A stretch of DNA of 64,000 nucleotides, from the IMG/VR virus record IMGVR_UViG_3300022914_000005, one strand, 5' to 3'. Below the pieces are notes generated by a model. It was given only the letters and a program-made list of their open reading frames with translations. It had not been told where the DNA came from and searched no databases. Positions within the stretch are counted from its first letter, which is position 1. Every line of letters starts with the position of its first letter. The stretch comes from an uncultured virus (IMG/VR IMGVR_UViG_3300022914_000005). Taxonomy: Duplodnaviria; Heunggongvirae; Uroviricota; Caudoviricetes. The position numbers were made by a program, and so were the translations under genes. Positions 1-64,000 of this stretch are shown in pieces.

Positions 1-184
1 CCCCAACAACGAATCAGCAGGACAGACGTTCATCGCTGACGTTCTCGGACTCGCAGGCGAATGGAAGCAAACCTCATACAACGGGAACTTCCGTGGCACC
101 TACGCCGGAATCGGCTACACCTACGATCCTGCTATTGATGAGTTTGTGCCGCCCCCTGTAACTGAAGAACCGACCCCCGAGTAA
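1..184 (+). CDS. Partial (5'-truncated) small virion-cassette protein, paralog of 202..585
   Basis: Frame from base 2 reads PNNESAGQTFIADVLGLAGEWKQTSYNGNFRGTYAGIGYTYDPAIDEFVPP..., stop TAA 182-184. Shares TSYN...YAGIGYTYD...F(V/I)PP with the next gene. Confidence 0.8.
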   Translation, partial: PNNESAGQTFIADVLGLAGEWKQTSYNGNFRGTYAGIGYTYDPAIDEFVPPPVTEEPTPE

Positions 185-188
185 GAGG

Positions 189-194
189 TATAAT
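189..194 (+). promoter_or_regulatory. -10 element TATAAT 7 nt before ATG 202 (probable leaderless promoter)
   Basis: Perfect TATAAT at leaderless spacing; same arrangement before ATG 27233 and ATG 28493 (-). Confidence 0.45.
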
Positions 195-201
195 CACACC
201 T

Positions 202-585
202 ATGGCACATTACGCATTTCTTGACAACAACAACGTCGTCACTGAGGTCATCGTCGGACGTGATGAAGATGAAGTCGTTGACGGCGTTACGGACTGGGAG
301 GCTTACTACGGTGAGTTCCGGGGCCAGACCTGTAAGCGCACCTCGTACAACACGCAGGGCGGACAGCACACTGGTGACGGCACCCCGTACCGTAAGAACT
401 ACGCCGGTATCGGATACACGTACGATGCCGACCGTGACGCCTTCATTCCGCCCCAGCCGTACGCTTCGTGGGTCCTGAACGAGGACACCTGCCTGTGGGA
501 CGCCCCCACCCCGATGCCTGATGACGGACAGGAGTACACGTGGAACGAAGACACGACCTCATGGGAAGTAGTTGAGGCTGAGTAA
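202..585 (+). CDS. Small acidic phage protein (tail-appendage-associated family), 127 aa
   Basis: MAHYAFLDNNNVVTEVIVG...RKNYAGIGYTYD...PPQPYASWVLNEDTCLWDAPTPMP; paralogs at 1..184 and 2209..2595. Confidence 0.8.
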   Translation: MAHYAFLDNNNVVTEVIVGRDEDEVVDGVTDWEAYYGEFRGQTCKRTSYNTQGGQHTGDGTPYRKNYAGIGYTYDADRDAFIPPQPYASWVLNEDTCLWDAPTPMPDDGQEYTWNEDTTSWEVVEAE

Positions 586-1391
586 TGGCGATCAATTTCC
601 CCGACTCTCCTTCTAACGGCGACACCGTCACCGTCGGTGACAAGACGTGGACGTGGAACGGATCGACGTGGGATGTTGTCGTATCGACCCCGATCTCTAA
701 TCAGATCGTTGATGCGGATGGCGATACCCGCGTCCACGTAGAAGAGTCCCCCGACGAAGATTACTTACGTTTCGATACTGCTGGTACCGAGCGTATGACG
801 ATCAACCCTTCAGGCAATGTCGCTATGACCGGCGATCTTACGGTTACGGGTACTATTGCTGGTGGGTCTACTACCTTTCCCACTACGTTGGATTCTGGAA
901 CGATGCCCGCAATCGAGGCGCTTCAGGCGAAGGTTGGTGTCAATAGTTCTGCTGTTGCGACTTCGCATGATTACATTCTGAATCAGCCGACCGCTTTCAC
1001 GTTGAAGGCTCCGTTGGAGTTGTGGACCATTTCGGCTACAGCGGCCACAGGAACCGTGAACGTCGATCTGAAGTCGTCAGGCGCACATTATTTCACGGCG
1101 GATGCTACGGCGAACTGGACATACAATTTCCGTGGCGATGCGTCTACCAGTCTTGATTCTGTGTTGGCTGTCGGTGAATCGGTCACCGCTGTTCACGCAG
1201 TGACCAACGGCGCGACAGCTTACTATCCGACGGCGTTTCAGGTTGACGGTTCGGCGGTGACACCCAAGTGGTCGGGTGGTTCTGCACCCACTTCGGGTAA
1301 TGCTAGTTCGGTTGATGCTTACCTGTTTACTGTTGTCAAGACTGCTAGCGCTACGTTTACGGTGTTGGCTCAGCAGGTTCAGTTTGCCTGA
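585..1391 (+). CDS. Putative virion/tail-fibre-like protein, 268 aa
   Basis: TAATG coupling; S/T/G/A-rich beta composition; N-terminal MAINFP..TWTWNG..W and DADGDT.VHVEE..RFDTAG.ERMTI modules shared with 2632..3402. Confidence 0.7.
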   Translation: MAINFPDSPSNGDTVTVGDKTWTWNGSTWDVVVSTPISNQIVDADGDTRVHVEESPDEDYLRFDTAGTERMTINPSGNVAMTGDLTVTGTIAGGSTTFPTTLDSGTMPAIEALQAKVGVNSSAVATSHDYILNQPTAFTLKAPLELWTISATAATGTVNVDLKSSGAHYFTADATANWTYNFRGDASTSLDSVLAVGESVTAVHAVTNGATAYYPTAFQVDGSAVTPKWSGGSAPTSGNASSVDAYLFTVVKTASATFTVLAQQVQFA

Positions 1392-2206
1392 TGCCTATTT
1401 TAGGTGCGGTTTCTCAGCCTGCTGGGGCGATCAGGTATGGCCGTCCGCCGCTAGAGGTTGAATATCTGGTTGTCGCTGGCGGCGGGGGTGGCGGAGGAGG
1501 CGACGATGCCGACGGCGGAGGCGGTGGTGGAGGCGCAGGTGGCTTCCTGACCAGTACCGTGACTTTGACGGCTGGTTCTAATTACACTGTAACAGTTGGC
1601 GGTGCTGGCGGTGGATCGCCATCGCTCAGCGTTGGCTCTAGTGGCGGAAACTCAGTATTCGATTCGGCCACAGCAATTGGCGGTGGTCGTGCCGCTAGCC
1701 GTGGCGGTGGCGGTCAAAGCGGCGGTTCCGGCGGTGGATGTTTCCGAAACGCCAATCGGGGATTGGGAACGGCTGGTCAAGGAAACGCTGGCGCAAGTAG
1801 CACGACTTCGTGGGCTGGCGGTGGCGGTGGTGGTGCCGGTGCAGGTGGTAGCAACATGAACGGTGGTGCTGGTCTTGCGTTTTATGGCACCTATTACGCT
1901 GGCGGTGGTGGTGGCGGCAGAAACGGTGCTACCGCTACTGGTTCCGGTGGTGCTGGTGGTGGCGGGAACGGTGCTGCAAACGGTTCTGCTGGTACGCACG
2001 GTCTTGGCGGTGGTGGCGGCGGTGGTCAAGGAGGATGGAATACCAACTCCTTGGGTGCCCGTGGTGGTTCTGGTGTTGTTATTCTGCGCTATCCAGACGT
2101 ATATACCTTGACAGTTGCGGCAGGTCATACTGCTTCTACCACCACAAGCGGATCAACCAAGATCACTACTATTACTGCCGGTTCTGGCTCTGTTTCTTGG
2201 AGTTGA
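1391..2206 (+). CDS. Glycine-rich virion protein, 271 aa
   Basis: VEYLVVAGGGGGG...YAGGGGG...GGSGVVILRYP, the glycine-rich domain frequent in aquatic phage tail regions. Confidence 0.75.
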   Translation: MPILGAVSQPAGAIRYGRPPLEVEYLVVAGGGGGGGGDDADGGGGGGGAGGFLTSTVTLTAGSNYTVTVGGAGGGSPSLSVGSSGGNSVFDSATAIGGGRAASRGGGGQSGGSGGGCFRNANRGLGTAGQGNAGASSTTSWAGGGGGGAGAGGSNMNGGAGLAFYGTYYAGGGGGGRNGATATGSGGAGGGGNGAANGSAGTHGLGGGGGGGQGGWNTNSLGARGGSGVVILRYPDVYTLTVAAGHTASTTTSGSTKITTITAGSGSVSWS

Positions 2207-2208
2207 CG

Positions 2209-2595
2209 ATGTGGCATTATGCTTTACTTGACGAAAACAATGTTGTGACCGATATCATCACTGGTCAAAACCCCAATGTTGTCGTGGACGGTGTTGATAA
2301 CTGGGAATCGTATTACGGTGAGTTTCACGGCTGTAGGGCTGTGGGGTCTGATTGCGACATGTTTGGTGGTCAACACTTGGATGGAGGTGTTCCATTCCGC
2401 AAAAACCATGCGTCTATCGGCGGCACCTATGATGAAAGCCGCGATGCTTTTATTCCGTCACAGCCATACCCGTCATGGGTGCTAGACGAAGATACCTGCT
2501 TGTGGAACGCTCCGGCCCCTAAACCAAATGACGGCAATGCGTATGGCTGGGACGAGGACACTGTTAGTTGGGTTCAGATCGACGAAGGTGATTGA
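2209..2595 (+). CDS. Small acidic phage protein, paralog of 202..585 (128 aa; start ATG 2209)
   Basis: MWHYALLDENNVVTDIITG...PSQPYPSWVLDEDTCLWNAP aligns end to end with 202..585. Confidence 0.8.
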   Translation: MWHYALLDENNVVTDIITGQNPNVVVDGVDNWESYYGEFHGCRAVGSDCDMFGGQHLDGGVPFRKNHASIGGTYDESRDAFIPSQPYPSWVLDEDTCLWNAPAPKPNDGNAYGWDEDTVSWVQIDEGD

Positions 2596-2631
2596 TAATG
2601 TGTTACTATAGTTCTGACACTGGAGGGTGTA

Positions 2632-3402
2632 ATGGCAATTGATTTTCCGTCGTCCCCATCAGTAAATGACTCGTTTACCTCAGGGGGCAAAACTTGGGTA
2701 TGGAACGGTACGTACTGGAAGTTGTACGGCTCTGTTCTGCGCGGCCTGAGTCTTGAGATCTCCGACACGCCCCCTGCTTCTCCTGTATCAGGAGATATGT
2801 GGTATGAGTCAGATACGGGGCGCACGTTCACGTATTATGACGGCGCATGGGTGGAGTTAGGTAACACCGCCGCTGTTACAGCGTTCTTGACCGACGCAGA
2901 TGGAGATACCATCGTCCACGTCGAAGAGGGCACAGACGACGACACTATCCGCTTTGATACGGCAGGTAGTGAGCGTATGACCATTGACGCGAGTGGTGAC
3001 GTCACCATTGGCGGCAACCTGGCAGTTGGCTCTAACACTGACGTCGAAGCCAGCATTGATGCAGTTGAAGCCGATGTTTCTAACATCAATGAACTTCAGC
3101 AGAACGAGCAGACTGGAACCACCTACACGCTGGTTCTTGCTGACGGTGGTAAGTTGGTGGAGATGAACAATGCTTCGGCAAATACGTTGACTGTTCCCCC
3201 GAACTCCTCAGTTGCTTTCCCTGTGGGTTCTCAGATTCTGGTTCTTCAGACTGGTGCTGGTCAGACGACGTTGGCCCCCGACACTGGCGTTACCATCAAC
3301 TCTAAGGACGGTAATTTGAAGTTGTCGGATCAGTGGTGTGGCGTGACGTTGATCAAGCGTGCCACTGATGTGTGGGTGGCTATTGGCGATCTGAGCGCCT
3401 GA
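2632..3402 (+). CDS. Putative virion/tail-fibre-like protein, 256 aa
   Basis: GGAGG RBS; N-terminus paralogous to 585..1391; PPASPVSGDMWYESD motif; C-terminal QTGTTYTLVLAD...VAFPVG...TLIKRATDVWVAIGDLSA domain. Confidence 0.7.
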   Translation: MAIDFPSSPSVNDSFTSGGKTWVWNGTYWKLYGSVLRGLSLEISDTPPASPVSGDMWYESDTGRTFTYYDGAWVELGNTAAVTAFLTDADGDTIVHVEEGTDDDTIRFDTAGSERMTIDASGDVTIGGNLAVGSNTDVEASIDAVEADVSNINELQQNEQTGTTYTLVLADGGKLVEMNNASANTLTVPPNSSVAFPVGSQILVLQTGAGQTTLAPDTGVTINSKDGNLKLSDQWCGVTLIKRATDVWVAIGDLSA

Positions 3403-3412
3403 GGCTGACAAC

Positions 3413-6133
3413 ATGAAGTTGTCTACCTTCTCCGGGTTTATTAGCGCAGTAATCGCCGGTACCCGTGCGTTGTTTTTTGGCGGTTATACGGGGTCTGCTC
3501 GTAGCGATGTAATCGACTATGTCAACATTGAGACTCTGGGTAATGCCACCGATTTTGGTGATCTAACCGTTGCTCGTAACGGTGGTGCGGCTGGGGCTTC
3601 TTCAACTCGCGCTTTATTTGCTGGCGGTTACTCCACCTCCAGAGAAAACACTATTGACTATGTAACTATCGCCACGCTGGGTAATGCAACAGACTTCGGT
3701 AATCTGACACAGAACGCCTCCGGTCAGGCGGGTGCGTCTAACGAAACACGTTTCGTAATAGGCGGCGCAAACATTACGAGTGCGTACTACGCCTTTAGCA
3801 ATCGCATCGAGTATGTGACTATTGCTTCCACGGGTAATGCTATAAACGTAGGAGGCTTGACAGTAACTAGGGCTGAGGCTGGTGGAGTTGAGTCACCTGT
3901 TCACGGTTTGTTTATGGGCGGTCAGTTCGTGAACTCAGCAGCGACCGTATTCAGCACATATAACACTATTGACTACGTTACATTTAGTTCTTTAGGTAAC
4001 GCTCTGGATTTTGGTGATCTAACACAAGCACGTTTCGTTGGCGGTCCCGCATCTAACTCTGTCAGAGGTCTGTACGCTGGCGGTGTAAGCCGAGTTGGTA
4101 CGACTAGTGCTACCGTCCTAAGAGACACCATTGACTACTTGACCCTTGCGGCTAGAGGCAACTCCGCAGATTTCGGTAATCTTAGTGTCGCTTCTAGCAG
4201 TAACGCTGGGGCGGCTTCTTCATCGAGGGCACTATTCACCCTCGGTTATCCCAATTCTTACGGCAGTAACACCATTGAATATGTTGAGATTGCCACTACC
4301 GGCAACACTGTTGATTTTGGTGATCTCACCATTGCTCGTAATGCTGACGGCACCTCTGGCGGTCACGGTGGGCTGATCTTAGTTCTGCCTACTGCTGACG
4401 GTACTCGTGCGCTGTTCGGTGGCGGTCTCGTTGATGGCGGTTCTGTCAGAACGCAGATCGACACGGTACTGATCGCTTCGACTGGGAACGCCACCGACTT
4501 CGGTGACCTGACGCAGGCTCGAACTTATCTCAACGGGTTGTCTTCCTCTACAAGAGGCGTGTTTACCGGCGGCAATATCGGAAGCAGCACCCGTGTCAAC
4601 ACGATGGATTATGTGACCATCGCTGAGGGTGGGACCGCCCTTGACTTCGGTGACCTGACGTTGGTTCACGACGATCATGGAACAGCATCTAATGAAACCC
4701 GAGGTCTGAACTTCGGTGGTCAAACTCCAACTGTTCTGACTAACGTGATTGACTACATCACGATTGCTACGACTGGTAATGCTACGGACTTCGGTGACCT
4801 AAGTTGGGGTGCGAGCCGTAACCCGATGGCGGTCCAGTCTCCCATCCACGGCATCGTTCACGGCGGTTCCATCGACCAAGACGGCATCTACTACGTTGCG
4901 TTTGCGTCGACCGGCAACACGGTGCAGTGGGGAACCCTGTATCAGACAAACTATTCGGTGAGCAACGGTGTGTCTAATGCCACCCGAGGCGTGTTCGCTG
5001 GTGGCGGCACCGTAGCGAATGTGATCCAAGCCATTACGCTGGCATCTGCCGGAAACTCGATAGACTTTGGTGACCTGACGGTGGCAAGAGCAAAGGCGGC
5101 TGGTGCCGCTTCTCCGACCCGTGGCCTGTTTGCTTCGGGTGAGGGCTACTACAACGTGATCGACTACATCGACATCGCCACATTCGGTAATGTTGCCGAC
5201 TTCGGTGATCTCACGGAGACGATCTTGAAGCCGGGTGCCTGCTCTGACGGTCACGGTGGGCTTGGAGCGTCACCGTTGGAGTCAATCTCCAACATCGGCG
5301 TGTTCGACAACGGGGACTACATCGAATACCTGAACATCGCTTCGACCGGTAACTCGCTGAACTTCGGCAAGTTGAGTACCGCAAGGTCACGGATGGATGC
5401 TGTCGGTTCCACTACTCGGGCCGTGTTCGGTCCCGGCTTGGGGGACGATGTTACCATTGACTATCTGACGTTCACGACCGGTGGCGACGCTACTGACTTC
5501 GGTGATACAACGTCCGCTCGTTCAGCAATGGGCGGTTGTGGGAACTCTACCCGAGGACTGTTCGGCGGTGGCATCCCTAACTCGGACGTCATCGACTATG
5601 TGACCATCGCCACGACCGGCAACGCAACCGACTTCGGTGATCTGACGGTGAGCCGTGGTGATACGTCAGCAACATCCAACTCCACCCGAGGCTTGTTCTG
5701 CGGAGGTGCCACGACTCCCGGCCCGACAGTCCGAAACCAGATCGACTATGTGACCATCGCAACCACCGGAAACGCTACCGACTTTGGTGATCTCACGGTG
5801 GCTCGTCGTGATCTCGGTGCTTCTGCGTCCACTACTAGGGCTGTCATCGTCGGCGGTCGTGACGCTACGGCTTCCGGTTGGTACAACACGATGGATTACG
5901 TCACCATCGCTACGACAGGAAACGCTACGGACTTCGGTGACCTGACGGTTGCCCGAGGGAAATGTAAGTCTATGTCGAACACGACGAGAGGTATCTGTAC
6001 CCCCGGCGAGGGTTACAACGTCATCGACTACTGGACGATCGCCACCACCGGGAACGCCACCGACTTTGGTGACGCATCGACCGCCTCCTATCACGGTGGC
6101 GCAACATCAAACTGTCATGGAGGACTGTCGTGA
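3413..6133 (+). CDS. Repeat protein, 906 aa, 18 repeats (probable three six-bladed beta-propellers)
   Basis: 18 copies of IDYVTIATTGNATDFGDLTxxR...TRxxFxGG in three blocks of six, each block ending in HGGL. Confidence 0.8.
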   Translation: MKLSTFSGFISAVIAGTRALFFGGYTGSARSDVIDYVNIETLGNATDFGDLTVARNGGAAGASSTRALFAGGYSTSRENTIDYVTIATLGNATDFGNLTQNASGQAGASNETRFVIGGANITSAYYAFSNRIEYVTIASTGNAINVGGLTVTRAEAGGVESPVHGLFMGGQFVNSAATVFSTYNTIDYVTFSSLGNALDFGDLTQARFVGGPASNSVRGLYAGGVSRVGTTSATVLRDTIDYLTLAARGNSADFGNLSVASSSNAGAASSSRALFTLGYPNSYGSNTIEYVEIATTGNTVDFGDLTIARNADGTSGGHGGLILVLPTADGTRALFGGGLVDGGSVRTQIDTVLIASTGNATDFGDLTQARTYLNGLSSSTRGVFTGGNIGSSTRVNTMDYVTIAEGGTALDFGDLTLVHDDHGTASNETRGLNFGGQTPTVLTNVIDYITIATTGNATDFGDLSWGASRNPMAVQSPIHGIVHGGSIDQDGIYYVAFASTGNTVQWGTLYQTNYSVSNGVSNATRGVFAGGGTVANVIQAITLASAGNSIDFGDLTVARAKAAGAASPTRGLFASGEGYYNVIDYIDIATFGNVADFGDLTETILKPGACSDGHGGLGASPLESISNIGVFDNGDYIEYLNIASTGNSLNFGKLSTARSRMDAVGSTTRAVFGPGLGDDVTIDYLTFTTGGDATDFGDTTSARSAMGGCGNSTRGLFGGGIPNSDVIDYVTIATTGNATDFGDLTVSRGDTSATSNSTRGLFCGGATTPGPTVRNQIDYVTIATTGNATDFGDLTVARRDLGASASTTRAVIVGGRDATASGWYNTMDYVTIATTGNATDFGDLTVARGKCKSMSNTTRGICTPGEGYNVIDYWTIATTGNATDFGDASTASYHGGATSNCHGGLS

Positions 6134-6927
6134 CCGAACTAGCACTCACCGCATCGCAACTACCGGAACGGTACGAGCAGATGATCGACAAGGTGACCGA
6201 ACTGCTCCCAAGGATCGACGCATCGAACGAGTCGTTCTACAAGTCGGACTCACAACTCAAGACCGTCTCGCTGAACGTCACCGACCTGACCGATGTTGGT
6301 GCGGCGAAGCATATCCTCGCCCGTATCGAACGGAAGCGGGAAGCGTTGAAGGAGTCCGAGTTGGGGTTGCGCCGTAAGCGGATCGAACTCGCTCAGAAAC
6401 AAGACGAACTGGAATCAGCATCCGGGTACGCCGCCGAACTGTTAGAGATCGACATTCTGGAACTGTCGTCACAGATCGAATCGACGCAGAACTACCAGCG
6501 GGGTGCCGTCCGTGAGGTGACGTTCCTCGTTCACCAGTACGAAGCAATCTGCGACAAGTTAGGTGTCGAAGTCATCACCGAAGAAATGTACGAGGCGAAC
6601 GAGTCGAAGGCTCAAGTGATGCGGGCGTTCTCGCAGGCGCTCGCCGCCGCCCGCTCACGGCAGGGCTTGATCGACGAAGGCAACTTCATCTTCTTCCAAG
6701 ACCTCGGCATCAACGGTGCCGCCGCCCAACGGGAACTCATCACCTACCTCGAAATGGAACAGCAGATGCTCAACGAGGGCAAGGTGCCGACGTTCGAGGT
6801 TCAGTACGGCTGGCTGGATGCGGTCAGCGACAAGTTCGCCCCACAAGTCGCCTTGTACGCCGAGCATCGTGGACTCATCCCGCAAGTCGAAGCCGCCCTC
6901 GCACAACCGAAGGAATTAACAGTATGA
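6130..6927 (+). CDS. Coiled-coil hypothetical protein, 265 aa
   Basis: GTGA overlap with the upstream gene; E/L/K/R-rich helical sequence. Confidence 0.75.
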   Translation: MTELALTASQLPERYEQMIDKVTELLPRIDASNESFYKSDSQLKTVSLNVTDLTDVGAAKHILARIERKREALKESELGLRRKRIELAQKQDELESASGYAAELLEIDILELSSQIESTQNYQRGAVREVTFLVHQYEAICDKLGVEVITEEMYEANESKAQVMRAFSQALAAARSRQGLIDEGNFIFFQDLGINGAAAQRELITYLEMEQQMLNEGKVPTFEVQYGWLDAVSDKFAPQVALYAEHRGLIPQVEAALAQPKELTV

Positions 6928-7199
6928 AAGTAACAACGTATACCTTGAACGCCGACGGCACGATCCCCGGGTTCGTGACTAACGGCGGCTACTTCCCCGA
7001 TGCCCGTGTCGGCGACTCTCCGCAAGACTGGACACTGGTCGGCGTCTGTGCTGATGACGCTCCCGGCGACGCGATGACCGAAGCCGAACTCGTCACCTAC
7101 GTCGAAGCGTTCTCACCCGTGTTCACCAACGAGATTGACGGCACGGAGACTCCGGCGGCGGATGTTGTCGCCACATGGTGGGCAGTAAACGCCCAGTAA
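6924..7199 (+). CDS. Hypothetical protein, 91 aa
   Basis: ATGA overlap; AAGGA RBS upstream. Confidence 0.7.
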   Translation: MKVTTYTLNADGTIPGFVTNGGYFPDARVGDSPQDWTLVGVCADDAPGDAMTEAELVTYVEAFSPVFTNEIDGTETPAADVVATWWAVNAQ

Positions 7200-7269
7200 T
7201 TGCTCCCGCGCTATCGCAATAAGAACAACCATCAGGGCGCGAACTCGCTCTAATTGGGCTCTCTCACTG

Positions 7270-7278
7270 TGATAGAAT
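7270..7278 (+). promoter_or_regulatory. Extended -10 promoter element TGaTAGAAT
   Basis: TGn-TAGAAT in the intergenic gap before the distal tail gene; TAGAAT recurs in other gaps (11874, 27219, 28506 minus). Confidence 0.45.
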
Positions 7279-7325
7279 GTTGCTGTGTCGGGTGACCGAC
7301 GAAGGACGAGACATGGCGGCATAAG

Positions 7326-8309
7326 ATGACACTGTACACAGAAGACGGCGCGATTCTCTATTACGGAGAAGGTCTATACGGAGAAGGCTCGTACAACGAT
7401 CCTGAAGGCCAAGACTTCGAAACCTCTGTAGTCAATAAGGCGCTAACACCGCTACCGCCGCCAGTCTTCTCAGGTCTCTTTCTACAGGAAGACGTTATTC
7501 TCGACACTTTAGTGTTGAACTCAATTGACTCAAATAATGTCATTTGGATCTGCACAGACATTGAAGGCTGGTGGGGTCTTCCAGACCCGGAGGTTCCAGA
7601 CATTCCTCGCGGATGGGGAGACGGCTCTTATGAGGCAAACGGCCGCTGGGCCGCGCGACAGATAAATCTTACTGGAGTATTTTTTCCGCCAGGGCCGGAA
7701 TACGTGTCTACGGCAAGAGACACCCTAATTCGTGCAGCGTCTCTCGCTCGGCAAGGCGCGTGGCTGAAGACAAATGAATCGCCGACAAGAGCGTCATTCG
7801 TGAGACTCAGCGGCAGACCTGAGATACAAACAGTGAACTCTCGAGGGAAGACGGAGTTCTCGATCGGTCTACGCGCGTCCGACCCGATCAAATACTCTTG
7901 GGATGACTCAGACGCACTTGGTTACAGCTCAGTCACTATTCCGTGTAAAAATACGTCAACGGCAGAGACTGGCGCCGCGACAATCACCAACCTCGGAAAC
8001 ACTAACGTTACGATGTTTCTTGAAATTGACGGCCCTGTAGTTGGAAACGCTACAATTAAAAACACTACAACAGACCAAACGCTTACAATCGTCGAGTCTG
8101 TTGCTTCCGGTGAGCTTCTCGAGATTGACACGTACAAGCACGAGGTCGCGCTTGACGGCGACGTTCTTGGCGCCCGCGTGTATCTCGACACTCTTACGGA
8201 TTGGCTGGAGCTCACGCCAGGCAACAACTCGATAGTCTTTGAAGATCTTGGTGACGCAACATCGGACGCGGTACTCACTGTGTACTATCGCTCCGGTTGG
8301 ATAGGCTAA
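7326..8309 (+). CDS. Distal tail protein (Dit-like minor tail protein), 327 aa
   Basis: IEGWW..P...DG...RQINLTG, LRASDPIKYS, NLGN...IDGP, WLELTPGNNSI...YRSGW pattern of siphovirus Dit proteins. Confidence 0.75.
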   Translation: MTLYTEDGAILYYGEGLYGEGSYNDPEGQDFETSVVNKALTPLPPPVFSGLFLQEDVILDTLVLNSIDSNNVIWICTDIEGWWGLPDPEVPDIPRGWGDGSYEANGRWAARQINLTGVFFPPGPEYVSTARDTLIRAASLARQGAWLKTNESPTRASFVRLSGRPEIQTVNSRGKTEFSIGLRASDPIKYSWDDSDALGYSSVTIPCKNTSTAETGAATITNLGNTNVTMFLEIDGPVVGNATIKNTTTDQTLTIVESVASGELLEIDTYKHEVALDGDVLGARVYLDTLTDWLELTPGNNSIVFEDLGDATSDAVLTVYYRSGWIG

Positions 8310-8315
8310 ACTACA

Positions 8316-10295
8316 ATGACAACATTTGATCCAGCGCAGCCAGTGTACCGCTACTTTGTCGCGGACCTAATGACAAACTCGGTTCTTGCCGAGATACCTT
8401 TTACAGGCGTCACGTACGACAGAGCTCTTAAAGGCGCCGGAACATTTTCAGGGCAGGTCGCTGTTCTTGACGACACAGTAGCAGCAAACCTGTACGACTA
8501 CACAGTCCCGGGAAAAACCTCGCTATACATTGTAAGAAACAATGTCTGCGTATGGGGAGGAATCATTTGGGGAAGATCGTACAGCATCACTGAAAAAGTT
8601 CTAAACGTCAGTGGGTCAGAGTTTACGAGCTACCTCTACCATCGCAACATTTGGAAGACGTACAGCCATGACTTTGCCGGAACCACTGTCGTTGATGTTC
8701 TTGGTAACGCAACAACTACGTTGACATTTGGTTCATTTAACTTTGTCCCTGGCTCAACAATCGCAGTCGAGTTCTACGAGGTTGGAAACTTTCAATACAG
8801 CGGCTACTACACAGTCCTTTCACTCGGGCTGTCGTCAACAACCGTGGCGGTTAGCATTCCAGGAATGCCTGCCGGGACGTATGACAACACGACGGTAAGA
8901 GTTCGCGTAGATACATATGACTACGTTCGGCAGCTACTCGATCAGATGAACATTGACTTCTCTGGCATACAATTTCCAAACGGAGAAATTGAGCCGACGC
9001 TTACTCTCGACTACGACATCACGACAAAGTCACTGACTTCTAATGTAGCGACATTGACGACGTCAACTGCACACAACATGATACCCGGTCAGTCAGTTCT
9101 GGTAAAGAACGTTGACTCGACGTTCGACGGCACGCACACGGTTGTATCAAAGACTGACACGACATTTTCGTACGCTAAGACAGCATCAAACGTTGGCAGC
9201 ACCGCGGTTTCAGTTGTGTCAAGAACAGTGTCTCAAAAAGAGATGTCTGAAAACGTTGCCACTCTTACTACAAGTGTTGCTCACGGTTTTTCAGTCGGAC
9301 AAACCGTTGACATTGAAAACGTCGATTCGCTTACCTCAGACTACGTAATATTCAACGGCACTCACACGATCACGAGTGTTCCATCCTCGACTACATTTAC
9401 GTACTCGGTCTTTTCATTCGAACCGAACGTCGACGCGACCGCCGTGTCTGGAACCGCGACGTTGACGCCAAGAGCTCTTTCGAGCACATACGGACCGTAT
9501 CCCGCGAATGCGGACATCGGAATCGAGTACTCGACCGCGGCGTACAGCGGCGTCAATGTTCCAAACGTCACCTACCGCGGCTACGAACTTCGCTCGATTG
9601 GTGAAGAACTCGACGAGTACTCAGACACTGTTGACGGCTTTGAGTATCGGATTGACTGCGAATACGATTCATTGACTGGCACGTTTACTCGAACGTTCGT
9701 GCTTCTTCCGATCAACTTCCCCAACCCGCCGCCTGCTGGAGAAGCCGCTCCTCTAAGTAGATACGGCGCTGATCAGTTCGTATTCGAGTATCCTGGAAAC
9801 GTAAATGAAGTTTCTATCAGCGAATCTGCTGAAAACTCAGCGACTCGATTCTTTGTTGTTGGCAACATCGGCGATCTTGGCTCAGATGCGAGTCAACCAT
9901 ACGCCGTTGCCGCTGATACCGGGCTACTCGACGCTGGATGGCCACTGCTCGATATGGAGGAGACGCGTGGAGAAGCGTACGACGAAAACATTCTCTACAG
10001 CTACGCCTCGCGCTATTTGGCAGAGTTTCGTCCACCGCTCACCGACATGTCGATCACAGTCAACGGCTCACTCGACCCAACTGTTGGAACGTACTCTCCA
10101 GGAGACTGGTGCGCGCTCATTGTAGACGATCCGTTCATTCAACTTCGACTTTTGAGCAACCTTGAGCCGAGAGACGACATTATTGTTCGTAAGATCGAAG
10201 GTTTCTCAGTAACAGTGCCGGACGGCAACACGTTCCCTGAGACGGTGCAGCTACAACTTGTAGCCGAGTCGGAGGTAGATAAGATTGGCGAGTAA
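8316..10295 (+). CDS. Minor tail/baseplate hub (Tal-like) protein with inserted beta modules, 659 aa
   Basis: YRYFVADL..LAEIP..YDRALKGAGTF..VWGGIIW N-terminus and FEYPGNV..GWPLLD..YSPGD C-terminus of actinophage minor tail proteins; follows Dit. Confidence 0.7.
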   Translation: MTTFDPAQPVYRYFVADLMTNSVLAEIPFTGVTYDRALKGAGTFSGQVAVLDDTVAANLYDYTVPGKTSLYIVRNNVCVWGGIIWGRSYSITEKVLNVSGSEFTSYLYHRNIWKTYSHDFAGTTVVDVLGNATTTLTFGSFNFVPGSTIAVEFYEVGNFQYSGYYTVLSLGLSSTTVAVSIPGMPAGTYDNTTVRVRVDTYDYVRQLLDQMNIDFSGIQFPNGEIEPTLTLDYDITTKSLTSNVATLTTSTAHNMIPGQSVLVKNVDSTFDGTHTVVSKTDTTFSYAKTASNVGSTAVSVVSRTVSQKEMSENVATLTTSVAHGFSVGQTVDIENVDSLTSDYVIFNGTHTITSVPSSTTFTYSVFSFEPNVDATAVSGTATLTPRALSSTYGPYPANADIGIEYSTAAYSGVNVPNVTYRGYELRSIGEELDEYSDTVDGFEYRIDCEYDSLTGTFTRTFVLLPINFPNPPPAGEAAPLSRYGADQFVFEYPGNVNEVSISESAENSATRFFVVGNIGDLGSDASQPYAVAADTGLLDAGWPLLDMEETRGEAYDENILYSYASRYLAEFRPPLTDMSITVNGSLDPTVGTYSPGDWCALIVDDPFIQLRLLSNLEPRDDIIVRKIEGFSVTVPDGNTFPETVQLQLVAESEVDKIGE

Positions 10296-11820
10296 TCTTA
10301 GAAGAAGCAAAAGAACGTTCGGTCAAAGATATCTAAGAACTGAGCAAAGAGCGTCTGCGTCCTCGCGCAACCCAGCGCCGCGAAGAATCGGTGCAAGAGT
10401 TATTACGACAAACAATATTGCACCGAGATCTGTGACTACGGTCGTGCTAGCAAACGACGTTGTTCAAGACATCGAGTACGCTCAGGCCGCTGCAAACGGT
10501 AAAAATACGATCTACTACAGCGCAACGGAGCCGTCTGGCGGCACGTACACTGAAGGCGATTTGTGGTTCGAGACAGACAACGACAACGCGCTAGCACGCT
10601 GGGACGGCGCAGCGTGGCAGTCGTTTGGTCTGGGCAACGCGGCGTTCTCAAACATTGACGCCGGTAAGATTACATCTGGCACGATCAGCACTGCTATTCT
10701 CTTCGCGGGAGAGCTCACCGCTGCTCGAGGAACGTTTGGTGGATTTATTTCCGCTGGAAACGTTCAAATTGGCGACGGCATCTACAGCAATGCAAATTAT
10801 CGCGGAGTGACACTCGATTCTGGGAACTCGAACAACGCCTGGTACGTAGACACGTCGACTGGAAATGTGTACTTCAAGGTCGGTAGTGCAACTCAATATA
10901 TGACGTGGAACGGCACTGCGCTGAACATCGTCGGTACCATCACTGGCTCAACAATTAGCGGTACTACTATCACCACGTCGACGTTTTCCGCAGGCAATCC
11001 AACTGGCGATGGCGTATCAATCACTGGCACTCAGGTGCTTATTAACACGACTGGCACTACCTCGAGCGCGTCTCTTAAGTTTAATACAAACGCAGGCTCT
11101 GGCACAAACTATATTACGGGGGATAAAGCATTAGAAATTACAACAGGCGGAAGCAGTAAAACTTTCATCAACATGGGTAACACAAGCGGCTCCGGCGTGG
11201 GCAGAGTATACGCTGGCGCATTGTACTTTGAGACGTACAATGCAGAGGTAACTAGGCTAACGGCTAGCGTTATAGGTCAAAATAGGCTTGGCAGTACTGT
11301 TCGAGTTAGCGATTACTACGGTGTAGATATTTCTCTTAGTGATGAACTTTATGCGGGAAGGGTTACGGTTACAGGTGCTTTGAATGTGTATGGCACGAAA
11401 AACTTTTCCATTCAGCACCCACTGGACGAAGATCGCTATCTAGTACACGCTGCTGTTGAGGGCCCTACTGCTGATCTTATATATCGAGGTACCTCTAGCC
11501 TTGAAAACGGTTTAGTTGAGGTAGAACTTCCAAGATATTTTGAGGCAGCGTCAAAATTAGAAGGTAGAACGGTGTTTATTACGCCAAAAATTGCAGATGA
11601 CGGCTCTCAGTGCAACATGGCAGCTTCGTCTGTAGAAAATGGTAAGTTCACAGTTTCCACTCAAGGGTGCATTGATAGCTGTTCTCATCAGTTTGATTGG
11701 CTGGTACTTGCAATTCGTGGAGATGTTGAAACAGTCGTTGAGCCACTAAAGTCGGAGTACAATGTTAGAAAAGAAAAAGAAGTTCTGCCAGAGATAGATC
11801 CAAATCTCACAGCGGGCTAG
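10285..11820 (+). CDS. Tail spike/fibre protein, 511 aa
   Basis: ANGKNTIYY..EP..GDLWF, IDAGKITSGTI, T/S/G-rich shaft, C-terminal KNFSIQHP..YLVHAAVEGP..YRG domain. Confidence 0.7.
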   Translation: MASNLRRSKRTFGQRYLRTEQRASASSRNPAPRRIGARVITTNNIAPRSVTTVVLANDVVQDIEYAQAAANGKNTIYYSATEPSGGTYTEGDLWFETDNDNALARWDGAAWQSFGLGNAAFSNIDAGKITSGTISTAILFAGELTAARGTFGGFISAGNVQIGDGIYSNANYRGVTLDSGNSNNAWYVDTSTGNVYFKVGSATQYMTWNGTALNIVGTITGSTISGTTITTSTFSAGNPTGDGVSITGTQVLINTTGTTSSASLKFNTNAGSGTNYITGDKALEITTGGSSKTFINMGNTSGSGVGRVYAGALYFETYNAEVTRLTASVIGQNRLGSTVRVSDYYGVDISLSDELYAGRVTVTGALNVYGTKNFSIQHPLDEDRYLVHAAVEGPTADLIYRGTSSLENGLVEVELPRYFEAASKLEGRTVFITPKIADDGSQCNMAASSVENGKFTVSTQGCIDSCSHQFDWLVLAIRGDVETVVEPLKSEYNVRKEKEVLPEIDPNLTAG

Positions 11821-11907
11821 TTGACTAAGTCGATTTTGACGTCAATTTGTACACGAGATAAAAAAGAACGGGATAGAATTTCACTACACGTAGTGAAAGA
11901 GAATTCA

Positions 11908-12384
11908 ATGATACACATCAAAGACGGCGATAGAACTCTTCAGTTTAACGGAGAGCTACTGGGAAAATCATCATCGTGGCGAAGAGGATCTCTTCGCTGG
12001 ATAGAATTCGAGCTTTACAAGACAGAAAATGGCTCGTATGTTCTATCAAGAGTCGGCGTGTCAGTAGTCTACCACGGCGCGGCCTGTCATCTTGTGAAGA
12101 GATACAATCTTCAAGATGCCCCAGTAGCGAATCTCCAAAGTAGAGAGAACATGGTCCCATGTGACTCATGCTCTCCATCATTCGCGGCAGAAATCGTGTT
12201 TCCGGAGAAGAATCGCCACTGGGCACAGGTAAGTGAGAATCCAGACGCCGTGCTCGAGGCGCTCTACAAATACGACGACAGCGGCGCACGCTACCTAACG
12301 CATGTAGCACAGCGGCTTCTCGAGGAGGCGTCAAACGCCGATCGAGGCATCTCAGACGTCTACAGAGTAGAGATCATTCCATAA
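11908..12384 (+). CDS. Hypothetical protein (158 aa from ATG 11908)
   Basis: Open frame with LQFNGELLG..RWIEFELYKT; the TTG start at 11821 is less plausible because TAGAAT at 11874 precedes ATG 11908. Confidence 0.7.
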   Translation: MIHIKDGDRTLQFNGELLGKSSSWRRGSLRWIEFELYKTENGSYVLSRVGVSVVYHGAACHLVKRYNLQDAPVANLQSRENMVPCDSCSPSFAAEIVFPEKNRHWAQVSENPDAVLEALYKYDDSGARYLTHVAQRLLEEASNADRGISDVYRVEIIP

Positions 12385-12447
12385 TCTTTCGCTCTGTCAC
12401 GAGATTTTTCTCGTTTCCGTGTAGTATCGAAAAGACGGAGGGATGGA

Positions 12448-13449
12448 ATGTTTATCGTCATCGAAGGCACTGACGCCTCGGGAAAGTCTACTCTTGTAGA
12501 CGCTGTTGTCTCTGAACTCACCGGGCAGCGGTCAACTGCCGGCGCGATTCAGTACCACAAGGGCGCGCCGAAAGAGTTCACTCGCAAAGGCGTACTTTCA
12601 GAGTACGTAGAAGACATTCAAGACTTCAACTGGTTCTCAGCGACAGCAGTCGCTGATCGATGGCATTGGGGTGAGGTAACGTATGCTCCGATCAAGCGTC
12701 GTCATACTAACATTGACGGCTTTGGTCTACTTGGCGTTGCTGGCTGGCGATGGACCGAGATGTTTCTTCGCGCTCGCGGCATTACTCAGTTTTGGCTGTA
12801 TCAGCCGCTTGAGATTATTCAGCAAAGAATTAGAGAACGCGGAGACGACTTTGTAGAAGAGCATGAGCTCGAGCATATTTTAAGTCTCTACTCTTATGCG
12901 TTCGACAACACCATGTCGTGCATTAAGTTGCAGCCGTCAAACGGCGGATTAGATCAAGTAGCAAACCTGGCGCGTGACGTCATCAGCTACGCTAAGACAT
13001 TGCAATCTGAAGTTCAGCATCTAGAAAGATTTACTTGGTACATCGGACCTCCAAAGCCAAAGGCGCTTCTCGTCGGTGACGAAAGAAACGACGAGACTGA
13101 CACGATGTTGCCTTTCAAGCCTTCCGGTGCAAATTCAGCAGACTATTTGTTGAACGCCCTACCGTGCGAAACCTGGCGCGACTACGGAATCATAAATTCT
13201 GCCGATGTCTATGGAGAAGACATCATACGACTATATGAAGCTCTTAATCGGCCAAAAGTTATAGCCCTTGGTCGCATGGCAGAAAAGCGTCTTCGTCAAT
13301 GCTCACTCTACGAAAGTCTATACACAGTTCTTCCGCATCCTCAACATGTTAGACGATTTCACTACTCTGATCAAACAGAGTATGGTCGCGCAATTGATAG
13401 CTTCGCAAACGGAAACACACAGGAGTATGCGTCATGGGTTCTTCGCTGA
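12448..13449 (+). CDS. dNMP (thymidylate-kinase-like) kinase fused to a uracil-DNA-glycosylase-fold domain
   Basis: N-terminal IVIEGTDASGKST P-loop and DR motif; C-terminal LLVGDE..LPF..SADYL..VIALGRMA..LPHPQ; GGAGG RBS. Confidence 0.75.
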   Translation: MFIVIEGTDASGKSTLVDAVVSELTGQRSTAGAIQYHKGAPKEFTRKGVLSEYVEDIQDFNWFSATAVADRWHWGEVTYAPIKRRHTNIDGFGLLGVAGWRWTEMFLRARGITQFWLYQPLEIIQQRIRERGDDFVEEHELEHILSLYSYAFDNTMSCIKLQPSNGGLDQVANLARDVISYAKTLQSEVQHLERFTWYIGPPKPKALLVGDERNDETDTMLPFKPSGANSADYLLNALPCETWRDYGIINSADVYGEDIIRLYEALNRPKVIALGRMAEKRLRQCSLYESLYTVLPHPQHVRRFHYSDQTEYGRAIDSFANGNTQEYASWVLR

Positions 13450-14306
13450 CAGCAATTCACATCGAAGACGGAGTAAACGGCTACGTTGATCTTGTTCATC
13501 ACGTGCTTGAGCACGGCCGCGAGGTGTCCCCACGCGGTGTGAAGACAAGAGAAATTGAAGACGCAACTGTATTCATAGACAACGTGTACGACGCAATGCC
13601 GATGGGCGTTGGTCGAGGTGTCGTCCCGGGCATTGGCGCCGTTGAGGCGTGCCAACTCGTCGCCGGTAGGAGCACGCCACGGACAGTGATTGCTATAGGT
13701 CCGCAGTTTACGAATTACGCTGAGAACAACGGAGAATTTCACGGAGCGTACGGTCTACGTACAAATGGCCAGTACGCTCACGTTGTAGACAAAATCAAGA
13801 GTGACCCAGACACGCGGCAAGCAGTCGTGACGATCTGGAACCCTGAGTTTGACAACATGCCACAGAAGCGTGACTACCCATGCACAGTTCTTCATCAGTT
13901 TAGAGTTCGTGACGGCAAACTAAATATGAGTGTCTACATGCGCTCAAACGACGTGTGGCTTGGTGCAGCGTACGACTTTTTCCAGTTCACGCGGGTGCAG
14001 TTAGCGATCTGCTCGATACTTGGAATAGAGCCAGGCACGTATGCGCATCACGTTGGGTCGCTTCACATCTACGAGTCAAATATAGATGCGGTGACTAAGT
14101 TGCGTAAGACGAGCGCCCCTGTCGACCCAATTCCGTATTTTGCTGGCAACTCGTGGGCAGACGTCGCACTATCTGCGCAGAACTGTCTTCTCGCCGTTGA
14201 CCCCGAAGCTTTGCACGTACCGGAGCTAAACGATACAGAGCTCTGGTACGTTAACGCAATGCGCTCCGCTATCGAGAGCAACGAGGCCAAACTCGGAAAT
14301 GCCTAG
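13434..14306 (+). CDS. Thymidylate-synthase-family enzyme of dCMP type (dCMP hydroxymethylase/methylase-like)
   Basis: DTRQAV, DYPCT (catalytic Cys 13881-13883), MRSNDVWLGAAYD, GSLHIY; Asp at the E. coli ThyA Asn177 position. Confidence 0.85.
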   Translation: MGSSLTAIHIEDGVNGYVDLVHHVLEHGREVSPRGVKTREIEDATVFIDNVYDAMPMGVGRGVVPGIGAVEACQLVAGRSTPRTVIAIGPQFTNYAENNGEFHGAYGLRTNGQYAHVVDKIKSDPDTRQAVVTIWNPEFDNMPQKRDYPCTVLHQFRVRDGKLNMSVYMRSNDVWLGAAYDFFQFTRVQLAICSILGIEPGTYAHHVGSLHIYESNIDAVTKLRKTSAPVDPIPYFAGNSWADVALSAQNCLLAVDPEALHVPELNDTELWYVNAMRSAIESNEAKLGNA

Positions 14307-14511
14307 TGATGAAAACGAAGAAGCTTTTGAGTATGCGTCTCCGATGCATGCCGCAGCGATTGGCATGCACGAGATGTACATCACGCTGAAGTCTGCCGGG
14401 TTTTCAAGAACTGAAGCTCTCGAGTTGATAGCAAGAATGCTTTCATACGGAGTCACAGAGACTCTAATAATTGAGAGCGAGCTTGGTGACGATGACGACG
14501 ACGACGACTAA
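14299..14511 (+). CDS. Small acidic hypothetical protein, 70 aa
   Basis: Coupled ORF; HEMY..LKSAGFSRTEALEL helical motif. Confidence 0.7.
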   Translation: MPSDENEEAFEYASPMHAAAIGMHEMYITLKSAGFSRTEALELIARMLSYGVTETLIIESELGDDDDDDD

Positions 14512-14980
14512 CGCGCGGCCATCGTGGCAGTCGACATGGCTCACCGTTGCGACTGTTATTTCGCTGCGCTCACGGTGCTCAAGAGCGCAGATGGGCGCAG
14601 TTGTAGTGTCAAAAGACCAGCGTGTCTGCGCCACCGGCTATAACGGGCCGTCGGCGTCGTGGCCTGAAAGCGGCGACTGTATCGACTGGTGCCCAAGAGC
14701 GCGCGGCGAGTCACCACTAGACAACATCTATGACCAGTGCCCGTCAATTCACGCTGAAGCAAACGCGCTGCTGTACGTAGACAGATCAAGCGTTGAAGGC
14801 GGAACAATATACATCACAAGTCCGCCGTGTATGCAGTGCGCAAAGCTAATTACAAATTCCGGGTTGTTGCACGTCGTATGTTATATTGGCGAGCACGACA
14901 TGCACCGCAATCCGTTGGATGTCGTCGAGTACATTAAAAAGTGTGGAATAAGCGTTACGCTTGTCGCGCACTCGGAGTGA
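14492..14980 (+). CDS. dCMP deaminase
   Basis: RPSW, RSRCSRAQMGAVVV, TGYNG, HAEANAL, PCMQCAK zinc-deaminase motifs; start could be 14471 or 14492. Confidence 0.9.
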   Translation: MTTTTTNARPSWQSTWLTVATVISLRSRCSRAQMGAVVVSKDQRVCATGYNGPSASWPESGDCIDWCPRARGESPLDNIYDQCPSIHAEANALLYVDRSSVEGGTIYITSPPCMQCAKLITNSGLLHVVCYIGEHDMHRNPLDVVEYIKKCGISVTLVAHSE

Positions 14981-14986
14981 CGTATA

Positions 14987-16804
14987 GTGGCTGATCTTTC
15001 TCAAGTACAACTTCACCTTGTCAACAGCGTAGAGTCTGCGAATGACTTTCTTTCGTGGCTTAGCGAACGACGGCCACACAACGCCATCGCGATCGACACG
15101 GAGACGGGCGAGATACCTGGAAACCCGAGGCAGCATGCGCTGTCACCGTGGCACGGACGTCTTCGGCTAGTTCAGGTCGGTGATGGCATGCAGGGCTGGT
15201 CAATACCGTGGGACGAATGGTCGGGAGTGTTCTACCAGGCGATGGAGCGCTTTGACGGTCCGATCGTCTGCCACAACATCGCGTTCGAGGCACGCTGGTT
15301 TGAGACTCAGTCACGCTGGAAAATGCCATGGCATCGCGCGCATGACACGATGATTATGGCTCACATTGTCGACCCGCTTGGTTCAGGCGCACTGAAGCGT
15401 CTTGCCGCGCTGCACGTCGACGCGCGTGCAGTTGCATTACAAGACACTCTTGATCAAGAGCTATCAGCCAACGGTTGGACCTGGGGAACTGTTCCCACAA
15501 ACTTTGAGCCGTACTGGTCGTATGGCGCGCTCGACTGCGTTCTTACAATGCGTCTCTGGGAAATGTTCTACGAAAAGTGCGGACCTAACGGCGCGTACCA
15601 CAAACCGTATGAGCTCGAGATGGCGACTCGTAAGATCGTCACGAGAATGGAGATCAACGGCGCTCGAGTTGATCTTGACTACTCGCAGAGAAAGTACAAC
15701 GAGCTTAGCTCATACACCGAGTCTGTAAAGAACTGGGCTAAGAATACGTACAACGGAACTTCTATAACGAGCAACATACAACTTGTTCGGCTGTTTGAGA
15801 GTCTTGGCGCTGAGATCACTGAGTTTACTCCGACCGGTCAGAAGTCTTGCACAAAGGATCAATTGAGGCTGCTAGCACAGAGCCCGATAGCGGAGGTCGC
15901 TAATCTCGCGGACACTGTTCTCAAGCAGCGTAAGGCCGACAAACTTGCTGGAACGTACTTTCTAAACTTTCTCACTGAGTCAATTGACGGCATTGTTCAC
16001 CCGTCTGTGAAGACTCTTGGCGCTCGAACGAGCAGAATGTCGATCACAAATCCGGCGCTACAGACATTGCCGAAAGGCGATGACGTTGTTCGCCGAGCGT
16101 TCATCCCAAAAGACGATGACCACGTGATTATCACTTCTGACCTCGACCAGGTTGAGTTCAGAATGTTCGCGTCTCTATCTAAAGATCCAAATCTAATTAC
16201 GCTGTTCAACAGGGCGGACGCAACTGGCTCTGACCCGTTCACGGAGATTGGCAGAGAGATCTACAACGATCCGACGATGCAGAAGTCCGATAAGCGCCGC
16301 GCGCTGATTAAAGGCACGGTGTACGGAAGACTCTATGGCGCCGGTGTCGCGAAGCAAGCCGTAACTGCCGGCGTTCCTGAGCCACAGATGCGACAAGTTT
16401 CTGATGCATTTGATCGCAGATTTCCGGGCATGTCGTACTTTCAAAAGCAGATCGAGGACGCCGGCATGCGAAGGTTGCAGAGCGAGGGCCAAGGCTACGT
16501 ATATACGTGGACAGGAAGAAGACTGCCGTGCGACGAAGACAGAGTTTACACGCTTGTGAACTACCTCATTCAGGGTGGAGCGGCAGAGGTCTTCAAAGCA
16601 AATCTTGTCAAACTCGATCAAGCCGATTTGACTGAACTTCTCATCGTCCCGGTTCACGACGAAATAGTTCTACAGGCGCCACGAAAAGACGCAGACGAGA
16701 TCAAGCAGATAGTGAAGCAATGCATGACCACGTCTGACGGCTGGGATGTGCCACTGACCGCTGACGTAGACGGCCCGCTAGAGACGTGGGGCGACAAGTA
16801 CTAG
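14987..16804 (+). CDS. polA: Family A DNA polymerase (3'-5' exonuclease + polymerase)
   Basis: Exo DTETG, HNIAFE, YGALD; motif A DLDQVEFR, motif B RALIKGTVYGRLYG, motif C VHDE. Confidence 0.95.
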   Translation: MADLSQVQLHLVNSVESANDFLSWLSERRPHNAIAIDTETGEIPGNPRQHALSPWHGRLRLVQVGDGMQGWSIPWDEWSGVFYQAMERFDGPIVCHNIAFEARWFETQSRWKMPWHRAHDTMIMAHIVDPLGSGALKRLAALHVDARAVALQDTLDQELSANGWTWGTVPTNFEPYWSYGALDCVLTMRLWEMFYEKCGPNGAYHKPYELEMATRKIVTRMEINGARVDLDYSQRKYNELSSYTESVKNWAKNTYNGTSITSNIQLVRLFESLGAEITEFTPTGQKSCTKDQLRLLAQSPIAEVANLADTVLKQRKADKLAGTYFLNFLTESIDGIVHPSVKTLGARTSRMSITNPALQTLPKGDDVVRRAFIPKDDDHVIITSDLDQVEFRMFASLSKDPNLITLFNRADATGSDPFTEIGREIYNDPTMQKSDKRRALIKGTVYGRLYGAGVAKQAVTAGVPEPQMRQVSDAFDRRFPGMSYFQKQIEDAGMRRLQSEGQGYVYTWTGRRLPCDEDRVYTLVNYLIQGGAAEVFKANLVKLDQADLTELLIVPVHDEIVLQAPRKDADEIKQIVKQCMTTSDGWDVPLTADVDGPLETWGDKY

Positions 16805-17121
16805 TGAATAGGTACATGGAAAAAGCGATAGAGCTCGCTCACAGCAGCAAGTGCAGGCACAAGCACGGGTGCGTTGTAGTCAAAAACGGAAAGATCATTT
16901 CAAAAGCCACAAACAAAAAAGTCGGAGACCCGTCCGTGGAGTTTCGTCTCGCGCTTCACGCGGAGTTTGCGGCTGTTGTAGCGGCAGGAACGCACGCCGC
17001 GGGTTCAACAGTCTATGTAGCCAGAGTCCAAGCAGACGGCTCGACTGCGCTGTCTAAGCCTTGTAAGAAGTGTGAAAATATGATGAAAAGATCTGGAGTA
17101 TCTAAGGTAGTGTGGACATGA
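16804..17121 (+). CDS. Second cytidine/deoxycytidylate-deaminase-fold protein
   Basis: HGCVVV, LHAEFAA, SKPCKKC; GTG start at 16804 overlaps the polA stop. Confidence 0.8.
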   Translation: MNRYMEKAIELAHSSKCRHKHGCVVVKNGKIISKATNKKVGDPSVEFRLALHAEFAAVVAAGTHAAGSTVYVARVQADGSTALSKPCKKCENMMKRSGVSKVVWT

Positions 17122-17582
17122 CAATTTATTTGTGCGTCGATCCAGGAAAAATGAGCGGTATAGCCGCCATAAGCTACGACCATCAAGAAGCGCCAGAGCT
17201 AGTCGCGTCAGGCGAGTACGACGCCAGAAACTATCATAAGCCGATCATAGAAACTATTGTAGCGTCTTATTACACTAAGACACCGATCAAGGTGATTTGT
17301 GAAAGGTTTACGATCAACGCGCAGACTGTTAAGAACTCTCAAGCGCCGTACAGTCTAGAGCAGATCGGAGTTCTCAAGCACTTGATGCTTGTAAATGGGC
17401 TTGAACCCGACGACATAGTGTTTCAGTCACCGTCAGACGCAAAGAGAATGTTTGACAACAGCGCACTGAAAAAGTTAGACTTTTGGCACAAAGGTGGAGA
17501 CGGCCATGCGCTTGACGCGATACGTCACGGTTTGTTGGCAGTCACAAAGGATGGCTGGGTGCCTCGTGCTTTGTTACAATAG
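17112..17582 (+). CDS. RuvC-like Holliday junction resolvase
   Basis: LCVDPG, ICERF, HALDAIRH RNase-H-fold acidic residues. Confidence 0.7.
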   Translation: MDMTIYLCVDPGKMSGIAAISYDHQEAPELVASGEYDARNYHKPIIETIVASYYTKTPIKVICERFTINAQTVKNSQAPYSLEQIGVLKHLMLVNGLEPDDIVFQSPSDAKRMFDNSALKKLDFWHKGGDGHALDAIRHGLLAVTKDGWVPRALLQ

Positions 17583-17671
17583 ATACTGAAGAAAAAACTT
17601 CAACATGTGCATACTTTGCACTGTAATATGTGATACAGTGATGATTACTCAACGACGACAAGAGGTTTTTA

Positions 17672-19468
17672 GTGGCAGTTCAGGTAGAACTAAGTCAAGA
17701 CGGCTCCTCAATTCACATTCATGCTGAGTGGCGATACAAAGAGCTATGTAAGAGCATCCCCGGCGCGTCGTGGGCTGCAAAAGATGGTGTTTGGAAGGTT
17801 CCTACAAGTTGGGCCTCGTGCTTGGCACTGCGATCTGTCTTTCGCGAAGAACTTGAGATCGGTAGCAGACTAACAGACTGGGCAGTCAATGAGCGCACGT
17901 CACGAGTAGACCCGTGTAATTCACTCCGTGAGCTCGAGGCACTTCCAGACGGCGACGGCTACAATGAAGATCTGTTCCCGCACCAGCGCGCTGGAGTCGA
18001 GTTTCTCGCTGCTGCACGTCGCGCGCTTCTCGCCGATGAGCCGGGGCTAGGAAAAACAGCACAGGCTATTCGAGGATTAAAGAAAATCCAAGATCTCGGT
18101 GATGAGGTATTCCCGGCTCTCATCGTTTGCCCGAACACCGTCAAGAAAACTTGGAAACGCGAGTTTTCTCTTTGGTGGCCAGAGGTAAACGTTCAGGTTA
18201 TCGCCGGGTCTGCGGCTCAGAGACGCAAGCAGTTTGAAGAAGAAGCAGACGTCTACGTGATCAACTGGGAATCTCTTCGAGCGCACTCAAGGCTTGCGCC
18301 ATACGGGTCTGTTGCGCTTGCTCGATGCGTTGAGTGCGGGGGTCACGACGACAAAGTCAGTGAGACTCGTTGCGAGGTCCACCAACGTGAGCTAAATCAG
18401 ATTGATTTCAAGGCGGTTGTAGCCGACGAGATCCACAGATCGAAGGACCCAAAGAGCAAGCAGACGCGTGCGCTATGGTCTGCGACTGGCGAGGCCGACA
18501 TTAGATTCGCGATGACTGGCACTCCAATCGCTAATGACGTTCTTGATTTTTGGCCGATTCTGCATTGGATTTCCCCCGAGGAGTGGCCGAGCAAGACTAG
18601 GTGGATCGACAGAATGGTCGACATCATGCTCAACGCATTTGGTGGCATGATGGTTCTTGGCGTAAAGCCGCACATGCGCGATGAGTTCTACGCCGCAATC
18701 AACCCGAGGATGCGTAGGATGCTTAAAGAGCGCGTGCTCCCATGGCTCCCGCCCGTAATCATGGACAGACGCGATGTCGAGATGTCGGCTAAGCAACGAA
18801 AAGCGTACACTCAGATGCAGGAAGTAATGATCGCCGAACTGGAGCACGGCGATGCTATTACTGCGCCAAGTCCGTTGACACAGACACTTCGTCTACTTCA
18901 ATTTGCAAGCTCTTTTGCGGAGATAGACGTAGACGAAATGACTGGAGAAATCCAAGTAAAGCTCGCTGAGCCATCGTGCAAGGTCGACGCGTTGATGGAC
19001 GATATACAGAACGGAGACTTTGGAGATGACTCAGTTGCCGTCTGCGCTGTTTCTAGGCAGCTAATTGAACTGCTGAGCGCGCGCCTAGAAAAAGCCAAAA
19101 TTCCTCACGGGCTAATCACAGGCGCACAGGACGAAGACGAGCGTCAGCAGGCAATTGATGATTTCCAAGAAGGAAGAATCAAGTGGATTCTCTTCACCGC
19201 GCAGGCGGGTGGCGTTGGAGTGACGTTGACTGCTGCTCGGCGGCTTATCATGCTTCAGCGCCCGTGGTCACTTGTCGACTACAAACAGGCACTAGACAGA
19301 GTTCATCGCATCGGGTCAGAGATTCACGACTCTATTTTGATCACGGACTACGTTACCGAGGGCACTATTGAGGAGAGAGTCATTGACGTGCTGGACGTAA
19401 AATCTGAGAACTTTGAAGAAGTCGTTCAAGATAAAGCAAAGCTTCTCAAGATGCTAAAGGGAGAGTGA
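17672..19468 (+). CDS. SNF2-family (SF2) DNA helicase
   Basis: LLADEPGLGKT, VADEIH, MTGTP, AGGVGVTLT, QALDRVHRIG. Confidence 0.92.
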   Translation: MAVQVELSQDGSSIHIHAEWRYKELCKSIPGASWAAKDGVWKVPTSWASCLALRSVFREELEIGSRLTDWAVNERTSRVDPCNSLRELEALPDGDGYNEDLFPHQRAGVEFLAAARRALLADEPGLGKTAQAIRGLKKIQDLGDEVFPALIVCPNTVKKTWKREFSLWWPEVNVQVIAGSAAQRRKQFEEEADVYVINWESLRAHSRLAPYGSVALARCVECGGHDDKVSETRCEVHQRELNQIDFKAVVADEIHRSKDPKSKQTRALWSATGEADIRFAMTGTPIANDVLDFWPILHWISPEEWPSKTRWIDRMVDIMLNAFGGMMVLGVKPHMRDEFYAAINPRMRRMLKERVLPWLPPVIMDRRDVEMSAKQRKAYTQMQEVMIAELEHGDAITAPSPLTQTLRLLQFASSFAEIDVDEMTGEIQVKLAEPSCKVDALMDDIQNGDFGDDSVAVCAVSRQLIELLSARLEKAKIPHGLITGAQDEDERQQAIDDFQEGRIKWILFTAQAGGVGVTLTAARRLIMLQRPWSLVDYKQALDRVHRIGSEIHDSILITDYVTEGTIEERVIDVLDVKSENFEEVVQDKAKLLKMLKGE

Positions 19469-19469
19469 C

Positions 19470-20420
19470 ATGACAGTTCTAGAGACTCCGGTAGAAATCA
19501 AGCCAATACGCATATCCAACTCCGAGATTCAAACGTTTAAAGACTGTAGAAGAAAGTGGTGGCTAAGCTACTATAGAAGACTTCAGCCACGTGCACAAAA
19601 ATACACTGGCCCACTGGCGCTCGGCACCAGGGTCCATGCGGCTCTAGACGAGTACTACTCGCAAGGAGTACCGCTTCTTGAGTCGTACGCAAAGTACGTC
19701 GAGATCGACAAGCAAGCGCTCATTGACTCGTTTAGGGACACAGTTGAACTTGACACTGAAGCCGAACTCGGCAGAATCATGCTTGAGGGCTACCTCGAGT
19801 GGGTAGAGGAAAACGGAATTGACGCAGAACTAGAGATGATCTCGACTGAGGAGATCATCAGCATGCCACTCTTCGATGGCAGAGTCGAGTTGCAGGGAAA
19901 ACTTGACATGCGAGTCCGCAGAAAGGCGGACGGTGTTCGACTGTTTAGAGACTTCAAGACAGTCGGTGGCTCGTTTGCAGAGTTCGCCAGTCTTGCTCAC
20001 ATGAATGAGCAGATTCTTACGTACATGCTTCTTGAAGCGTATCAGAACAAAGATGGCGAGCGCTGCGACGGTGGCATCTTTACGATGCTCAAGAAGGTGA
20101 AAAGAACTGCTAATGCAAAGCCTCCGTTCTACGATCAGATAGAGGTTCGGCATAATCAGTTTACGCTAAGAACTTTTTGGAATCGCATACACGGAGTAAT
20201 TCAAGACATGCTTCGAGTACGTGACGCTCTTGACGAAGGCTCTGACCCGCACTACGTTGCGTACCCGAGCCCCAGCCGAGATTGCAAGTGGAAATGTCAG
20301 TTTTTCGCTGTGTGCCCGCTGTTTGACGACGGTAGCGCAGCAGAGCAAGCACTTGAGGAGCTTTTCATTACAGATGACCCGTACAGCTATTATCAGACAA
20401 ATGAGCCGAAAGGTAACTAA
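19470..20420 (+). CDS. PD-(D/E)XK (Cas4/RecB-like) exonuclease
   Basis: ISNSEI..CRRKW, GTRVH, GKLD, RDFKT, C-terminal CKWKC..C. Confidence 0.85.
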   Translation: MTVLETPVEIKPIRISNSEIQTFKDCRRKWWLSYYRRLQPRAQKYTGPLALGTRVHAALDEYYSQGVPLLESYAKYVEIDKQALIDSFRDTVELDTEAELGRIMLEGYLEWVEENGIDAELEMISTEEIISMPLFDGRVELQGKLDMRVRRKADGVRLFRDFKTVGGSFAEFASLAHMNEQILTYMLLEAYQNKDGERCDGGIFTMLKKVKRTANAKPPFYDQIEVRHNQFTLRTFWNRIHGVIQDMLRVRDALDEGSDPHYVAYPSPSRDCKWKCQFFAVCPLFDDGSAAEQALEELFITDDPYSYYQTNEPKGN

Positions 20421-20423
20421 CAC

Positions 20424-21173
20424 ATGAGTGGTATTCAACGGTCGTTGACCATTATGGTCTACGGCGAGTCAAAGGTCGGAAAGTCGACATTCGCAGTGAC
20501 AGCACCGTACCCGCGTCTCATGCTCGACGTGGAGGGCGGACACAGATTCCTCCCGATCAACGTAAAGTACTGGGACCCGATGCGCGAGGAGCCTCCTGTA
20601 GCAGATGGAAGCTGGGACACGTGCGTTGTCAACGTGACCGAGTACGACACTGTTCTCAAGGCGTACCAGTGGCTGCAGCTCGGTAAGCATCAGTTCAAGT
20701 CGCTGATCATCGACTCGATCTCAGAGCTCCAGGTAAAGTGCGTCGACAGCATTGCTGGAAAGAATCAAATGCAGATGCAACAGTGGGGCGAGCTTCTTCG
20801 TCACATGGGCGGTCTGCTTCGAGATCTCCGCGATCTTACGATGCACCCAGTCGCGCCTCTGGAGGCGATCGTACTTACCGCGATGGCAAGAATGGGTCAA
20901 GACGGTCGCTATCGTCCGTACCTCCAGGGGCAGCTTGCCATTCAGGCACCGTACTTCTACGACATTCTCGGCGCGGTTACCGTCGAGACATTCCCAAATC
21001 CTGACCCAACGCAGCCGCCAATCAAGGCGCGTCAAATGTACGTCGAGCGTACTAGCGACTACGAGGCAGGCGAGCGTGTTCAGGGACGACTTGGTAAAGT
21101 CGTCGATCAACAGAATCTCAGCGTCGAGTCGATGCTGGACATTGTCTTCGGCCCTCGGCCGAGTGAAAGCTAA
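20424..21173 (+). CDS. AAA_24/Sak4-like P-loop ATPase
   Basis: VYGESKVGKST, LDVEGG, IIDSIS; located between the nuclease and SSB. Confidence 0.8.
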   Translation: MSGIQRSLTIMVYGESKVGKSTFAVTAPYPRLMLDVEGGHRFLPINVKYWDPMREEPPVADGSWDTCVVNVTEYDTVLKAYQWLQLGKHQFKSLIIDSISELQVKCVDSIAGKNQMQMQQWGELLRHMGGLLRDLRDLTMHPVAPLEAIVLTAMARMGQDGRYRPYLQGQLAIQAPYFYDILGAVTVETFPNPDPTQPPIKARQMYVERTSDYEAGERVQGRLGKVVDQQNLSVESMLDIVFGPRPSES

Positions 21174-21198
21174 CAACAACAACAACACCAAAGGATAG

Positions 21199-21804
21199 GT
21201 GATAGACATGACTAGCCTCAACTGGGGTGACCTCATCAGCGAAGCAGGGGATGTTGGCTACGAGCCACTTCCCGACGGCGACTACGATCTCAAGATCGTG
21301 GAGGCAAACGCCAAGGTGACTCAGACTGGAAAGACGATGTTCGCAGTCAAGGCGCAGGTTACGACTGGCGCCCACGCGAAGCGTCTCGTCTGGGACAATC
21401 TCGTCGTTTCGACCGACAACCCGAACGCTCTCGCGATCTTCTTCAGGAAGATGGGAGCTCTCGGTCTCGGTCGTGACTTCTTCTCAACCAACCCGAGCAA
21501 CGCTCAGATCGAGCAGGCGCTTGTAGATCGCCCGTTCCGCGGGCAGGTTGGCAGCCGCACTTGGCAGGGCCAGAAGAAGAACGAGATCAAGGCGTACTAC
21601 TCGGCCAATCCGGCGAACGCCGTTGCCGCGTCTGCCCCTCCCGCCGCAGCTGCGGCCCCTCCCGCTGCTGCGCCAGCGCCGCCCACGGCGCCGGCTCCGG
21701 CTCCGGCCGCGCCGGTCGCTGCGCCAGAGGCCGCGCCTGTTGCGGAAGCAGCGCCCGCTGCTGCTGAGGCAGCCCCCTCAGCGCCGCCTGCTGCGCCGTT
21801 CTGA
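21199..21804 (+). CDS. Single-stranded DNA-binding protein (DUF669-like)
   Basis: YEPLPDGDY..VWDNLV..NEIKAY core, Ala/Pro tail ending PF; ATG 21208 is an alternative start. Confidence 0.75.
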   Translation: MIDMTSLNWGDLISEAGDVGYEPLPDGDYDLKIVEANAKVTQTGKTMFAVKAQVTTGAHAKRLVWDNLVVSTDNPNALAIFFRKMGALGLGRDFFSTNPSNAQIEQALVDRPFRGQVGSRTWQGQKKNEIKAYYSANPANAVAASAPPAAAAAPPAAAPAPPTAPAPAPAAPVAAPEAAPVAEAAPAAAEAAPSAPPAAPF

Positions 21805-21808
21805 TAGC

Positions 21809-21866
21809 TGTAGGTGAGTCGCCCGCTCCGTCTTCAGGGGCGGGCGGCTAGCCTGCAATTTCTTTT
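21809..21866 (+). terminator. Intrinsic terminator-like hairpin after ssb
   Basis: agtcgcccgctcc / ggggcgggcggct GC-rich stem followed by atttctttt. Confidence 0.7.
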
Positions 21867-21878
21867 CTAAGGACACAA

Positions 21879-23081
21879 ATGCGTATTCTAATGACAGGTT
21901 TTACCGCTCTGCAAATAAACACAGAGCGTAGAACGATCAAGAAGATCGACGTGCCAGCGTCTATTGCCGAAGCACTCGAGTCTCGAGGGCACTCTGTCGA
22001 CTGGAGAAGAGTGACTCCCGGGGAAGATCTCTCATCATACGACGTCGCCTGGGTAAACCTTGCGCCGCTAAACTCGCTGAACGGTCGCCAGGGCGCGATG
22101 GGTGCGCTGTACACGCTCTCCTCTGGTCTGCCCGCCGTTGGATTCTTCGATGACTGGCAATTCGCCGCAGTGTTTAACGCGTCACGAGCGTTGAAGCGAC
22201 ATCCAGAGCTTCTGTATAAGTATCTATTGTCTGGGCCGAGAGGCGATGAGCCGGCGACGTACTACTCGTATGATGACGCGAAGGCAGCACTTGATCGCGT
22301 CGCGGCGAAGAACCCTGAGGACGCAGCGAAATGCGGTCTTGGGCGGTACTTCTTCAATGACACTGACGAGAACATCAAGCTTTACGAAAACCAACTTGTC
22401 GCTGCTGGAGAGTCTATGCTCGCTGAGCGCTGGGCAGCAGGCCTTGTTCCGGCGTGCCCAATGTACGCGTTTGGTGATAGGCAGCTCGTAAGAAAGCGAA
22501 TGCCTAAGGAAATGAATGGCATAGAAGCGCTCGACCCGAGCTCGACTATCTATAACATCCTAGCGAGCAGCGAGCCGCTGCCACCGGAGAGCAAGCAGAG
22601 ATCGTGGGTTCTCGGCGCGCTGATGCCGCACGATACGTGGCTAGAAAAGAAGAAGCCCGAGTGGCCGGTAGAAATCATCGGAAGCAGAAAGCTTATTAAG
22701 AAGTTCGGCGGGCAGCGTCTTGACACGGAAGAAGACGTTCTAGCGTTCTACAACAATCACTGGGGGATTCTGTCTCCGCCGTATCCACACGCTGGCAGCG
22801 GTTGGTGGAGAAGCAGATTTATGTACGCCGCTCGAGTTAGGTCTATTCTTGTAGTAGATAAAGGCGAAGGCGACCCTATCGGTGACGCGTACAAAATCAC
22901 AATCAAACAAGTCGAGAGTATGAGCGACGCTGAGCTCGAGGAAACTGCCAGAGCGCAGGCCGAGTCTCTTCGCCCGTACATGCCAAGCTACGATTCTTTT
23001 GTAGATCACTGCGAAAGAATTGTTCTTAGGGCGATCAACGAAGACAAAGGTTTGAAGATACACCCAGACGGAAGTAGATGA
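21879..23081 (+). CDS. Putative GT-B DNA glycosyltransferase (T4 BGT-like), 400 aa
   Basis: N-terminal MRILMTG Rossmann strand, FFDDWQ, and GILSPPY..GWWRSRFMYAA..ILVVD resembling the BGT nucleotide-sugar segment; DNA-modification context. Confidence 0.6.
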   Translation: MRILMTGFTALQINTERRTIKKIDVPASIAEALESRGHSVDWRRVTPGEDLSSYDVAWVNLAPLNSLNGRQGAMGALYTLSSGLPAVGFFDDWQFAAVFNASRALKRHPELLYKYLLSGPRGDEPATYYSYDDAKAALDRVAAKNPEDAAKCGLGRYFFNDTDENIKLYENQLVAAGESMLAERWAAGLVPACPMYAFGDRQLVRKRMPKEMNGIEALDPSSTIYNILASSEPLPPESKQRSWVLGALMPHDTWLEKKKPEWPVEIIGSRKLIKKFGGQRLDTEEDVLAFYNNHWGILSPPYPHAGSGWWRSRFMYAARVRSILVVDKGEGDPIGDAYKITIKQVESMSDAELEETARAQAESLRPYMPSYDSFVDHCERIVLRAINEDKGLKIHPDGSR

Positions 23082-24103
23082 TGAAAAACATCGCGGTGAC
23101 TGGGATGACAGCATCTCAGTACTCAAGATCGCGCAATTCATCGTCACTAAGCTTTGTCGCCTGTCTAAGCGACGCTGCTACCATGTATGGAGACGACGTC
23201 CGTGTTTCGTGGATAAAGCCGTCTGTCTCTCACGCGCAAAGCGACTTTGAAGAATACGATGCGATACTTGTCGGTCTTTCTCCTCTTCTAAGTCTTGCTT
23301 CTCACTGCGCGTACGGCGTTCTTAATGTCGTCGGCATGCTAAAGGGCGATCAACGACTGCACTTCTATATTGACGCTCCTGACCCGGCAAAGATACGTCA
23401 AAGTCTGAGCGCGATTGTAAAGACGCCAGAGTCGTTGAAAAAGCCGATCTATAAGAATAGAAACGAGTACTCTAAAGTTTCTGGCTCAAGTGAGATTGTA
23501 GACAGGCTCGCTGAGTCTGCTGAGTATCTGTATTCAGACAAAAACTACAGAGTGCTGTACCCAGCGTTCTCGTTCACAGACGACGTTCACGTATCAAGAA
23601 AGTTGTTCGGGGAGGACTCGCTGAGAATGGTTCCGTTCAACTTCGATGCTCTATACACGAGGCAGGAAGTTGACGCAGTAATTTCAGCGGAGAAAAGCAA
23701 GCTATGGCTTGTAGAAAATCACAAGACGCGCTGGTTTGAGAGAATGAAAAATCTTCTTTCATATGACTGGGAACCGGTCAAAATTAAAAGAATGCAGCCG
23801 GACACCGTGTCACTAGACAGAATTTGCAGATCCACGGGAACAATCATATGCCCGCAAAACGACTCAATTACGTGGTGGACGTACAGATTAGTGCAATCTT
23901 TAGCAGCTCTAGTCCCGGTTTGTACAGAATGGCGAGATACAATCTCTATCGGGCAGTCATGGTCTGCCATACCGCAGGCCGTCGAGTCGATGAGCATAGC
24001 GGAGAGATACTCTCTAGCATTAGAACAACTGGAGCAATACTCTCTATCTATTAGAGACGCAGAGACAGAGACATCTAGACTATTTAAGGAGCTTTCACTC
24101 TAA
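23078..24103 (+). CDS. Second putative GT-B glycosyltransferase, paralog of the upstream gene, 341 aa
   Basis: IAVTGMTASQ vs ILMTGFTALQ; YDAILVGLSPLLSL vs YDVAWVNLAPLNSL; TWWTYRL vs GWWRSRF. Confidence 0.55.
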   Translation: MMKNIAVTGMTASQYSRSRNSSSLSFVACLSDAATMYGDDVRVSWIKPSVSHAQSDFEEYDAILVGLSPLLSLASHCAYGVLNVVGMLKGDQRLHFYIDAPDPAKIRQSLSAIVKTPESLKKPIYKNRNEYSKVSGSSEIVDRLAESAEYLYSDKNYRVLYPAFSFTDDVHVSRKLFGEDSLRMVPFNFDALYTRQEVDAVISAEKSKLWLVENHKTRWFERMKNLLSYDWEPVKIKRMQPDTVSLDRICRSTGTIICPQNDSITWWTYRLVQSLAALVPVCTEWRDTISIGQSWSAIPQAVESMSIAERYSLALEQLEQYSLSIRDAETETSRLFKELSL

Positions 24104-24576
24104 TGAACATTCTATTTAATCAGTGGCTTGAAAAGACAAAGAAGCTTCAATCAGAAGTCTACGGTGTAGATTACTCCGTGTTTCATAGCGACAGCCCAGA
24201 AGATCTTCGAGCGCTTATCGAGTACATCCGCTGGAACATGCTTGCTATTGATGACGAGCTCTCGGAGGTTCGCAAGGCGATTTCTTGGAAGCCTTGGCAG
24301 CACGACGAGCCGTACGCTGATCGCCGCGAGATTCTCAAGGAATGCGTAGACGTTCTTCATTTTGTCGCTAACATTCTCTGCGCCGCTGGTGCACTTGATG
24401 AAGATCTTGATTCTGAGTACATCGCAAAGATGCAAATCAACGCGAATAGACAGAAGGCCGGGTACAGAGTTCTTGATGACGGCATGAAGTGCAAACTGTG
24501 CGCGCGTGCCTTAGACGACTACGACACCTCCTCGTGTAAGGAAGACGGGTGCCCGCAGCGTCATGGAGTCGTCTGA
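24103..24576 (+). CDS. All-alpha dNTP pyrophosphatase (dimeric dUTPase/dCTPase, MazG superfamily)
   Basis: DELSEV..WKPW..KECVDVLHF motifs; C-terminal Cys cluster. Confidence 0.85.
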   Translation: MNILFNQWLEKTKKLQSEVYGVDYSVFHSDSPEDLRALIEYIRWNMLAIDDELSEVRKAISWKPWQHDEPYADRREILKECVDVLHFVANILCAAGALDEDLDSEYIAKMQINANRQKAGYRVLDDGMKCKLCARALDDYDTSSCKEDGCPQRHGVV

Positions 24577-24808
24577 GTTCGCGTGGGTTGATGTTTCAGC
24601 CCAGACAATCAAGCAAGGTGACGTACTGCGAGTAAAGCTCGATGCGTACACGACTTCTGCTGGAAAAATGCACAACGGGCGGCTAGTTCGAGTAAGAGAA
24701 GTAAAAGACGGAGACGTAAGAGTACACACTATTGACTTAAAGACACCACATATCAACGACGCGAGGCACGCGCCTCATCGTCTTGAACGGAAGGTAAGCG
24801 TTTTATGA
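24563..24808 (+). CDS. Hypothetical protein, 81 aa
   Basis: Coupled ORF; IKQGDVLRVK suggests an SH3/KOW-like barrel. Confidence 0.65.
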   Translation: MESSEFAWVDVSAQTIKQGDVLRVKLDAYTTSAGKMHNGRLVRVREVKDGDVRVHTIDLKTPHINDARHAPHRLERKVSVL

Positions 24809-24999
24809 GAGCAATAGTAAGATTTACAGCCGTCGGTAGTGACATCGAAGAGCTGCTATCAAAACTTAGAGAAGAATGGGCGTCGCTGTCAAATGGAAAA
24901 GACTTCCCAAGAGACAGCTCGATTGACATAGACAAGTTAGAAGAAACTGACGAAAAATACAGGGCCGTGTGCACCGCTCGAGTTAATATAGAAACCTGA
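24805..24999 (+). CDS. Hypothetical protein, 64 aa
   Basis: ATGA coupling; fills the operon gap. Confidence 0.6.
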   Translation: MRAIVRFTAVGSDIEELLSKLREEWASLSNGKDFPRDSSIDIDKLEETDEKYRAVCTARVNIET

Positions 25000-25004
25000 G
25001 GAAA

Positions 25005-25313
25005 ATGACAAAAAAGATTGAAACCACGAGCGAGTCTCCAAGAGAGAAGATGCTTTCGGAGGCAGCAAAAATTATCTCTGGAGAGCGTGATCTTCAGTAC
25101 GGCGGACCGGAAGACAATTTCCAAAGAATCGCGTCGCTATGGTCAGTCATTTTTGACAGAGACTTCAGCAAAGAAGATGTCGCAATGGCAATGATCGCAG
25201 TAAAACTCGCGCGATTTTCTTCCAACTACGGATTTCAACCAGACACCTGGACGGACATCGCGGGGTACGCGGCGTGCGGTTACGAGGTCGGGTTGATCGA
25301 CTCAGGAGAGTGA
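25005..25313 (+). CDS. DUF6378-like protein
   Basis: R..YG.PEDNF.RIA.LW..K.AR..DTWTDIAGYA pattern. Confidence 0.8.
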   Translation: MTKKIETTSESPREKMLSEAAKIISGERDLQYGGPEDNFQRIASLWSVIFDRDFSKEDVAMAMIAVKLARFSSNYGFQPDTWTDIAGYAACGYEVGLIDSGE

Positions 25314-25314
25314 C

Positions 25315-26562
25315 ATGAGCACGAAAAAGTTTATCGACTGCAACGGCCTCGCTGGCTTCATGAGCCTTGGCTTTGTAAACTCCGGAATGGAGATGCTGGC
25401 AAGGACTGGGACGTTGAACTTCGGTAATCCAGTTGCAGAAGTGAATAGACATCATCTCGGCAACTCGTGGAACTCGTCATTCTCCGATGATCCGAGCGAC
25501 TGGCCTGATATGGAAGCAGACATTGTTCTCGGCTGCCCGCCGTGCTCTGGATGGTCTCTATGGTCTGGCCCGGCAAACCGCGGGCCTGATGCTAAGGCTC
25601 ACGAGCATACTCGCGCGTTCATGAGATACGCAGCTCGCATCAAGCCGAAGATGATTGTCTTTGAATGTGTGCAGCAAGCGTACACTCAAGGACGACCAAT
25701 GATGAATCAGTATCGTCAAATGGTAGAGGATCTCTCAGGCAAGCAGTACGATCTCTATCACGTCAAGCACAACAATCTCCAGGTCGGCGGATTCTCATAT
25801 CGCATGCGGTACTTCTGGGTTGCTGTTGAAAAAGGCATGCCGTTTGGCGCTCACGCTGAGACGCCTAGCGAGATGCCTAGAATGATAGACGTAATTGGTG
25901 ACCTCGAGCACTGCGAGATCACGTGGGACCGACAGGCGTACTCCAACGACGGGTCGAAGTACGTTGCCGATCTCAGAAACCAAGACGGTACTGTTGACGG
26001 TCACATGAACAAGACAAATCTCGAGTCGCAGAGAATTCAAGAAATCTTTGACATCATCGGCAACGATGGTTGGAAGCCGATGAAGCAGATGAACGAGGCT
26101 CTTAAGCTCGCCGTCGAGATGAACGGAGGGTACTTTCCACAGAGCTGGAGCAACAAAGAAGACAAGATTCGCGCCAATGACTTCTACATGGGGTTCTCAC
26201 TCCCAGCAAGATGGGACGCTGAATCTTTCTGCCACGTGCTCACCGGTAGCGCGCTCGATCACGTCGTGCACCCAACGCAGCCGAGAAGAATCACTCACAG
26301 GGAGGCGGCAAGAATTCAAGGCCTTCCCGATGATTGGGAAATCGTCGCCGCGAAGGACTACACCCCGCAGAGCGCGACTTGGGGCAAGGCAGTGGCGGTG
26401 CAGGCGGCTAACTGGATCGGAGAGGCCTGCTCAGCGGCCTTAGACGGCCAGCCAAACGGTCCACAGGGTGAATTGATTGGTGATCGCGAATACCTTCTCG
26501 ACACTGACAAGGGCTTTAGTAGAAACTTCGTCAAGAAGAACTTCTACCAGCGAGAAGACTAA
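25315..26562 (+). CDS. C5-cytosine-methyltransferase-fold protein with non-canonical SAM-binding motifs
   Basis: Motif IV GCPPCSG, VI FECV, VIII RMRYF, IX REAARIQGLPDDW; motif I DCNGLAGF and motif X WGKAV deviate from consensus. Confidence 0.8.
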   Translation: MSTKKFIDCNGLAGFMSLGFVNSGMEMLARTGTLNFGNPVAEVNRHHLGNSWNSSFSDDPSDWPDMEADIVLGCPPCSGWSLWSGPANRGPDAKAHEHTRAFMRYAARIKPKMIVFECVQQAYTQGRPMMNQYRQMVEDLSGKQYDLYHVKHNNLQVGGFSYRMRYFWVAVEKGMPFGAHAETPSEMPRMIDVIGDLEHCEITWDRQAYSNDGSKYVADLRNQDGTVDGHMNKTNLESQRIQEIFDIIGNDGWKPMKQMNEALKLAVEMNGGYFPQSWSNKEDKIRANDFYMGFSLPARWDAESFCHVLTGSALDHVVHPTQPRRITHREAARIQGLPDDWEIVAAKDYTPQSATWGKAVAVQAANWIGEACSAALDGQPNGPQGELIGDREYLLDTDKGFSRNFVKKNFYQRED

Positions 26563-26633
26563 GTCGTTCTAAAGAAAGCGCCATTTGATATAGTGGCGGC
26601 AGACAGTAGCTGTCAACTAATACGGAGCGACGC

Positions 26634-27146
26634 ATGCAATCATTTCTAGTCTCGACTGACTCGTTTGAGACAACAGCAAAAGTACTAGACAACAAGCGCC
26701 TGCATAAGCAGACTCTTGAGGCATGGCAGTGCTTGCTAACAATCTCTGGCCTAGACCCAGAGGGCAACGACCGAAACCCTAAGGGCTGGGTGAATCACCC
26801 AGTTGTAAAAATGTGGCGCGGCTACGAGACAGTGTTTGTCTCATACATCTCGGCTACGTACTTCGAGTGGCGATCGCGCGGGTACAAATCAACTCTTCTT
26901 GAGAAAACGTACAGAACGTACGATCTAGCAGTCTCACTAGGCCGTGTCTCTTCCGAGTATCGACTCCCACCATGGATGCAAGACTCTACGTACTTTAGCA
27001 GCCTATGTTCTACTCATCGGACCGCACTCCTGTGCAAGAACTACGAGTGGTACCATCAGTTCGGCTGGCCAGAGGACTCGGGGACTGCACCAGAGACGTA
27101 CGAGTACTTGTGGCCTCATCAAGACGGCTACGTCATCGCCGGCTAA
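26634..27146 (+). CDS. Pyrimidine-dimer DNA glycosylase-like protein (DenV/MSMEG_6728 family)
   Basis: MQSFL..LDNKRLHKQTLE..GW.NHP..MWRGYE..LPPW..HR..L..K..EWY. Confidence 0.8.
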   Translation: MQSFLVSTDSFETTAKVLDNKRLHKQTLEAWQCLLTISGLDPEGNDRNPKGWVNHPVVKMWRGYETVFVSYISATYFEWRSRGYKSTLLEKTYRTYDLAVSLGRVSSEYRLPPWMQDSTYFSSLCSTHRTALLCKNYEWYHQFGWPEDSGTAPETYEYLWPHQDGYVIAG

Positions 27147-27232
27147 TCGGCTGAGATGGCCCTAGAGTTCCGCACAATAAACTCTACGATATTGCTCCGA
27201 TAAGCAATGGTCATAGTATAGAATTATTCGGT

Positions 27233-27574
27233 ATGAATGATTCACGCCCGGGCGAGACTCTATGGTCTGAGTGGTTAGGTGAAGACTACTCTTTATTCTC
27301 GAGCGGCGGAATTGTCTACTACACTATCGAGCACGTGGACATCGAGAATGAAGTTGTAAAGCGCGCTTTGGCATCGTCTCTTCAAAGAGATGGAGTAGCT
27401 CTCTCCTTAGGTGAAGGCTACAAATTTGTCGAGTCAGGTGTGCCGACACATGGATACGTCGGATACACAGACGGAGACGACGAGCCAACAGTTTGCGATT
27501 CCGACGGAGAGACATACTACGGTGACGAAATCGACGAGGTGCTAGAAGCTACCTGGGTCGAAATCGATGCCTAG
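27233..27574 (+). CDS. Acidic hypothetical protein, 113 aa
   Basis: TAGAAT 8 nt upstream of ATG; overlaps the whiB start. Confidence 0.7.
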   Translation: MNDSRPGETLWSEWLGEDYSLFSSGGIVYYTIEHVDIENEVVKRALASSLQRDGVALSLGEGYKFVESGVPTHGYVGYTDGDDEPTVCDSDGETYYGDEIDEVLEATWVEIDA

Positions 27575-28070
27575 CGGTCTAAGTAGATTCGACTGGCAAG
27601 ACAACGCAGAGTGTAAGAAGCCAGAGAATAAGCATCTTGCCCCCAACTTCTTTTCTGCCGAGCTCAGGGACAGATACGACGCTAAGAATCTTTGCTACTC
27701 GTGTCCCGTAAGAAAAGACTGCCTCAAGTACGCTCTTGAAGAAAAAGAACTTTGGGGCGTGTGGGGTGGCAAGGACGAGTCTGAAATACGAAGAGCGTTG
27801 TCAGTTTCTCACGAGGGCAAGGAAATACGACGAACAAGATTCCCGAATTGCCCATATTGCGGAGCCCGTCCGGTCAAGCTTCAAGTTCTTGTGCGCCCAT
27901 CACCTGAAGGCGGACGTTGGCCGACAATGCGATTAGTAAATTGCACAGAGTGCGACTTCACCTGGAGAAGTAGAACAAGCGCAAACGCTGTAAGCGCATA
28001 TCATTCAGCGCGAGAGAAGTCTAAAAAGAAGGCCGAGTCTTCAAAAAAGAGAAAGCCTAAGAAGACGTAA
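27567..28070 (+). CDS. whiB: WhiB-family transcription factor with C-terminal zinc ribbon
   Basis: WQDNAEC..AKNLCYSCPVRKDCL..GVWGG; extra CPYC..CTEC and a basic tail. Confidence 0.88.
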   Translation: MPSGLSRFDWQDNAECKKPENKHLAPNFFSAELRDRYDAKNLCYSCPVRKDCLKYALEEKELWGVWGGKDESEIRRALSVSHEGKEIRRTRFPNCPYCGARPVKLQVLVRPSPEGGRWPTMRLVNCTECDFTWRSRTSANAVSAYHSAREKSKKKAESSKKRKPKKT

Positions 28071-28071
28071 G

Positions 28072-28227
28072 TCAGTCGTGGCTGTGATCTCTTGCCGCAG
28101 CAAGAGACTGAGAAAGCGACGACACAGTCGCTTCTAGCATCGCAATCTTCTGCGCCTGCTGCGCGATCTGCGCGGTGAGACTGTTAATCACCTGCTGGAC
28201 ATCAAGTTGCATGTCTGGGTTTTCCAT
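28072..28227 (-). CDS. Small coiled-coil protein, 51 aa (below ORF-track cutoff)
   Basis: MENPDMQLDVQQVINSLTAQIAQQAQKIAMLEATVSSLSQSLAAARDHSHD; TAATG coupling to the upstream ORF and GAGG RBS. Confidence 0.7.
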   Translation of the reverse strand: MENPDMQLDVQQVINSLTAQIAQQAQKIAMLEATVSSLSQSLAAARDHSHD

Positions 28228-28493
28228 TACGTGTACCTCTGTCTTTTTACGAAGTCAATCAGCTCTTGATCGACCGCTACGTGATTCGGGGATAATTTTA
28301 TACCGAGATCGCTAGGAAAGTTTAGACCAACGTTAGTTTGAGCCGGAACCGCTAAGATTCTTCCCGCGGTCTCGCAAATAAAGCACGACTCGTCATCTAC
28401 CCAACTTACACCGCAGTCTGAGCAACAGTAAAGTGTAGAGTTCTTGTCTAGTGCTGAGAAGACAATGTCAGACGCGAAGTCTTCTACCTTCAT
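28227..28493 (-). CDS. Small CxxC..CxxC protein, 88 aa
   Basis: CSDC..CFIC; TAGAAT 7 nt upstream of ATG. Confidence 0.65.
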   Translation of the reverse strand: MKVEDFASDIVFSALDKNSTLYCCSDCGVSWVDDESCFICETAGRILAVPAQTNVGLNFPSDLGIKLSPNHVAVDQELIDFVKRQRYT

Positions 28494-28507
28494 GCGCGAT
28501 ATTCTAA

Positions 28508-30139
28508 CTACCGAGCTTCCTTAGCACTGAACGAAGCGGCAGTATTGGCAAAGAACTGATTCATAGTGTTCGCGCTTCCGCCAAGAACAGTGGCAGTGTT
28601 GTTGATGAATCGGTACATCACAGAAGTGCCAGATGACGCGCCGTGAGTGTCGACAACTCTAACAAAAATTGGCGCGTACTGTTGCTGAAGAGTTCCGCCA
28701 GAGTTTTCTTCAGTAGCGCCAACTTGAACGCTCTGAACGTCTGTCCATGAGCTTCCGCCGTTAGTGCTTCTTTGTAGAAGCAAATACGGCTCTTCGTCTG
28801 TCGCAGTCACAGACTGAAAGACTCCACCCAGTTCTACAACGTTCTTCGTAAATCCACTAGTTACGGTCACTGTCACAGACGCAGCGGATCCGTTAGCATC
28901 CTGTATTGGCGAACCGTCCGTGATAGAAGCGTTTGCGTTAGACCCAGCGGCAGTGAGGTTGACGTCTGCCGTGTCTCCTTCGTATGTTGATAACGGGCTC
29001 GGTGAAAAGTTTGATCCGTCATAAACTAAGAAGTCTCCGGCTGCCGGTGGGGAAAATCCCATTGACACATCTGAAAGAGTGTCAAGATCGATTGGCCTGT
29101 TGATCCAATCTGCTCCGTCAAAGTACAGATGATCTCCAGATGTAGGAGTGACTACTGTAAAGTCAGTGTCGCTAAGATCACCTAACGCGTGATTGGCGAT
29201 GCTACTGACAGTCCCAGTGAATGTCGCATCGGTGCCGTCAGTGCCATTGTCGAGAATCTTAGACGTTCCGTTTCCAGCATAGATGTCGCCAGTGACACTG
29301 CCTGTAACGTCACCAGTGACATTTCCAGAGAGACTGGCAGTAACACTATTGAACGTGACGTTGTCCGTGGTCCCGACGGCTTGGCCAATAGCGATTGACG
29401 GTATCGACCCTTCTCCAATTGTCCCGCTTAGAATTACACCGGTGCCAGCAGTCAATGACTCGACATAGTCGCCTGTGGTGTCAGTGCCGAGCGCAACTGC
29501 GCCGCTTTGCACAGTTGTTGAAACAGTTATCGTTCCATTAGCAAGATCAGTAAGCGTCGCGCTTGCTGAACCTGCCACGTCTCCAGTGAGGGTTACGGTG
29601 ATCTCAGGGTCCGGCTTGTTGAGAACATTTGACCAGTCGACCTGCGCGTCGATCTCTCCGATTGTACCTGAGAACACCTCAGAGCTATTCGTCGCGTCTG
29701 GGACGAACGTGAATTTGCCGGTGGAATCGTCAAAGCCAAAGAAGCCGACTTTTGCTGCTGCACCATTATGCCAGCGGAACTCGACACCGCGATCTTTGTT
29801 GTCGTCAGACGCTGGAGCAGTGTCTCCACCAAGAGTGAAGATCGGATCATCAACAGTAACAGTCGTCGAGTTTGTTGTCGTTGTTGTGCCGTTGACGGTT
29901 AAGTTCCCTGTCACCGTAAGGTTACCGCCAATTGATCCGGCGCCGCTCACAGTCAACGAAGTGAGCGTCCCGACGGACGTAAGACTTGAGCCAAGAACGG
30001 TTGAGGCAAGAGAATACGACGGCGAAGAGTACGTAAATCTCTCGTCAATTGCTTGAATAGCAGTATTTAACGTAGAACCCCAGCCGGTGTCTCCGTTTTC
30101 TGGGAGCGGCGTCGCTCCATCAATTAAATATGTAGCCAT
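28508..30139 (-). CDS. Tail fibre-like virion protein, 543 aa
   Basis: WGSTLN N-terminus, GNLTVTGNLTVNG, DDNKDRGVEF, LSDTD/LSDV..GDxLxYDG repeats; downstream of tape measure. Confidence 0.7.
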   Translation of the reverse strand: MATYLIDGATPLPENGDTGWGSTLNTAIQAIDERFTYSSPSYSLASTVLGSSLTSVGTLTSLTVSGAGSIGGNLTVTGNLTVNGTTTTTNSTTVTVDDPIFTLGGDTAPASDDNKDRGVEFRWHNGAAAKVGFFGFDDSTGKFTFVPDATNSSEVFSGTIGEIDAQVDWSNVLNKPDPEITVTLTGDVAGSASATLTDLANGTITVSTTVQSGAVALGTDTTGDYVESLTAGTGVILSGTIGEGSIPSIAIGQAVGTTDNVTFNSVTASLSGNVTGDVTGSVTGDIYAGNGTSKILDNGTDGTDATFTGTVSSIANHALGDLSDTDFTVVTPTSGDHLYFDGADWINRPIDLDTLSDVSMGFSPPAAGDFLVYDGSNFSPSPLSTYEGDTADVNLTAAGSNANASITDGSPIQDANGSAASVTVTVTSGFTKNVVELGGVFQSVTATDEEPYLLLQRSTNGGSSWTDVQSVQVGATEENSGGTLQQQYAPIFVRVVDTHGASSGTSVMYRFINNTATVLGGSANTMNQFFANTAASFSAKEAR

Positions 30140-30173
30140 GTCGTCTCCGTTCTCAGACCTTATTCATAATATC

Positions 30174-33100
30174 TTAGACAAACGCGCCTTTGCGTAGTTG
30201 AAATGCTAGTTGACGTGAAACCATCGCCGCGAGTTCTGCTTCATCCATGCCAGCAGACGGGTATACGTTCAGCGTAATTCCGCCGCCAGAGAGCTGCTGA
30301 ATGATTGCGCGATCTCGAGTCGACAAACCCTGCTCGTCGAGCGGCTCAACGCGCTCTCTACGACCACCTTCACCGATCACAGCGAGCATTCCGCCGGACA
30401 CCGCTGGGACAATTCCACCCTCAGCAAGGCCGCCGGCAAACGCTCGCATGTTCGCAGCAAGAGCCGCGCGATCTCGTCCCGCCGATATCTGCACGGCTTG
30501 GAACAACGATGTGTTGTCGCCGACCGTTGTTGCGTTCTCGAACGTCGGGATTTTGGGGACCGAGATGCTTCTTCCGCCAATAACGGGAATCCAGTCCGGG
30601 GCAGTCCAACTTAGCTTACCAGCAGTATTATTCCAAATGTTTGCAACGAAGTTAAATGCCGTTTTGAACGCTCCAGTAATTGCCCCAGCAACTCCAGAAA
30701 TAAAGCTACCAACCTTTTGGAAGCCGAGACCGATTCCGTTAAGAACGCCTTCTACGACGTCAGAAACCACACTAAACGCGGTGCTAAAGATATTTCCGAT
30801 CCCAGAGATAACGCCTGTGATAAAGCCCCACGCCTTTGAGAACGCTGTCTTGATCCCTTCCCAAACTCCTCCGATAAAGTCTCCGATACCAGAGAAGATC
30901 GCGCGAATGTCGACACCGAAGATGTCTTCTACCCAGTCGAGAATCTTACCGAAGATCTCCTTAAGAAAGTCCCACGCGAACTGAATCGCAGTCGAGATCG
31001 CGCCCTTGATCTTTTCCCACGCTTTTCCGAAGTGTTCGCTGACGCCGTCCATGTCGCCTTTGAACAGCGCAAAGATTCCTTGCACGAACTCCCAGACGCC
31101 CTGGAACACTTGAATGATTGACGAAACTATCCCGATGAAGTAAGAGATCGCTATAGCGGCAACGTCAATTGCCTCAACAAGAAGAAATTGAATCAACGGG
31201 ATAATGTACGTCCCCATGAAGTCGCCAACCTGGCCCATCCAATAGTTGAGCGACTCCCAGGCTCCGTTCATACCGCCAAACGGCTCGAGCGCTGCATCGA
31301 TAGCTTCTTTAATGGTGTAAAAGGCGTTAGTTAGTGCTACGAACACTCCGGAGACAAGATCCATTACGGCAGTTCTAAACGTCTCGCTGTTCTGCCACAT
31401 CAAAACCAACGCGCCGATGACAGCGCCGATAGCTGCTACCGCTCCGCCGCCAGAGAGAAGAACTCTAAATAGCGAGGTCCCTTTGGCTGCTAACAGCTCG
31501 CTAAGCGCATGGATGCCGCCACGAAACTTCTTCACTACATCGAACGCTTTAATGAAGTATCCAGCGAACACCTTGCCAAAGAACCCACTGACCTTTAGCA
31601 TGAGTTGTACGCCTTTTGCAGCACCCAAGAACGCGGCTGTCATGAGGAATATCTCACGCACTGTTTCATTTGCAAGAGCCTTGTTTAGATACTCAAGGCC
31701 TGTTGTAAGAACACCAAAGAAGTTCTCAATTGACTCGGACTCGGTGAAGTACGCTAGTGTTTCACCAAGCGTTAACATGAACTCTGCAACGGCAGGTCCG
31801 GTGCTTGTTAGCGTATCAAATGCCCCCTCGAGCATCTGCAACCCGCCGCCCTGATTGAGGGTGTCAAAGAATCCCTTGATTCCCGGGTTGTTGCCGAGAC
31901 GAATAAATACTCCTGTAAGTCCAGCAAGAAATCGCGATATTGACGCAAAGTTTTCTGCGATTTCAATGAAGAACGTCTCCAGTCGGCCGTCCTCGAGTGC
32001 CTCTTCAGTGAACGTTGCCCAGCGCTCTGTTGCCTCCTGGAACAGATCTAAAAGATTCTGACCGCCGCTACCCGGACCGGCTGCAGCCGCTCCGAGATTC
32101 ATAAGAGCATCACCGATGTTACTAAAGATCTCACCGAGCTGCGCAGCTACGTCGCCGGCTCTGTTGAAGTACTCCGTGAGCTCACTTACTTCGCCCTCAG
32201 CGGCCGAGTTCATGTCCTCGAGAGATGTCTTCCATCTCTCGGTAACTGTGACGATCCAGTCAACGAACCGCTGAATCAGTGGCCCAGCAGCGTCAAGAAG
32301 CGAGAGAAGCACATCGTAGAGATTACCAAACGCCTCACCAAGACCTTCGATGACGTAGACGTTCGTGTCGCCAATTCTCTCCAGCTCTTCGAGATTGCGC
32401 GCCTCAGTAACTACATCAGCGATGTGAACGGCGACTCGGCCAAGAGCACCGCCTGTCTTCTCAAGTATTCTCTCAAGAACTGGGAAAAGATCGTCAACCA
32501 GTTTCTGAATCGCTTGCTCGAGAGGTCCAAACAGTTCTCGGCCCGCGGCGTGCTTGAGCTTTAGCATGTCGCCCTCGAGCCCGACAATGAACTCCGCGAA
32601 TCTTCTAGCCTCGTCGCTAAGCTTGTCGAGAGCAGACGTTGTCGAGGCCGCCGCGTCTTCAGTCCCTTTACGCGCTTTCTCGAGCTCCTTCTCCGCCTCG
32701 AGCTGCGCGCGGATCGCGTCACGCTCTGCTCTTGCCTTGTCGTCAATGGCTTCCTGAACTCTCTCAGTAGCGGCGACAACCTCGTCAGAACCTTCAACAC
32801 CCTTGCGGTTTGCCTCTTCTGTCTCAGCAGCAAGATCGGAGTTGCGATCTTTCGCGCGGCGAAGATTTAGATCTGCTTCAGCGTACGCAAGTTCAGCCTC
32901 GCGACGAGCTCTTGAGTTTGGTGGCAGATCCTGCACCCTAGCGAGTGTCTCACGCGCTTTCTCAAGCTCGATTGCAGCACGGCGCTCTGAGATTGCAGCG
33001 TCTTCTGCGTCAAAGTTTAGTTGCTGAAGACTTTCGGCAGCTTCTTTTCTCGCCTCGGTGAGATCTCGCTCGGCTCTCTCTAGATTCTTGTCAGCGCGAG

Positions 33101-33635
33101 CAAGAGACTCTCTGTTTGACTCAAGAACACGAAGAAGCCTGTTCTCGGCTTGCTCGATTCTTTCGGCATTGTCTTTTGCAGCCTTACTTGGCTTCTTGAG
33201 CTCTTTGATCGCGTCGCCCATGCCGCTAAACGCCAGTTTAGCTGCCAGTGCACCCTGGCCTATTGCAGCGAATATTCCAGGAAGAACGATAAGAGCCGGA
33301 GCGGCCGCAAGAGCCGCGGAGGTGACTGCGAATAGTCCAGTGACAAGCGCTGAAATGCTGCTGATGACACCAGCGATAGCGGGCCCTAGAGCATACCCGG
33401 TGGTGACCATCTTAAAGAACGCGTCATTTGCTTGTAGAGCAGCTTGTCTGAACTTTGCAAACGCTCCACTCGTTCTGTTAAGATTTTTTCTTACTCCAGC
33501 CGAGAACTGGTTACCGGCACGATTTCCAATTCTACCAAAGTCCTTCGCGGAATCGTTAAGAGCGTCTTTGATCTGATTTTGGAAGCCAATTGTGATCGCA
33601 TTTACGGTAATAAACGCAGAACCGACTACAGCCAC
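30174..33635 (-). CDS. Tape measure protein, 1153 aa
   Basis: MAVVGSAFITV start, coiled coil, W/F-periodic helical repeats, LAEGGIV..IGEGG..E.V.PL C-terminus; follows the chaperone genes. Confidence 0.9.
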   Translation of the reverse strand: MAVVGSAFITVNAITIGFQNQIKDALNDSAKDFGRIGNRAGNQFSAGVRKNLNRTSGAFAKFRQAALQANDAFFKMVTTGYALGPAIAGVISSISALVTGLFAVTSAALAAAPALIVLPGIFAAIGQGALAAKLAFSGMGDAIKELKKPSKAAKDNAERIEQAENRLLRVLESNRESLARADKNLERAERDLTEARKEAAESLQQLNFDAEDAAISERRAAIELEKARETLARVQDLPPNSRARREAELAYAEADLNLRRAKDRNSDLAAETEEANRKGVEGSDEVVAATERVQEAIDDKARAERDAIRAQLEAEKELEKARKGTEDAAASTTSALDKLSDEARRFAEFIVGLEGDMLKLKHAAGRELFGPLEQAIQKLVDDLFPVLERILEKTGGALGRVAVHIADVVTEARNLEELERIGDTNVYVIEGLGEAFGNLYDVLLSLLDAAGPLIQRFVDWIVTVTERWKTSLEDMNSAAEGEVSELTEYFNRAGDVAAQLGEIFSNIGDALMNLGAAAAGPGSGGQNLLDLFQEATERWATFTEEALEDGRLETFFIEIAENFASISRFLAGLTGVFIRLGNNPGIKGFFDTLNQGGGLQMLEGAFDTLTSTGPAVAEFMLTLGETLAYFTESESIENFFGVLTTGLEYLNKALANETVREIFLMTAAFLGAAKGVQLMLKVSGFFGKVFAGYFIKAFDVVKKFRGGIHALSELLAAKGTSLFRVLLSGGGAVAAIGAVIGALVLMWQNSETFRTAVMDLVSGVFVALTNAFYTIKEAIDAALEPFGGMNGAWESLNYWMGQVGDFMGTYIIPLIQFLLVEAIDVAAIAISYFIGIVSSIIQVFQGVWEFVQGIFALFKGDMDGVSEHFGKAWEKIKGAISTAIQFAWDFLKEIFGKILDWVEDIFGVDIRAIFSGIGDFIGGVWEGIKTAFSKAWGFITGVISGIGNIFSTAFSVVSDVVEGVLNGIGLGFQKVGSFISGVAGAITGAFKTAFNFVANIWNNTAGKLSWTAPDWIPVIGGRSISVPKIPTFENATTVGDNTSLFQAVQISAGRDRAALAANMRAFAGGLAEGGIVPAVSGGMLAVIGEGGRRERVEPLDEQGLSTRDRAIIQQLSGGGITLNVYPSAGMDEAELAAMVSRQLAFQLRKGAFV

Positions 33636-33693
33636 GTGTCATCACCTCCTTCCATACGTGTCATGCAACATAACTATTCTAGCCCACTTGAGA

Positions 33694-34136
33694 CTACCCT
33701 AGAGGCTCGTCTAGTGCCGCGCCGAATGGCAGTCTCGAGTTCTCATTGACACGGGTTGGCGGAATGTACGGCTTAGTCTCTCTCGAGCGCTGGAACGGAT
33801 CTATTGGCGTGGGAATATCCTCTACCTCGAGATCCTCATCTAACGGCCCGCCGATTCCAGGAGATGCGGCAGTGCGCTTTGTAGTAGGCGCAGCGTATCT
33901 GTACTCTCTGTGGTATAACTGACTGTAGAGCATAGACCTAGACTTGTCTCGCGCTTCTGCCTGCTCTCCAGTCGTGATGTGAATGAAATCTTCCTCGAAG
34001 AAGAAGTGCAACACATCGAGCATATCGCTCATTGGGAGCTGCTTAAGATCTACGCCTAGAGTTATTGCTTTGCCGTTGACGTACGGCCAGAGATCTAACG
34101 CCCAGTGGGTTAAGCTTCTGGCCGCGACGTAGGGCG
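33694..34136 (-). CDS. Tail assembly chaperone C-terminal extension (probable -1 frameshift product)
   Basis: This frame is open from just inside the end of the 34110..34457 ORF (LTHWALDLWPYVNG...) to 33694, immediately before tape measure. Confidence 0.65.
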
Positions 34137-34457
34137 CTCAGAGTACGTCTCCATCAGCCATGTGACAATCTCCATAATCTGATCAATCTGAATCAGCTTA
34201 TCTGGGTCCTTGCACATTTCATCAAAACGCTTGTACTCTTCTTCACCAGAAAGAACTGCCTTAAAAAAGTCGTCAATAACAGCAGCGTTTGCCGCAGGGT
34301 TGCTGTCGTCGCCGGTTCTAGAAGCAAGATCAATCATAACCTTGCCAGGAATACCGCGACGGCAGTTGAATGTTTCTCCATAGAGAGAAAACTGAACTTC
34401 TTCAGCATCTTCTTCAATAGTAGGTGAACCAAAGTCTTTAAACTTCGCCATTGTCAT
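34110..34457 (-). CDS. Tail assembly chaperone, 115 aa
   Basis: Upstream of tape measure; ends WLMETYSERPT, typical of actinophage chaperones. Confidence 0.8.
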   Translation of the reverse strand: MTMAKFKDFGSPTIEEDAEEVQFSLYGETFNCRRGIPGKVMIDLASRTGDDSNPAANAAVIDDFFKAVLSGEEEYKRFDEMCKDPDKLIQIDQIMEIVTWLMETYSERPTSRPEA

Positions 34458-34531
34458 CTCCGTGTATGTGTCAGCACTTCATTCCTGTGCATGTCATTAA
34501 TATTTTATCTTGTAGAGACGTTGAAGGTGCT

Positions 34532-34924
34532 CTACGTGATAGCTAGATACAGATTGTTTGATAGATACCTGTTTGCACGAGTACCTGGGTGATCTACGCG
34601 CTCAGTATGCACAATTGCGCCACCGCGACCGCGGAATCGCAATGTCTTACCGGGACTAGGAAGAATAACGTGCGGTCGTGTGCCCTCGTGATGCATATAC
34701 GCGTAATTGAGATCAGATCCTACGAGCATCTGTTGCCCATACGCAGTTCTGTTGTGCTCTAGGTGAATTGACGCCTTAAGTGCTCCGGTCTTTACCCCCA
34801 CCTGCGCTTGCGCGGCCACCTTAACCTTAAGAGCGCGACGCTCCAGATCTCGCCCTACAGCACCGCCGCGCGACTTTAAAAGCACGTCAAGTGCAGGGTA
34901 GTTCCAAACTATTGTAGTAGTCAT
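34532..34924 (-). CDS. HK97 gp10-like neck/tail-completion protein (130 aa from ATG 34924)
   Basis: VKTGALKASI..YAYMHHEGTRPH..HPGT.ANRYL; TAATG coupling. Confidence 0.75.
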   Translation of the reverse strand: MTTTIVWNYPALDVLLKSRGGAVGRDLERRALKVKVAAQAQVGVKTGALKASIHLEHNRTAYGQQMLVGSDLNYAYMHHEGTRPHVILPSPGKTLRFRGRGGAIVHTERVDHPGTRANRYLSNNLYLAIT

Positions 34925-35427
34925 TACGGGATAGCCAGAGTTAGCTGCATTGTAGTAAGTTGAAAGCCGCCCTGAGGTGGTGGAGTATCTACAGTTCCAA
35001 TTACTCCAAGGCCGAAACCAGTTTCGTCCCACTGATCAAACAAGTCAATTGCCTGTAGTAGAACCCAGGCGTCAACTGCTGTGATCTTAGAGGCGTCTTG
35101 AATGTTTGCTGCTGTCGGCGGACGACCGTTCACTGAAACTATCGGTATTTCTCGTGCAACCGTGACAAGAACAACAGCAGTTCTAGGGACGTTGCACCTC
35201 TGCGGTGTAGACGCTTGATCCCCAGGCGGCCCAAGATACGCTTGAAGAAGTGTAACTGTCAACTGCTCGCAATCAATTGCTGTCTGGCCAACAGTGTAGT
35301 ACCTTCTAGACGGTATCGGGACATTGTACGACTCAAACGTAGACACAGTTCTAGTAAGAACTCCATCAAGAAGAGTGACAATGTTTAGAGCGTCGCTAGA
35401 CACACCAGAAATATCAACTATCGACAT
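34924..35427 (-). CDS. Putative tail terminator/neck protein (167 aa from ATG 35427)
   Basis: DCEQLTV..PQGG motifs; located between adaptor and gp10-like gene. Confidence 0.6.
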   Translation of the reverse strand: MSIVDISGVSSDALNIVTLLDGVLTRTVSTFESYNVPIPSRRYYTVGQTAIDCEQLTVTLLQAYLGPPGDQASTPQRCNVPRTAVVLVTVAREIPIVSVNGRPPTAANIQDASKITAVDAWVLLQAIDLFDQWDETGFGLGVIGTVDTPPPQGGFQLTTMQLTLAIP

Positions 35428-35428
35428 A

Positions 35429-36793
35429 TCACGAGCCAATCGTGTACGTAGAAACGACGTTAGACGCAAGAGCGATTCTTAGATTTCCAGAAGTAACGTA
35501 CACTGTTTCTTCTGCACCGCCACTTGTTCTTGTTGCGTATAGGTCCCACGAGCCGCTGTCAATCATTCCCAGCACTGATAGAGCGTCCTCGTACGTAACA
35601 GTTACAGTAAGCCTGTCGTCAGTTACCGACTCAGCAGTTCCAGCTACAGCAGTTTCCGCGACGTCTGATGCGACCCTGTCGTACGTAAATGTTGTAGACG
35701 TCGGGACGGTCTCAATGGTGTACGTGCCATCGAACGTTGAATCGATGCCTGAAACTACAACCTCAGTACCGACATAGAATCCGTGGTTCGACGATGTAGT
35801 TAGCGTAACAAGATTAGAAGAAAGCTCGGCAGTTGACACAGACACTGTTGTCGGCGTTGGGTCAGTAATAGTGGCTGCCCCTTCGAGCTCTAGCGACTCG
35901 GTCTCGGCGTAGCTTCTGATGTACACTTTAGTCGACCACCCGCCTGCGGCTAAGAACAGAGCGTTTAGCGAAGAAAGAGAGACGTCTGTGCTGCCTGAGC
36001 CGCTGCTTGCTGAGACGTCAATATCTGCAATGCCGCTCGGGTACTTCAATGGCTTGGGCGCATTGCGCCTAGCTCTTGGAACATCTGGCGTAAACACTCT
36101 TGCGCGGGCCCTGGCTCGATCCGGGTTAGACGCTCTTAAGAACAGGTCAACGGCGTATATGCCAGTTTTAAGTTCGTCGATAAAGTCTTGATTGTCAAGA
36201 ATAGTGTAGGAAACACCCTGTCTTGATATAGAAGTTACACGCTCTGGAAGATCGCACGGGTCGCCAGCCCACAGTTTTGCGAACTCCATCGCAAGTGTTC
36301 TTGCGGCCATCTTACCAATGGTTGGCGGTTCTACTCCGTAGGAGTAAGTGACTTCAATGTTGCAAGGTGTCCACGCAACACCGTCTCGTGCTTGAAGTGT
36401 TGAGTGATCGACTAGATAGTATTTGTCTGGGCTGATTATAGTGCCCACTCTGTTTCTTACTGTGTGAATCTTAGTCACAGGCCGACCGCGAAGACGAATA
36501 CGTGAAGACGGTGTAGTACCGTCTGAGGTCATGTCTTCATAAAAGTCAATGTCGTCTGAGTAGTAATTGTACATGTCGCCTTCGATAAGAGCAGCCTCAA
36601 TGTTTCTGTAGCTTGGCCCAAATCTAAACGACCGACCCGCGCAAATGTAGCGCTCAGTTACCGTAGTCGTCCCGCTATACTTTCTTCCAGACAACGCCCA
36701 GAGAAGATTAGAAGCCGATTTCGCCGCTTCGTATGAAAACTCAGTCTCAGCGTAGTCGCCAAGTTCTTCTGGCGTAACCCATAAATTTGGCAT
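35429..36793 (-). CDS. Head-to-tail adaptor with C-terminal extension, 454 aa
   Basis: LWALSGRKY..VTYSYG..CDLPERVTSISRQGVSY..TGIYAVDLF..NP. Confidence 0.75.
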   Translation of the reverse strand: MPNLWVTPEELGDYAETEFSYEAAKSASNLLWALSGRKYSGTTTVTERYICAGRSFRFGPSYRNIEAALIEGDMYNYYSDDIDFYEDMTSDGTTPSSRIRLRGRPVTKIHTVRNRVGTIISPDKYYLVDHSTLQARDGVAWTPCNIEVTYSYGVEPPTIGKMAARTLAMEFAKLWAGDPCDLPERVTSISRQGVSYTILDNQDFIDELKTGIYAVDLFLRASNPDRARARARVFTPDVPRARRNAPKPLKYPSGIADIDVSASSGSGSTDVSLSSLNALFLAAGGWSTKVYIRSYAETESLELEGAATITDPTPTTVSVSTAELSSNLVTLTTSSNHGFYVGTEVVVSGIDSTFDGTYTIETVPTSTTFTYDRVASDVAETAVAGTAESVTDDRLTVTVTYEDALSVLGMIDSGSWDLYATRTSGGAEETVYVTSGNLRIALASNVVSTYTIGS

Positions 36794-36819
36794 CGTTCTC
36801 TACCTCTTTTGCAGCAAAT

Positions 36820-36866
36820 GCAGACGGCGCGTCCTATGTATTCTATACACAGAACGCGCCGCCTAC
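36820..36866 (-). terminator. 22-bp RNA hairpin downstream of the major tail gene
   Basis: GUAGGCGGCGCGUUCUGUGUAU-AGA-AUACAUAGGACGCGCCGUCUGC pairs fully only on the minus strand (four G-U pairs). Confidence 0.7.
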
Positions 36867-36880
36867 CAGGTAGTTTAGAC

Positions 36881-37924
36881 TCAGGCTACTGGGTCCTCTG
36901 TTGAAGCAATGATGAAGTCGATGTCCTCATCGGCGTTGTAGTCCGTGGCTCCAGGTACGTTGTACTCAGTGGTTGAACCCTGAGAAGTAAAGTCACTGAC
37001 CGCGCGGCTGTTCTTCGCGACGTCGGCTGTGCCACTGTCAGCAGTAGACGCGATATCGGACGCAGTCTTAGCGTACGTAAACGTTGTTGTCGATGGGACA
37101 TCGACGATTGTAAACGTGCCGTTAAGATCTGTGTTCGTGAGACCAGCAACAACAACTGTGTCGCCAGCGGCAAAGTTATGAGCCGCCGCTGTAGTGATTG
37201 TCGCGACGTTCGACGTGAGCTCGACATTATTGACTGTCGCGCTGAGATCGCCGTGCCATGTGTAGAAGCCCTTGCGGCCAGTCGGCGCCCAGTCTGAACG
37301 AGCGTAGGCGTACGGACGCTCTGTCGCAGTTGCGAACTCCCAGCGGTCGTCGAGGCCGTCGCCGAACGCTGAGTTACCGAGACCATAGCCCTCAAACGTT
37401 GTCGCGATCATGCCGTTTTCGATGACGCGATCGCCAGAGAGGCGAAGTCGACAGTATGGGAACACCCAATGGAAGTACGGGTTGGTCGCAGCGCGCTTGC
37501 CGTCGGCAACCGCGAATGACCAACACTCGATCGCAACACCGAGACCGGAGGGATCGTCACCAACACCAGGAGACGCCCAGCCGATGCTCTTACGGTCGGG
37601 GCTAACAAACGTGCCGTAGTTCTTGCGAAGAAGAAGGCCGCTTGACATGAGCTGAGTCAGCTCTGGGTCTGGCTCACAGATCGCTAGCTCCATGGTGACT
37701 CTCTTCAGAGTGTCTGGGGCCTGATATGAAACGCAGATGGTGCCGTCAGCGGACTTTTCAGTGATCTCATCGCCAGCCTCGTACTCAGGCGTAAACGACA
37801 AGCGCATAAACGCTGACGTGGTGTAGCTATCACCATCGTTGTTTAGAAGGTTACCGGCGGCATCAAGACGCGTCACGCGAATTGACACACCCTGGATGCT
37901 CGCGGCGTAGTCTTGGGTCGCCAT
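36881..37924 (-). CDS. Major tail protein, 347 aa
   Basis: IRVTRLD..FTPEYEAGDEI..ADG.ICV..C.PDPEL..IECWS..YFHWVFP; AGGAG RBS. Confidence 0.8.
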   Translation of the reverse strand: MATQDYAASIQGVSIRVTRLDAAGNLLNNDGDSYTTSAFMRLSFTPEYEAGDEITEKSADGTICVSYQAPDTLKRVTMELAICEPDPELTQLMSSGLLLRKNYGTFVSPDRKSIGWASPGVGDDPSGLGVAIECWSFAVADGKRAATNPYFHWVFPYCRLRLSGDRVIENGMIATTFEGYGLGNSAFGDGLDDRWEFATATERPYAYARSDWAPTGRKGFYTWHGDLSATVNNVELTSNVATITTAAAHNFAAGDTVVVAGLTNTDLNGTFTIVDVPSTTTFTYAKTASDIASTADSGTADVAKNSRAVSDFTSQGSTTEYNVPGATDYNADEDIDFIIASTEDPVA

Positions 37925-37967
37925 TTCTGTTTATCTCCTTCAGTGAGGCGGTGTTCTAGTTCCTATT

Positions 37968-39062
37968 TTAGACGGTCAAATCGACCTTGACTGTGTAGTG
38001 TATCGCTGGATCGAAGTAGACCGCTGCTGGGCGCAGGGCCTTGATTAGCATGTCATTTTGGTTTCCAGACACGTTATATCCCTGAGCTAATGTCTCATTG
38101 ACAACTTCTGGCTTACCAAGATGAACGTCTACACAGCCAGTGGCGAAAATCCACTTCGTAGTTGTTGATCCGACCATTTGTGCAAGCCCTGATGCAGACG
38201 TAGAGGTTACGTTCGCCGCTGTCTTAGCGTAAGTGAACGTGGTAGACGTGGGGGTACCGGTCACGGTGAACGTCCCATTGAATGTTGAATCAACACCAGA
38301 AACACTTACAGTGTCGCCGGTAGTCAAATTGTGGGTAGCAGATGTTGTCAATGTGGCAACGTTGCTAGTAAGAGCTTTGTTAGTGACTGCCACAAATGGA
38401 CCGTCACCAGTGTAGCCAGAGCCAACAATCACTGGAGTTCCGTTAACTGTCTCCAAGTGCTCTCGACCGTCGGAGTTCTTAACTCTAATAAGCGGCCCGT
38501 CGGACACTGCCTGAATTGCAACATCTCTAGATACGTGAATCACTCCCTGCTCCCCAGCAGGCGATCCTGCCATGGCGCCCTCAAGAATAGCAATCGCGCG
38601 CCAGGCTGAGACTGGTGTCGAAGCCGATGACCCAGCAGCAAGAGTGTACTCGCCGGCTTCTGTCAGATATTGACTAGTAGTCGAATCACTTCTTACTACG
38701 TAGCCATTCCATAGCTCTCGCTCAACAGCTTTCTGTGTAGCTGCCTCGAGCTGCTTGACAACTAACGCCATTCGATCTTCACCAGTAAGACCAAATGTAG
38801 ATCTTGAGTCTTCTACTTCGATGAAGAATGGCTTGACTTCAACATACTGCGCCAGCCCAGTGCCGTTGAAAATCTCGTGCGCTGACGTGCCGGTGTCCTC
38901 GAGAAGGCGAACGGTCGGCTCAGAATCGTATTCGAAAGAGAATCCACGAATCCAGCGCTCGTCGTACGCCCTTGCGGTGTGAGACATCACACGGGCGACG
39001 CTGAGAATACCAAAGACAGATGGCTTTAACTCCGATGCAGGGTATACACCGCGAAATGCCAT
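37968..39062 (-). CDS. Second capsid protein (pentamer/minor-capsid-like), 364 aa
   Basis: Directly after major capsid; VERELW, GVIHV, T.NGTPVIVGSGY motifs recalled from cluster-B-type second capsid proteins; AAGGAG RBS. Confidence 0.6.
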   Translation of the reverse strand: MAFRGVYPASELKPSVFGILSVARVMSHTARAYDERWIRGFSFEYDSEPTVRLLEDTGTSAHEIFNGTGLAQYVEVKPFFIEVEDSRSTFGLTGEDRMALVVKQLEAATQKAVERELWNGYVVRSDSTTSQYLTEAGEYTLAAGSSASTPVSAWRAIAILEGAMAGSPAGEQGVIHVSRDVAIQAVSDGPLIRVKNSDGREHLETVNGTPVIVGSGYTGDGPFVAVTNKALTSNVATLTTSATHNLTTGDTVSVSGVDSTFNGTFTVTGTPTSTTFTYAKTAANVTSTSASGLAQMVGSTTTKWIFATGCVDVHLGKPEVVNETLAQGYNVSGNQNDMLIKALRPAAVYFDPAIHYTVKVDLTV

Positions 39063-39130
39063 TTTATTCTCCTTTGGTCCTCAACGCCGCCCGTGGATGT
39101 ACTACTTATTTCTTGTGACTATTACTGGGA

Positions 39131-41164
39131 TCAGTACTCGATCGCAGCAGCCGCGGCGCCGCCAGTCGTGTCACGGAGGGCCGCAGCCACACCGTTGACC
39201 GAGATGGTGGATGTCACGACGAGCGACTCAATACCAACCTTAGCAACACCCTCGAAGGTCTCAACGAACATCTTGTAGTCGTTGGTGCCAACCAGTGTAG
39301 AGTCACGGATGATTCCGAGGTCCAGCGTGCCGCCGTCGAGGAACAGGAACGTTCCCTCGGCGAACAAGTACCAGGTGAAGGTGTCGCCGAACTCGTTCAG
39401 CGCGCCTGCGCTCTGGGCGCCAGCAACGTTGAGGTCATGTGAGTACGTGACGTTGACGTTGCGAGCCGCGAGGTAGCCGTCGATCTCACCGGCAGCCGCC
39501 ATGGTGTCGTCACCAGGCATCGCAAGTGTGAGGTCGGCAACCATAGCGTCCTTGATCCAGTGAGGAGCAACGACGCGGAGCTGCGCGCTTGAGTCGAGAC
39601 GGTGACGGCTGCGGTATAGAGCCGCGGCGCGACCGACCTGAACTAGGAAGTCACGAGCCACGCCGATGAGGCTGGTGGACGTGACCGCTGTTGAACCGCT
39701 GGTGAGCTTACCGAGCAGGTACTGCTCAGCCTCACGGGCGTGCTGAATCAGAGCGAGCTCGTTGTGACGAGCGACGAGCTCTGGGTACGCACGTGTCATG
39801 AGATTGCCGAACTGGAGCTGCAGGGTCACAGCGTCGGTAGCGACGGTGGTCTCTGTAGCCGCAGTGACGGTGAGGCTGTCCTTAGTGGAGGAAGCCGCGA
39901 TGTCATCAGCGTTTGTCCAGACACCGACAGCGTTCGCGTGATCAGCGAGCACCGGCGGGACGATGTAGCGAATGCCGCCACGATCGGCCTGGAAACGAGG
40001 CAGCGAGTCACGGACCGGACGATCGCCAACACCGAATCCGAAGATGTCGTACTTGACCTCGAACGGGGTGCTGTGACCACCAGAAGCGACGAGAGCCTCT
40101 GGGCCGGACACTTCCTTGATCTTCGTGATGTTGCTGTCAACGTCCTGACCGAGCACGCGGGACTCCGGGTACTTGGTTGTGAATGAAGCAACGATGTGCT
40201 GCTCGCCGTCGCCACCCTTAACACGGCGAAGACCGTGCAGACGGGAGACGAACGCCTCAGCGACCTCGTTGACGTTGCTAAGTGTCGCGCCGGCCGTGTA
40301 GCCAGGGATGTCAGCGCCAGCGGTGATCACCACTGGAGCCGCAGCCTCGGTCTGTACGGGACGACGGTCTTCTGGAGCCTGGACTTCTACATCCATGCCC
40401 TCATCTGCGGCGGCAGTCATTGGTGCCTCCTGACCTTCCTGCTCTTCCTGAGCGATTTCAATGTTTTCTGATTGGAGTTCAGCAGCTGTCTCGGTCTCCT
40501 CAACAGCAACTTCTTCAGTCTGGAGTTCAGCAGCTGTCTCGGTCTCCTCAACAGCAACTTCTTCAGTCTGGAGTTCAGCCTCGGGCGCCTCTTCAGCAAC
40601 CTCTTCCTCAACGGCAAGCTCGGCCTCTGGCTCAACCTCAGCGGCAGCTTCGTCAGGGGCCGCAGCCTCTTCCTCAGCGTCTTCCTCTGGGTCGCCAGCG
40701 GCAACTACCGCCTCGTCAGAAGCAGCCTCTTCGGCAGCCTCGGCAACTTGTTCATCTTGTGTGGTCGAAAGCTCAGCCTCTACCTCAGTGTCAGTTGAAG
40801 CGACAGACATTGACTTCTCCTCTTCTTTCTCTTCCTCGGGCATGTCTGGAGTTTCCTCCATGTCCGATTCTGGAGCTTCAGCGGTGTCATCCATGTCACC
40901 CTCTCCATCCTTCATGCCCTTGACACGGTATGCGGCCTCGGCGGCGCGTGCAGCGAGCTCTTCAGCAAGTGCAGTGCGACGCTTCGACTCATCGCGAACG
41001 GTGTCAAGCATGTCGGCGAGAGTTGTCATCTTCTCTACTGACTCTGGAGTAGGATCTTCACCCTCGACCGCTTCAAACTCGCCTACAATTGCATCCTGAA
41101 GCTCGATTACTTGATCATCGGTCAGTTCAGCAATCGTGTCGAGCATTTGCTTGATACGGTCCAC
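39131..41164 (-). CDS. Major capsid protein with long acidic N-terminal (scaffold-like) region, 677 aa
   Basis: ITAGADIPG, LVASGG..RPVRDSLPRFQADRGGIRY, LDLGIIRDS..NDY..FVETFE; strong RBS. Confidence 0.85.
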   Translation of the reverse strand: MDRIKQMLDTIAELTDDQVIELQDAIVGEFEAVEGEDPTPESVEKMTTLADMLDTVRDESKRRTALAEELAARAAEAAYRVKGMKDGEGDMDDTAEAPESDMEETPDMPEEEKEEEKSMSVASTDTEVEAELSTTQDEQVAEAAEEAASDEAVVAAGDPEEDAEEEAAAPDEAAAEVEPEAELAVEEEVAEEAPEAELQTEEVAVEETETAAELQTEEVAVEETETAAELQSENIEIAQEEQEGQEAPMTAAADEGMDVEVQAPEDRRPVQTEAAAPVVITAGADIPGYTAGATLSNVNEVAEAFVSRLHGLRRVKGGDGEQHIVASFTTKYPESRVLGQDVDSNITKIKEVSGPEALVASGGHSTPFEVKYDIFGFGVGDRPVRDSLPRFQADRGGIRYIVPPVLADHANAVGVWTNADDIAASSTKDSLTVTAATETTVATDAVTLQLQFGNLMTRAYPELVARHNELALIQHAREAEQYLLGKLTSGSTAVTSTSLIGVARDFLVQVGRAAALYRSRHRLDSSAQLRVVAPHWIKDAMVADLTLAMPGDDTMAAAGEIDGYLAARNVNVTYSHDLNVAGAQSAGALNEFGDTFTWYLFAEGTFLFLDGGTLDLGIIRDSTLVGTNDYKMFVETFEGVAKVGIESLVVTSTISVNGVAAALRDTTGGAAAAAIEY
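40473..40579. repeat. Perfect 48-bp tandem repeat (about 2.2 copies) in the capsid N-terminal region
   Basis: 40473-40520 is identical to 40521-40568; encodes AELQTEEVAVEETETA twice. Confidence 0.95.
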
Positions 41165-41235
41165 TGTCCCTCCTCCGGGCCAGTCACGGCAACATCACTA
41201 TAATGTTGCCTCGGGTTTCTGTCCAAGGGAGGGAC
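41165..41235 (-). promoter_or_regulatory. Structured 5' leader sequestering the capsid RBS
   Basis: GUCCCUCC pairs with GGAGGGAC just before GUG and encloses a 10-bp hairpin GGCAACAUUA/UGAUGUUGCC. Confidence 0.65.
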
Positions 41236-41286
41236 TCAAGCCATGGAAGGCAGAGGCACTCTCCTAGAAAACATTGTAACATATAA

Positions 41287-41850
41287 CTAGGTTAGTAGGC
41301 GCAGAAGAGTGCTCATTTCAGAAGAAACTTCCCCCTGAGAAAAGACGTCACTTCCAGACATATATCCTTTAAGTTTCTTTGTTGGCTCTTCTGCATCTTC
41401 GGCGCCGATCTTCTCTTCTACTCTGCTGATCATGTCTTTGACAAGATCTCGCAGTACTGGCGGAAGATCACTGAACTTAACTTTCTCGACTTCCTCGCCG
41501 AACGGCAGCGGAAGATTCGCCATGACTTCTCCTAGAAGTCTAGCCGATTCCCTAACGTTTTCAAGGGATGTGGCGTTTAATGCGCCTTCATCAAGTCTCG
41601 TTAGTAGCGTTTGCAGTTTCGCGGCGCTTGCCGCGGCAGCAGCGTAGTTTCCAGCACTATCGAGGTTCTCAAGCTCCTCAACACGTTCTACAGCGCGTTG
41701 AAGACCTGACGTACCGAGGTTCTCTTTGATCCTAGCGAGAACAACACGAAACTTACCCTTTGCGTCTCGTGGTTGATCGACTCCCGAGGTATAGATAGTG
41801 TTTTCGCGGTCATATTTTGCCGCAGCAGAAACTGCTTTTACACCCGTCAT
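41287..41850 (-). CDS. Head-operon hypothetical protein, 187 aa
   Basis: ATGA coupling; QPRDAKGKF motif. Confidence 0.75.
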   Translation of the reverse strand: MTGVKAVSAAAKYDRENTIYTSGVDQPRDAKGKFRVVLARIKENLGTSGLQRAVERVEELENLDSAGNYAAAAASAAKLQTLLTRLDEGALNATSLENVRESARLLGEVMANLPLPFGEEVEKVKFSDLPPVLRDLVKDMISRVEEKIGAEDAEEPTKKLKGYMSGSDVFSQGEVSSEMSTLLRLLT

Positions 41851-42134
41851 TCTGAGGTCTTACCTTTCACTACACCGTCGGGAATTAGGGCAAATCTGCA
41901 ATATCCCATGGGTTCGACTTCCGCTGAGATGATTTTGCACTCAGTGCCTCCCGCGTAGAGAATACAGTTTTGGCAGGTGACGCCAATTTCAGCATTCTCA
42001 TTTTCAGCCGCAGTTTCGTATCCAGCCCAGACACCGGTATCATCTTCGTTGAACTTGCCGTACTTCTGAGTTATCGCAATTAGCGCGTCAGCAAGCTCTT
42101 GCTCTTCTGCAATGATTTTGCCAACGGCAATCAC
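41847..42134 (-). CDS. Small HiPIP-like four-cysteine protein, 95 aa
   Basis: CQNCILY....C....V...GYC spacing; overlapping start and stop with neighbours. Confidence 0.65.
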   Translation of the reverse strand: MIAVGKIIAEEQELADALIAITQKYGKFNEDDTGVWAGYETAAENENAEIGVTCQNCILYAGGTECKIISAEVEPMGYCRFALIPDGVVKGKTSE

Positions 42135-45100
42135 TGCATCGGCGGCGCTTTTGGGTCAGCATCACCACTCTCAACGGCAGCACGAATCGTAAGGCTCTGC
42201 ACTCTTGCCTTGATGCCATCAACAACGTCGTCGTCTACGAGACCTGCGTTCTTCCACTTCTCTGGGATAAGGTCAGCTCGCTTGAGAGAACGCGCGCGCT
42301 TCATAATGTGACGGCGCACCGCGGCTCGCTTGCTCGGCTTTGAGCGTCCGTACGCTTGAATCGCGTCCTTGAGCTCCTCGATATTTCTGATCGGGTACGA
42401 ACCGTCCGGAAGAGCCTTACCCTCTTTAGCAAGCTTTTCGCGCGTCTTGGTCGAGATGTATCCGAGCTCATCGTACGCGAACGTGCTACGCACCCTGTTA
42501 GAAAGCTCTTCGGCCTTAGACTTAGTATCTTCACTAACTACCGAGAGTTTTTCAAGAGCGTCAAGTCTCTTCTTCATGTCCTGAAGAGGGTCGCTCTTCA
42601 TTCTCGCCAGTGTAGACGCACCGGCAGCAACAAGAGCGTATACCTGGCCACTCGCTACTCGAGCTCTAGCGATTGGGAAGCCGGGGACGTTGACCTGACA
42701 CACGGCGACGAGCTCTAGCGAACCACCAATAGGCCGCCAGTCACCGGACGGCGCAGAAGCGCGAAGAGCTCTGATCTGCTCAGGCGTGGCTGTAGTGCGA
42801 AGAGAGCCAGCTACCCAGATGCCATATGAATCTTCCCCAGCGTGCACGTCGGCGATGGCAGAGCCAGTGTCGTCGTAGTGACGTGCTGCGTCTGAAGCGC
42901 TAGCCTCGAGAGGCGCGTGACCGCCGGCGAGAGTTAACTGCCCGACTGGGTAGTCGTTGCCGTCATCTGCTCGGAGAACTCCTGTATGGAAGTACGAGTA
43001 CTTGCTCTTGCTTCTCGGTGGCTTTGTCCCGTACGCCATTCCGATGTGATCAACGTGCCATGCAGCGATATGGCCGTACACTTGACCCTCGTCTGTCACT
43101 GTAAGCGGCGTCGCCTTAGTGAGCTTGGGGTTCTGGAACCATTCGGCGGGCGGAACAATAGGTATCGAGCCAGCAACCATGCCACAGGCGACTAGCGCCT
43201 GTGCGTCAAGATCGTTGAGGTCCTCGACGTAGATTCCGTCAGGGGTGACTTCCATTTCTTCCTCCTGAGACTGAAGATCTTCGCTATCTTCGTCTTCTAT
43301 GTAGATCCTGCATTCCTGGAACGCTGGCTTAGGTACTATTGTAACTGCCATTACTCGGGCCTTATCGACCTCGATTTTCCCTCCGCCGATCTTCTTGACC
43401 TTTTTCTTGACCTCTTCAAGAAGCTCTTCCGCTTTTTCATCAGAGTCGTCGCCAAGAATTTCGTCGTCGTCATCATCACTTTCGCTGGCCTCGAACATGT
43501 CCAGGTCCGCCGATACTCCTCGGATGAATCCGTTTTTCACAAGACGCTCTGCCTCGGCGCCGTACGCGCCCGTGTCGAAGACGCCATACGCGTTTCCGAT
43601 CCCGTCATCAGTTCGCTCCATGTGATCAATTCGACCAACAACAACAGATCCGTTGTGCCCATCGCCTGTCTTGATCTGCCACAGAAGCGGCAGCGGGAGC
43701 TCACGGAGAGTGATCGCGCCTTTCTTAAAGACTCTTCCGTCTCCGGTTTCTGCACCTTCTGGGATTACGAGAGGGATCTTGAACTTACACCCGCCGTAAG
43801 AATTCTTATAGCCTCCGGCGACAAGAACTCTGCTCTTCGCGTCAGCGACTTTTGCTCGTAGAATGCTTGTCTCGATGATCTGCTCTTCAGAAAGAACATC
43901 GTACAGATCTTCAGCGCTTCCGCGAACGCTCTTCTTCTTCTTTCCAACGTTGTACTTACTGCCAGGCCAGACTCCAGTCATCTCCTTGTGACGAAGTGAG
44001 CAGTAGCCTTTCGCGCGAGGGCCCATGTACTTACGTAGATGGCGGTAGCAACGTGTCCAATCGCCTGGAGTGTTCCAGCGAATCTTAAGAGCGCCGCGGC
44101 CAATTGTCCAATATCTTCTGAGCTTCTCAGCTTTGCCGCGATTTCTATCAAGGCCGCCGGCAGCCATCAGGGTGTTCAACGGCTCAACACCGTACATCTC
44201 AAGGAGACGTCTCTCATTTTCATCAAACACGTAGACGTAGTTCCCAGACGCCGTCATCGTTTGATCGACCTGGGCCAAAACGTCATCGTAGACCTCGCCT
44301 GTAAGAGCGACTACAGGCGGAGGTGTTGCTGATGTTAGGTCAGCAAGAATCTGCTCGTCCTTAACCCATTCACCGTCTTCGCGAATAAACGTTGTCGGTG
44401 ATGTCGATGTAGACGACGCTGGAACTACGCTTACAAGATCCATGACCGCTTGCGGATCATCAGGTGAGACTATAGCGACGTACATTGGCTCGACGTCGCT
44501 TGTCTCTGGTGTAAGCTCTTCACCAGGCTTAGACGGTTCAACGGTGTTTTCGTTGATGTCGTACGCGGTAGACGTTATTGGACTGTACCAAATCTTACTT
44601 TCTTTTGGCTTCTTTTTAAAGTAGTCCTGAAGAAGCGGATGATGCTCTGCTCTTTTAGTGAACAGCTCTTCTCCGCTCTCTCTTTCCATGTTGCGAATGT
44701 AGTCGGACTTTTGATACTCCGGCGCGCGATCGCCAGCAGGTTGAATTTTCTGCCCACGGACACGCTTATCTTGTAGATCGGCCCCGCCGCTGCGCTGCTC
44801 CATTACCCACGCTGGATAATTATTGACAATTTTTTGTAGGTCCTCAGAGCGTAGTGCTGGTAGACCGCCAGGAATTGCTGCCTTTGGTCTGTCAATCGGC
44901 GCGCGTGGCTCGCCAAGAATTCCTCGAGTATCGAGCGGCATCCCAGGTGTATCGGTGAGAGGGCCAGTCTGCATCGCCGGCTGTGTACCCTCCGCCTGGA
45001 CCCTGTTCGCACGAACTGTCTGACTTGAGCCATCGTCCATCTTCAGAGTGACGCTCTGAGTGTCTGGGTCAATCCCGCTAATCGAGCCGGACTTCGACGC

Positions 45101-46258
45101 ATCGCCGTCAACTACAACTCGCCCACCCATCTTAGCGAAGCGGCCGCTTTTGTCGCGAACTTGCTTTCGTGCCTTTGCTGATCGCTCCTCGGGAGTATAT
45201 TCGCCGTCAGCGTCACTCTCTTCTCCGGCGGCGGTGAGCACTGAGTCGATCTCGCCCCAGTCAATTTGATCAGCGGCCGCAGCAGCAAGCTCGGCTTCTT
45301 CCTCATTGAGTGAGTAGACAGACACGCTTGTGAACGGGCGCTCCTGAAGGTGCGCGGAAATAATCAACGCGGTTTGCGGATCAATAAGAATGTGGCGCTT
45401 TTCTACGACATCATACGGATCGTCAAGAGACCGATCGTACGTGTAGATATCGCTGTCGACGTGACCGAGATCGTCCCAGTCACCATCGTCCCAAACGTAG
45501 ATAACCTCATCGAGACCGAGCATGTAGAGACGATCAATTCCGCTGCCGTCAAGACGAACACGAGCGATGAACTCTGGGCAATCGCCGTCACTAATGTTTT
45601 GTGCAAGATCAAAGACATCAATGGCAGGCTTAGCGTATCTACTAATTGACATTGACTCTTGGTCGCTGTACTCTTCGTACGGGTCTACGACCGTCTCGCC
45701 GCTGGCAGTCTTCGCCTTCTTATTTTCACGCTCAACGATGTTTTTGGCCCAGCGCCACGCCGAATCTCCACCCCATAGCGCCCAGGCAATTCTTCCATTC
45801 GACGGGTAGCCATCTTCTCCAGGGTCGTAGCCTTTTGCCTTCTTATCAATCTCGTGACGAGGAAAGTACTTAGCGATATGGCGAACCTTTTTAATTCCAA
45901 TTTGCCCGCCGGCGGCTAAAGTTCTTGCCGTGCTGATGCCGACCGGCGTCCCGCCTCTTTTGTACTCTTTTCTCCACTCAAGAGCCTTCTTTGCTTCAGC
46001 CTGTACACCCTTTGGGATAGTGTACATTCTGGCAGAAGCAGTCAACGCAACGACACGAAGGTCGGAGAGAGCGGCAGATGCAAGCTCGTGCATTACGTCG
46101 GAGGGCTCACTATCGCACGGCCCCCAAGGCATTAGATACGACATCTCCGAAAGCATTCCGGAGTCTTCTACCATATTAGTTTCGGAGTTTACAACTACGC
46201 CCCTAGAGCCGTCTGTAAAGAGAACCAGATTCTCTGACTCGCCATGAACGGTGATCAT
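42131..46258 (-). CDS. Multi-module capsid maturation protease, 1375 aa
   Basis: Protease core TGDGRVF..LPLPLLWQ..GH.GSVVVGRI..GVSADLD; later GHIAAW..SGDWR..VNVPGFP; extra N- and C-terminal modules. Confidence 0.85.
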   Translation of the reverse strand: MITVHGESENLVLFTDGSRGVVVNSETNMVEDSGMLSEMSYLMPWGPCDSEPSDVMHELASAALSDLRVVALTASARMYTIPKGVQAEAKKALEWRKEYKRGGTPVGISTARTLAAGGQIGIKKVRHIAKYFPRHEIDKKAKGYDPGEDGYPSNGRIAWALWGGDSAWRWAKNIVERENKKAKTASGETVVDPYEEYSDQESMSISRYAKPAIDVFDLAQNISDGDCPEFIARVRLDGSGIDRLYMLGLDEVIYVWDDGDWDDLGHVDSDIYTYDRSLDDPYDVVEKRHILIDPQTALIISAHLQERPFTSVSVYSLNEEEAELAAAAADQIDWGEIDSVLTAAGEESDADGEYTPEERSAKARKQVRDKSGRFAKMGGRVVVDGDASKSGSISGIDPDTQSVTLKMDDGSSQTVRANRVQAEGTQPAMQTGPLTDTPGMPLDTRGILGEPRAPIDRPKAAIPGGLPALRSEDLQKIVNNYPAWVMEQRSGGADLQDKRVRGQKIQPAGDRAPEYQKSDYIRNMERESGEELFTKRAEHHPLLQDYFKKKPKESKIWYSPITSTAYDINENTVEPSKPGEELTPETSDVEPMYVAIVSPDDPQAVMDLVSVVPASSTSTSPTTFIREDGEWVKDEQILADLTSATPPPVVALTGEVYDDVLAQVDQTMTASGNYVYVFDENERRLLEMYGVEPLNTLMAAGGLDRNRGKAEKLRRYWTIGRGALKIRWNTPGDWTRCYRHLRKYMGPRAKGYCSLRHKEMTGVWPGSKYNVGKKKKSVRGSAEDLYDVLSEEQIIETSILRAKVADAKSRVLVAGGYKNSYGGCKFKIPLVIPEGAETGDGRVFKKGAITLRELPLPLLWQIKTGDGHNGSVVVGRIDHMERTDDGIGNAYGVFDTGAYGAEAERLVKNGFIRGVSADLDMFEASESDDDDDEILGDDSDEKAEELLEEVKKKVKKIGGGKIEVDKARVMAVTIVPKPAFQECRIYIEDEDSEDLQSQEEEMEVTPDGIYVEDLNDLDAQALVACGMVAGSIPIVPPAEWFQNPKLTKATPLTVTDEGQVYGHIAAWHVDHIGMAYGTKPPRSKSKYSYFHTGVLRADDGNDYPVGQLTLAGGHAPLEASASDAARHYDDTGSAIADVHAGEDSYGIWVAGSLRTTATPEQIRALRASAPSGDWRPIGGSLELVAVCQVNVPGFPIARARVASGQVYALVAAGASTLARMKSDPLQDMKKRLDALEKLSVVSEDTKSKAEELSNRVRSTFAYDELGYISTKTREKLAKEGKALPDGSYPIRNIEELKDAIQAYGRSKPSKRAAVRRHIMKRARSLKRADLIPEKWKNAGLVDDDVVDGIKARVQSLTIRAAVESGDADPKAPPMQ

Positions 46259-47004
46259 TTCTCTACACCTTTTTGTTGTAGCTTATCGTCAGTAATCGGC
46301 CCGCCGGTCGCCCAGGCAGCACACGTTCTAGCAGAGGCGCATTTGAAGTCAAAGGCTTCACAATACCCAAGCTCGCCGGCGTCGATAGAGTCCCACGGGT
46401 CGGTTGCGCCGTCTGTGCCGCCAAGACCTTCAGCAATACAGTTCTTAACACTGGTTGTTACGTAGAAAAACACGCAATTGCCGCACAGGCTCTTTTTAGC
46501 ATCTTCTGGAGAGACACTCCAGCGATCCGCCATATCTTTCCAGTACATATCGTTTGGCTGCTCTGGGTTGAGTGGCCCGTATTCAGCAACCTCGATCGCG
46601 CGCTGGCGATTCTTGATATTCAAGGCAATATCAGACGTTGCCGGAGGGCACTTACCGTCCTCTACAGCCGCTGTGACCGTGGTCGGATCGCCGTCCTTAT
46701 CGGAAAAATCCTCGACCTTGAGAACTGGAACTCGTTCGCCTTTAACCTGTCTGGTGTCAAAGTATTTGATGAAATCGACGTTCACATACTCGGTGTAGTA
46801 CTTCGGGTCGTCAATTTCATCAAAGAAGTTTTCATCGATTTGAACCCACGAGCCGTTGTCTCTGATGAACGTTCTGCCTTTTTGCTCGCTAGCAAAAACA
46901 AGGTATACTCCGTCATCGACGTCAGAATCGACAACAACGTAGAGGTCGTCTCTGGGGCCGATCGATGTTGGCCACACTGGGACGCTAGCGGTCTTACTTG
47001 CCAT
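46255..47004 (-). CDS. Two-domain head-operon protein with Cys-rich C-terminal domain, 249 aa
   Basis: CPPAT..YGPLNP..CGNCVFF..GYC..FKC..RTCAAW. Confidence 0.75.
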   Translation of the reverse strand: MASKTASVPVWPTSIGPRDDLYVVVDSDVDDGVYLVFASEQKGRTFIRDNGSWVQIDENFFDEIDDPKYYTEYVNVDFIKYFDTRQVKGERVPVLKVEDFSDKDGDPTTVTAAVEDGKCPPATSDIALNIKNRQRAIEVAEYGPLNPEQPNDMYWKDMADRWSVSPEDAKKSLCGNCVFFYVTTSVKNCIAEGLGGTDGATDPWDSIDAGELGYCEAFDFKCASARTCAAWATGGPITDDKLQQKGVEK

Positions 47005-47009
47005 AGCAG

Positions 47010-47282
47010 TCAGTCTCTCATCTCATCAGACGGGTTTACCGAATCATCGGAAGCGCGTTCAACTGTCATTCTATACTGTACTCCACGACTCGAGAATGAT
47101 ATTTCGCCATTTTCAAAGTCACTAAGAGGTTCTGACAGCGGTAGAACCTTATATTTGTCAAAGCTACTTAGCTGAATTGCCGGATTTTCATCATTGAAGA
47201 CAAGTGCAGAATTCCAATATTGGACCCTGTTCGTGTATTCTCCAGTCAACTCTTTTATCGTGATTCCAGTGTATTCAATCAT
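47010..47282 (-). CDS. Hypothetical protein, 90 aa, immediately downstream of the giant ORF
   Basis: Starts 3 nt after the giant ORF stop and fills the operon gap. Confidence 0.65.
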   Translation of the reverse strand: MIEYTGITIKELTGEYTNRVQYWNSALVFNDENPAIQLSSFDKYKVLPLSEPLSDFENGEISFSSRGVQYRMTVERASDDSVNPSDEMRD

Positions 47283-47285
47283 AGT

Positions 47286-50200
47286 TTAATAAATCCGCTC
47301 GAACAATACAAAGAAGTCTTCAACAGGCACTCCGTTTATTTCAGATATACCACGAGCTTCTAGACTCACGAGTATATTTTCACGCACTTGCGTTCCTACG
47401 TGCACTTTCTTAATAGCAGAAGGCGATATCGCGCCTTTAACAAGAATCTCGTACGCGTCGAATGAAGTCATTTCATTGTACGGATCTCTCTCCGACCGAG
47501 CGCCAAATCTGTCAGTCTCGTTTGCCCATATGTCTAACCGACTGAGAATGACGTCTGGATCAAGTTCAAACGCGTAGTTTGTAGTCGAGTACGTCGATGT
47601 CGGGTCCATTTGAATAGATCTCGGGGTAGCTCTAGAAATGTACGCGTATTCAGCAGAGCCAGTTCCGTAGTCGGCGTACGACGACTGGCCTTCGATGCCT
47701 ATGCCGGAATCAAATCTCTTTCTAGAACTGACAATGCCAGGTACTCCCGCGCCTATATCATCTGGCTCACTAAGCCCGAGCACTCGAAGAACTACCTTTG
47801 CGGCGGCCTCGCTCTCAGTTATCCAAGAGTCATCAAAAGTCTCTGAATAGGACGCTGGAAGATTGCCAGCGTGCCAGAACGACTCGCCGCCTCCAAGCGC
47901 GATTCTTTTCCTTAGAGCGTCGACAAGCTCTTGAGAGTGTCGAATCTCGACCTTGCCGGTTGCAGGATCTGTTGCTACAGTGTAGTCAAAAAGACTCGGA
48001 TACAACTGCCGCAGCTCTTGAACTATTCTATCTCTATTTGCCCCCGAGGTCGTGAACGCCGGGTTGTTGTAGTTGCCTTCTGAACTAAGAACGCTAATCG
48101 CTCTATTTTCTACAAGGAGCTCGATGTCCTGCTCTGTTGCCGGTCTTGGGTCGCGAACGCCGGCTACTTTCATTGCTAGTTCAACGACTTCACTTGAGGG
48201 ATTGTCGTCGTCAAAAAGAATACGAACTCTGTTTACGTCTGCAATAAGATTGTCAGATCCGCCCTGGACAGCTCCACCTTCTTCATTGTACAGCCCCGTG
48301 TATGGACTACTGTATGAGCTGCCAGAAGAGGTTGTTGCAATTCTTATTGAAAAACCATCTCCTTGATACACGAGCTCTTGCATAGATCTATCAAGGTAGA
48401 GTCTTCCGTTACCGTCTTCTTTTCTAATGTCATTTGACTCGCCTACATACTTTACGCCGTTGTCGTCGACTTGAATAAAAGTGTTGTATAGCGCGTAACC
48501 GATCACGGTGTTTCTCATACGATCAGTGCCAGTTGAAGTGCTAACTGACCACCCGGAGTCATCGTCTCTAGCCCGCTGTTTAGCGACAGCAGTAAGTCTT
48601 TCAGCAGCCCAGGCGGTAAGTTTGAATGACATTTGTGTCTTAACTTTGTCGCTAAAGTTGCGCTTGACTCGAGATATCTCCACCTCACCGTCTTCTATGT
48701 CTGAACCATCAAACAATGTAGAAGTTGCTATCGACTTCTTGTCAGCAGAGTTGGCTATACTAATAGCTTCAGTCATAGACGGTACGTCGTCAAACGCCGA
48801 GCTCGTTAACGGAAGAACGTCTACGTCTTCTCTAAGCTCTCTCCCTGGCCCGAGGAATCGTGACGCGGCCACCCGCGCCGCTAGTGCCGGGTCTGACATA
48901 AACAGTTTTGAGACCTTTCTAGCCGCTTCTGGGTTGTCAGCCATTATTCGTTTAATGGATTCGATGCTCTCGCGAAGAGTAGTGGCGACAGCAACCCACG
49001 AATCTTTCCCGCCGACTGCGTTCTTTCCAATTGATGACTGATTCTTCTTACTAATTGTCCAGTCGTCTTTTACCTCGATGTCTTTAAATCTGCCGTTAAT
49101 AAGAGCGTTCTTAAACTCTCCTAGTACAGCACGAACTTCAGGATCTGTCGCTTCTCCTATTGCAGCATGAAGATATATTGAAGCCCCAACTACGTCGCCT
49201 TGACTAATCATCGCGAGGGTCTGAGTTTCAATAGCCCCGTTGTACGGCTTAGCGTCTCCATCAGGAGTATCAGGTCTTCTATTATAGTTGATATCGACCG
49301 CCGCCACTCGCGCAAAATTAAGAATATCGCGGATGCGAGCGAGCTCGCCTAAGTACCCTCTCTCGCTCTTGTCAATTTCTGAAGAGTACGCGTGCCTAAC
49401 AGCAGCCACTACAGCCATAGTGTTGCCCATAACTGTCTCAGGAATGCCTTGCTCATCAAAAATCTGTCTATATTCTTTTGCAAGGACCTCAGAAATTTCA
49501 TCTACCTCAAAAGGATCTTCGTTGCTGTAGTCCGTGAAATTCTTAGACATCTTTGCAGTCTCGGCGCGCGCGCGGAGTGCTTCTGAGTGTCTTTCCAAAA
49601 GCTCTGGCATGAATTCGTCGAGAGACGGGTGTAGCTCGCCGGTTCCGACCATGCGTAGGAGCTCATCAGCGGTGAAGAATTTAATTTCTGACGTCTCGTT
49701 ATCGCTGATTTTCGCGCTCTTCGCGTCTTCAGCAGAAACTGTGAAGCCAACTGTAGAGTACCGCCAGTCCTGCGTGACATCGTTCTCATGTATGAAGTCG
49801 GGGACTGTCAACGCGTTGATAGAAATTCCAATTTCCTCTGCGGTCTCTTCAATCGCGGTTGTTCTAGGGTCTTCTGCATTTCTTCTGTTTCTATGCGCTC
49901 CACCAGGCAGACCCCACTTCCCCCCTCCTCCTGGGATCCACGTTGCTCTTTTGCCAAGAACGTACTTAACTTCTCCATCATCGTCAACAAACGAGATTAG
50001 CGCGCCGCCGGCGCCGTATCTTCCCCAAAATCTTTGCTTCTCCGCCGAGAAGAAATAACCTTCGCCAGCGCTATCTGCTCCACCGTCACCCATCGGTATA
50101 AACATTGGTAGTAGAACATCGGGATCGTCAACGTTGACGTCGTATCTATCTATAAACGACTCCGCCACCCAGACATCGTCGTCTATCTGACTAAATTCTA

Positions 50201-53200
50201 CTCCCTTGTACGTAGCTTTTTGGAGAGGGTAGATACTCTTCTGATTTGATATTTCTCCAGAAGAATTAATGTTCTGCTCAACCCACTCGGGATCAGCATC
50301 CTCGATGTACTTTCTCCATTTACCACTTTCTACTTTGGCTTTGAGATCACCTTCAATGAAGTAAAAGACCTTGTTGGTCTGAGGAGTAGTCAACCTTCCT
50401 TCATAGTCTGGCAATATTCCAGCGTTGTCGTACGTCTCTTCAAGTTGCGAATTAAGCACTCGACTCCACGCGATGTGATGCGGGCTGCCGACACGAAATG
50501 GATTGAGACTCTCTAGCGCTTTGACAACTATTTCCCGAGTCGGTCTAGGGTGACGAGCATCTACGAGATTTGCGTCAAGCCACTCGTCTGATGCGATTGA
50601 GTAATAGTCGCGGGCAAGTTCTTTGCTCGGGCTTTCTGAGTACGTATCGTGTTTTTCCGAGACTGCCTTTGCGATATTCTCGATAAAGAGCTGTACTTTT
50701 TGCTCGGTGAAATCAGACTGGGACTTTCCCTGCTCTTCTCTCTGACTATCTATTATTCTCAACGCTGAAATTCGGTACGAAGCATCTTCTACTGACCCTG
50801 GCTCAAACCCTGCACCTTCAATAATGGCACGTTCAGAATCTGAGAACTCGCCGGCATCAGAGTCATCACCATCGACCGGGCTATCTACATCGGAAGTTTC
50901 TGTATCTTGAGTGTTTTCTTCGAGAGATTTAACTTTTTCTTCTAAAGATTCAGATTTCTGCGACTTCACGAGCTTAACGTAGTACGAGCCGTCTCCGCGA
51001 TCTTCGACTGAGTCTACTTTGAACGAGCCGTACGCGATAACCTCTCCCTCATCCCATGTCGATAGTTCGCTTACATCTACTCCAATTGCATCTTCTCCAT
51101 CGACTTCTAGAATGATGTCTCCGAATTCTTCTGATGTTTCTACGTCCTTTGAAAAAGATCGAGGCGGGATAGTAACTGTAGATCCTTCTGTTATGAAGTC
51201 CTCAGTGCTCTCATTGTTGACAATCCCTCTGTACATTTTTCCACTGTAGGGAGAAGACTCTGAAAGTCGCGTAAGTAGACGAAAGAAAGCGCCAGCAACT
51301 GATGGCTCTTCTCCGCCTATCTGTTCTTCTCCTTGTACTAGTTTTAATTGTGATCTAAGAAGATCTCCATACGACACTGGAAGTTTGTTTTCTTGAGCAA
51401 ACTTAACAACGTCTTTCATCGAGCTAGGCTTGTCAATCTTGCTAAGCGCTCCCCCTAGATAGCGCTCCGTCGTGCCGTACCCGTCTAAAATTCCGCCGTC
51501 AAAGAATGTTAGAAACGCGACTAAGGCTCTTAGAGCTTCTTTCTTCTTTACGTCGTCAGATTCTGCAAACTCTATGCGTTCCGATACTACGTCCTTAAGA
51601 CCAATATTGTCGTCGTCTTGTAGAGCATTGGATAAGACGTCGACTAGATCGTCTAAGTACTCATTCTCTTCTTTTGAATTATTTTCTAGATACTCTTCTA
51701 ACAGCGAGATAGTTCTGTCTGCAACATCTCTAGACTGTAAGAATCCGGCCAACTCAAATTCGGATGTAAGCTCATCGTCATCGCTGTACAGAACATCATC
51801 TGGCTCGAAATTCTTAATTTTTTCAGATACTTCAGATTCAGCATCGACTGTTGGAGAATCTACAAGGTCGCTGATGTCGTAGTCTTCGTCTAGGACTATC
51901 ACCTCGTGGTATTTGCCATTGCGCGTCACATGGACTGCTGCAATTCTCTCAACGGGGACTAACTCCTCGACAACGTTGTCACCAAACTGCTCTACAAACT
52001 CTCTTGTAGTCGCCCAGTTTGTTGTCGACTTCTTTTTCTGAGCACCGACAGCGCGAAACAACGGAACGGTGTCACCATACTGCGAACGAAGAGCTTCTCT
52101 AGTCGCCTTAAAGGCGTCGTAAAAATCTTGTGGCGATGTTTCTGGATCATCGCCGTCCATAATTTTGTCTACGTCTGTATCAGCATTGAAAAATACTCCG
52201 GAGGCAGCACTCTTTATTGCCGTGTACACTCCTTTATTTTTGAACAGATCTTTGTATGCGGCCAAGTTAGTTTCTGGAGAAAGAGTGCTCAGCCTTTCAG
52301 CAGCATCAGCGACGTCTTCTACTGATGCTTTTGCGTCTTTTCTTCTATCGAAACGTAGCTCATTTATTCTTTTTGATAACGCGACGTACTCTTCGGCTTC
52401 TTCCCTTGTTAGTCCACCTTTGGCCTCAAAGACTTTGATTCTTTCTTTAAGCTGCTTTTCCTCAGCGAGAGCGTCGTTGTTTGGCGCCCCCTCAGGGGCG
52501 TCAACTTTTGGGGAATCACCAACAACTGCAATAGCGTCGGATCGACGTATTGTTGTTTCAAAGCCACTCGGTGGACTAATCGTAATGAACGTATCGTCTG
52601 GCGACGTCTGACCAATTTCTTCTCGAAGAAGATCTTTGATCGTCTCATCGTCTGCCGTATACTCCGGATTCTCAGAATCTCGTAAAGCTTCTGTGATGTT
52701 TTTTGAAGCTTGCGCCACGTCGGTACCAGGAGACTCAGGACGATCAGACTCCTCGCCTGTCCAGGCGTCATCTCTTCTATTGTCCTCGACGTTTTCACGA
52801 AGAGCCTCTGTAGTTCCGGCTGGCGCTTCGCCCGAGTCCCCGCTGTCGTCTGGCTTTGGAGACGGCGGCTCGACACCCATCGGACCTTCACCGTCATCGT
52901 CGCCCATCTTACGAAGTTCTTCGAGCTGCGAGTCAAGGTTCTTCGGCTTCTTGCCTTCAGGAACCTTACCGCTGTCAATCCACGGCGAGTTGTCGTCGCC
53001 GTCCTTGATTACTGTAAGCGCAGTTGTGCCTTTACTGTCGATGTACTTCTTAGGACCATAGCTCTTCTTCGCTTTTTCACCAAGCTTGTCTGGGTCGCGA
53101 TGATCAATGTCCTTAAGAATGTAGACATTGACGTATCCGCCACTTTCGTTGTACCGAACAACTGTGCCGGCATAGCCCCACTTATCTCGAACTCGCATCC

Positions 53201-56200
53201 CAGGCTTGATGAACACGCCGTCCTTACTAAACCCAAGACCGCTACCCTCTGGCGGAAGACCCTTGCCAATCTCAGCAGGTCCATACACCGAGCCGTCAAG
53301 AATTCTTCTTGCGTCACGCACTGATCCGTGCGCAAAGTCGTAGTCGAGCTTTGTCTTGCCAGTCGAGGTAGAGAACTCGTCAAGCCCGTCCTCCTCGTTG
53401 CGCAAACGAGATACTGCCTCGCTGAGAGAAATCTTCCCGTCGGTGTAGTCTGAAATCGCGTCAATCGCTCTTTGAAGAGCGTCCTTGAACTTCTTACCAG
53501 TTGAGCCCTTGCTATAGATATCGTCCTTAACCATCTCAAGGTCGTCTGTGGCTTCTGACAAGTCGTCGCCGAATGTCTTCTGGGTCTTAGGATCAAACGC
53601 GACTTCTTCAATGATTGCGCCAGATGTGTCAACCGGAGCCTCGTCTGGAGAAGGAGGCGGCAGCGGCATGTCACCTTCGAGAGCCTCAGGAGACTCCGGA
53701 GTCCCGCCTGGCGCGACTTCGTCACGTGTCTCAGCAACTTCTTCGCTCGCTGAGAGTCTTGAGTCAACGACCTCGCCAACGCGTTCGTTGTACATCTCGA
53801 CGATTTCTTCTTGAGTCGGGGCAGTCCCGATTGACTGACCGTCAACCCACGCTTCCCAGGTGTCTGAGAACATCTGTCGAATGTAGCTATTTTCGCTTCC
53901 GACAGCGTCAAGCTCGCCTTCACCGAGATCTTCAAGATTGTACTTCGCTACTTCAGCGGCGCGACGCTCTGGGTCGATCTCCACGGGTACTGGCGGAGCT
54001 TCTGGAGCTTCTGGAGCTTCTGGGACATCAGCCTCAGGAGCGCTAGGCAGATTGGGCGACTCGTCTGCTTCAGTTGTATATCCGTAGATGTACTCAAGAG
54101 AGCCTGGATCAAGTTGTTTCTGCGCGCGTGTAACAGCAACGTACGCAAGACGCAGCTCTTCATCCGCTGGCATAATTGTTGCGCCAGTTTCGCCGTCGAC
54201 TCTTGGTCCTCTGAAGTCATCGCCAATACGAACACGATCCCACTCGAGACCTTTAGCTCTGTGCGCCGTGCTAACTACGACGTCAGGTCTGTCCGCTGAT
54301 CCGTCGCCAGCAAGCTTCGAGCGAAGCTCATTCAATGTCCGCGCGCGGTTGTCGTCGCCCTTGATTGAGCGCACCCAGCTCTTGTCAGCGGCGTTCCACT
54401 TAAATCCGAGAGCCTTGATCGACTCTTTAGTGTCAAATGTTTTTCCGGAGAGTTTTACTCTGTCTCCAGAAACCTCGAACATAACGCCATTAGCAACTTC
54501 GCCAGACGAACCGCTCGCAACTTCTGATGGCATAAGCGGCGGCGCGCTCGGAAGCTCGTCAGATGACACGTCAGCGTTAGTAGTGTACGGGATTAGACGA
54601 CCTAGCATGTCGTACAGTCCGTCGACGCCTTCGCTGTCTACAAGATCGACAAGAAATTCCAGCTTCTTATTGTCTTCGTCTTCGAGAGACTTGACAACTT
54701 CATCCCACGACGAGAACGGCGCAAGATCTTCGTGCATCTGCGGTCGATCGTCTAGTCTTGCCCCAGACTTCAACCAATCAGCGTGGCGAACAAATCTCTC
54801 TAGGTCTTCTTTAAACGACTTAGTTACACCGACTTTTCTTCCAGCCTCGAGCTCTCTGTAGATTTCTCGAACTGCGCCGGCGTTTGAGCGAACAAGAACC
54901 GCGTCAGCATCGGGCATGCCCCCTCTCGGGAGGATCTTGCCGTCTGGGCCGCCGCCTTCGATTCTGTAGTCCGAACCAAGAGCTGCTAAGAACCTGTTAC
55001 CGATTCCGGCTATCTGCGGGCCGAATCTCCAAGACTTTGTTAATGGCAGATCATTCGGAGCACTGATTTTTTGTAGCTCGTCTTCAGCACCGCGGAAACC
55101 GTAGATCGCTTGATTACCGTCTCCAACGTACACAACCTGCGCGGTCTGATCTGCAATGACCTTTCCGATTACAGGGTTGATGTCCTGTGCTTCGTCAAAG
55201 AAGATGACATCGGCTTTGTAGTCAAGTCCGGAGCCGTCGGCAGATAGATCAGGGCGAGACAACGCCCAGATCTTCGTCGCGTGGTTGTTGTTGAACGGAA
55301 GAACGCCACTCGGGCTCTTAAGATCGTCCCAAATTTCTCCGGCCTTAGCAATCCATTCGTCTGGGACGTTGTCAAACTCGAAGTGCTGAGGGCCAATCTC
55401 ATCATCGGCGCTAATCGTATAGTTTGTGACCGCCTTATTGATCGCGCGATACACCTGAGTAGCCGTCATGTCCTTGTCTGGCTCGTCTGGGCTTGGCTGC
55501 CCAGTTATTCCGAGGTCATTGGCAAGTTTACTTGGCTTGTTGTTGAAGCGGTTTTTCTTACGCTTGTCTGTGAGACTCGAGCCAATTGCTCTCCACGCGA
55601 TTGAGTCGCCAGTACGTGACTCAACGTTGCCTGGCATTGTCGCATCAGCCTCGAGCTGAATTGACTTGTTGAACGCGACGTACGCTATTCTCTTCTTAGG
55701 CTGCTCTTTCTTCAAGCGCCTTGCAATAAGCTTAAGAGTGCTCGTCTTACCAGTCCCGGCAAGAGCACGAACAACAACATTTTCACCAGTAAGCACGGCG
55801 TCAACAACATCGCGCTGTTGAGCCGTCGGTGGGAACTTCTCGTCAGCGTAGGGATCCTTGACGTTTACGCCATCTTTCTCAGGACGCTCAACAACTCCGT
55901 CATCAAGAGCATCTGCCATTGAGACGTTGCTGTCTGTTGCGCCGCCAGGTACGCCTTCGGGGTCTACAATCGACTCGTCTGGAGTCGCATTGTTGATCAT
56001 GTCGTCTGGGTCTGGCACGTCGCACGGGCCTTCTCCATCACCGACTGCCGCTGTGATGCCGGCGCCGCCGCAGTTCCACGCGGCCGCTACGGCCTTAGCG
56101 GCTTCGTAGTCAGCGAGCTCGTCCTTGTACACCGACATTGCAGCGTCGTACTCTGCGCGGTCTTGGGCGATCTTTTCAGCCTCACGGCCATCGAACGACT

Positions 56201-59200
56201 CTGTAGAAACGTCAGCATCAGGCGCCGATGCGCGGGTTAGCATCGCGTCAGTAATGTCCCAGGCGGCTTCGGCATCAGCGTCAGCGCGGTGCCAGTTGCC
56301 GAGCTCTACACCGAGGTACTCAGCGACAGGGCCGAGGCTGTTCGACGAACGCCTCTTGCCGTCGCGGCCTACCTGCGAAGGACCGTCTGGAGAGCCAGAC
56401 GACCACGTTGGCAGAGTCCCTCTTGCCATTGGCAGAGAATCAATAGTTCCACCAATCTCGAGTTCGAGGCCCTGCTCGCCTAGAGTACGCTGTAGTACTT
56501 CAGTATCAAACGGAACGTTCTGTCCGCCAAGAATCGGACGATCTCCAACAAACTCGATGAATCGCTCGTGCGCCTCGCGCATTGATGGCTGAGTCTCTAG
56601 CCACTCGTCGGTGACAAGCTCCCCGTCCTCGCGCTTTAGATTCTCTTTTGACCAATCCGAGAGTCTAAACTCTGGATTCATGTACATGTTGAATCTATCG
56701 ACGACCTCGCCGTTGACAATTCGAACAGCACCGATCTGCACAGGACGGTTGAGTTCGCCGTCTCCAATGCCAGTTGTCTCATAGTCAAAGTAGACGATCT
56801 CAGTTCCGCGAATGATCTCCGCGACTTCTTCCCAGCTCTCTGCGCCCTCAAGAAGATCTCGCATGTCGCCACTGAACGTCTCTTGACTTCTAGGCGAGTA
56901 CGGTCTCTTTGGTCGATGAAGCGCGGGCTTATCGCCCTTTGGAGGTGTCGTACCGCCGCGGCTAACTTCAATCTCAGTGTCTTCGTTCCACTCCTTGCGC
57001 TGAGACTCGTGGCCAGGGTAGTATCCTTGAATACTTACCTTGCCTTTTGGAGTTTCGGAATCGCGGAAAACTTTTTCGACGACAAATGAATCAGTCGCGG
57101 TAATGTCGCCTGGCACTAGGTCCTGCGCCTGGTAGCCCATCGCGTCAGTGAGCGGCTCTGGATCTGGGAAAAGATCGGGATCGTCTTGGCCTTCTTGAAT
57201 CCCGAAGCGATCAAGAATCGACTGGCGACGAGCCTTCAAGCGCTCCTTAAGAAGAGCGGCATCATCTGGATCCGAGACAATTGAATCTACTGTTTCGTCA
57301 ATCTGCGACGGAGTGATGTCACGAAGTCTCTTCGCGGCAGCCTGCAATGTTGCATCATCGATATCGCCAAAGACTGACGCCGCCTGCGGATTTAGATCTG
57401 GGTCGCGAAGAGTGTCGAGCTCTGTTACGTTGTTGCCAAACGCCGAGCCTTTCTCAGCGCCACGAGCACGATACATCAACGAGCCGCCTGGGTCGAGACG
57501 CACCGGGTCTCCATTGCCGTCTGTGACGATGTTGTCATAGACCAGCCCAACGCTGTCCCAGTTTGCTAGCCAGGCGTCAGCAACAAATCCTTGACGGACC
57601 TTGTCGAGATACTCAGTGTCTCCACCGTCGACCCTAAACTCAAAGTCACCGGTGTCGGCGTCTTCAATTAATGTAGAGACGATTCTTGTGTCGCCATCTT
57701 CACGACCGAGGCGAACACGTGCTGCCGGCACTCCGAGCATCTCGTAGAATGCGGATGCAAGAACTTCGTTCTCCGCGTGAGACTGCGATCTCGGCGACTT
57801 GACGTAGTATCTTCTGCCATCGGGAGTCTCATAGAACCCACCCGGGTTCGATCCCGCCTGGCCGCCAGTGCGAGACCATGTTTCAATGTCGTCGGCGTCT
57901 GGATCGTACGCTGTAGCAGCAGACGGCGCTTCAGGCGCCGCCGCATCGGCTCTACGAACTTGAACAATAGTCTCAACACCAAACTCATTACTCTGCTCGC
58001 GGACAGACACTACCTGTAGCTCTCCGAAGCCGATCCATTCCTGCTCGTCTGGGACAAACGACATGTCTGACACGTTAAGGCTGTCAATCTCGCCTGGTGG
58101 CACCTCAAGAACAATTCTACGCTCATTCACGCCGGTGGGGAAGAACAGACGACTCATTAGAGAGCCATCGGCAATCTCCTGCGCAGTGAATGGGCGAGCA
58201 TCCATAGAAAACGTCGAACCCTCAGTCAGAAGAGTCTCGATCTCCGGATTATCTTTGTGAATGTTAAGGACTCTATAGAGTGGCCGATTATTCGGTGACG
58301 CGGCGGAAGAAACAATTCTGTAGAACGCGGCAGCGGTAGTGTCCGCCGACAGATCGTCAGAGCCAGACGAAATTGCTTTCTTACCATTGATGTAGTCGGC
58401 GTACTGGCCGTACTCTTCGATCATCTCGTAGTACGCGTCTTCTGCTATTGATGCAATGTCACCGTCTACTCCGTCTCTCTCAAGAATATTGCTGATAGCA
58501 CCGAGCATTCGCATTCTTGAGTCTTCGGGGGAGATTACGTCTGGTTCAGCGAGATCTCCGCCGTCTCCACCGTCAATAGACATGACGATACCCCAGAACG
58601 CTCTGAACGCTTCGCGATCTGCTGGGTCGTCGGACTTCGATAGTGGGTAGAATCTTTCAAACGCTTCATCAAACGACAAAACCGGATCGTCGCTGCGGCC
58701 GAAGATAATTTGATCCGCGATTTCTTTGATCTTTGGATTTGTTTCTTCGTGAGAGCGCATAAGCTCAACAGCGCGTTGCGCTCGCTCGTTGTCTAAGCTC
58801 TGCCCAGTTCGCTGAGCTTTCTGCGCCGTGACTCTGTCGGCCTCGCCTTGCGTCTGAGGTATTTCGGAGCGTGCCGGGCTGTACTCAGGCGAATCAAACA
58901 TGTCGCCTTTAAACTCTTGTAGTCTTTCGACGTTGCTGACACGGTTAGGGTCATCAAACGCCGAGTCGTAGATGCCCGCAAGAATTATGTCGGCATCGAC
59001 ACCTGACATTTGAAGCGCTTCATAGAGCGCCTCAGCAGGCACAGTTTCATCTCCGTCTGAGAACTCAAGATTGCCGAGACCTTCAGCACGGTCCCCACTC
59101 TCGCTAGGCATGACAGCTTCGCGCAGAGCCTTGGCAAGCTCTTCCTGCGAAAATCTTGTCGAAAGCTCAGAAGGATCGTCTGTGTAGTCTTCGCTTGTCT

Positions 59201-62200
59201 CATCGGTGCGACCACGGGGCTCGTACATCGAGTAGATGTCAACCTTGTGCGCGCCATCTGGGACCTCGAACATCGAGTCAAACTCGCTCTCGAATTCTGG
59301 AGAAATCCCAGACGGAGTCTTAGACTCGCTTGGCATCGGCGAGATTTTGTCAATAGAGAACGTTCTCTCTTCCATCTCGCCATCGACGTCTAAGAACCCG
59401 ACGACGTTAGTTAGCCCGTTCTTCGGGTTACTGTAAATGCGACTTGGAGTAAACGTTCTCTCCTTGCCGCTGTACATGAACCGAACTGTTCCGCCGGCCT
59501 CCATCGCGTCTTCTATTGCAGATCTAATGCCGAAGAAGCTCGTATCTGTAATATCAGCGGGCCCGCCAGTGTATAGCTCTGGGTCTATGTCTGGAGTAAC
59601 CCCGTCAAAGATGTCTGGGTCGCCGTCACCTTCGGTTAGTTTCTGGAAAAGCTCGGCGTTCTCCTCGTCATCGTTGCTGAAACGTGCGTTAAGTGCACCG
59701 TCAGTCTCAGCGTCGCCAAGGAAGCTGCGAGCCTCCTCTGGAGTCAGCCTAGGCTTATCAAACGTAACAACAACCTTGCGTTCATCGCCCATTCCAAGAG
59801 GAGACCCGTCAAGACTGTCGTACAGACTGTCATTCTCTTCGATGTACCCGCCGGCGTCATTAACACGCTTAACGAGATCTTCGGTGAAGTCCTCTTCAAC
59901 CATTGGGAACGCAATTTGAACGCCATCGCCCTTAGGCTTAGTGTTCATTGGGCTAAGCGGATCGCTGCCGTCACCTTCGGTCGGAGGCGTGATGTCGTCA
60001 TCGGTTGGCTTGAAGAAGTCAAGAACCTCTTGGCCGAAGTTATCTCTGATCTCAGCGTCAAAGTCAGTAACTGACGGATCGCTTGAGTCTGCTCTGAACG
60101 CGACCTCGACGTCTTCTTCAGCGTCCTCTGGCGCGCGAACAATGGCAGTGACAATGTAGTTGCCAGGGCTTGGCTCCTCAAGAAATACCTCAGCGAGCTC
60201 GCCTTCGTACTCTGCGCTTATTGAGCCCTCTCGGTACTCACTCGAGGATACGGGAACCTGGCCTTCTGGGGTCTTGCCTTCTACAATGTCCTCAAGTTCG
60301 CCGTAGAAATCTTCTGTATCGTCGTCACCGTAGTAGAACGAGATTTTGTCGAAGTCGGCAACGTCTTCCCAGGACACTCTTTGAGTATCTGGAGAAGAAA
60401 GTCTTACTCCGTTCTCGTCGTGAGTGTACGTTACGTCAAAGCCGTCTTCGTCAGACTCAGTTACTACGCCGTAACCGTTCGGGCCCTGGACAATTGTCGC
60501 AATTCCTCTCTCGAGTTCGTCTTTTTCGGAAGGTTGGCGATCTACTTTCTTGAGAGTGGTGCCAGGTCTGCCTGTTTCGTCGCCTTTTGACTTGTCGTAG
60601 TCGATGACGCGGTCCATGACGTCTGTGATTTGAGAGTCCCTGCTTGGAGTTTCAGCAGCAGGTTTGCCGGAGTCAAGCTCGGGGAAGAACATGCCAGCCT
60701 GACCAGGCCTGTAGACCGTGTAGCCCTCATCGCCAGCAGCGTAGTCCCCATAGTACTTGGGCTTTCTTGGCCCACTCTTAGCAACTTCGTAGCCGCGGGA
60801 CTGTAACTCCGCGATAATGGAACTAGCAGAGTACTCAGACTTATCCGCAAACAGTGAATAGCCTCTGTCAAACGGTCTCTCCGCTCTCTTGCCATGTTTT
60901 GCGAGCTCCGCCATGAGCTCTTCGTCTGTCATCTGCTCGAGCTCTTTAGCCTTCTTGTCGTCGCGCTTTGGCCGAGGCTTCACTGGCTTCACTGGGGGGA
61001 AGAGATCACGTCTCTCCTCCTCAAGGAACTTTTCTATAGCTTTTCGAGCATCTCTCTCTGCGCGCTCTGCTTCTTTCTTTTCGCGCTCTTCTTCTTTTCT
61101 TCTCTCTTCGACAATTCTTGAGGTGTCCATCGGGCTAATCGGGTAGCCATCTGGAAACACGTCTTTTGGAAATACACCTGGCTCATCAGCACGACTGTTT
61201 ATCCACTTACGCCATTCCTCGTAAGTCATGTCTCGTGGGCCTGCGCCAATTTGATTCTTCCACGCCTCGTACGCCTCGCGGGAGTCGTCAAACATTTTTT
61301 CTCCGCTAGGGAAACGCGCCTCAGCAGCGTCTACCTCGCGGGCACCCTCTACAATCCTCTCGAGTTCACCATAGAAATCTTCTTGCTCCTCGGGTCTGAA
61401 TGAAACTTCTTGGAAGTCCTCAGTGACGTCTCCCCAGGCAACTGTCCGAGTTTCTGGAGAATCAAGTTTGTTCCCGTCCCTGTCGTGCGTGTACAGGATG
61501 TCGATGCCGTCGTCATCTATATCGGTGATTAGGCCAGAGCCGTTTGGCTCACTGACAATTGTCGCAATATCATTCTCGATTTCCTCTCGTTCGAGGACAT
61601 CCTCTCTTATGTAGTCAGATTTGAGAGCTCGATCTATAACGTCTGCAATTTGAGAGTCTCGGGTCGGGAATTCAGTGGCACCCTCTGCGTCAGCAGCCTC
61701 CTGTAGAACCTTCTCATATGCCGGCGAGTCATCTTTCGCGGCGCGCTGCACGTCAGCCCACGACTTGCCGTCAGCGACCTTTTCGCCAATGGAGTTGTCT
61801 GTGAGATCAGCACGATGGAGACTGTAGTCTCCGGTCTCAAGATTCTTTCGAACGAAGTAGCCGTCATCAGATACGAACTGCTCAAAGCCGGCGTCACCGC
61901 TATCTGCTCTCGACCACCCCGTGGGAGCGTCGAGACGACTGATTTCTCCTTCTCGAACGAGCGACTCGCGGCCGCCGGTAACTCTGTCGAGCTCTACCTC
62001 CGGGATCTCCTTAAGCGCTTCTCTCGAGATAATCGCCTTCGAAGACACGCCCTTTGACGAAGGGAGCGCGTAGATGCCGCCTGGAAGACTTGGGCTGTCA
62101 GTGATCTCGATCTCGATGTCATCGTCGCCAGACGCTCCAACAACACGTCCGGAGACTGAGAAAATGCTGCCATCAAGATCTAAGTTGAAGCTAAAGCCGC

Positions 62201-62852
62201 CGCCCATGAAGGCGAATCGACCGTAACGATCGCGTCGCTGCATTCTCGCGCGAAGCGAGCGAGCAGCTCTTGAGTTGCCACCGATGCCGAAGCCACCAAC
62301 AGCAACAATGCTAAGAGGCTCCGGAGCAATAGCGTCGTCGAGGCGCAGGTAAGTTGGCACAGCACCTGACGGCGCGACAGACAGACGGGTGAACGCGTGA
62401 ACTCTCTCTGACGAGCCGGGGAACGCCGAGTACGCGGCTGAAACAAGCGCGCGATAGCTGTCATCAATGAACGGGTCAGCCGCAAGCCAACGAGCATTCG
62501 CGTGACGAAGCGACGCGCTGTTCATCTTATGACTCTTTGTCGACGCCGGATGCGACACTGGAAGCAAATCGCAGTGACGCATCGACTGAGAAGTTTGTGT
62601 ATTAGAAGTGCAGAGTGAGATAAACTGTGACACCTCGCGAAGAGCGTTGAACACTCTTACTCGAGGGTCGTGCGTCACTGTTCGCGCCAGTGAACGGTTC
62701 GCTACAGCAATCGCAGCAGCAACAGCAACTCTGCGCTCCGGAAGAACGCGGCTGTTCGCATCAGCAACAAGCGCAAGAACGTCGGTACGGATCTTTATTC
62801 CGTACTGATGAATGAACTTACTCTTTGCAACACTTCTGTTTCTTGTTTTCAC
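47286..62852 (-). CDS. Giant polyvalent protein, 5188 aa (WYL, ART-like x4, kinase, DEDDh exonuclease, UvrD-like helicase, Nudix)
   Basis: Uninterrupted 15.6-kb ORF; FDYETTG..HRADAD exonuclease, ALAGTGKT/DEAQD/YVAVTRA helicase, WGLPGG..EETAEEIG Nudix, YRG..SFS..DEGEV ART, YYVK..NWD..N..DPG kinase. Confidence 0.92.
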   Translation of the reverse strand: MKTRNRSVAKSKFIHQYGIKIRTDVLALVADANSRVLPERRVAVAAAIAVANRSLARTVTHDPRVRVFNALREVSQFISLCTSNTQTSQSMRHCDLLPVSHPASTKSHKMNSASLRHANARWLAADPFIDDSYRALVSAAYSAFPGSSERVHAFTRLSVAPSGAVPTYLRLDDAIAPEPLSIVAVGGFGIGGNSRAARSLRARMQRRDRYGRFAFMGGGFSFNLDLDGSIFSVSGRVVGASGDDDIEIEITDSPSLPGGIYALPSSKGVSSKAIISREALKEIPEVELDRVTGGRESLVREGEISRLDAPTGWSRADSGDAGFEQFVSDDGYFVRKNLETGDYSLHRADLTDNSIGEKVADGKSWADVQRAAKDDSPAYEKVLQEAADAEGATEFPTRDSQIADVIDRALKSDYIREDVLEREEIENDIATIVSEPNGSGLITDIDDDGIDILYTHDRDGNKLDSPETRTVAWGDVTEDFQEVSFRPEEQEDFYGELERIVEGAREVDAAEARFPSGEKMFDDSREAYEAWKNQIGAGPRDMTYEEWRKWINSRADEPGVFPKDVFPDGYPISPMDTSRIVEERRKEEEREKKEAERAERDARKAIEKFLEEERRDLFPPVKPVKPRPKRDDKKAKELEQMTDEELMAELAKHGKRAERPFDRGYSLFADKSEYSASSIIAELQSRGYEVAKSGPRKPKYYGDYAAGDEGYTVYRPGQAGMFFPELDSGKPAAETPSRDSQITDVMDRVIDYDKSKGDETGRPGTTLKKVDRQPSEKDELERGIATIVQGPNGYGVVTESDEDGFDVTYTHDENGVRLSSPDTQRVSWEDVADFDKISFYYGDDDTEDFYGELEDIVEGKTPEGQVPVSSSEYREGSISAEYEGELAEVFLEEPSPGNYIVTAIVRAPEDAEEDVEVAFRADSSDPSVTDFDAEIRDNFGQEVLDFFKPTDDDITPPTEGDGSDPLSPMNTKPKGDGVQIAFPMVEEDFTEDLVKRVNDAGGYIEENDSLYDSLDGSPLGMGDERKVVVTFDKPRLTPEEARSFLGDAETDGALNARFSNDDEENAELFQKLTEGDGDPDIFDGVTPDIDPELYTGGPADITDTSFFGIRSAIEDAMEAGGTVRFMYSGKERTFTPSRIYSNPKNGLTNVVGFLDVDGEMEERTFSIDKISPMPSESKTPSGISPEFESEFDSMFEVPDGAHKVDIYSMYEPRGRTDETSEDYTDDPSELSTRFSQEELAKALREAVMPSESGDRAEGLGNLEFSDGDETVPAEALYEALQMSGVDADIILAGIYDSAFDDPNRVSNVERLQEFKGDMFDSPEYSPARSEIPQTQGEADRVTAQKAQRTGQSLDNERAQRAVELMRSHEETNPKIKEIADQIIFGRSDDPVLSFDEAFERFYPLSKSDDPADREAFRAFWGIVMSIDGGDGGDLAEPDVISPEDSRMRMLGAISNILERDGVDGDIASIAEDAYYEMIEEYGQYADYINGKKAISSGSDDLSADTTAAAFYRIVSSAASPNNRPLYRVLNIHKDNPEIETLLTEGSTFSMDARPFTAQEIADGSLMSRLFFPTGVNERRIVLEVPPGEIDSLNVSDMSFVPDEQEWIGFGELQVVSVREQSNEFGVETIVQVRRADAAAPEAPSAATAYDPDADDIETWSRTGGQAGSNPGGFYETPDGRRYYVKSPRSQSHAENEVLASAFYEMLGVPAARVRLGREDGDTRIVSTLIEDADTGDFEFRVDGGDTEYLDKVRQGFVADAWLANWDSVGLVYDNIVTDGNGDPVRLDPGGSLMYRARGAEKGSAFGNNVTELDTLRDPDLNPQAASVFGDIDDATLQAAAKRLRDITPSQIDETVDSIVSDPDDAALLKERLKARRQSILDRFGIQEGQDDPDLFPDPEPLTDAMGYQAQDLVPGDITATDSFVVEKVFRDSETPKGKVSIQGYYPGHESQRKEWNEDTEIEVSRGGTTPPKGDKPALHRPKRPYSPRSQETFSGDMRDLLEGAESWEEVAEIIRGTEIVYFDYETTGIGDGELNRPVQIGAVRIVNGEVVDRFNMYMNPEFRLSDWSKENLKREDGELVTDEWLETQPSMREAHERFIEFVGDRPILGGQNVPFDTEVLQRTLGEQGLELEIGGTIDSLPMARGTLPTWSSGSPDGPSQVGRDGKRRSSNSLGPVAEYLGVELGNWHRADADAEAAWDITDAMLTRASAPDADVSTESFDGREAEKIAQDRAEYDAAMSVYKDELADYEAAKAVAAAWNCGGAGITAAVGDGEGPCDVPDPDDMINNATPDESIVDPEGVPGGATDSNVSMADALDDGVVERPEKDGVNVKDPYADEKFPPTAQQRDVVDAVLTGENVVVRALAGTGKTSTLKLIARRLKKEQPKKRIAYVAFNKSIQLEADATMPGNVESRTGDSIAWRAIGSSLTDKRKKNRFNNKPSKLANDLGITGQPSPDEPDKDMTATQVYRAINKAVTNYTISADDEIGPQHFEFDNVPDEWIAKAGEIWDDLKSPSGVLPFNNNHATKIWALSRPDLSADGSGLDYKADVIFFDEAQDINPVIGKVIADQTAQVVYVGDGNQAIYGFRGAEDELQKISAPNDLPLTKSWRFGPQIAGIGNRFLAALGSDYRIEGGGPDGKILPRGGMPDADAVLVRSNAGAVREIYRELEAGRKVGVTKSFKEDLERFVRHADWLKSGARLDDRPQMHEDLAPFSSWDEVVKSLEDEDNKKLEFLVDLVDSEGVDGLYDMLGRLIPYTTNADVSSDELPSAPPLMPSEVASGSSGEVANGVMFEVSGDRVKLSGKTFDTKESIKALGFKWNAADKSWVRSIKGDDNRARTLNELRSKLAGDGSADRPDVVVSTAHRAKGLEWDRVRIGDDFRGPRVDGETGATIMPADEELRLAYVAVTRAQKQLDPGSLEYIYGYTTEADESPNLPSAPEADVPEAPEAPEAPPVPVEIDPERRAAEVAKYNLEDLGEGELDAVGSENSYIRQMFSDTWEAWVDGQSIGTAPTQEEIVEMYNERVGEVVDSRLSASEEVAETRDEVAPGGTPESPEALEGDMPLPPPSPDEAPVDTSGAIIEEVAFDPKTQKTFGDDLSEATDDLEMVKDDIYSKGSTGKKFKDALQRAIDAISDYTDGKISLSEAVSRLRNEEDGLDEFSTSTGKTKLDYDFAHGSVRDARRILDGSVYGPAEIGKGLPPEGSGLGFSKDGVFIKPGMRVRDKWGYAGTVVRYNESGGYVNVYILKDIDHRDPDKLGEKAKKSYGPKKYIDSKGTTALTVIKDGDDNSPWIDSGKVPEGKKPKNLDSQLEELRKMGDDDGEGPMGVEPPSPKPDDSGDSGEAPAGTTEALRENVEDNRRDDAWTGEESDRPESPGTDVAQASKNITEALRDSENPEYTADDETIKDLLREEIGQTSPDDTFITISPPSGFETTIRRSDAIAVVGDSPKVDAPEGAPNNDALAEEKQLKERIKVFEAKGGLTREEAEEYVALSKRINELRFDRRKDAKASVEDVADAAERLSTLSPETNLAAYKDLFKNKGVYTAIKSAASGVFFNADTDVDKIMDGDDPETSPQDFYDAFKATREALRSQYGDTVPLFRAVGAQKKKSTTNWATTREFVEQFGDNVVEELVPVERIAAVHVTRNGKYHEVIVLDEDYDISDLVDSPTVDAESEVSEKIKNFEPDDVLYSDDDELTSEFELAGFLQSRDVADRTISLLEEYLENNSKEENEYLDDLVDVLSNALQDDDNIGLKDVVSERIEFAESDDVKKKEALRALVAFLTFFDGGILDGYGTTERYLGGALSKIDKPSSMKDVVKFAQENKLPVSYGDLLRSQLKLVQGEEQIGGEEPSVAGAFFRLLTRLSESSPYSGKMYRGIVNNESTEDFITEGSTVTIPPRSFSKDVETSEEFGDIILEVDGEDAIGVDVSELSTWDEGEVIAYGSFKVDSVEDRGDGSYYVKLVKSQKSESLEEKVKSLEENTQDTETSDVDSPVDGDDSDAGEFSDSERAIIEGAGFEPGSVEDASYRISALRIIDSQREEQGKSQSDFTEQKVQLFIENIAKAVSEKHDTYSESPSKELARDYYSIASDEWLDANLVDARHPRPTREIVVKALESLNPFRVGSPHHIAWSRVLNSQLEETYDNAGILPDYEGRLTTPQTNKVFYFIEGDLKAKVESGKWRKYIEDADPEWVEQNINSSGEISNQKSIYPLQKATYKGVEFSQIDDDVWVAESFIDRYDVNVDDPDVLLPMFIPMGDGGADSAGEGYFFSAEKQRFWGRYGAGGALISFVDDDGEVKYVLGKRATWIPGGGGKWGLPGGAHRNRRNAEDPRTTAIEETAEEIGISINALTVPDFIHENDVTQDWRYSTVGFTVSAEDAKSAKISDNETSEIKFFTADELLRMVGTGELHPSLDEFMPELLERHSEALRARAETAKMSKNFTDYSNEDPFEVDEISEVLAKEYRQIFDEQGIPETVMGNTMAVVAAVRHAYSSEIDKSERGYLGELARIRDILNFARVAAVDINYNRRPDTPDGDAKPYNGAIETQTLAMISQGDVVGASIYLHAAIGEATDPEVRAVLGEFKNALINGRFKDIEVKDDWTISKKNQSSIGKNAVGGKDSWVAVATTLRESIESIKRIMADNPEAARKVSKLFMSDPALAARVAASRFLGPGRELREDVDVLPLTSSAFDDVPSMTEAISIANSADKKSIATSTLFDGSDIEDGEVEISRVKRNFSDKVKTQMSFKLTAWAAERLTAVAKQRARDDDSGWSVSTSTGTDRMRNTVIGYALYNTFIQVDDNGVKYVGESNDIRKEDGNGRLYLDRSMQELVYQGDGFSIRIATTSSGSSYSSPYTGLYNEEGGAVQGGSDNLIADVNRVRILFDDDNPSSEVVELAMKVAGVRDPRPATEQDIELLVENRAISVLSSEGNYNNPAFTTSGANRDRIVQELRQLYPSLFDYTVATDPATGKVEIRHSQELVDALRKRIALGGGESFWHAGNLPASYSETFDDSWITESEAAAKVVLRVLGLSEPDDIGAGVPGIVSSRKRFDSGIGIEGQSSYADYGTGSAEYAYISRATPRSIQMDPTSTYSTTNYAFELDPDVILSRLDIWANETDRFGARSERDPYNEMTSFDAYEILVKGAISPSAIKKVHVGTQVRENILVSLEARGISEINGVPVEDFFVLFERIY

Positions 62853-63520
62853 GACGTTGCCTCGCCTGTGTAACGTGGTAATAGATCTCGATCTCTGCTG
62901 TATCCTAGAAGTGTCACTAAATCCTTAGCACGGTCAAACGGGTTTTCGTCATTAGCGAGCGCGCGCTTCCACGCGGCTCGAACGGATGGAATGAACTCGT
63001 AGCCGAAGCCCGAGTACTCGGCCATCGCAACAATTGCTTCCTCTGGAGATGCATACTCGCTCTCATCGAGAATTTCAACAAACAACTCTTCATACACCGG
63101 GCGTGTACCTGCGGTAATCGCCGAAGCGTCTTTCTTTGACGACCTCGGATGCGTCGCCGGAAGAAGATCGTTATCTTGGGTGTAGTTTGGGTTTGACGGC
63201 TTACCGGAGCGAAGAAGCTTTAGATACGCGTTCACTCTTGCCATCGCCCATTGATCTCGTGTCTTGCCTGGGCGATGAGATGTTGAAAACGCGCCTGCAC
63301 CGCGGCGGTACACCGCCTTGAGCTGCCCCATCGTCGCCTTACGGCCAGCAGACGCCTTCTTATTGTGCTCCTGCATCTTGTTGCGAAGAGCTTTTTCAGT
63401 CTTGTCTGAAAACTTTATTTTCTTAGCGTTCTTTGCCTTTGCTGAACCAGGCTTATTTTTCTTTGAGCCCTTGATTCTCTCACTCGGCTTCGCCGGAACA
63501 CTGCTACTCTTTGCCATCAC
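62849..63520 (-). CDS. Basic head-operon protein, 223 aa
   Basis: LKAVYRRGAGAF..QWAMARVNAYL..DLLP..HP; coupled to the portal and the giant ORF. Confidence 0.8.
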   Translation of the reverse strand: MMAKSSSVPAKPSERIKGSKKNKPGSAKAKNAKKIKFSDKTEKALRNKMQEHNKKASAGRKATMGQLKAVYRRGAGAFSTSHRPGKTRDQWAMARVNAYLKLLRSGKPSNPNYTQDNDLLPATHPRSSKKDASAITAGTRPVYEELFVEILDESEYASPEEAIVAMAEYSGFGYEFIPSVRAAWKRALANDENPFDRAKDLVTLLGYSRDRDLLPRYTGEATS

Positions 63521-64000
63521 TGCGCCTCCGGTGGCTGTGGTGATTCTGGTTCTACGCCCTGCTGAGGCTCCGATGCCTGAGGCGGCGCTCCTTGAAGAAG
63601 TTGCTCGAGGCCGGGCGGCATCGGCGCGACACTCTGCGCCTGTTGTGCTGCTTTAGCCGCCTCGAGAGCTTCAGGCGCGAACGCTCCAATCATCGCTTCA
63701 GTGAGCTCTGGAGTGATCATGCCTTTCTCGAAGACGAGACGCATCGCGACCTCCTGAGGAGTCGGCGCATCTGAATCACTGAAACCGTGAGTCTTACGCC
63801 AGGTGTCAAACGACACCGCCATGCGATCAAAGCCGCTATCAGCGTCTGCCGCGCGGTCATTACGAGTCGCAACGGCGCTTGGGTCAAACCAAACAACGAT
63901 GCGCTCGACCTCTGTCTTATCGAAGCCGTTTGCAATCAGATAAGGACGAAGATATACAACGGTGAGCGCGTCGGCGATCAAAAGCATCAACGGCTCGATA
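63517..64000 (-). CDS. Portal protein, C-terminal part (runs off the window)
   Basis: IEPLMLLIADALTVVYLRP..VWFDPS..R..GF.DSDAP with a Pro/Gln-rich tail, as in actinophage portals; first gene of the head operon in this window. Confidence 0.75.
   Translation of the reverse strand, partial: IEPLMLLIADALTVVYLRPYLIANGFDKTEVERIVVWFDPSAVATRNDRAADADSGFDRMAVSFDTWRKTHGFSDSDAPTPQEVAMRLVFEKGMITPELTEAMIGAFAPEALEAAKAAQQAQSVAPMPPGLEQLLQGAPPQASEPQQGVEPESPQPPEAQ

Follow-up and report, generated by a model that had tools for sequence, protein, structure and literature searches.

CmoX of Synechococcus phage S-B43 (PDB 8YF3) is a phage DNA cytosine C5-carboxymethyltransferase, whose product serves as a handle for hypermodification (PMC12783734). 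CmoX is defined there by an 'SPPC' motif together with an Arg at the position of HhaI Asn304, to which its Arg350 is equivalent. SpCmoX binds adenosine through Phe25, Glu47, Phe48 and Asp69, and contigs bearing CmoX yielded 4257 CmoA for 5615 CmoX. Carboxy-SAM is selected by a basic residue at the HhaI Asn304 position, whether the Arg350 of natural CmoX or the Lys of M.MpeI engineered to N374K (PMC12783734). Ordinary C5-methyltransferases are also capable of chemistry without SAM: in vitro they attack 5-hydroxymethylcytosine (5hmC), become covalently linked to DNA that contains it and strip off its hydroxymethyl group, releasing formaldehyde (PMC11347137). In M.HhaI the transferable group is flanked by Gln82 and Asn304; Q82A lowers methylation about 16-fold, and smaller residues at these two positions make room near C5 (PMC3526304).

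DNA hypermodification shapes the escape of phages from restriction and CRISPR, and it is a source of enzymes used to sequence epigenomes and to label DNA. In the T-even pathway, glucosylated hydroxymethylcytosine (hmC) is produced by a dCTPase, a dCMP hydroxymethylase, a dNMP kinase, a dCMP deaminase and glucosyltransferases. Here we analyze a 64,000-nucleotide stretch from an uncultured virus (IMGVR_UViG_3300022914_000005), hereafter the window, that encodes a C5-cytosine-methyltransferase-fold protein with Gly-Lys in motif X (the GK protein; Table 1). Our favored reading, which we hold tentatively and with somewhat less than even confidence, is that it works without SAM, attacking hydroxymethylated cytosine in phage DNA at C6 so as to exchange, remove or activate the group at C5.

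The AlphaFold model of the GK protein (mean pLDDT 96.9) predicts a two-domain C5-methyltransferase fold, and its residues 1-380 match DNMT1, HaeIII and HhaI with VIA Z scores of 30.5, 29.0 and 26.6, ZMET2 lying within 26-30. Pfam PF00145 is recovered at E 8e-23 in a match that begins at profile position 54 and leaves the columns of motifs I and II unaligned, and TIGR00675 (Dcm) reaches 48.8 bits, below its curated NCBIfam cut-off of 100.65. The catalytic core is intact: P76-C77, E117 and R163/R165 match the motifs of 3g7u, ZMET2 and HaeIII, motif IV aligning to their 'GGPPCQ'. A preliminary description of this DNA had placed the catalytic Pro-Cys at 25540-25545 and considered the motif VI Glu and the motif VIII RxR to be retained, and translation and alignment bear it out. 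It was equally right about the altered motifs I and VI, where the canonical F-x-G-x-G-G cofactor loop is missing and ENV has become ECV, and about the motif X Lys at 26386-26388 (WGKAV), which is Lys358. Profile alignments to M.HaeIII set the family consensus 'd-v-q-g-l-A-G-g' on 'S-L-F-S-G-A-G-G', 'a-k-r-e' on 'C-A-N-E' and 'wwGKgvpv' on 'miGNAVPV', while in HMMER 'WGKAVAV' of the GK protein pairs with 'vGNAVAV' of ZMET2, a plant chromomethylase. In motif II, R30 is encoded at 25402-25404 and G32, in the Glu column ('ANEY'), at 25408-25410 (translation numbering). That the motif II acid is missing, as first described, holds for this protein and not for most of its family, in which 83/129 representatives keep the Glu.

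Table 1. Position of the GK gene, its motifs and the other discussed genes within the window.
Feature	Position	Strand	Remarks
P-loop kinase-like protein, candidate hm-dCMP kinase	12448..13449	+	weak N-terminal matches only
Thymidylate-synthase (TS) homolog, 5-hydroxymethyl-dCMP-synthase type	13434..14306	+	PF00303 E 4e-27
dCMP deaminase-like protein	14471..14980	+	PF00383 E 2.6e-17
GT-B-like paralog 1, candidate DNA glycosyltransferase	21879..23081	+	400 aa; same BLAST cluster as the 341-aa paralog
GT-B-like paralog 2, candidate DNA glycosyltransferase	23078..24103	+	341 aa; model mean pLDDT 91.7
MazG-like NTP pyrophosphohydrolase, candidate dCTPase	24103..24576	+	PF08761 E 2.6e-11; phrog_18650
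DUF6378 protein	25005..25313	+	PF19905 E 1.4e-26; stop one base before GK start
GK-type C5-cytosine-methyltransferase-fold protein	25315..26562	+	ATG start, 415 aa
Motif I equivalent N10-G-L-A-G-F15	25342..25359	+	canonical F-x-G-x-G-G; profile alignment to HaeIII 'SLFSGAGG'
Motif II region R30-T31-G32	25402..25410	+	Gly32 in place of ribose-binding Glu
Motif IV P75-P76-C77-S78	25537..25548	+	catalytic Cys kept; Ser vs canonical Gln
Motif VI E117-C118-V119	25663..25671	+	family consensus E-S-V; canonical E-N-V
Motif VIII R163-M-R165	25801..25809	+	RxR kept; R165 invariant in family alignment A1
Motif X G357-K358	26383..26388	+	Lys at HhaI Asn304 / CmoX Arg350 position; HMMER alignments
Pyrimidine-dimer-glycosylase-like (DenV-like) protein	26634..27146	+	PF03013 E 6.7e-15; adjoins GK gene downstream

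The altered motifs are the signature of a large phage family and not of decay. The family comprises 138 clusters at 50% identity (E 1e-30 or better), and we counted conservation over 150 representatives at no more than 50% identity, three cultured-phage proteins and the GK protein. The motif X Lys is found in 143/149 representatives, and canonical motif I residues are replaced throughout, the Phe column reading Gln in 63, His in 17 and Asn in 13 sequences and the first Gly column Phe in 73 and Leu in 45. Since these changes are conserved family-wide, they are not random. Motif IV is mostly N-P-P-C (C-P-P-C in the GK protein), with Ser after the catalytic Cys in 114/130, and Ser is second in motif VI in 133/144 (E-S-V). 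The preliminary description had named random decay of the catalytic Cys as the mark of a pseudoenzyme; we observe the opposite, with Cys in 128/130, the motif VI Glu in 143/144, R163 in 147/150 and R165 in 150/150, at only 30-40% identity between members. A non-catalytic DNA-binding protein that recognizes or shields modified cytosine would account for the degenerate SAM-binding motifs of the GK protein, yet it is very improbable given this near invariance of the Cys, the Glu and both Arg.

The rewired pocket differs between clades. At position 30 a basic residue is present family-wide (Lys in 75/78 of the Glu clade, Arg in 12/14 of the TG clade, to which the GK protein belongs, and Arg in 15/15 of the SL clade). 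Position 32 is Glu in 77/78, Gly in 14/14 and Ser or Ala in 15/15 of the same clades, respectively, and the motif III Asp is conserved in none. In the TG clade, N10 is kept in at least 13/14 and L12 in 14/14, and L12, G32, L34, G37, N44, W52 and W63 do not vary although members share only 27-40% identity. Overall, conservation of the N-terminal pocket region about equals that of motifs IX-X (0.48 versus 0.51).

One of the two alternatives offered in the preliminary description was that this pocket accepts an anionic SAM analogue, for which it proposed looking for cmoA-like genes in phage and host. Our data do not support it. CmoA (TIGR00740) is absent from the record of the window phage and from 50 related GK-carrying records, of which 17 have a completeness of 90% or more. 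In a sample of 301 genomes from the class to which Actinomyces belongs, where the host probably lies, none has CmoA above the curated cut-off, four full-length matches falling below it at 94-163 bits. With CmoA below cut-off in the phage, its 50 relatives and the class genomes, we regard the carboxy-SAM route as unsupported. Moreover, the GK protein falls outside the CmoX definition, as it has C-P-P-C and Lys358 instead of 'SPPC' and Arg, and the adenosine-binding residues of CmoX are not kept, as judged from the HaeIII alignment and the clade columns. CmoX is no closer to the GK family than ordinary methylases are: by profile, 8YF3 comes behind HaeIII, HhaI and DNMT1, with E 5e-16 versus 1e-26 for HaeIII, and by structure it ranks 39th, with a VIA Z of 23.8 versus 29-30 for ordinary methylases.

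It could still be argued that the GK protein is an alkyltransferase that binds SAM or an anionic analogue in an unusual manner, either as a Lys-type counterpart of CmoX or as a methylase with a divergent pocket. The C5-methyltransferase fold is complete, the motif II Glu persists in most of the family, and it is a basic residue at the HhaI Asn304 position that selects carboxy-SAM in CmoX and in M.MpeI N374K (PMC12783734). Class I methyltransferase domains, fused to or adjoining some GK members, could also make the cofactor. Nevertheless, we consider this explanation unlikely. CmoA, common on CmoX contigs according to the same source, was found in none of the 51 phage records and above cut-off in none of the 301 class genomes; the GK protein has neither the motif I Phe nor the motif II Glu, nor is a motif III Asp conserved, whereas CmoX retains its adenosine-binding set; the fused class I domains give no CmoA match at E 0.01; and the class I methyltransferase encoded directly upstream of the GK gene of DSL-LC01 was not found in the window phage, in a search that had no positive control. 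Finally, C5 would not be free if hmC replaces cytosine.

The GK family appears, from sequence searches, to be restricted to phages: in 185,579 bacterial species genomes there was no close relative among the matches listed, which comprise at least 16 weak matches, most with 22-37% identity over the best segment and E 5e-8 or weaker. Cultured relatives exist in Gordonia phages GMA2, Phendrix, GodonK, Sixama and Forza and in Micrococcus phage Kurnik, which makes the question testable at the bench. Over 67 dereplicated GK loci we observe a conserved actinophage module, in which a sugar cassette is followed by MazG and then by the GK gene. The MazG gene lies at most four genes upstream in 46/67 loci and directly adjoins the GK gene in 30/67, and a gene of the cassette, which is variable, lies at most eight genes upstream in 45/67. 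The DUF6378 gene is present in 14/67 loci, nine of them of the GK protein's clade. Genes for ADDT (6/67 loci), an AAA_33 kinase and a metallophosphatase neighbor the GK gene in one clade, and fusions also occur in the family, with a 5-hmdU-DNA-kinase domain (one member, P0258) or with FkbM or Methyltransf_23 domains, of small-molecule methyltransferase type. The kinase domain occurs in 3/51 GK-carrying records and not in the window phage. A 454-aa protein common in the Glu clade has no Pfam match and no PDB match by profile, and hhalign does not connect it with the GT-B pair (probability 0.3%); its only lead is PF13524, from the Atlas.

Several genes of the window predict that this phage replaces cytosine by 5-hydroxymethylcytosine. 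In TS homologs, N177D marks cytosine specificity and L143D/E a hydroxymethyl product, while a kept D169 indicates that the enzyme is not of the 5-hydroxy type (PMC13326640). The window TS homolog has L143D, D169 and N177D, its 'rdyPC', 'rsnDv' and 'aayD' aligning to TS 'alaPC', 'rsaDv' and 'vpfN'. The best Foldseek match of GT-B-like paralog 2 is the T4 beta-glucosyltransferase 1j39 (E 1.5e-5, TM 0.53, 10% identity), and the phage HY126 glycosyltransferase 9iqz is also among the matches; such likeness of a modeled fold does not show the acceptor. For paralog 1 there is an Atlas lead, PF13524 on 20% of one cluster's members (score 0.96). The P-loop kinase-like protein matches the dTMP kinase TIGR00041 at E 3e-4, as well as AAA_29, and the syntenic gene of DSL-LC01 is annotated as thymidylate kinase. 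As for a TET/JBP route to hmC, PF12851 was found in 0/51 records, a search without positive control, as the control genomes also gave none.

The GK gene depends on the synthase-type gene in one direction only. A TS homolog is present in 41/51 GK-carrying records, in 17/17 of those at least 90% complete and in 3/3 cultured phages, and the ten records without it are 19-64% complete. All of the 31 TS homologs examined carry the L143D, D169 and N177D signature of 5hm-dCMP synthases. The reverse fails: the complete phage MW202621 has a 5hm-dCMP-type TS and no GK gene. Because all 67 loci share one replication module, the co-occurrence could partly reflect common descent.

In two further explanations the target is plain cytosine. 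In the first, the GK protein would patch leftover unmodified cytosines with a one-carbon or other C5 group from an anionic donor other than SAM, such as a folate, as a DNA-level back-up to the nucleotide-level hydroxymethylase. A back-up is meaningful only in hmC phages, which fits the one-way dependence; the catalytic machinery that would attack a cytosine with a free C5 is intact, the MazG that adjoins the gene is the enzyme expected to exclude dCTP from DNA, and the two conserved basic pocket residues could bind carboxylates. Taken together, such a patching and back-up role nonetheless seems improbable to us, as we identified no folate-binding feature, a full-length and strongly conserved enzyme seems costly for minor repair, and fusions to hydroxymethylpyrimidine DNA kinase and O-methyltransferase-type domains suggest a main-line modification step.

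In the second, the protein would be a weapon against cytosine-containing DNA of the host or of rivals: attack by the Cys and protonation of C5, with Lys358 as the acid, would give dihydrocytosine, which would deaminate to uracil or trap the enzyme on DNA, the DenV-like glycosylase/lyase neighbor would then cut this DNA, and the hmC DNA of the phage itself would go unharmed. Methylases starved of SAM do deaminate cytosine. The restriction of the gene to phages with an hm-dCMP-type synthase agrees with this scheme, as does the DenV-like gene that lies directly downstream in 12/15 loci of the GK protein's clade (its product in the window scores 87 bits against the MSMEG_6728 family, under the cut-off of 100), and isotope exchange at cytosine C5 driven by a C5-methylase is documented (PMC11347137). 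We give this explanation a low probability: the DenV-like gene is nearly absent from other clades (1/38 Glu-clade loci), the fusions to DNA-modification domains fit poorly with a nuclease-like role, and no evident function would be left for the conserved residues of the pocket.

We return to chemistry on a cytosine that already bears a C5 substituent. The GK protein probably acts on modified phage DNA by something other than methylation, and the earlier view that it is not an ordinary methylase is supported by the conserved cofactor-site changes and by the tie to the 5hm-dCMP-synthase-type TS. Between the two alternatives first put forward, the evidence agrees best with the second, in which hmC would be activated covalently so that its C5 group could be substituted or its formation reversed. 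In the pathway that we propose, the MazG-like pyrophosphohydrolase would provide dCMP, the TS homolog would convert it into hm-dCMP, the kinase and the polymerase would bring it into DNA, and the GT-B-like enzymes would add a sugar. The GK protein, a catalytically competent member of its fold that would no longer be a SAM-dependent methylase, would flip a C5-substituted cytosine out of this DNA; Cys77 would attack C6, with the base held by Glu117 and Arg163/Arg165 as in methylases, and the C5 substituent would thereby be labilized for exchange, removal or activation. The former cofactor pocket, lined by Lys358 and Arg30, would hold an anionic group, which may be the leaving group, a co-substrate or the substituent itself.

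This SAM-independent attack on hydroxymethylated cytosine is favored by the strong constraint on the catalytic residues, coupled to cofactor-site changes that are themselves conserved in a pocket about as constrained as motifs IX-X. The equivalents of HhaI Gln82 and Asn304 are precisely positions that are changed here, to Ser and Lys. The one-way dependence on an hmC supply, the place of the gene behind a variable sugar cassette and MazG, the fusions to 5-hmdU-DNA-kinase, FkbM and Methyltransf_23 domains and the ADDT, AAA_33 and metallophosphatase neighbors all point the same way, and the SAM-free reactions of ordinary C5-methylases with 5hmC provide a chemical precedent. Against it, the motif II Glu kept by most of the family suggests that at least the Glu clade still binds a ribose- or diol-bearing ligand, possibly SAM, and the Lys of engineered M.MpeI accompanies the use of a SAM analogue and not the loss of a cofactor (cited in PMC12783734). 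Also, T4-type systems glycosylate hmC without any enzyme of this kind, which leaves the place of the GK protein in the pathway unexplained.

A broader proposal, possible if doubtful, is that the GK family is the first natural class in which a cytosine-methyltransferase scaffold works without SAM, using Cys-C6 chemistry to swap or activate the hydroxymethyl group of 5hmC, with the former cofactor pocket diversified by clade for sugar-linked, phosphate-linked or amino-acid-like co-substrates. In the main texts of the literature we found no described GK-type or SAM-independent phage methylase look-alike, C5-methylase domains go unmentioned in the main text of the MetaGPA paper, and we found nothing useful on the DNA of the cultured GK relatives. 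If true, a methyltransferase scaffold performing non-methyl chemistry on hmC would be a new reaction type for phage DNA chemistry, and a general 'C5 group exchanger' could stand behind several undescribed cytosine hypermodifications in actinophages. The family could explain the origin of cytosine counterparts to thymidine hypermodifications, and could yield new tools for 5hmC derivatization.

Compared with known systems, the GK protein resembles CmoX: phages encode both, and both have the C5-methyltransferase fold, Pro-Pro-Cys in motif IV and a basic residue in place of the motif X Asn, next to the transferable group; as a further likeness, CmoX makes a handle for hypermodification. The two differ in that the GK family combines Lys with 'CPPC' or 'NPPC' where CmoX combines Arg with 'SPPC', in that CmoX usually comes with a phage CmoA and an amide ligase whereas CmoA is found in 0/51 GK records, and in that Phe25, Glu47, Phe48 and Asp69 are kept by CmoX and not by the GK protein. 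Engineered M.MpeI N374K has the same Asn-to-Lys change in motif X, but retains a normal SAM site and needs the carboxy-SAM made by CmoA (as cited in PMC12783734), whereas in the GK family the pocket is rebuilt and CmoA is not found in the vicinity.

With M.HaeIII, M.HhaI, DNMT1 and ZMET2 the GK protein shares the fold, the two-domain layout, the Cys, Glu and RxR residues and motif IX, and the SAM-free side reaction of ordinary C5-methyltransferases on 5hmC is the kind of chemistry that we propose for it. It departs from them in motifs I and II (the latter in its own clade), IV (Gln to Ser), VI (Asn to Cys or Ser) and X (Asn to Lys), and its family, phage-only among the matches listed, is tied to an hm-dCMP synthase and not to restriction enzymes. 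Thymidine hypermodification (PF18723, PF18724) is likewise a post-replicative substitution at a 5-hydroxymethylpyrimidine, and the kinase fusion of P0258 and the ADDT neighbors recall it; that system uses a 5-hmdU DNA kinase and an amino acid:DNA transferase on hydroxymethyluracil, with no methyltransferase-fold enzyme, whereas the TS homologs of GK phages are all of the cytosine type and few records have the kinase domain. As for the T-even pathway, the window holds look-alikes of every step, in the form of MazG, the L143D/N177D TS homolog, the P-loop kinase, dCMP deaminases and a GT-B protein whose model has T4 beta-glucosyltransferase as its best match. To our knowledge, T-even phages carry no C5-methyltransferase-like gene, whereas in the GK module such a gene is conserved.

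The look-alike, a protein of C5-cytosine-methyltransferase fold whose motif X reads Gly-Lys, is encoded in a virus record of 109,822 bases, estimated to be 82% complete, of which the window is a part; the window also carries a WhiB gene, and the nearest cultured relatives are phages of actinobacteria. The protein matches the Pfam profile DNA_methylase (PF00145) at E 8e-23, aligned only from profile position 54 on, and the curated Dcm model gives it 48.8 bits, short of the cut-off of 100.65. Its AlphaFold model (input of 79 family sequences) has a mean pLDDT of 96.9, and residues 1-380 superpose on complete C5-methyltransferases, with Z scores of 30.5 for DNMT1, 29.5 for ZMET2, 29.4 for the prophage enzyme 3g7u, 29.0 for HaeIII, 26.6 for HhaI and 24.6 for M.MpeI; Foldseek is concordant. 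In HMMER alignments P76-C77 falls on the catalytic Pro-Cys position, E117 on the motif VI Glu and R163/R165 on motif VIII, the three elements that the preliminary description, which located the Pro-Cys and the motif X Lys exactly, had called retained. The altered motif I and motif X that it reported are also borne out: N10-G-L-A-G-F15 aligns with the HaeIII motif I F-S-G-A-G-G, and G357-K358 occupies the Gly-Asn position of motif X.

Features of the window and of related loci (prefix L, genomic loci holding family members)
Feature	Location	Strand	Remarks
TS homolog	13434-14306		thymidylate-synthase family
dCMP-deaminase-like ORF	14471-14980	+	169 aa; on one side of the family A DNA polymerase gene
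dCMP-deaminase-like ORF	16786-17121	+	111 aa; on the other side of that gene
Stretch with near-identical DNA in metagenome contigs	21879-27146		salt marsh (2018), estuary (2024) and freshwater (2017) runs
DUF6378 gene	25005-25313	+	translationally abutted to the look-alike; in 14/67 loci
Look-alike	25315-26562	+	415 aa; starts one base past the DUF6378 stop
Pyrimidine-dimer-glycosylase-like gene	26634-27146	+	directly downstream of the look-alike; T4 endonuclease V-like, MSMEG_6728 family
Glu-clade cassette protein	L042:1758-3122		421-519 aa; also in 24 further loci
Ser/Ala-clade arrangement with metallophosphatase and ADDT-type transferase	L098:11273-12559; L103:8460-9410		after the look-alike
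Methyltransferase-like gene with Gln for Lys	L116:9128-10261; L117:8021-9127		adjoins P-loop kinase or dCMP deaminase
Class I methyltransferase of phage DSL-LC01, as annotated	L001:13431-13943		170 aa; directly upstream of its look-alike

When 1.84 billion representatives were scanned in full, 946 proteins reached E <=0.001 and 138 of them E <=1e-30; a word-indexed search gave 363 clusters at 90% identity. Motif counts come from aligning the window's copy (the query) with the top 150 representatives and three proteins of cultured phages. The motif X Lys is found in 143/149, the motif VI Glu in 143/144, the second motif VIII Arg in 150/150 and the catalytic Cys in 128/130; Ser follows this Cys in place of the canonical Gln (114/130), and Ser again follows the motif VI Glu in place of Asn (133/144). 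In motif I, the family has Gln, His or Asn where Phe is canonical, and Phe or Leu in the column of the first Gly. The motif II column, in which G32 of the query aligns with the HaeIII Glu, divides the family into a main clade with Glu (77/78), the query's clade with Gly (14/14) and a third with Ser or Ala (15/15). The loss of the motif II acidic residue described earlier thus stands for the query and its clade, but not for the main clade, where it is kept; that the look-alike may yet use SAM, or an analogue of it, is most plausible in this Glu clade. Two positions ahead of the site a basic residue is near-universal (K in 75/78, R in 12/14 and R in 15/15, respectively), and the alignment holds no conserved motif III Asp in any of the three clades. 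Members of the query's clade are only 27-40% identical and yet do not vary at the seemingly degenerate pocket residues, so the pocket has been rebuilt and maintained. The motif changes are a family signature, not decay. Random decay of the catalytic Cys, the mark of a pseudoenzyme in the preliminary description, is not seen, and because this residue is conserved a pseudoenzyme is unlikely. The target-recognition region, hypervariable among restriction-modification methylases, is alignable over the entire family with 19 well-conserved positions, suggesting one common mode of DNA recognition.

It had been proposed that the donor could be carboxy-SAM, with cmoA-like genes to be looked for in phage and host. 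CmoX, the natural DNA cytosine C5-carboxymethyltransferase of Synechococcus phage S-B43, is reported to carry Arg350 in place of HhaI Asn304, touching the carboxymethyl group, to hold the adenosine through retained Phe25, Glu47, Phe48 and Asp69, and to require CmoA, the maker of carboxy-SAM; the same source catalogues 5,615 sequences by 'SPPC' plus Arg, with 4,257 CmoA genes alongside (PMC12783734). In contrast, the look-alike family has Lys at the motif X site, does not retain the adenosine contacts, and is farther from the CmoX structure (8YF3) than from ordinary methylases. CmoA was not found in the phage's own record (0/1) or in 50 related records (0/50), 51 phage records in all. Among 301 genomes sampled from the class holding Actinomyces, none exceeded the curated cut-off and four gave full-length sub-threshold matches; this tally takes in G294, a sampled genome flagged unpublished, with a weak match only. 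On these points carboxy-SAM use is not supported, and nothing speaks for its supply by the host.

The TS homolog of the window aligns with thymidylate synthase and with the CMP hydroxymethylase MilA. According to PMC13326640, L143D denotes a hydroxymethyl product, a kept D169 sets aside the 5-hydroxy type and N177D denotes a cytosine substrate. The window's homolog has all three residues, as do all those examined (31/31, 30 fetched plus the window's), together with the catalytic Cys. A TS-family gene is present in 41/51 records with a look-alike, including 17/17 that are at least 90% complete and 3/3 cultured phages, counts that are not independent events since all loci come from one broad phage lineage; the ten without it are only 19-64% complete. 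Gly-Lys homologs do co-occur with Asp-type TS, a check that the preliminary description had named, and the 14 best TS matches among cultured phages all lie in records that carry the look-alike. This dependence on a TS of the 5-hydroxymethyl-dCMP (hm-dCMP) synthase type runs one way. The complete 55.7-kb phage MW202621 shares this TS type and also encodes a dCMP deaminase and an NTP pyrophosphatase, but no look-alike; Arthrobacter phage Correa, whose TS is ordinary, lacks one as well, and none is known in T-even phages.

The IMG/VR loci collected for the three clades comprised 124 members; dereplication at 80% identity left 67 loci (38 from the Glu clade, 15 from the query's, 12 from the third and two other), with ORFs from a simple longest-ORF script and neighbour clusters named by one representative apiece. 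Among the 38, L111 ends before motif X, and L116 and L117, which look like a neighbouring group, have Gln instead of Lys and a more canonical glycine loop; to judge from these residues they may be a sister group still using SAM. One actinophage replication module is common to all clades (PD-(D/E)XK nuclease 45/67, SNF2 helicase 43/67, Sak4 42/67, DUF669 33/67), in the order Sak4, DUF669, variable cassette, MazG, look-alike. MazG lies at most four genes upstream of the look-alike in 46/67 loci and immediately upstream in 30/67; a sugar-cassette gene lies at most eight genes upstream in 45/67. Cassette content depends on the clade. The query's clade has two paralogous GT-B-like proteins in 14/15 loci; the window's 341-aa paralog (confident model, pLDDT 91.7) is structurally closest to T4 beta-glucosyltransferase (E 1.5e-5, TM 0.53), and the phage DNA glycosyltransferase 9iqz is also among the matches. 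Glu-clade cassettes hold a 454-aa protein (23/38), an RGP/STELLO-like glycosyltransferase (12/38), an NAD-epimerase/dehydratase (10/38) and sugar-1-phosphate nucleotidyltransferases. The 12 third-clade loci have no sugar genes in their cassettes, and instead a metallophosphatase directly downstream (5/12), the amino acid:DNA transferase ADDT (3/12) and an AAA_33 kinase (3/12).

Several neighbours deserve mention in their own right. The conserved 421-519-aa protein in the sugar cassette of 23/38 Glu-clade loci has no Pfam and no PDB sequence match; the sole clue is that its Atlas features match those of a viral cluster with PF13524. The PHROGs name of the DUF6378 relatives, 'phosphofructokinase', looks mis-transferred. 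Nothing in NCBIfam matches the annotated methyltransferase of DSL-LC01, and a search of the window's phage for a counterpart found none. Several of the metagenome runs may be the source sample, and none is recorded as RNA. The DenV-like (pyrimidine-dimer-glycosylase-like) gene adjoins the look-alike in 12/15 query-clade loci and is nearly absent in other clades; the two may together attack the cytosine DNA of the host.

Relatives occur in only 15 of 50,697 cultured-phage records (Actinomycetia phage DSL-LC01, thirteen Gordonia phage records and Micrococcus phage Kurnik), and the family looks phage-only, since the matches listed from a single scan of 185,579 species genomes of bacteria and archaea were all weak. 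Some members are fused: P0258 (919 aa, Ser/Ala clade) to a 5-hmdU DNA kinase domain, P0186, P0200, P0272, P0148 and P0180 to FkbM-type and P0210, P0182 and P0176 to Methyltransf_23-type methyltransferase domains. In P0210 and P0200, the two inspected by eye, the fused domain has a plausible class I motif I. P0143 has a winged-helix domain; in P0227 (752 aa) an intein with Hint, LAGLIDADG and intein splicing domains interrupts the protein just past the N-terminal part of its methyltransferase domain. In the Ser/Ala clade, the alternative to the kinase fusion is the metallophosphatase and ADDT-type pair; since all TS homologs examined are of cytosine type, this arrangement may, by analogy, do for cytosine what hypermodification does for thymidine.

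Our literature search found no description of this family. The present analysis contributes motif counts over the whole family, the division of the pocket by clade and the finding that dependence on a TS of hm-dCMP synthase type runs one way; it also adds the fusions, the CmoX comparison and the negative CmoA tests.

How could such a protein work? Judged by its residues, it retains what is needed for cytosine flipping and Cys addition to C6, while the SAM-holding residues are changed in a conserved manner. In M.HhaI, Gln82 and Asn304 are reported to flank the transferable group, and smaller residues there give more room near C5 and less methylation (PMC3526304); these positions are Ser and Lys in the look-alike family. 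Ordinary C5-methylases are also described as forming covalent complexes with 5hmC DNA, from which the hydroxymethyl group can be expelled without SAM (PMC11347137). Taking together these precedents, the retained chemistry, the altered SAM site and the presence of the gene only where hm-dCMP is made, we propose that the look-alike acts on hydroxymethylcytosine (hmC) DNA. Its substrate would be cytosine of the phage genome that is hydroxymethylated and possibly derivatised further. Covalent attack at C6 would loosen the group on C5, and an anion, be it leaving group, co-substrate or the substituent, would be held by Lys358 and Arg30. Alternatively, the protein may patch residual cytosine using a non-SAM donor. 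A main-line modification step with varying partner chemistry accords with the fusions to kinase and O-methyltransferase-type domains and with cassettes that differ by clade. Beside the TS homolog the window has MazG, the GT-B pair, a P-loop kinase-like gene and two genes of dCMP-deaminase type, together a T4-style gene set for hmC plus sugar.
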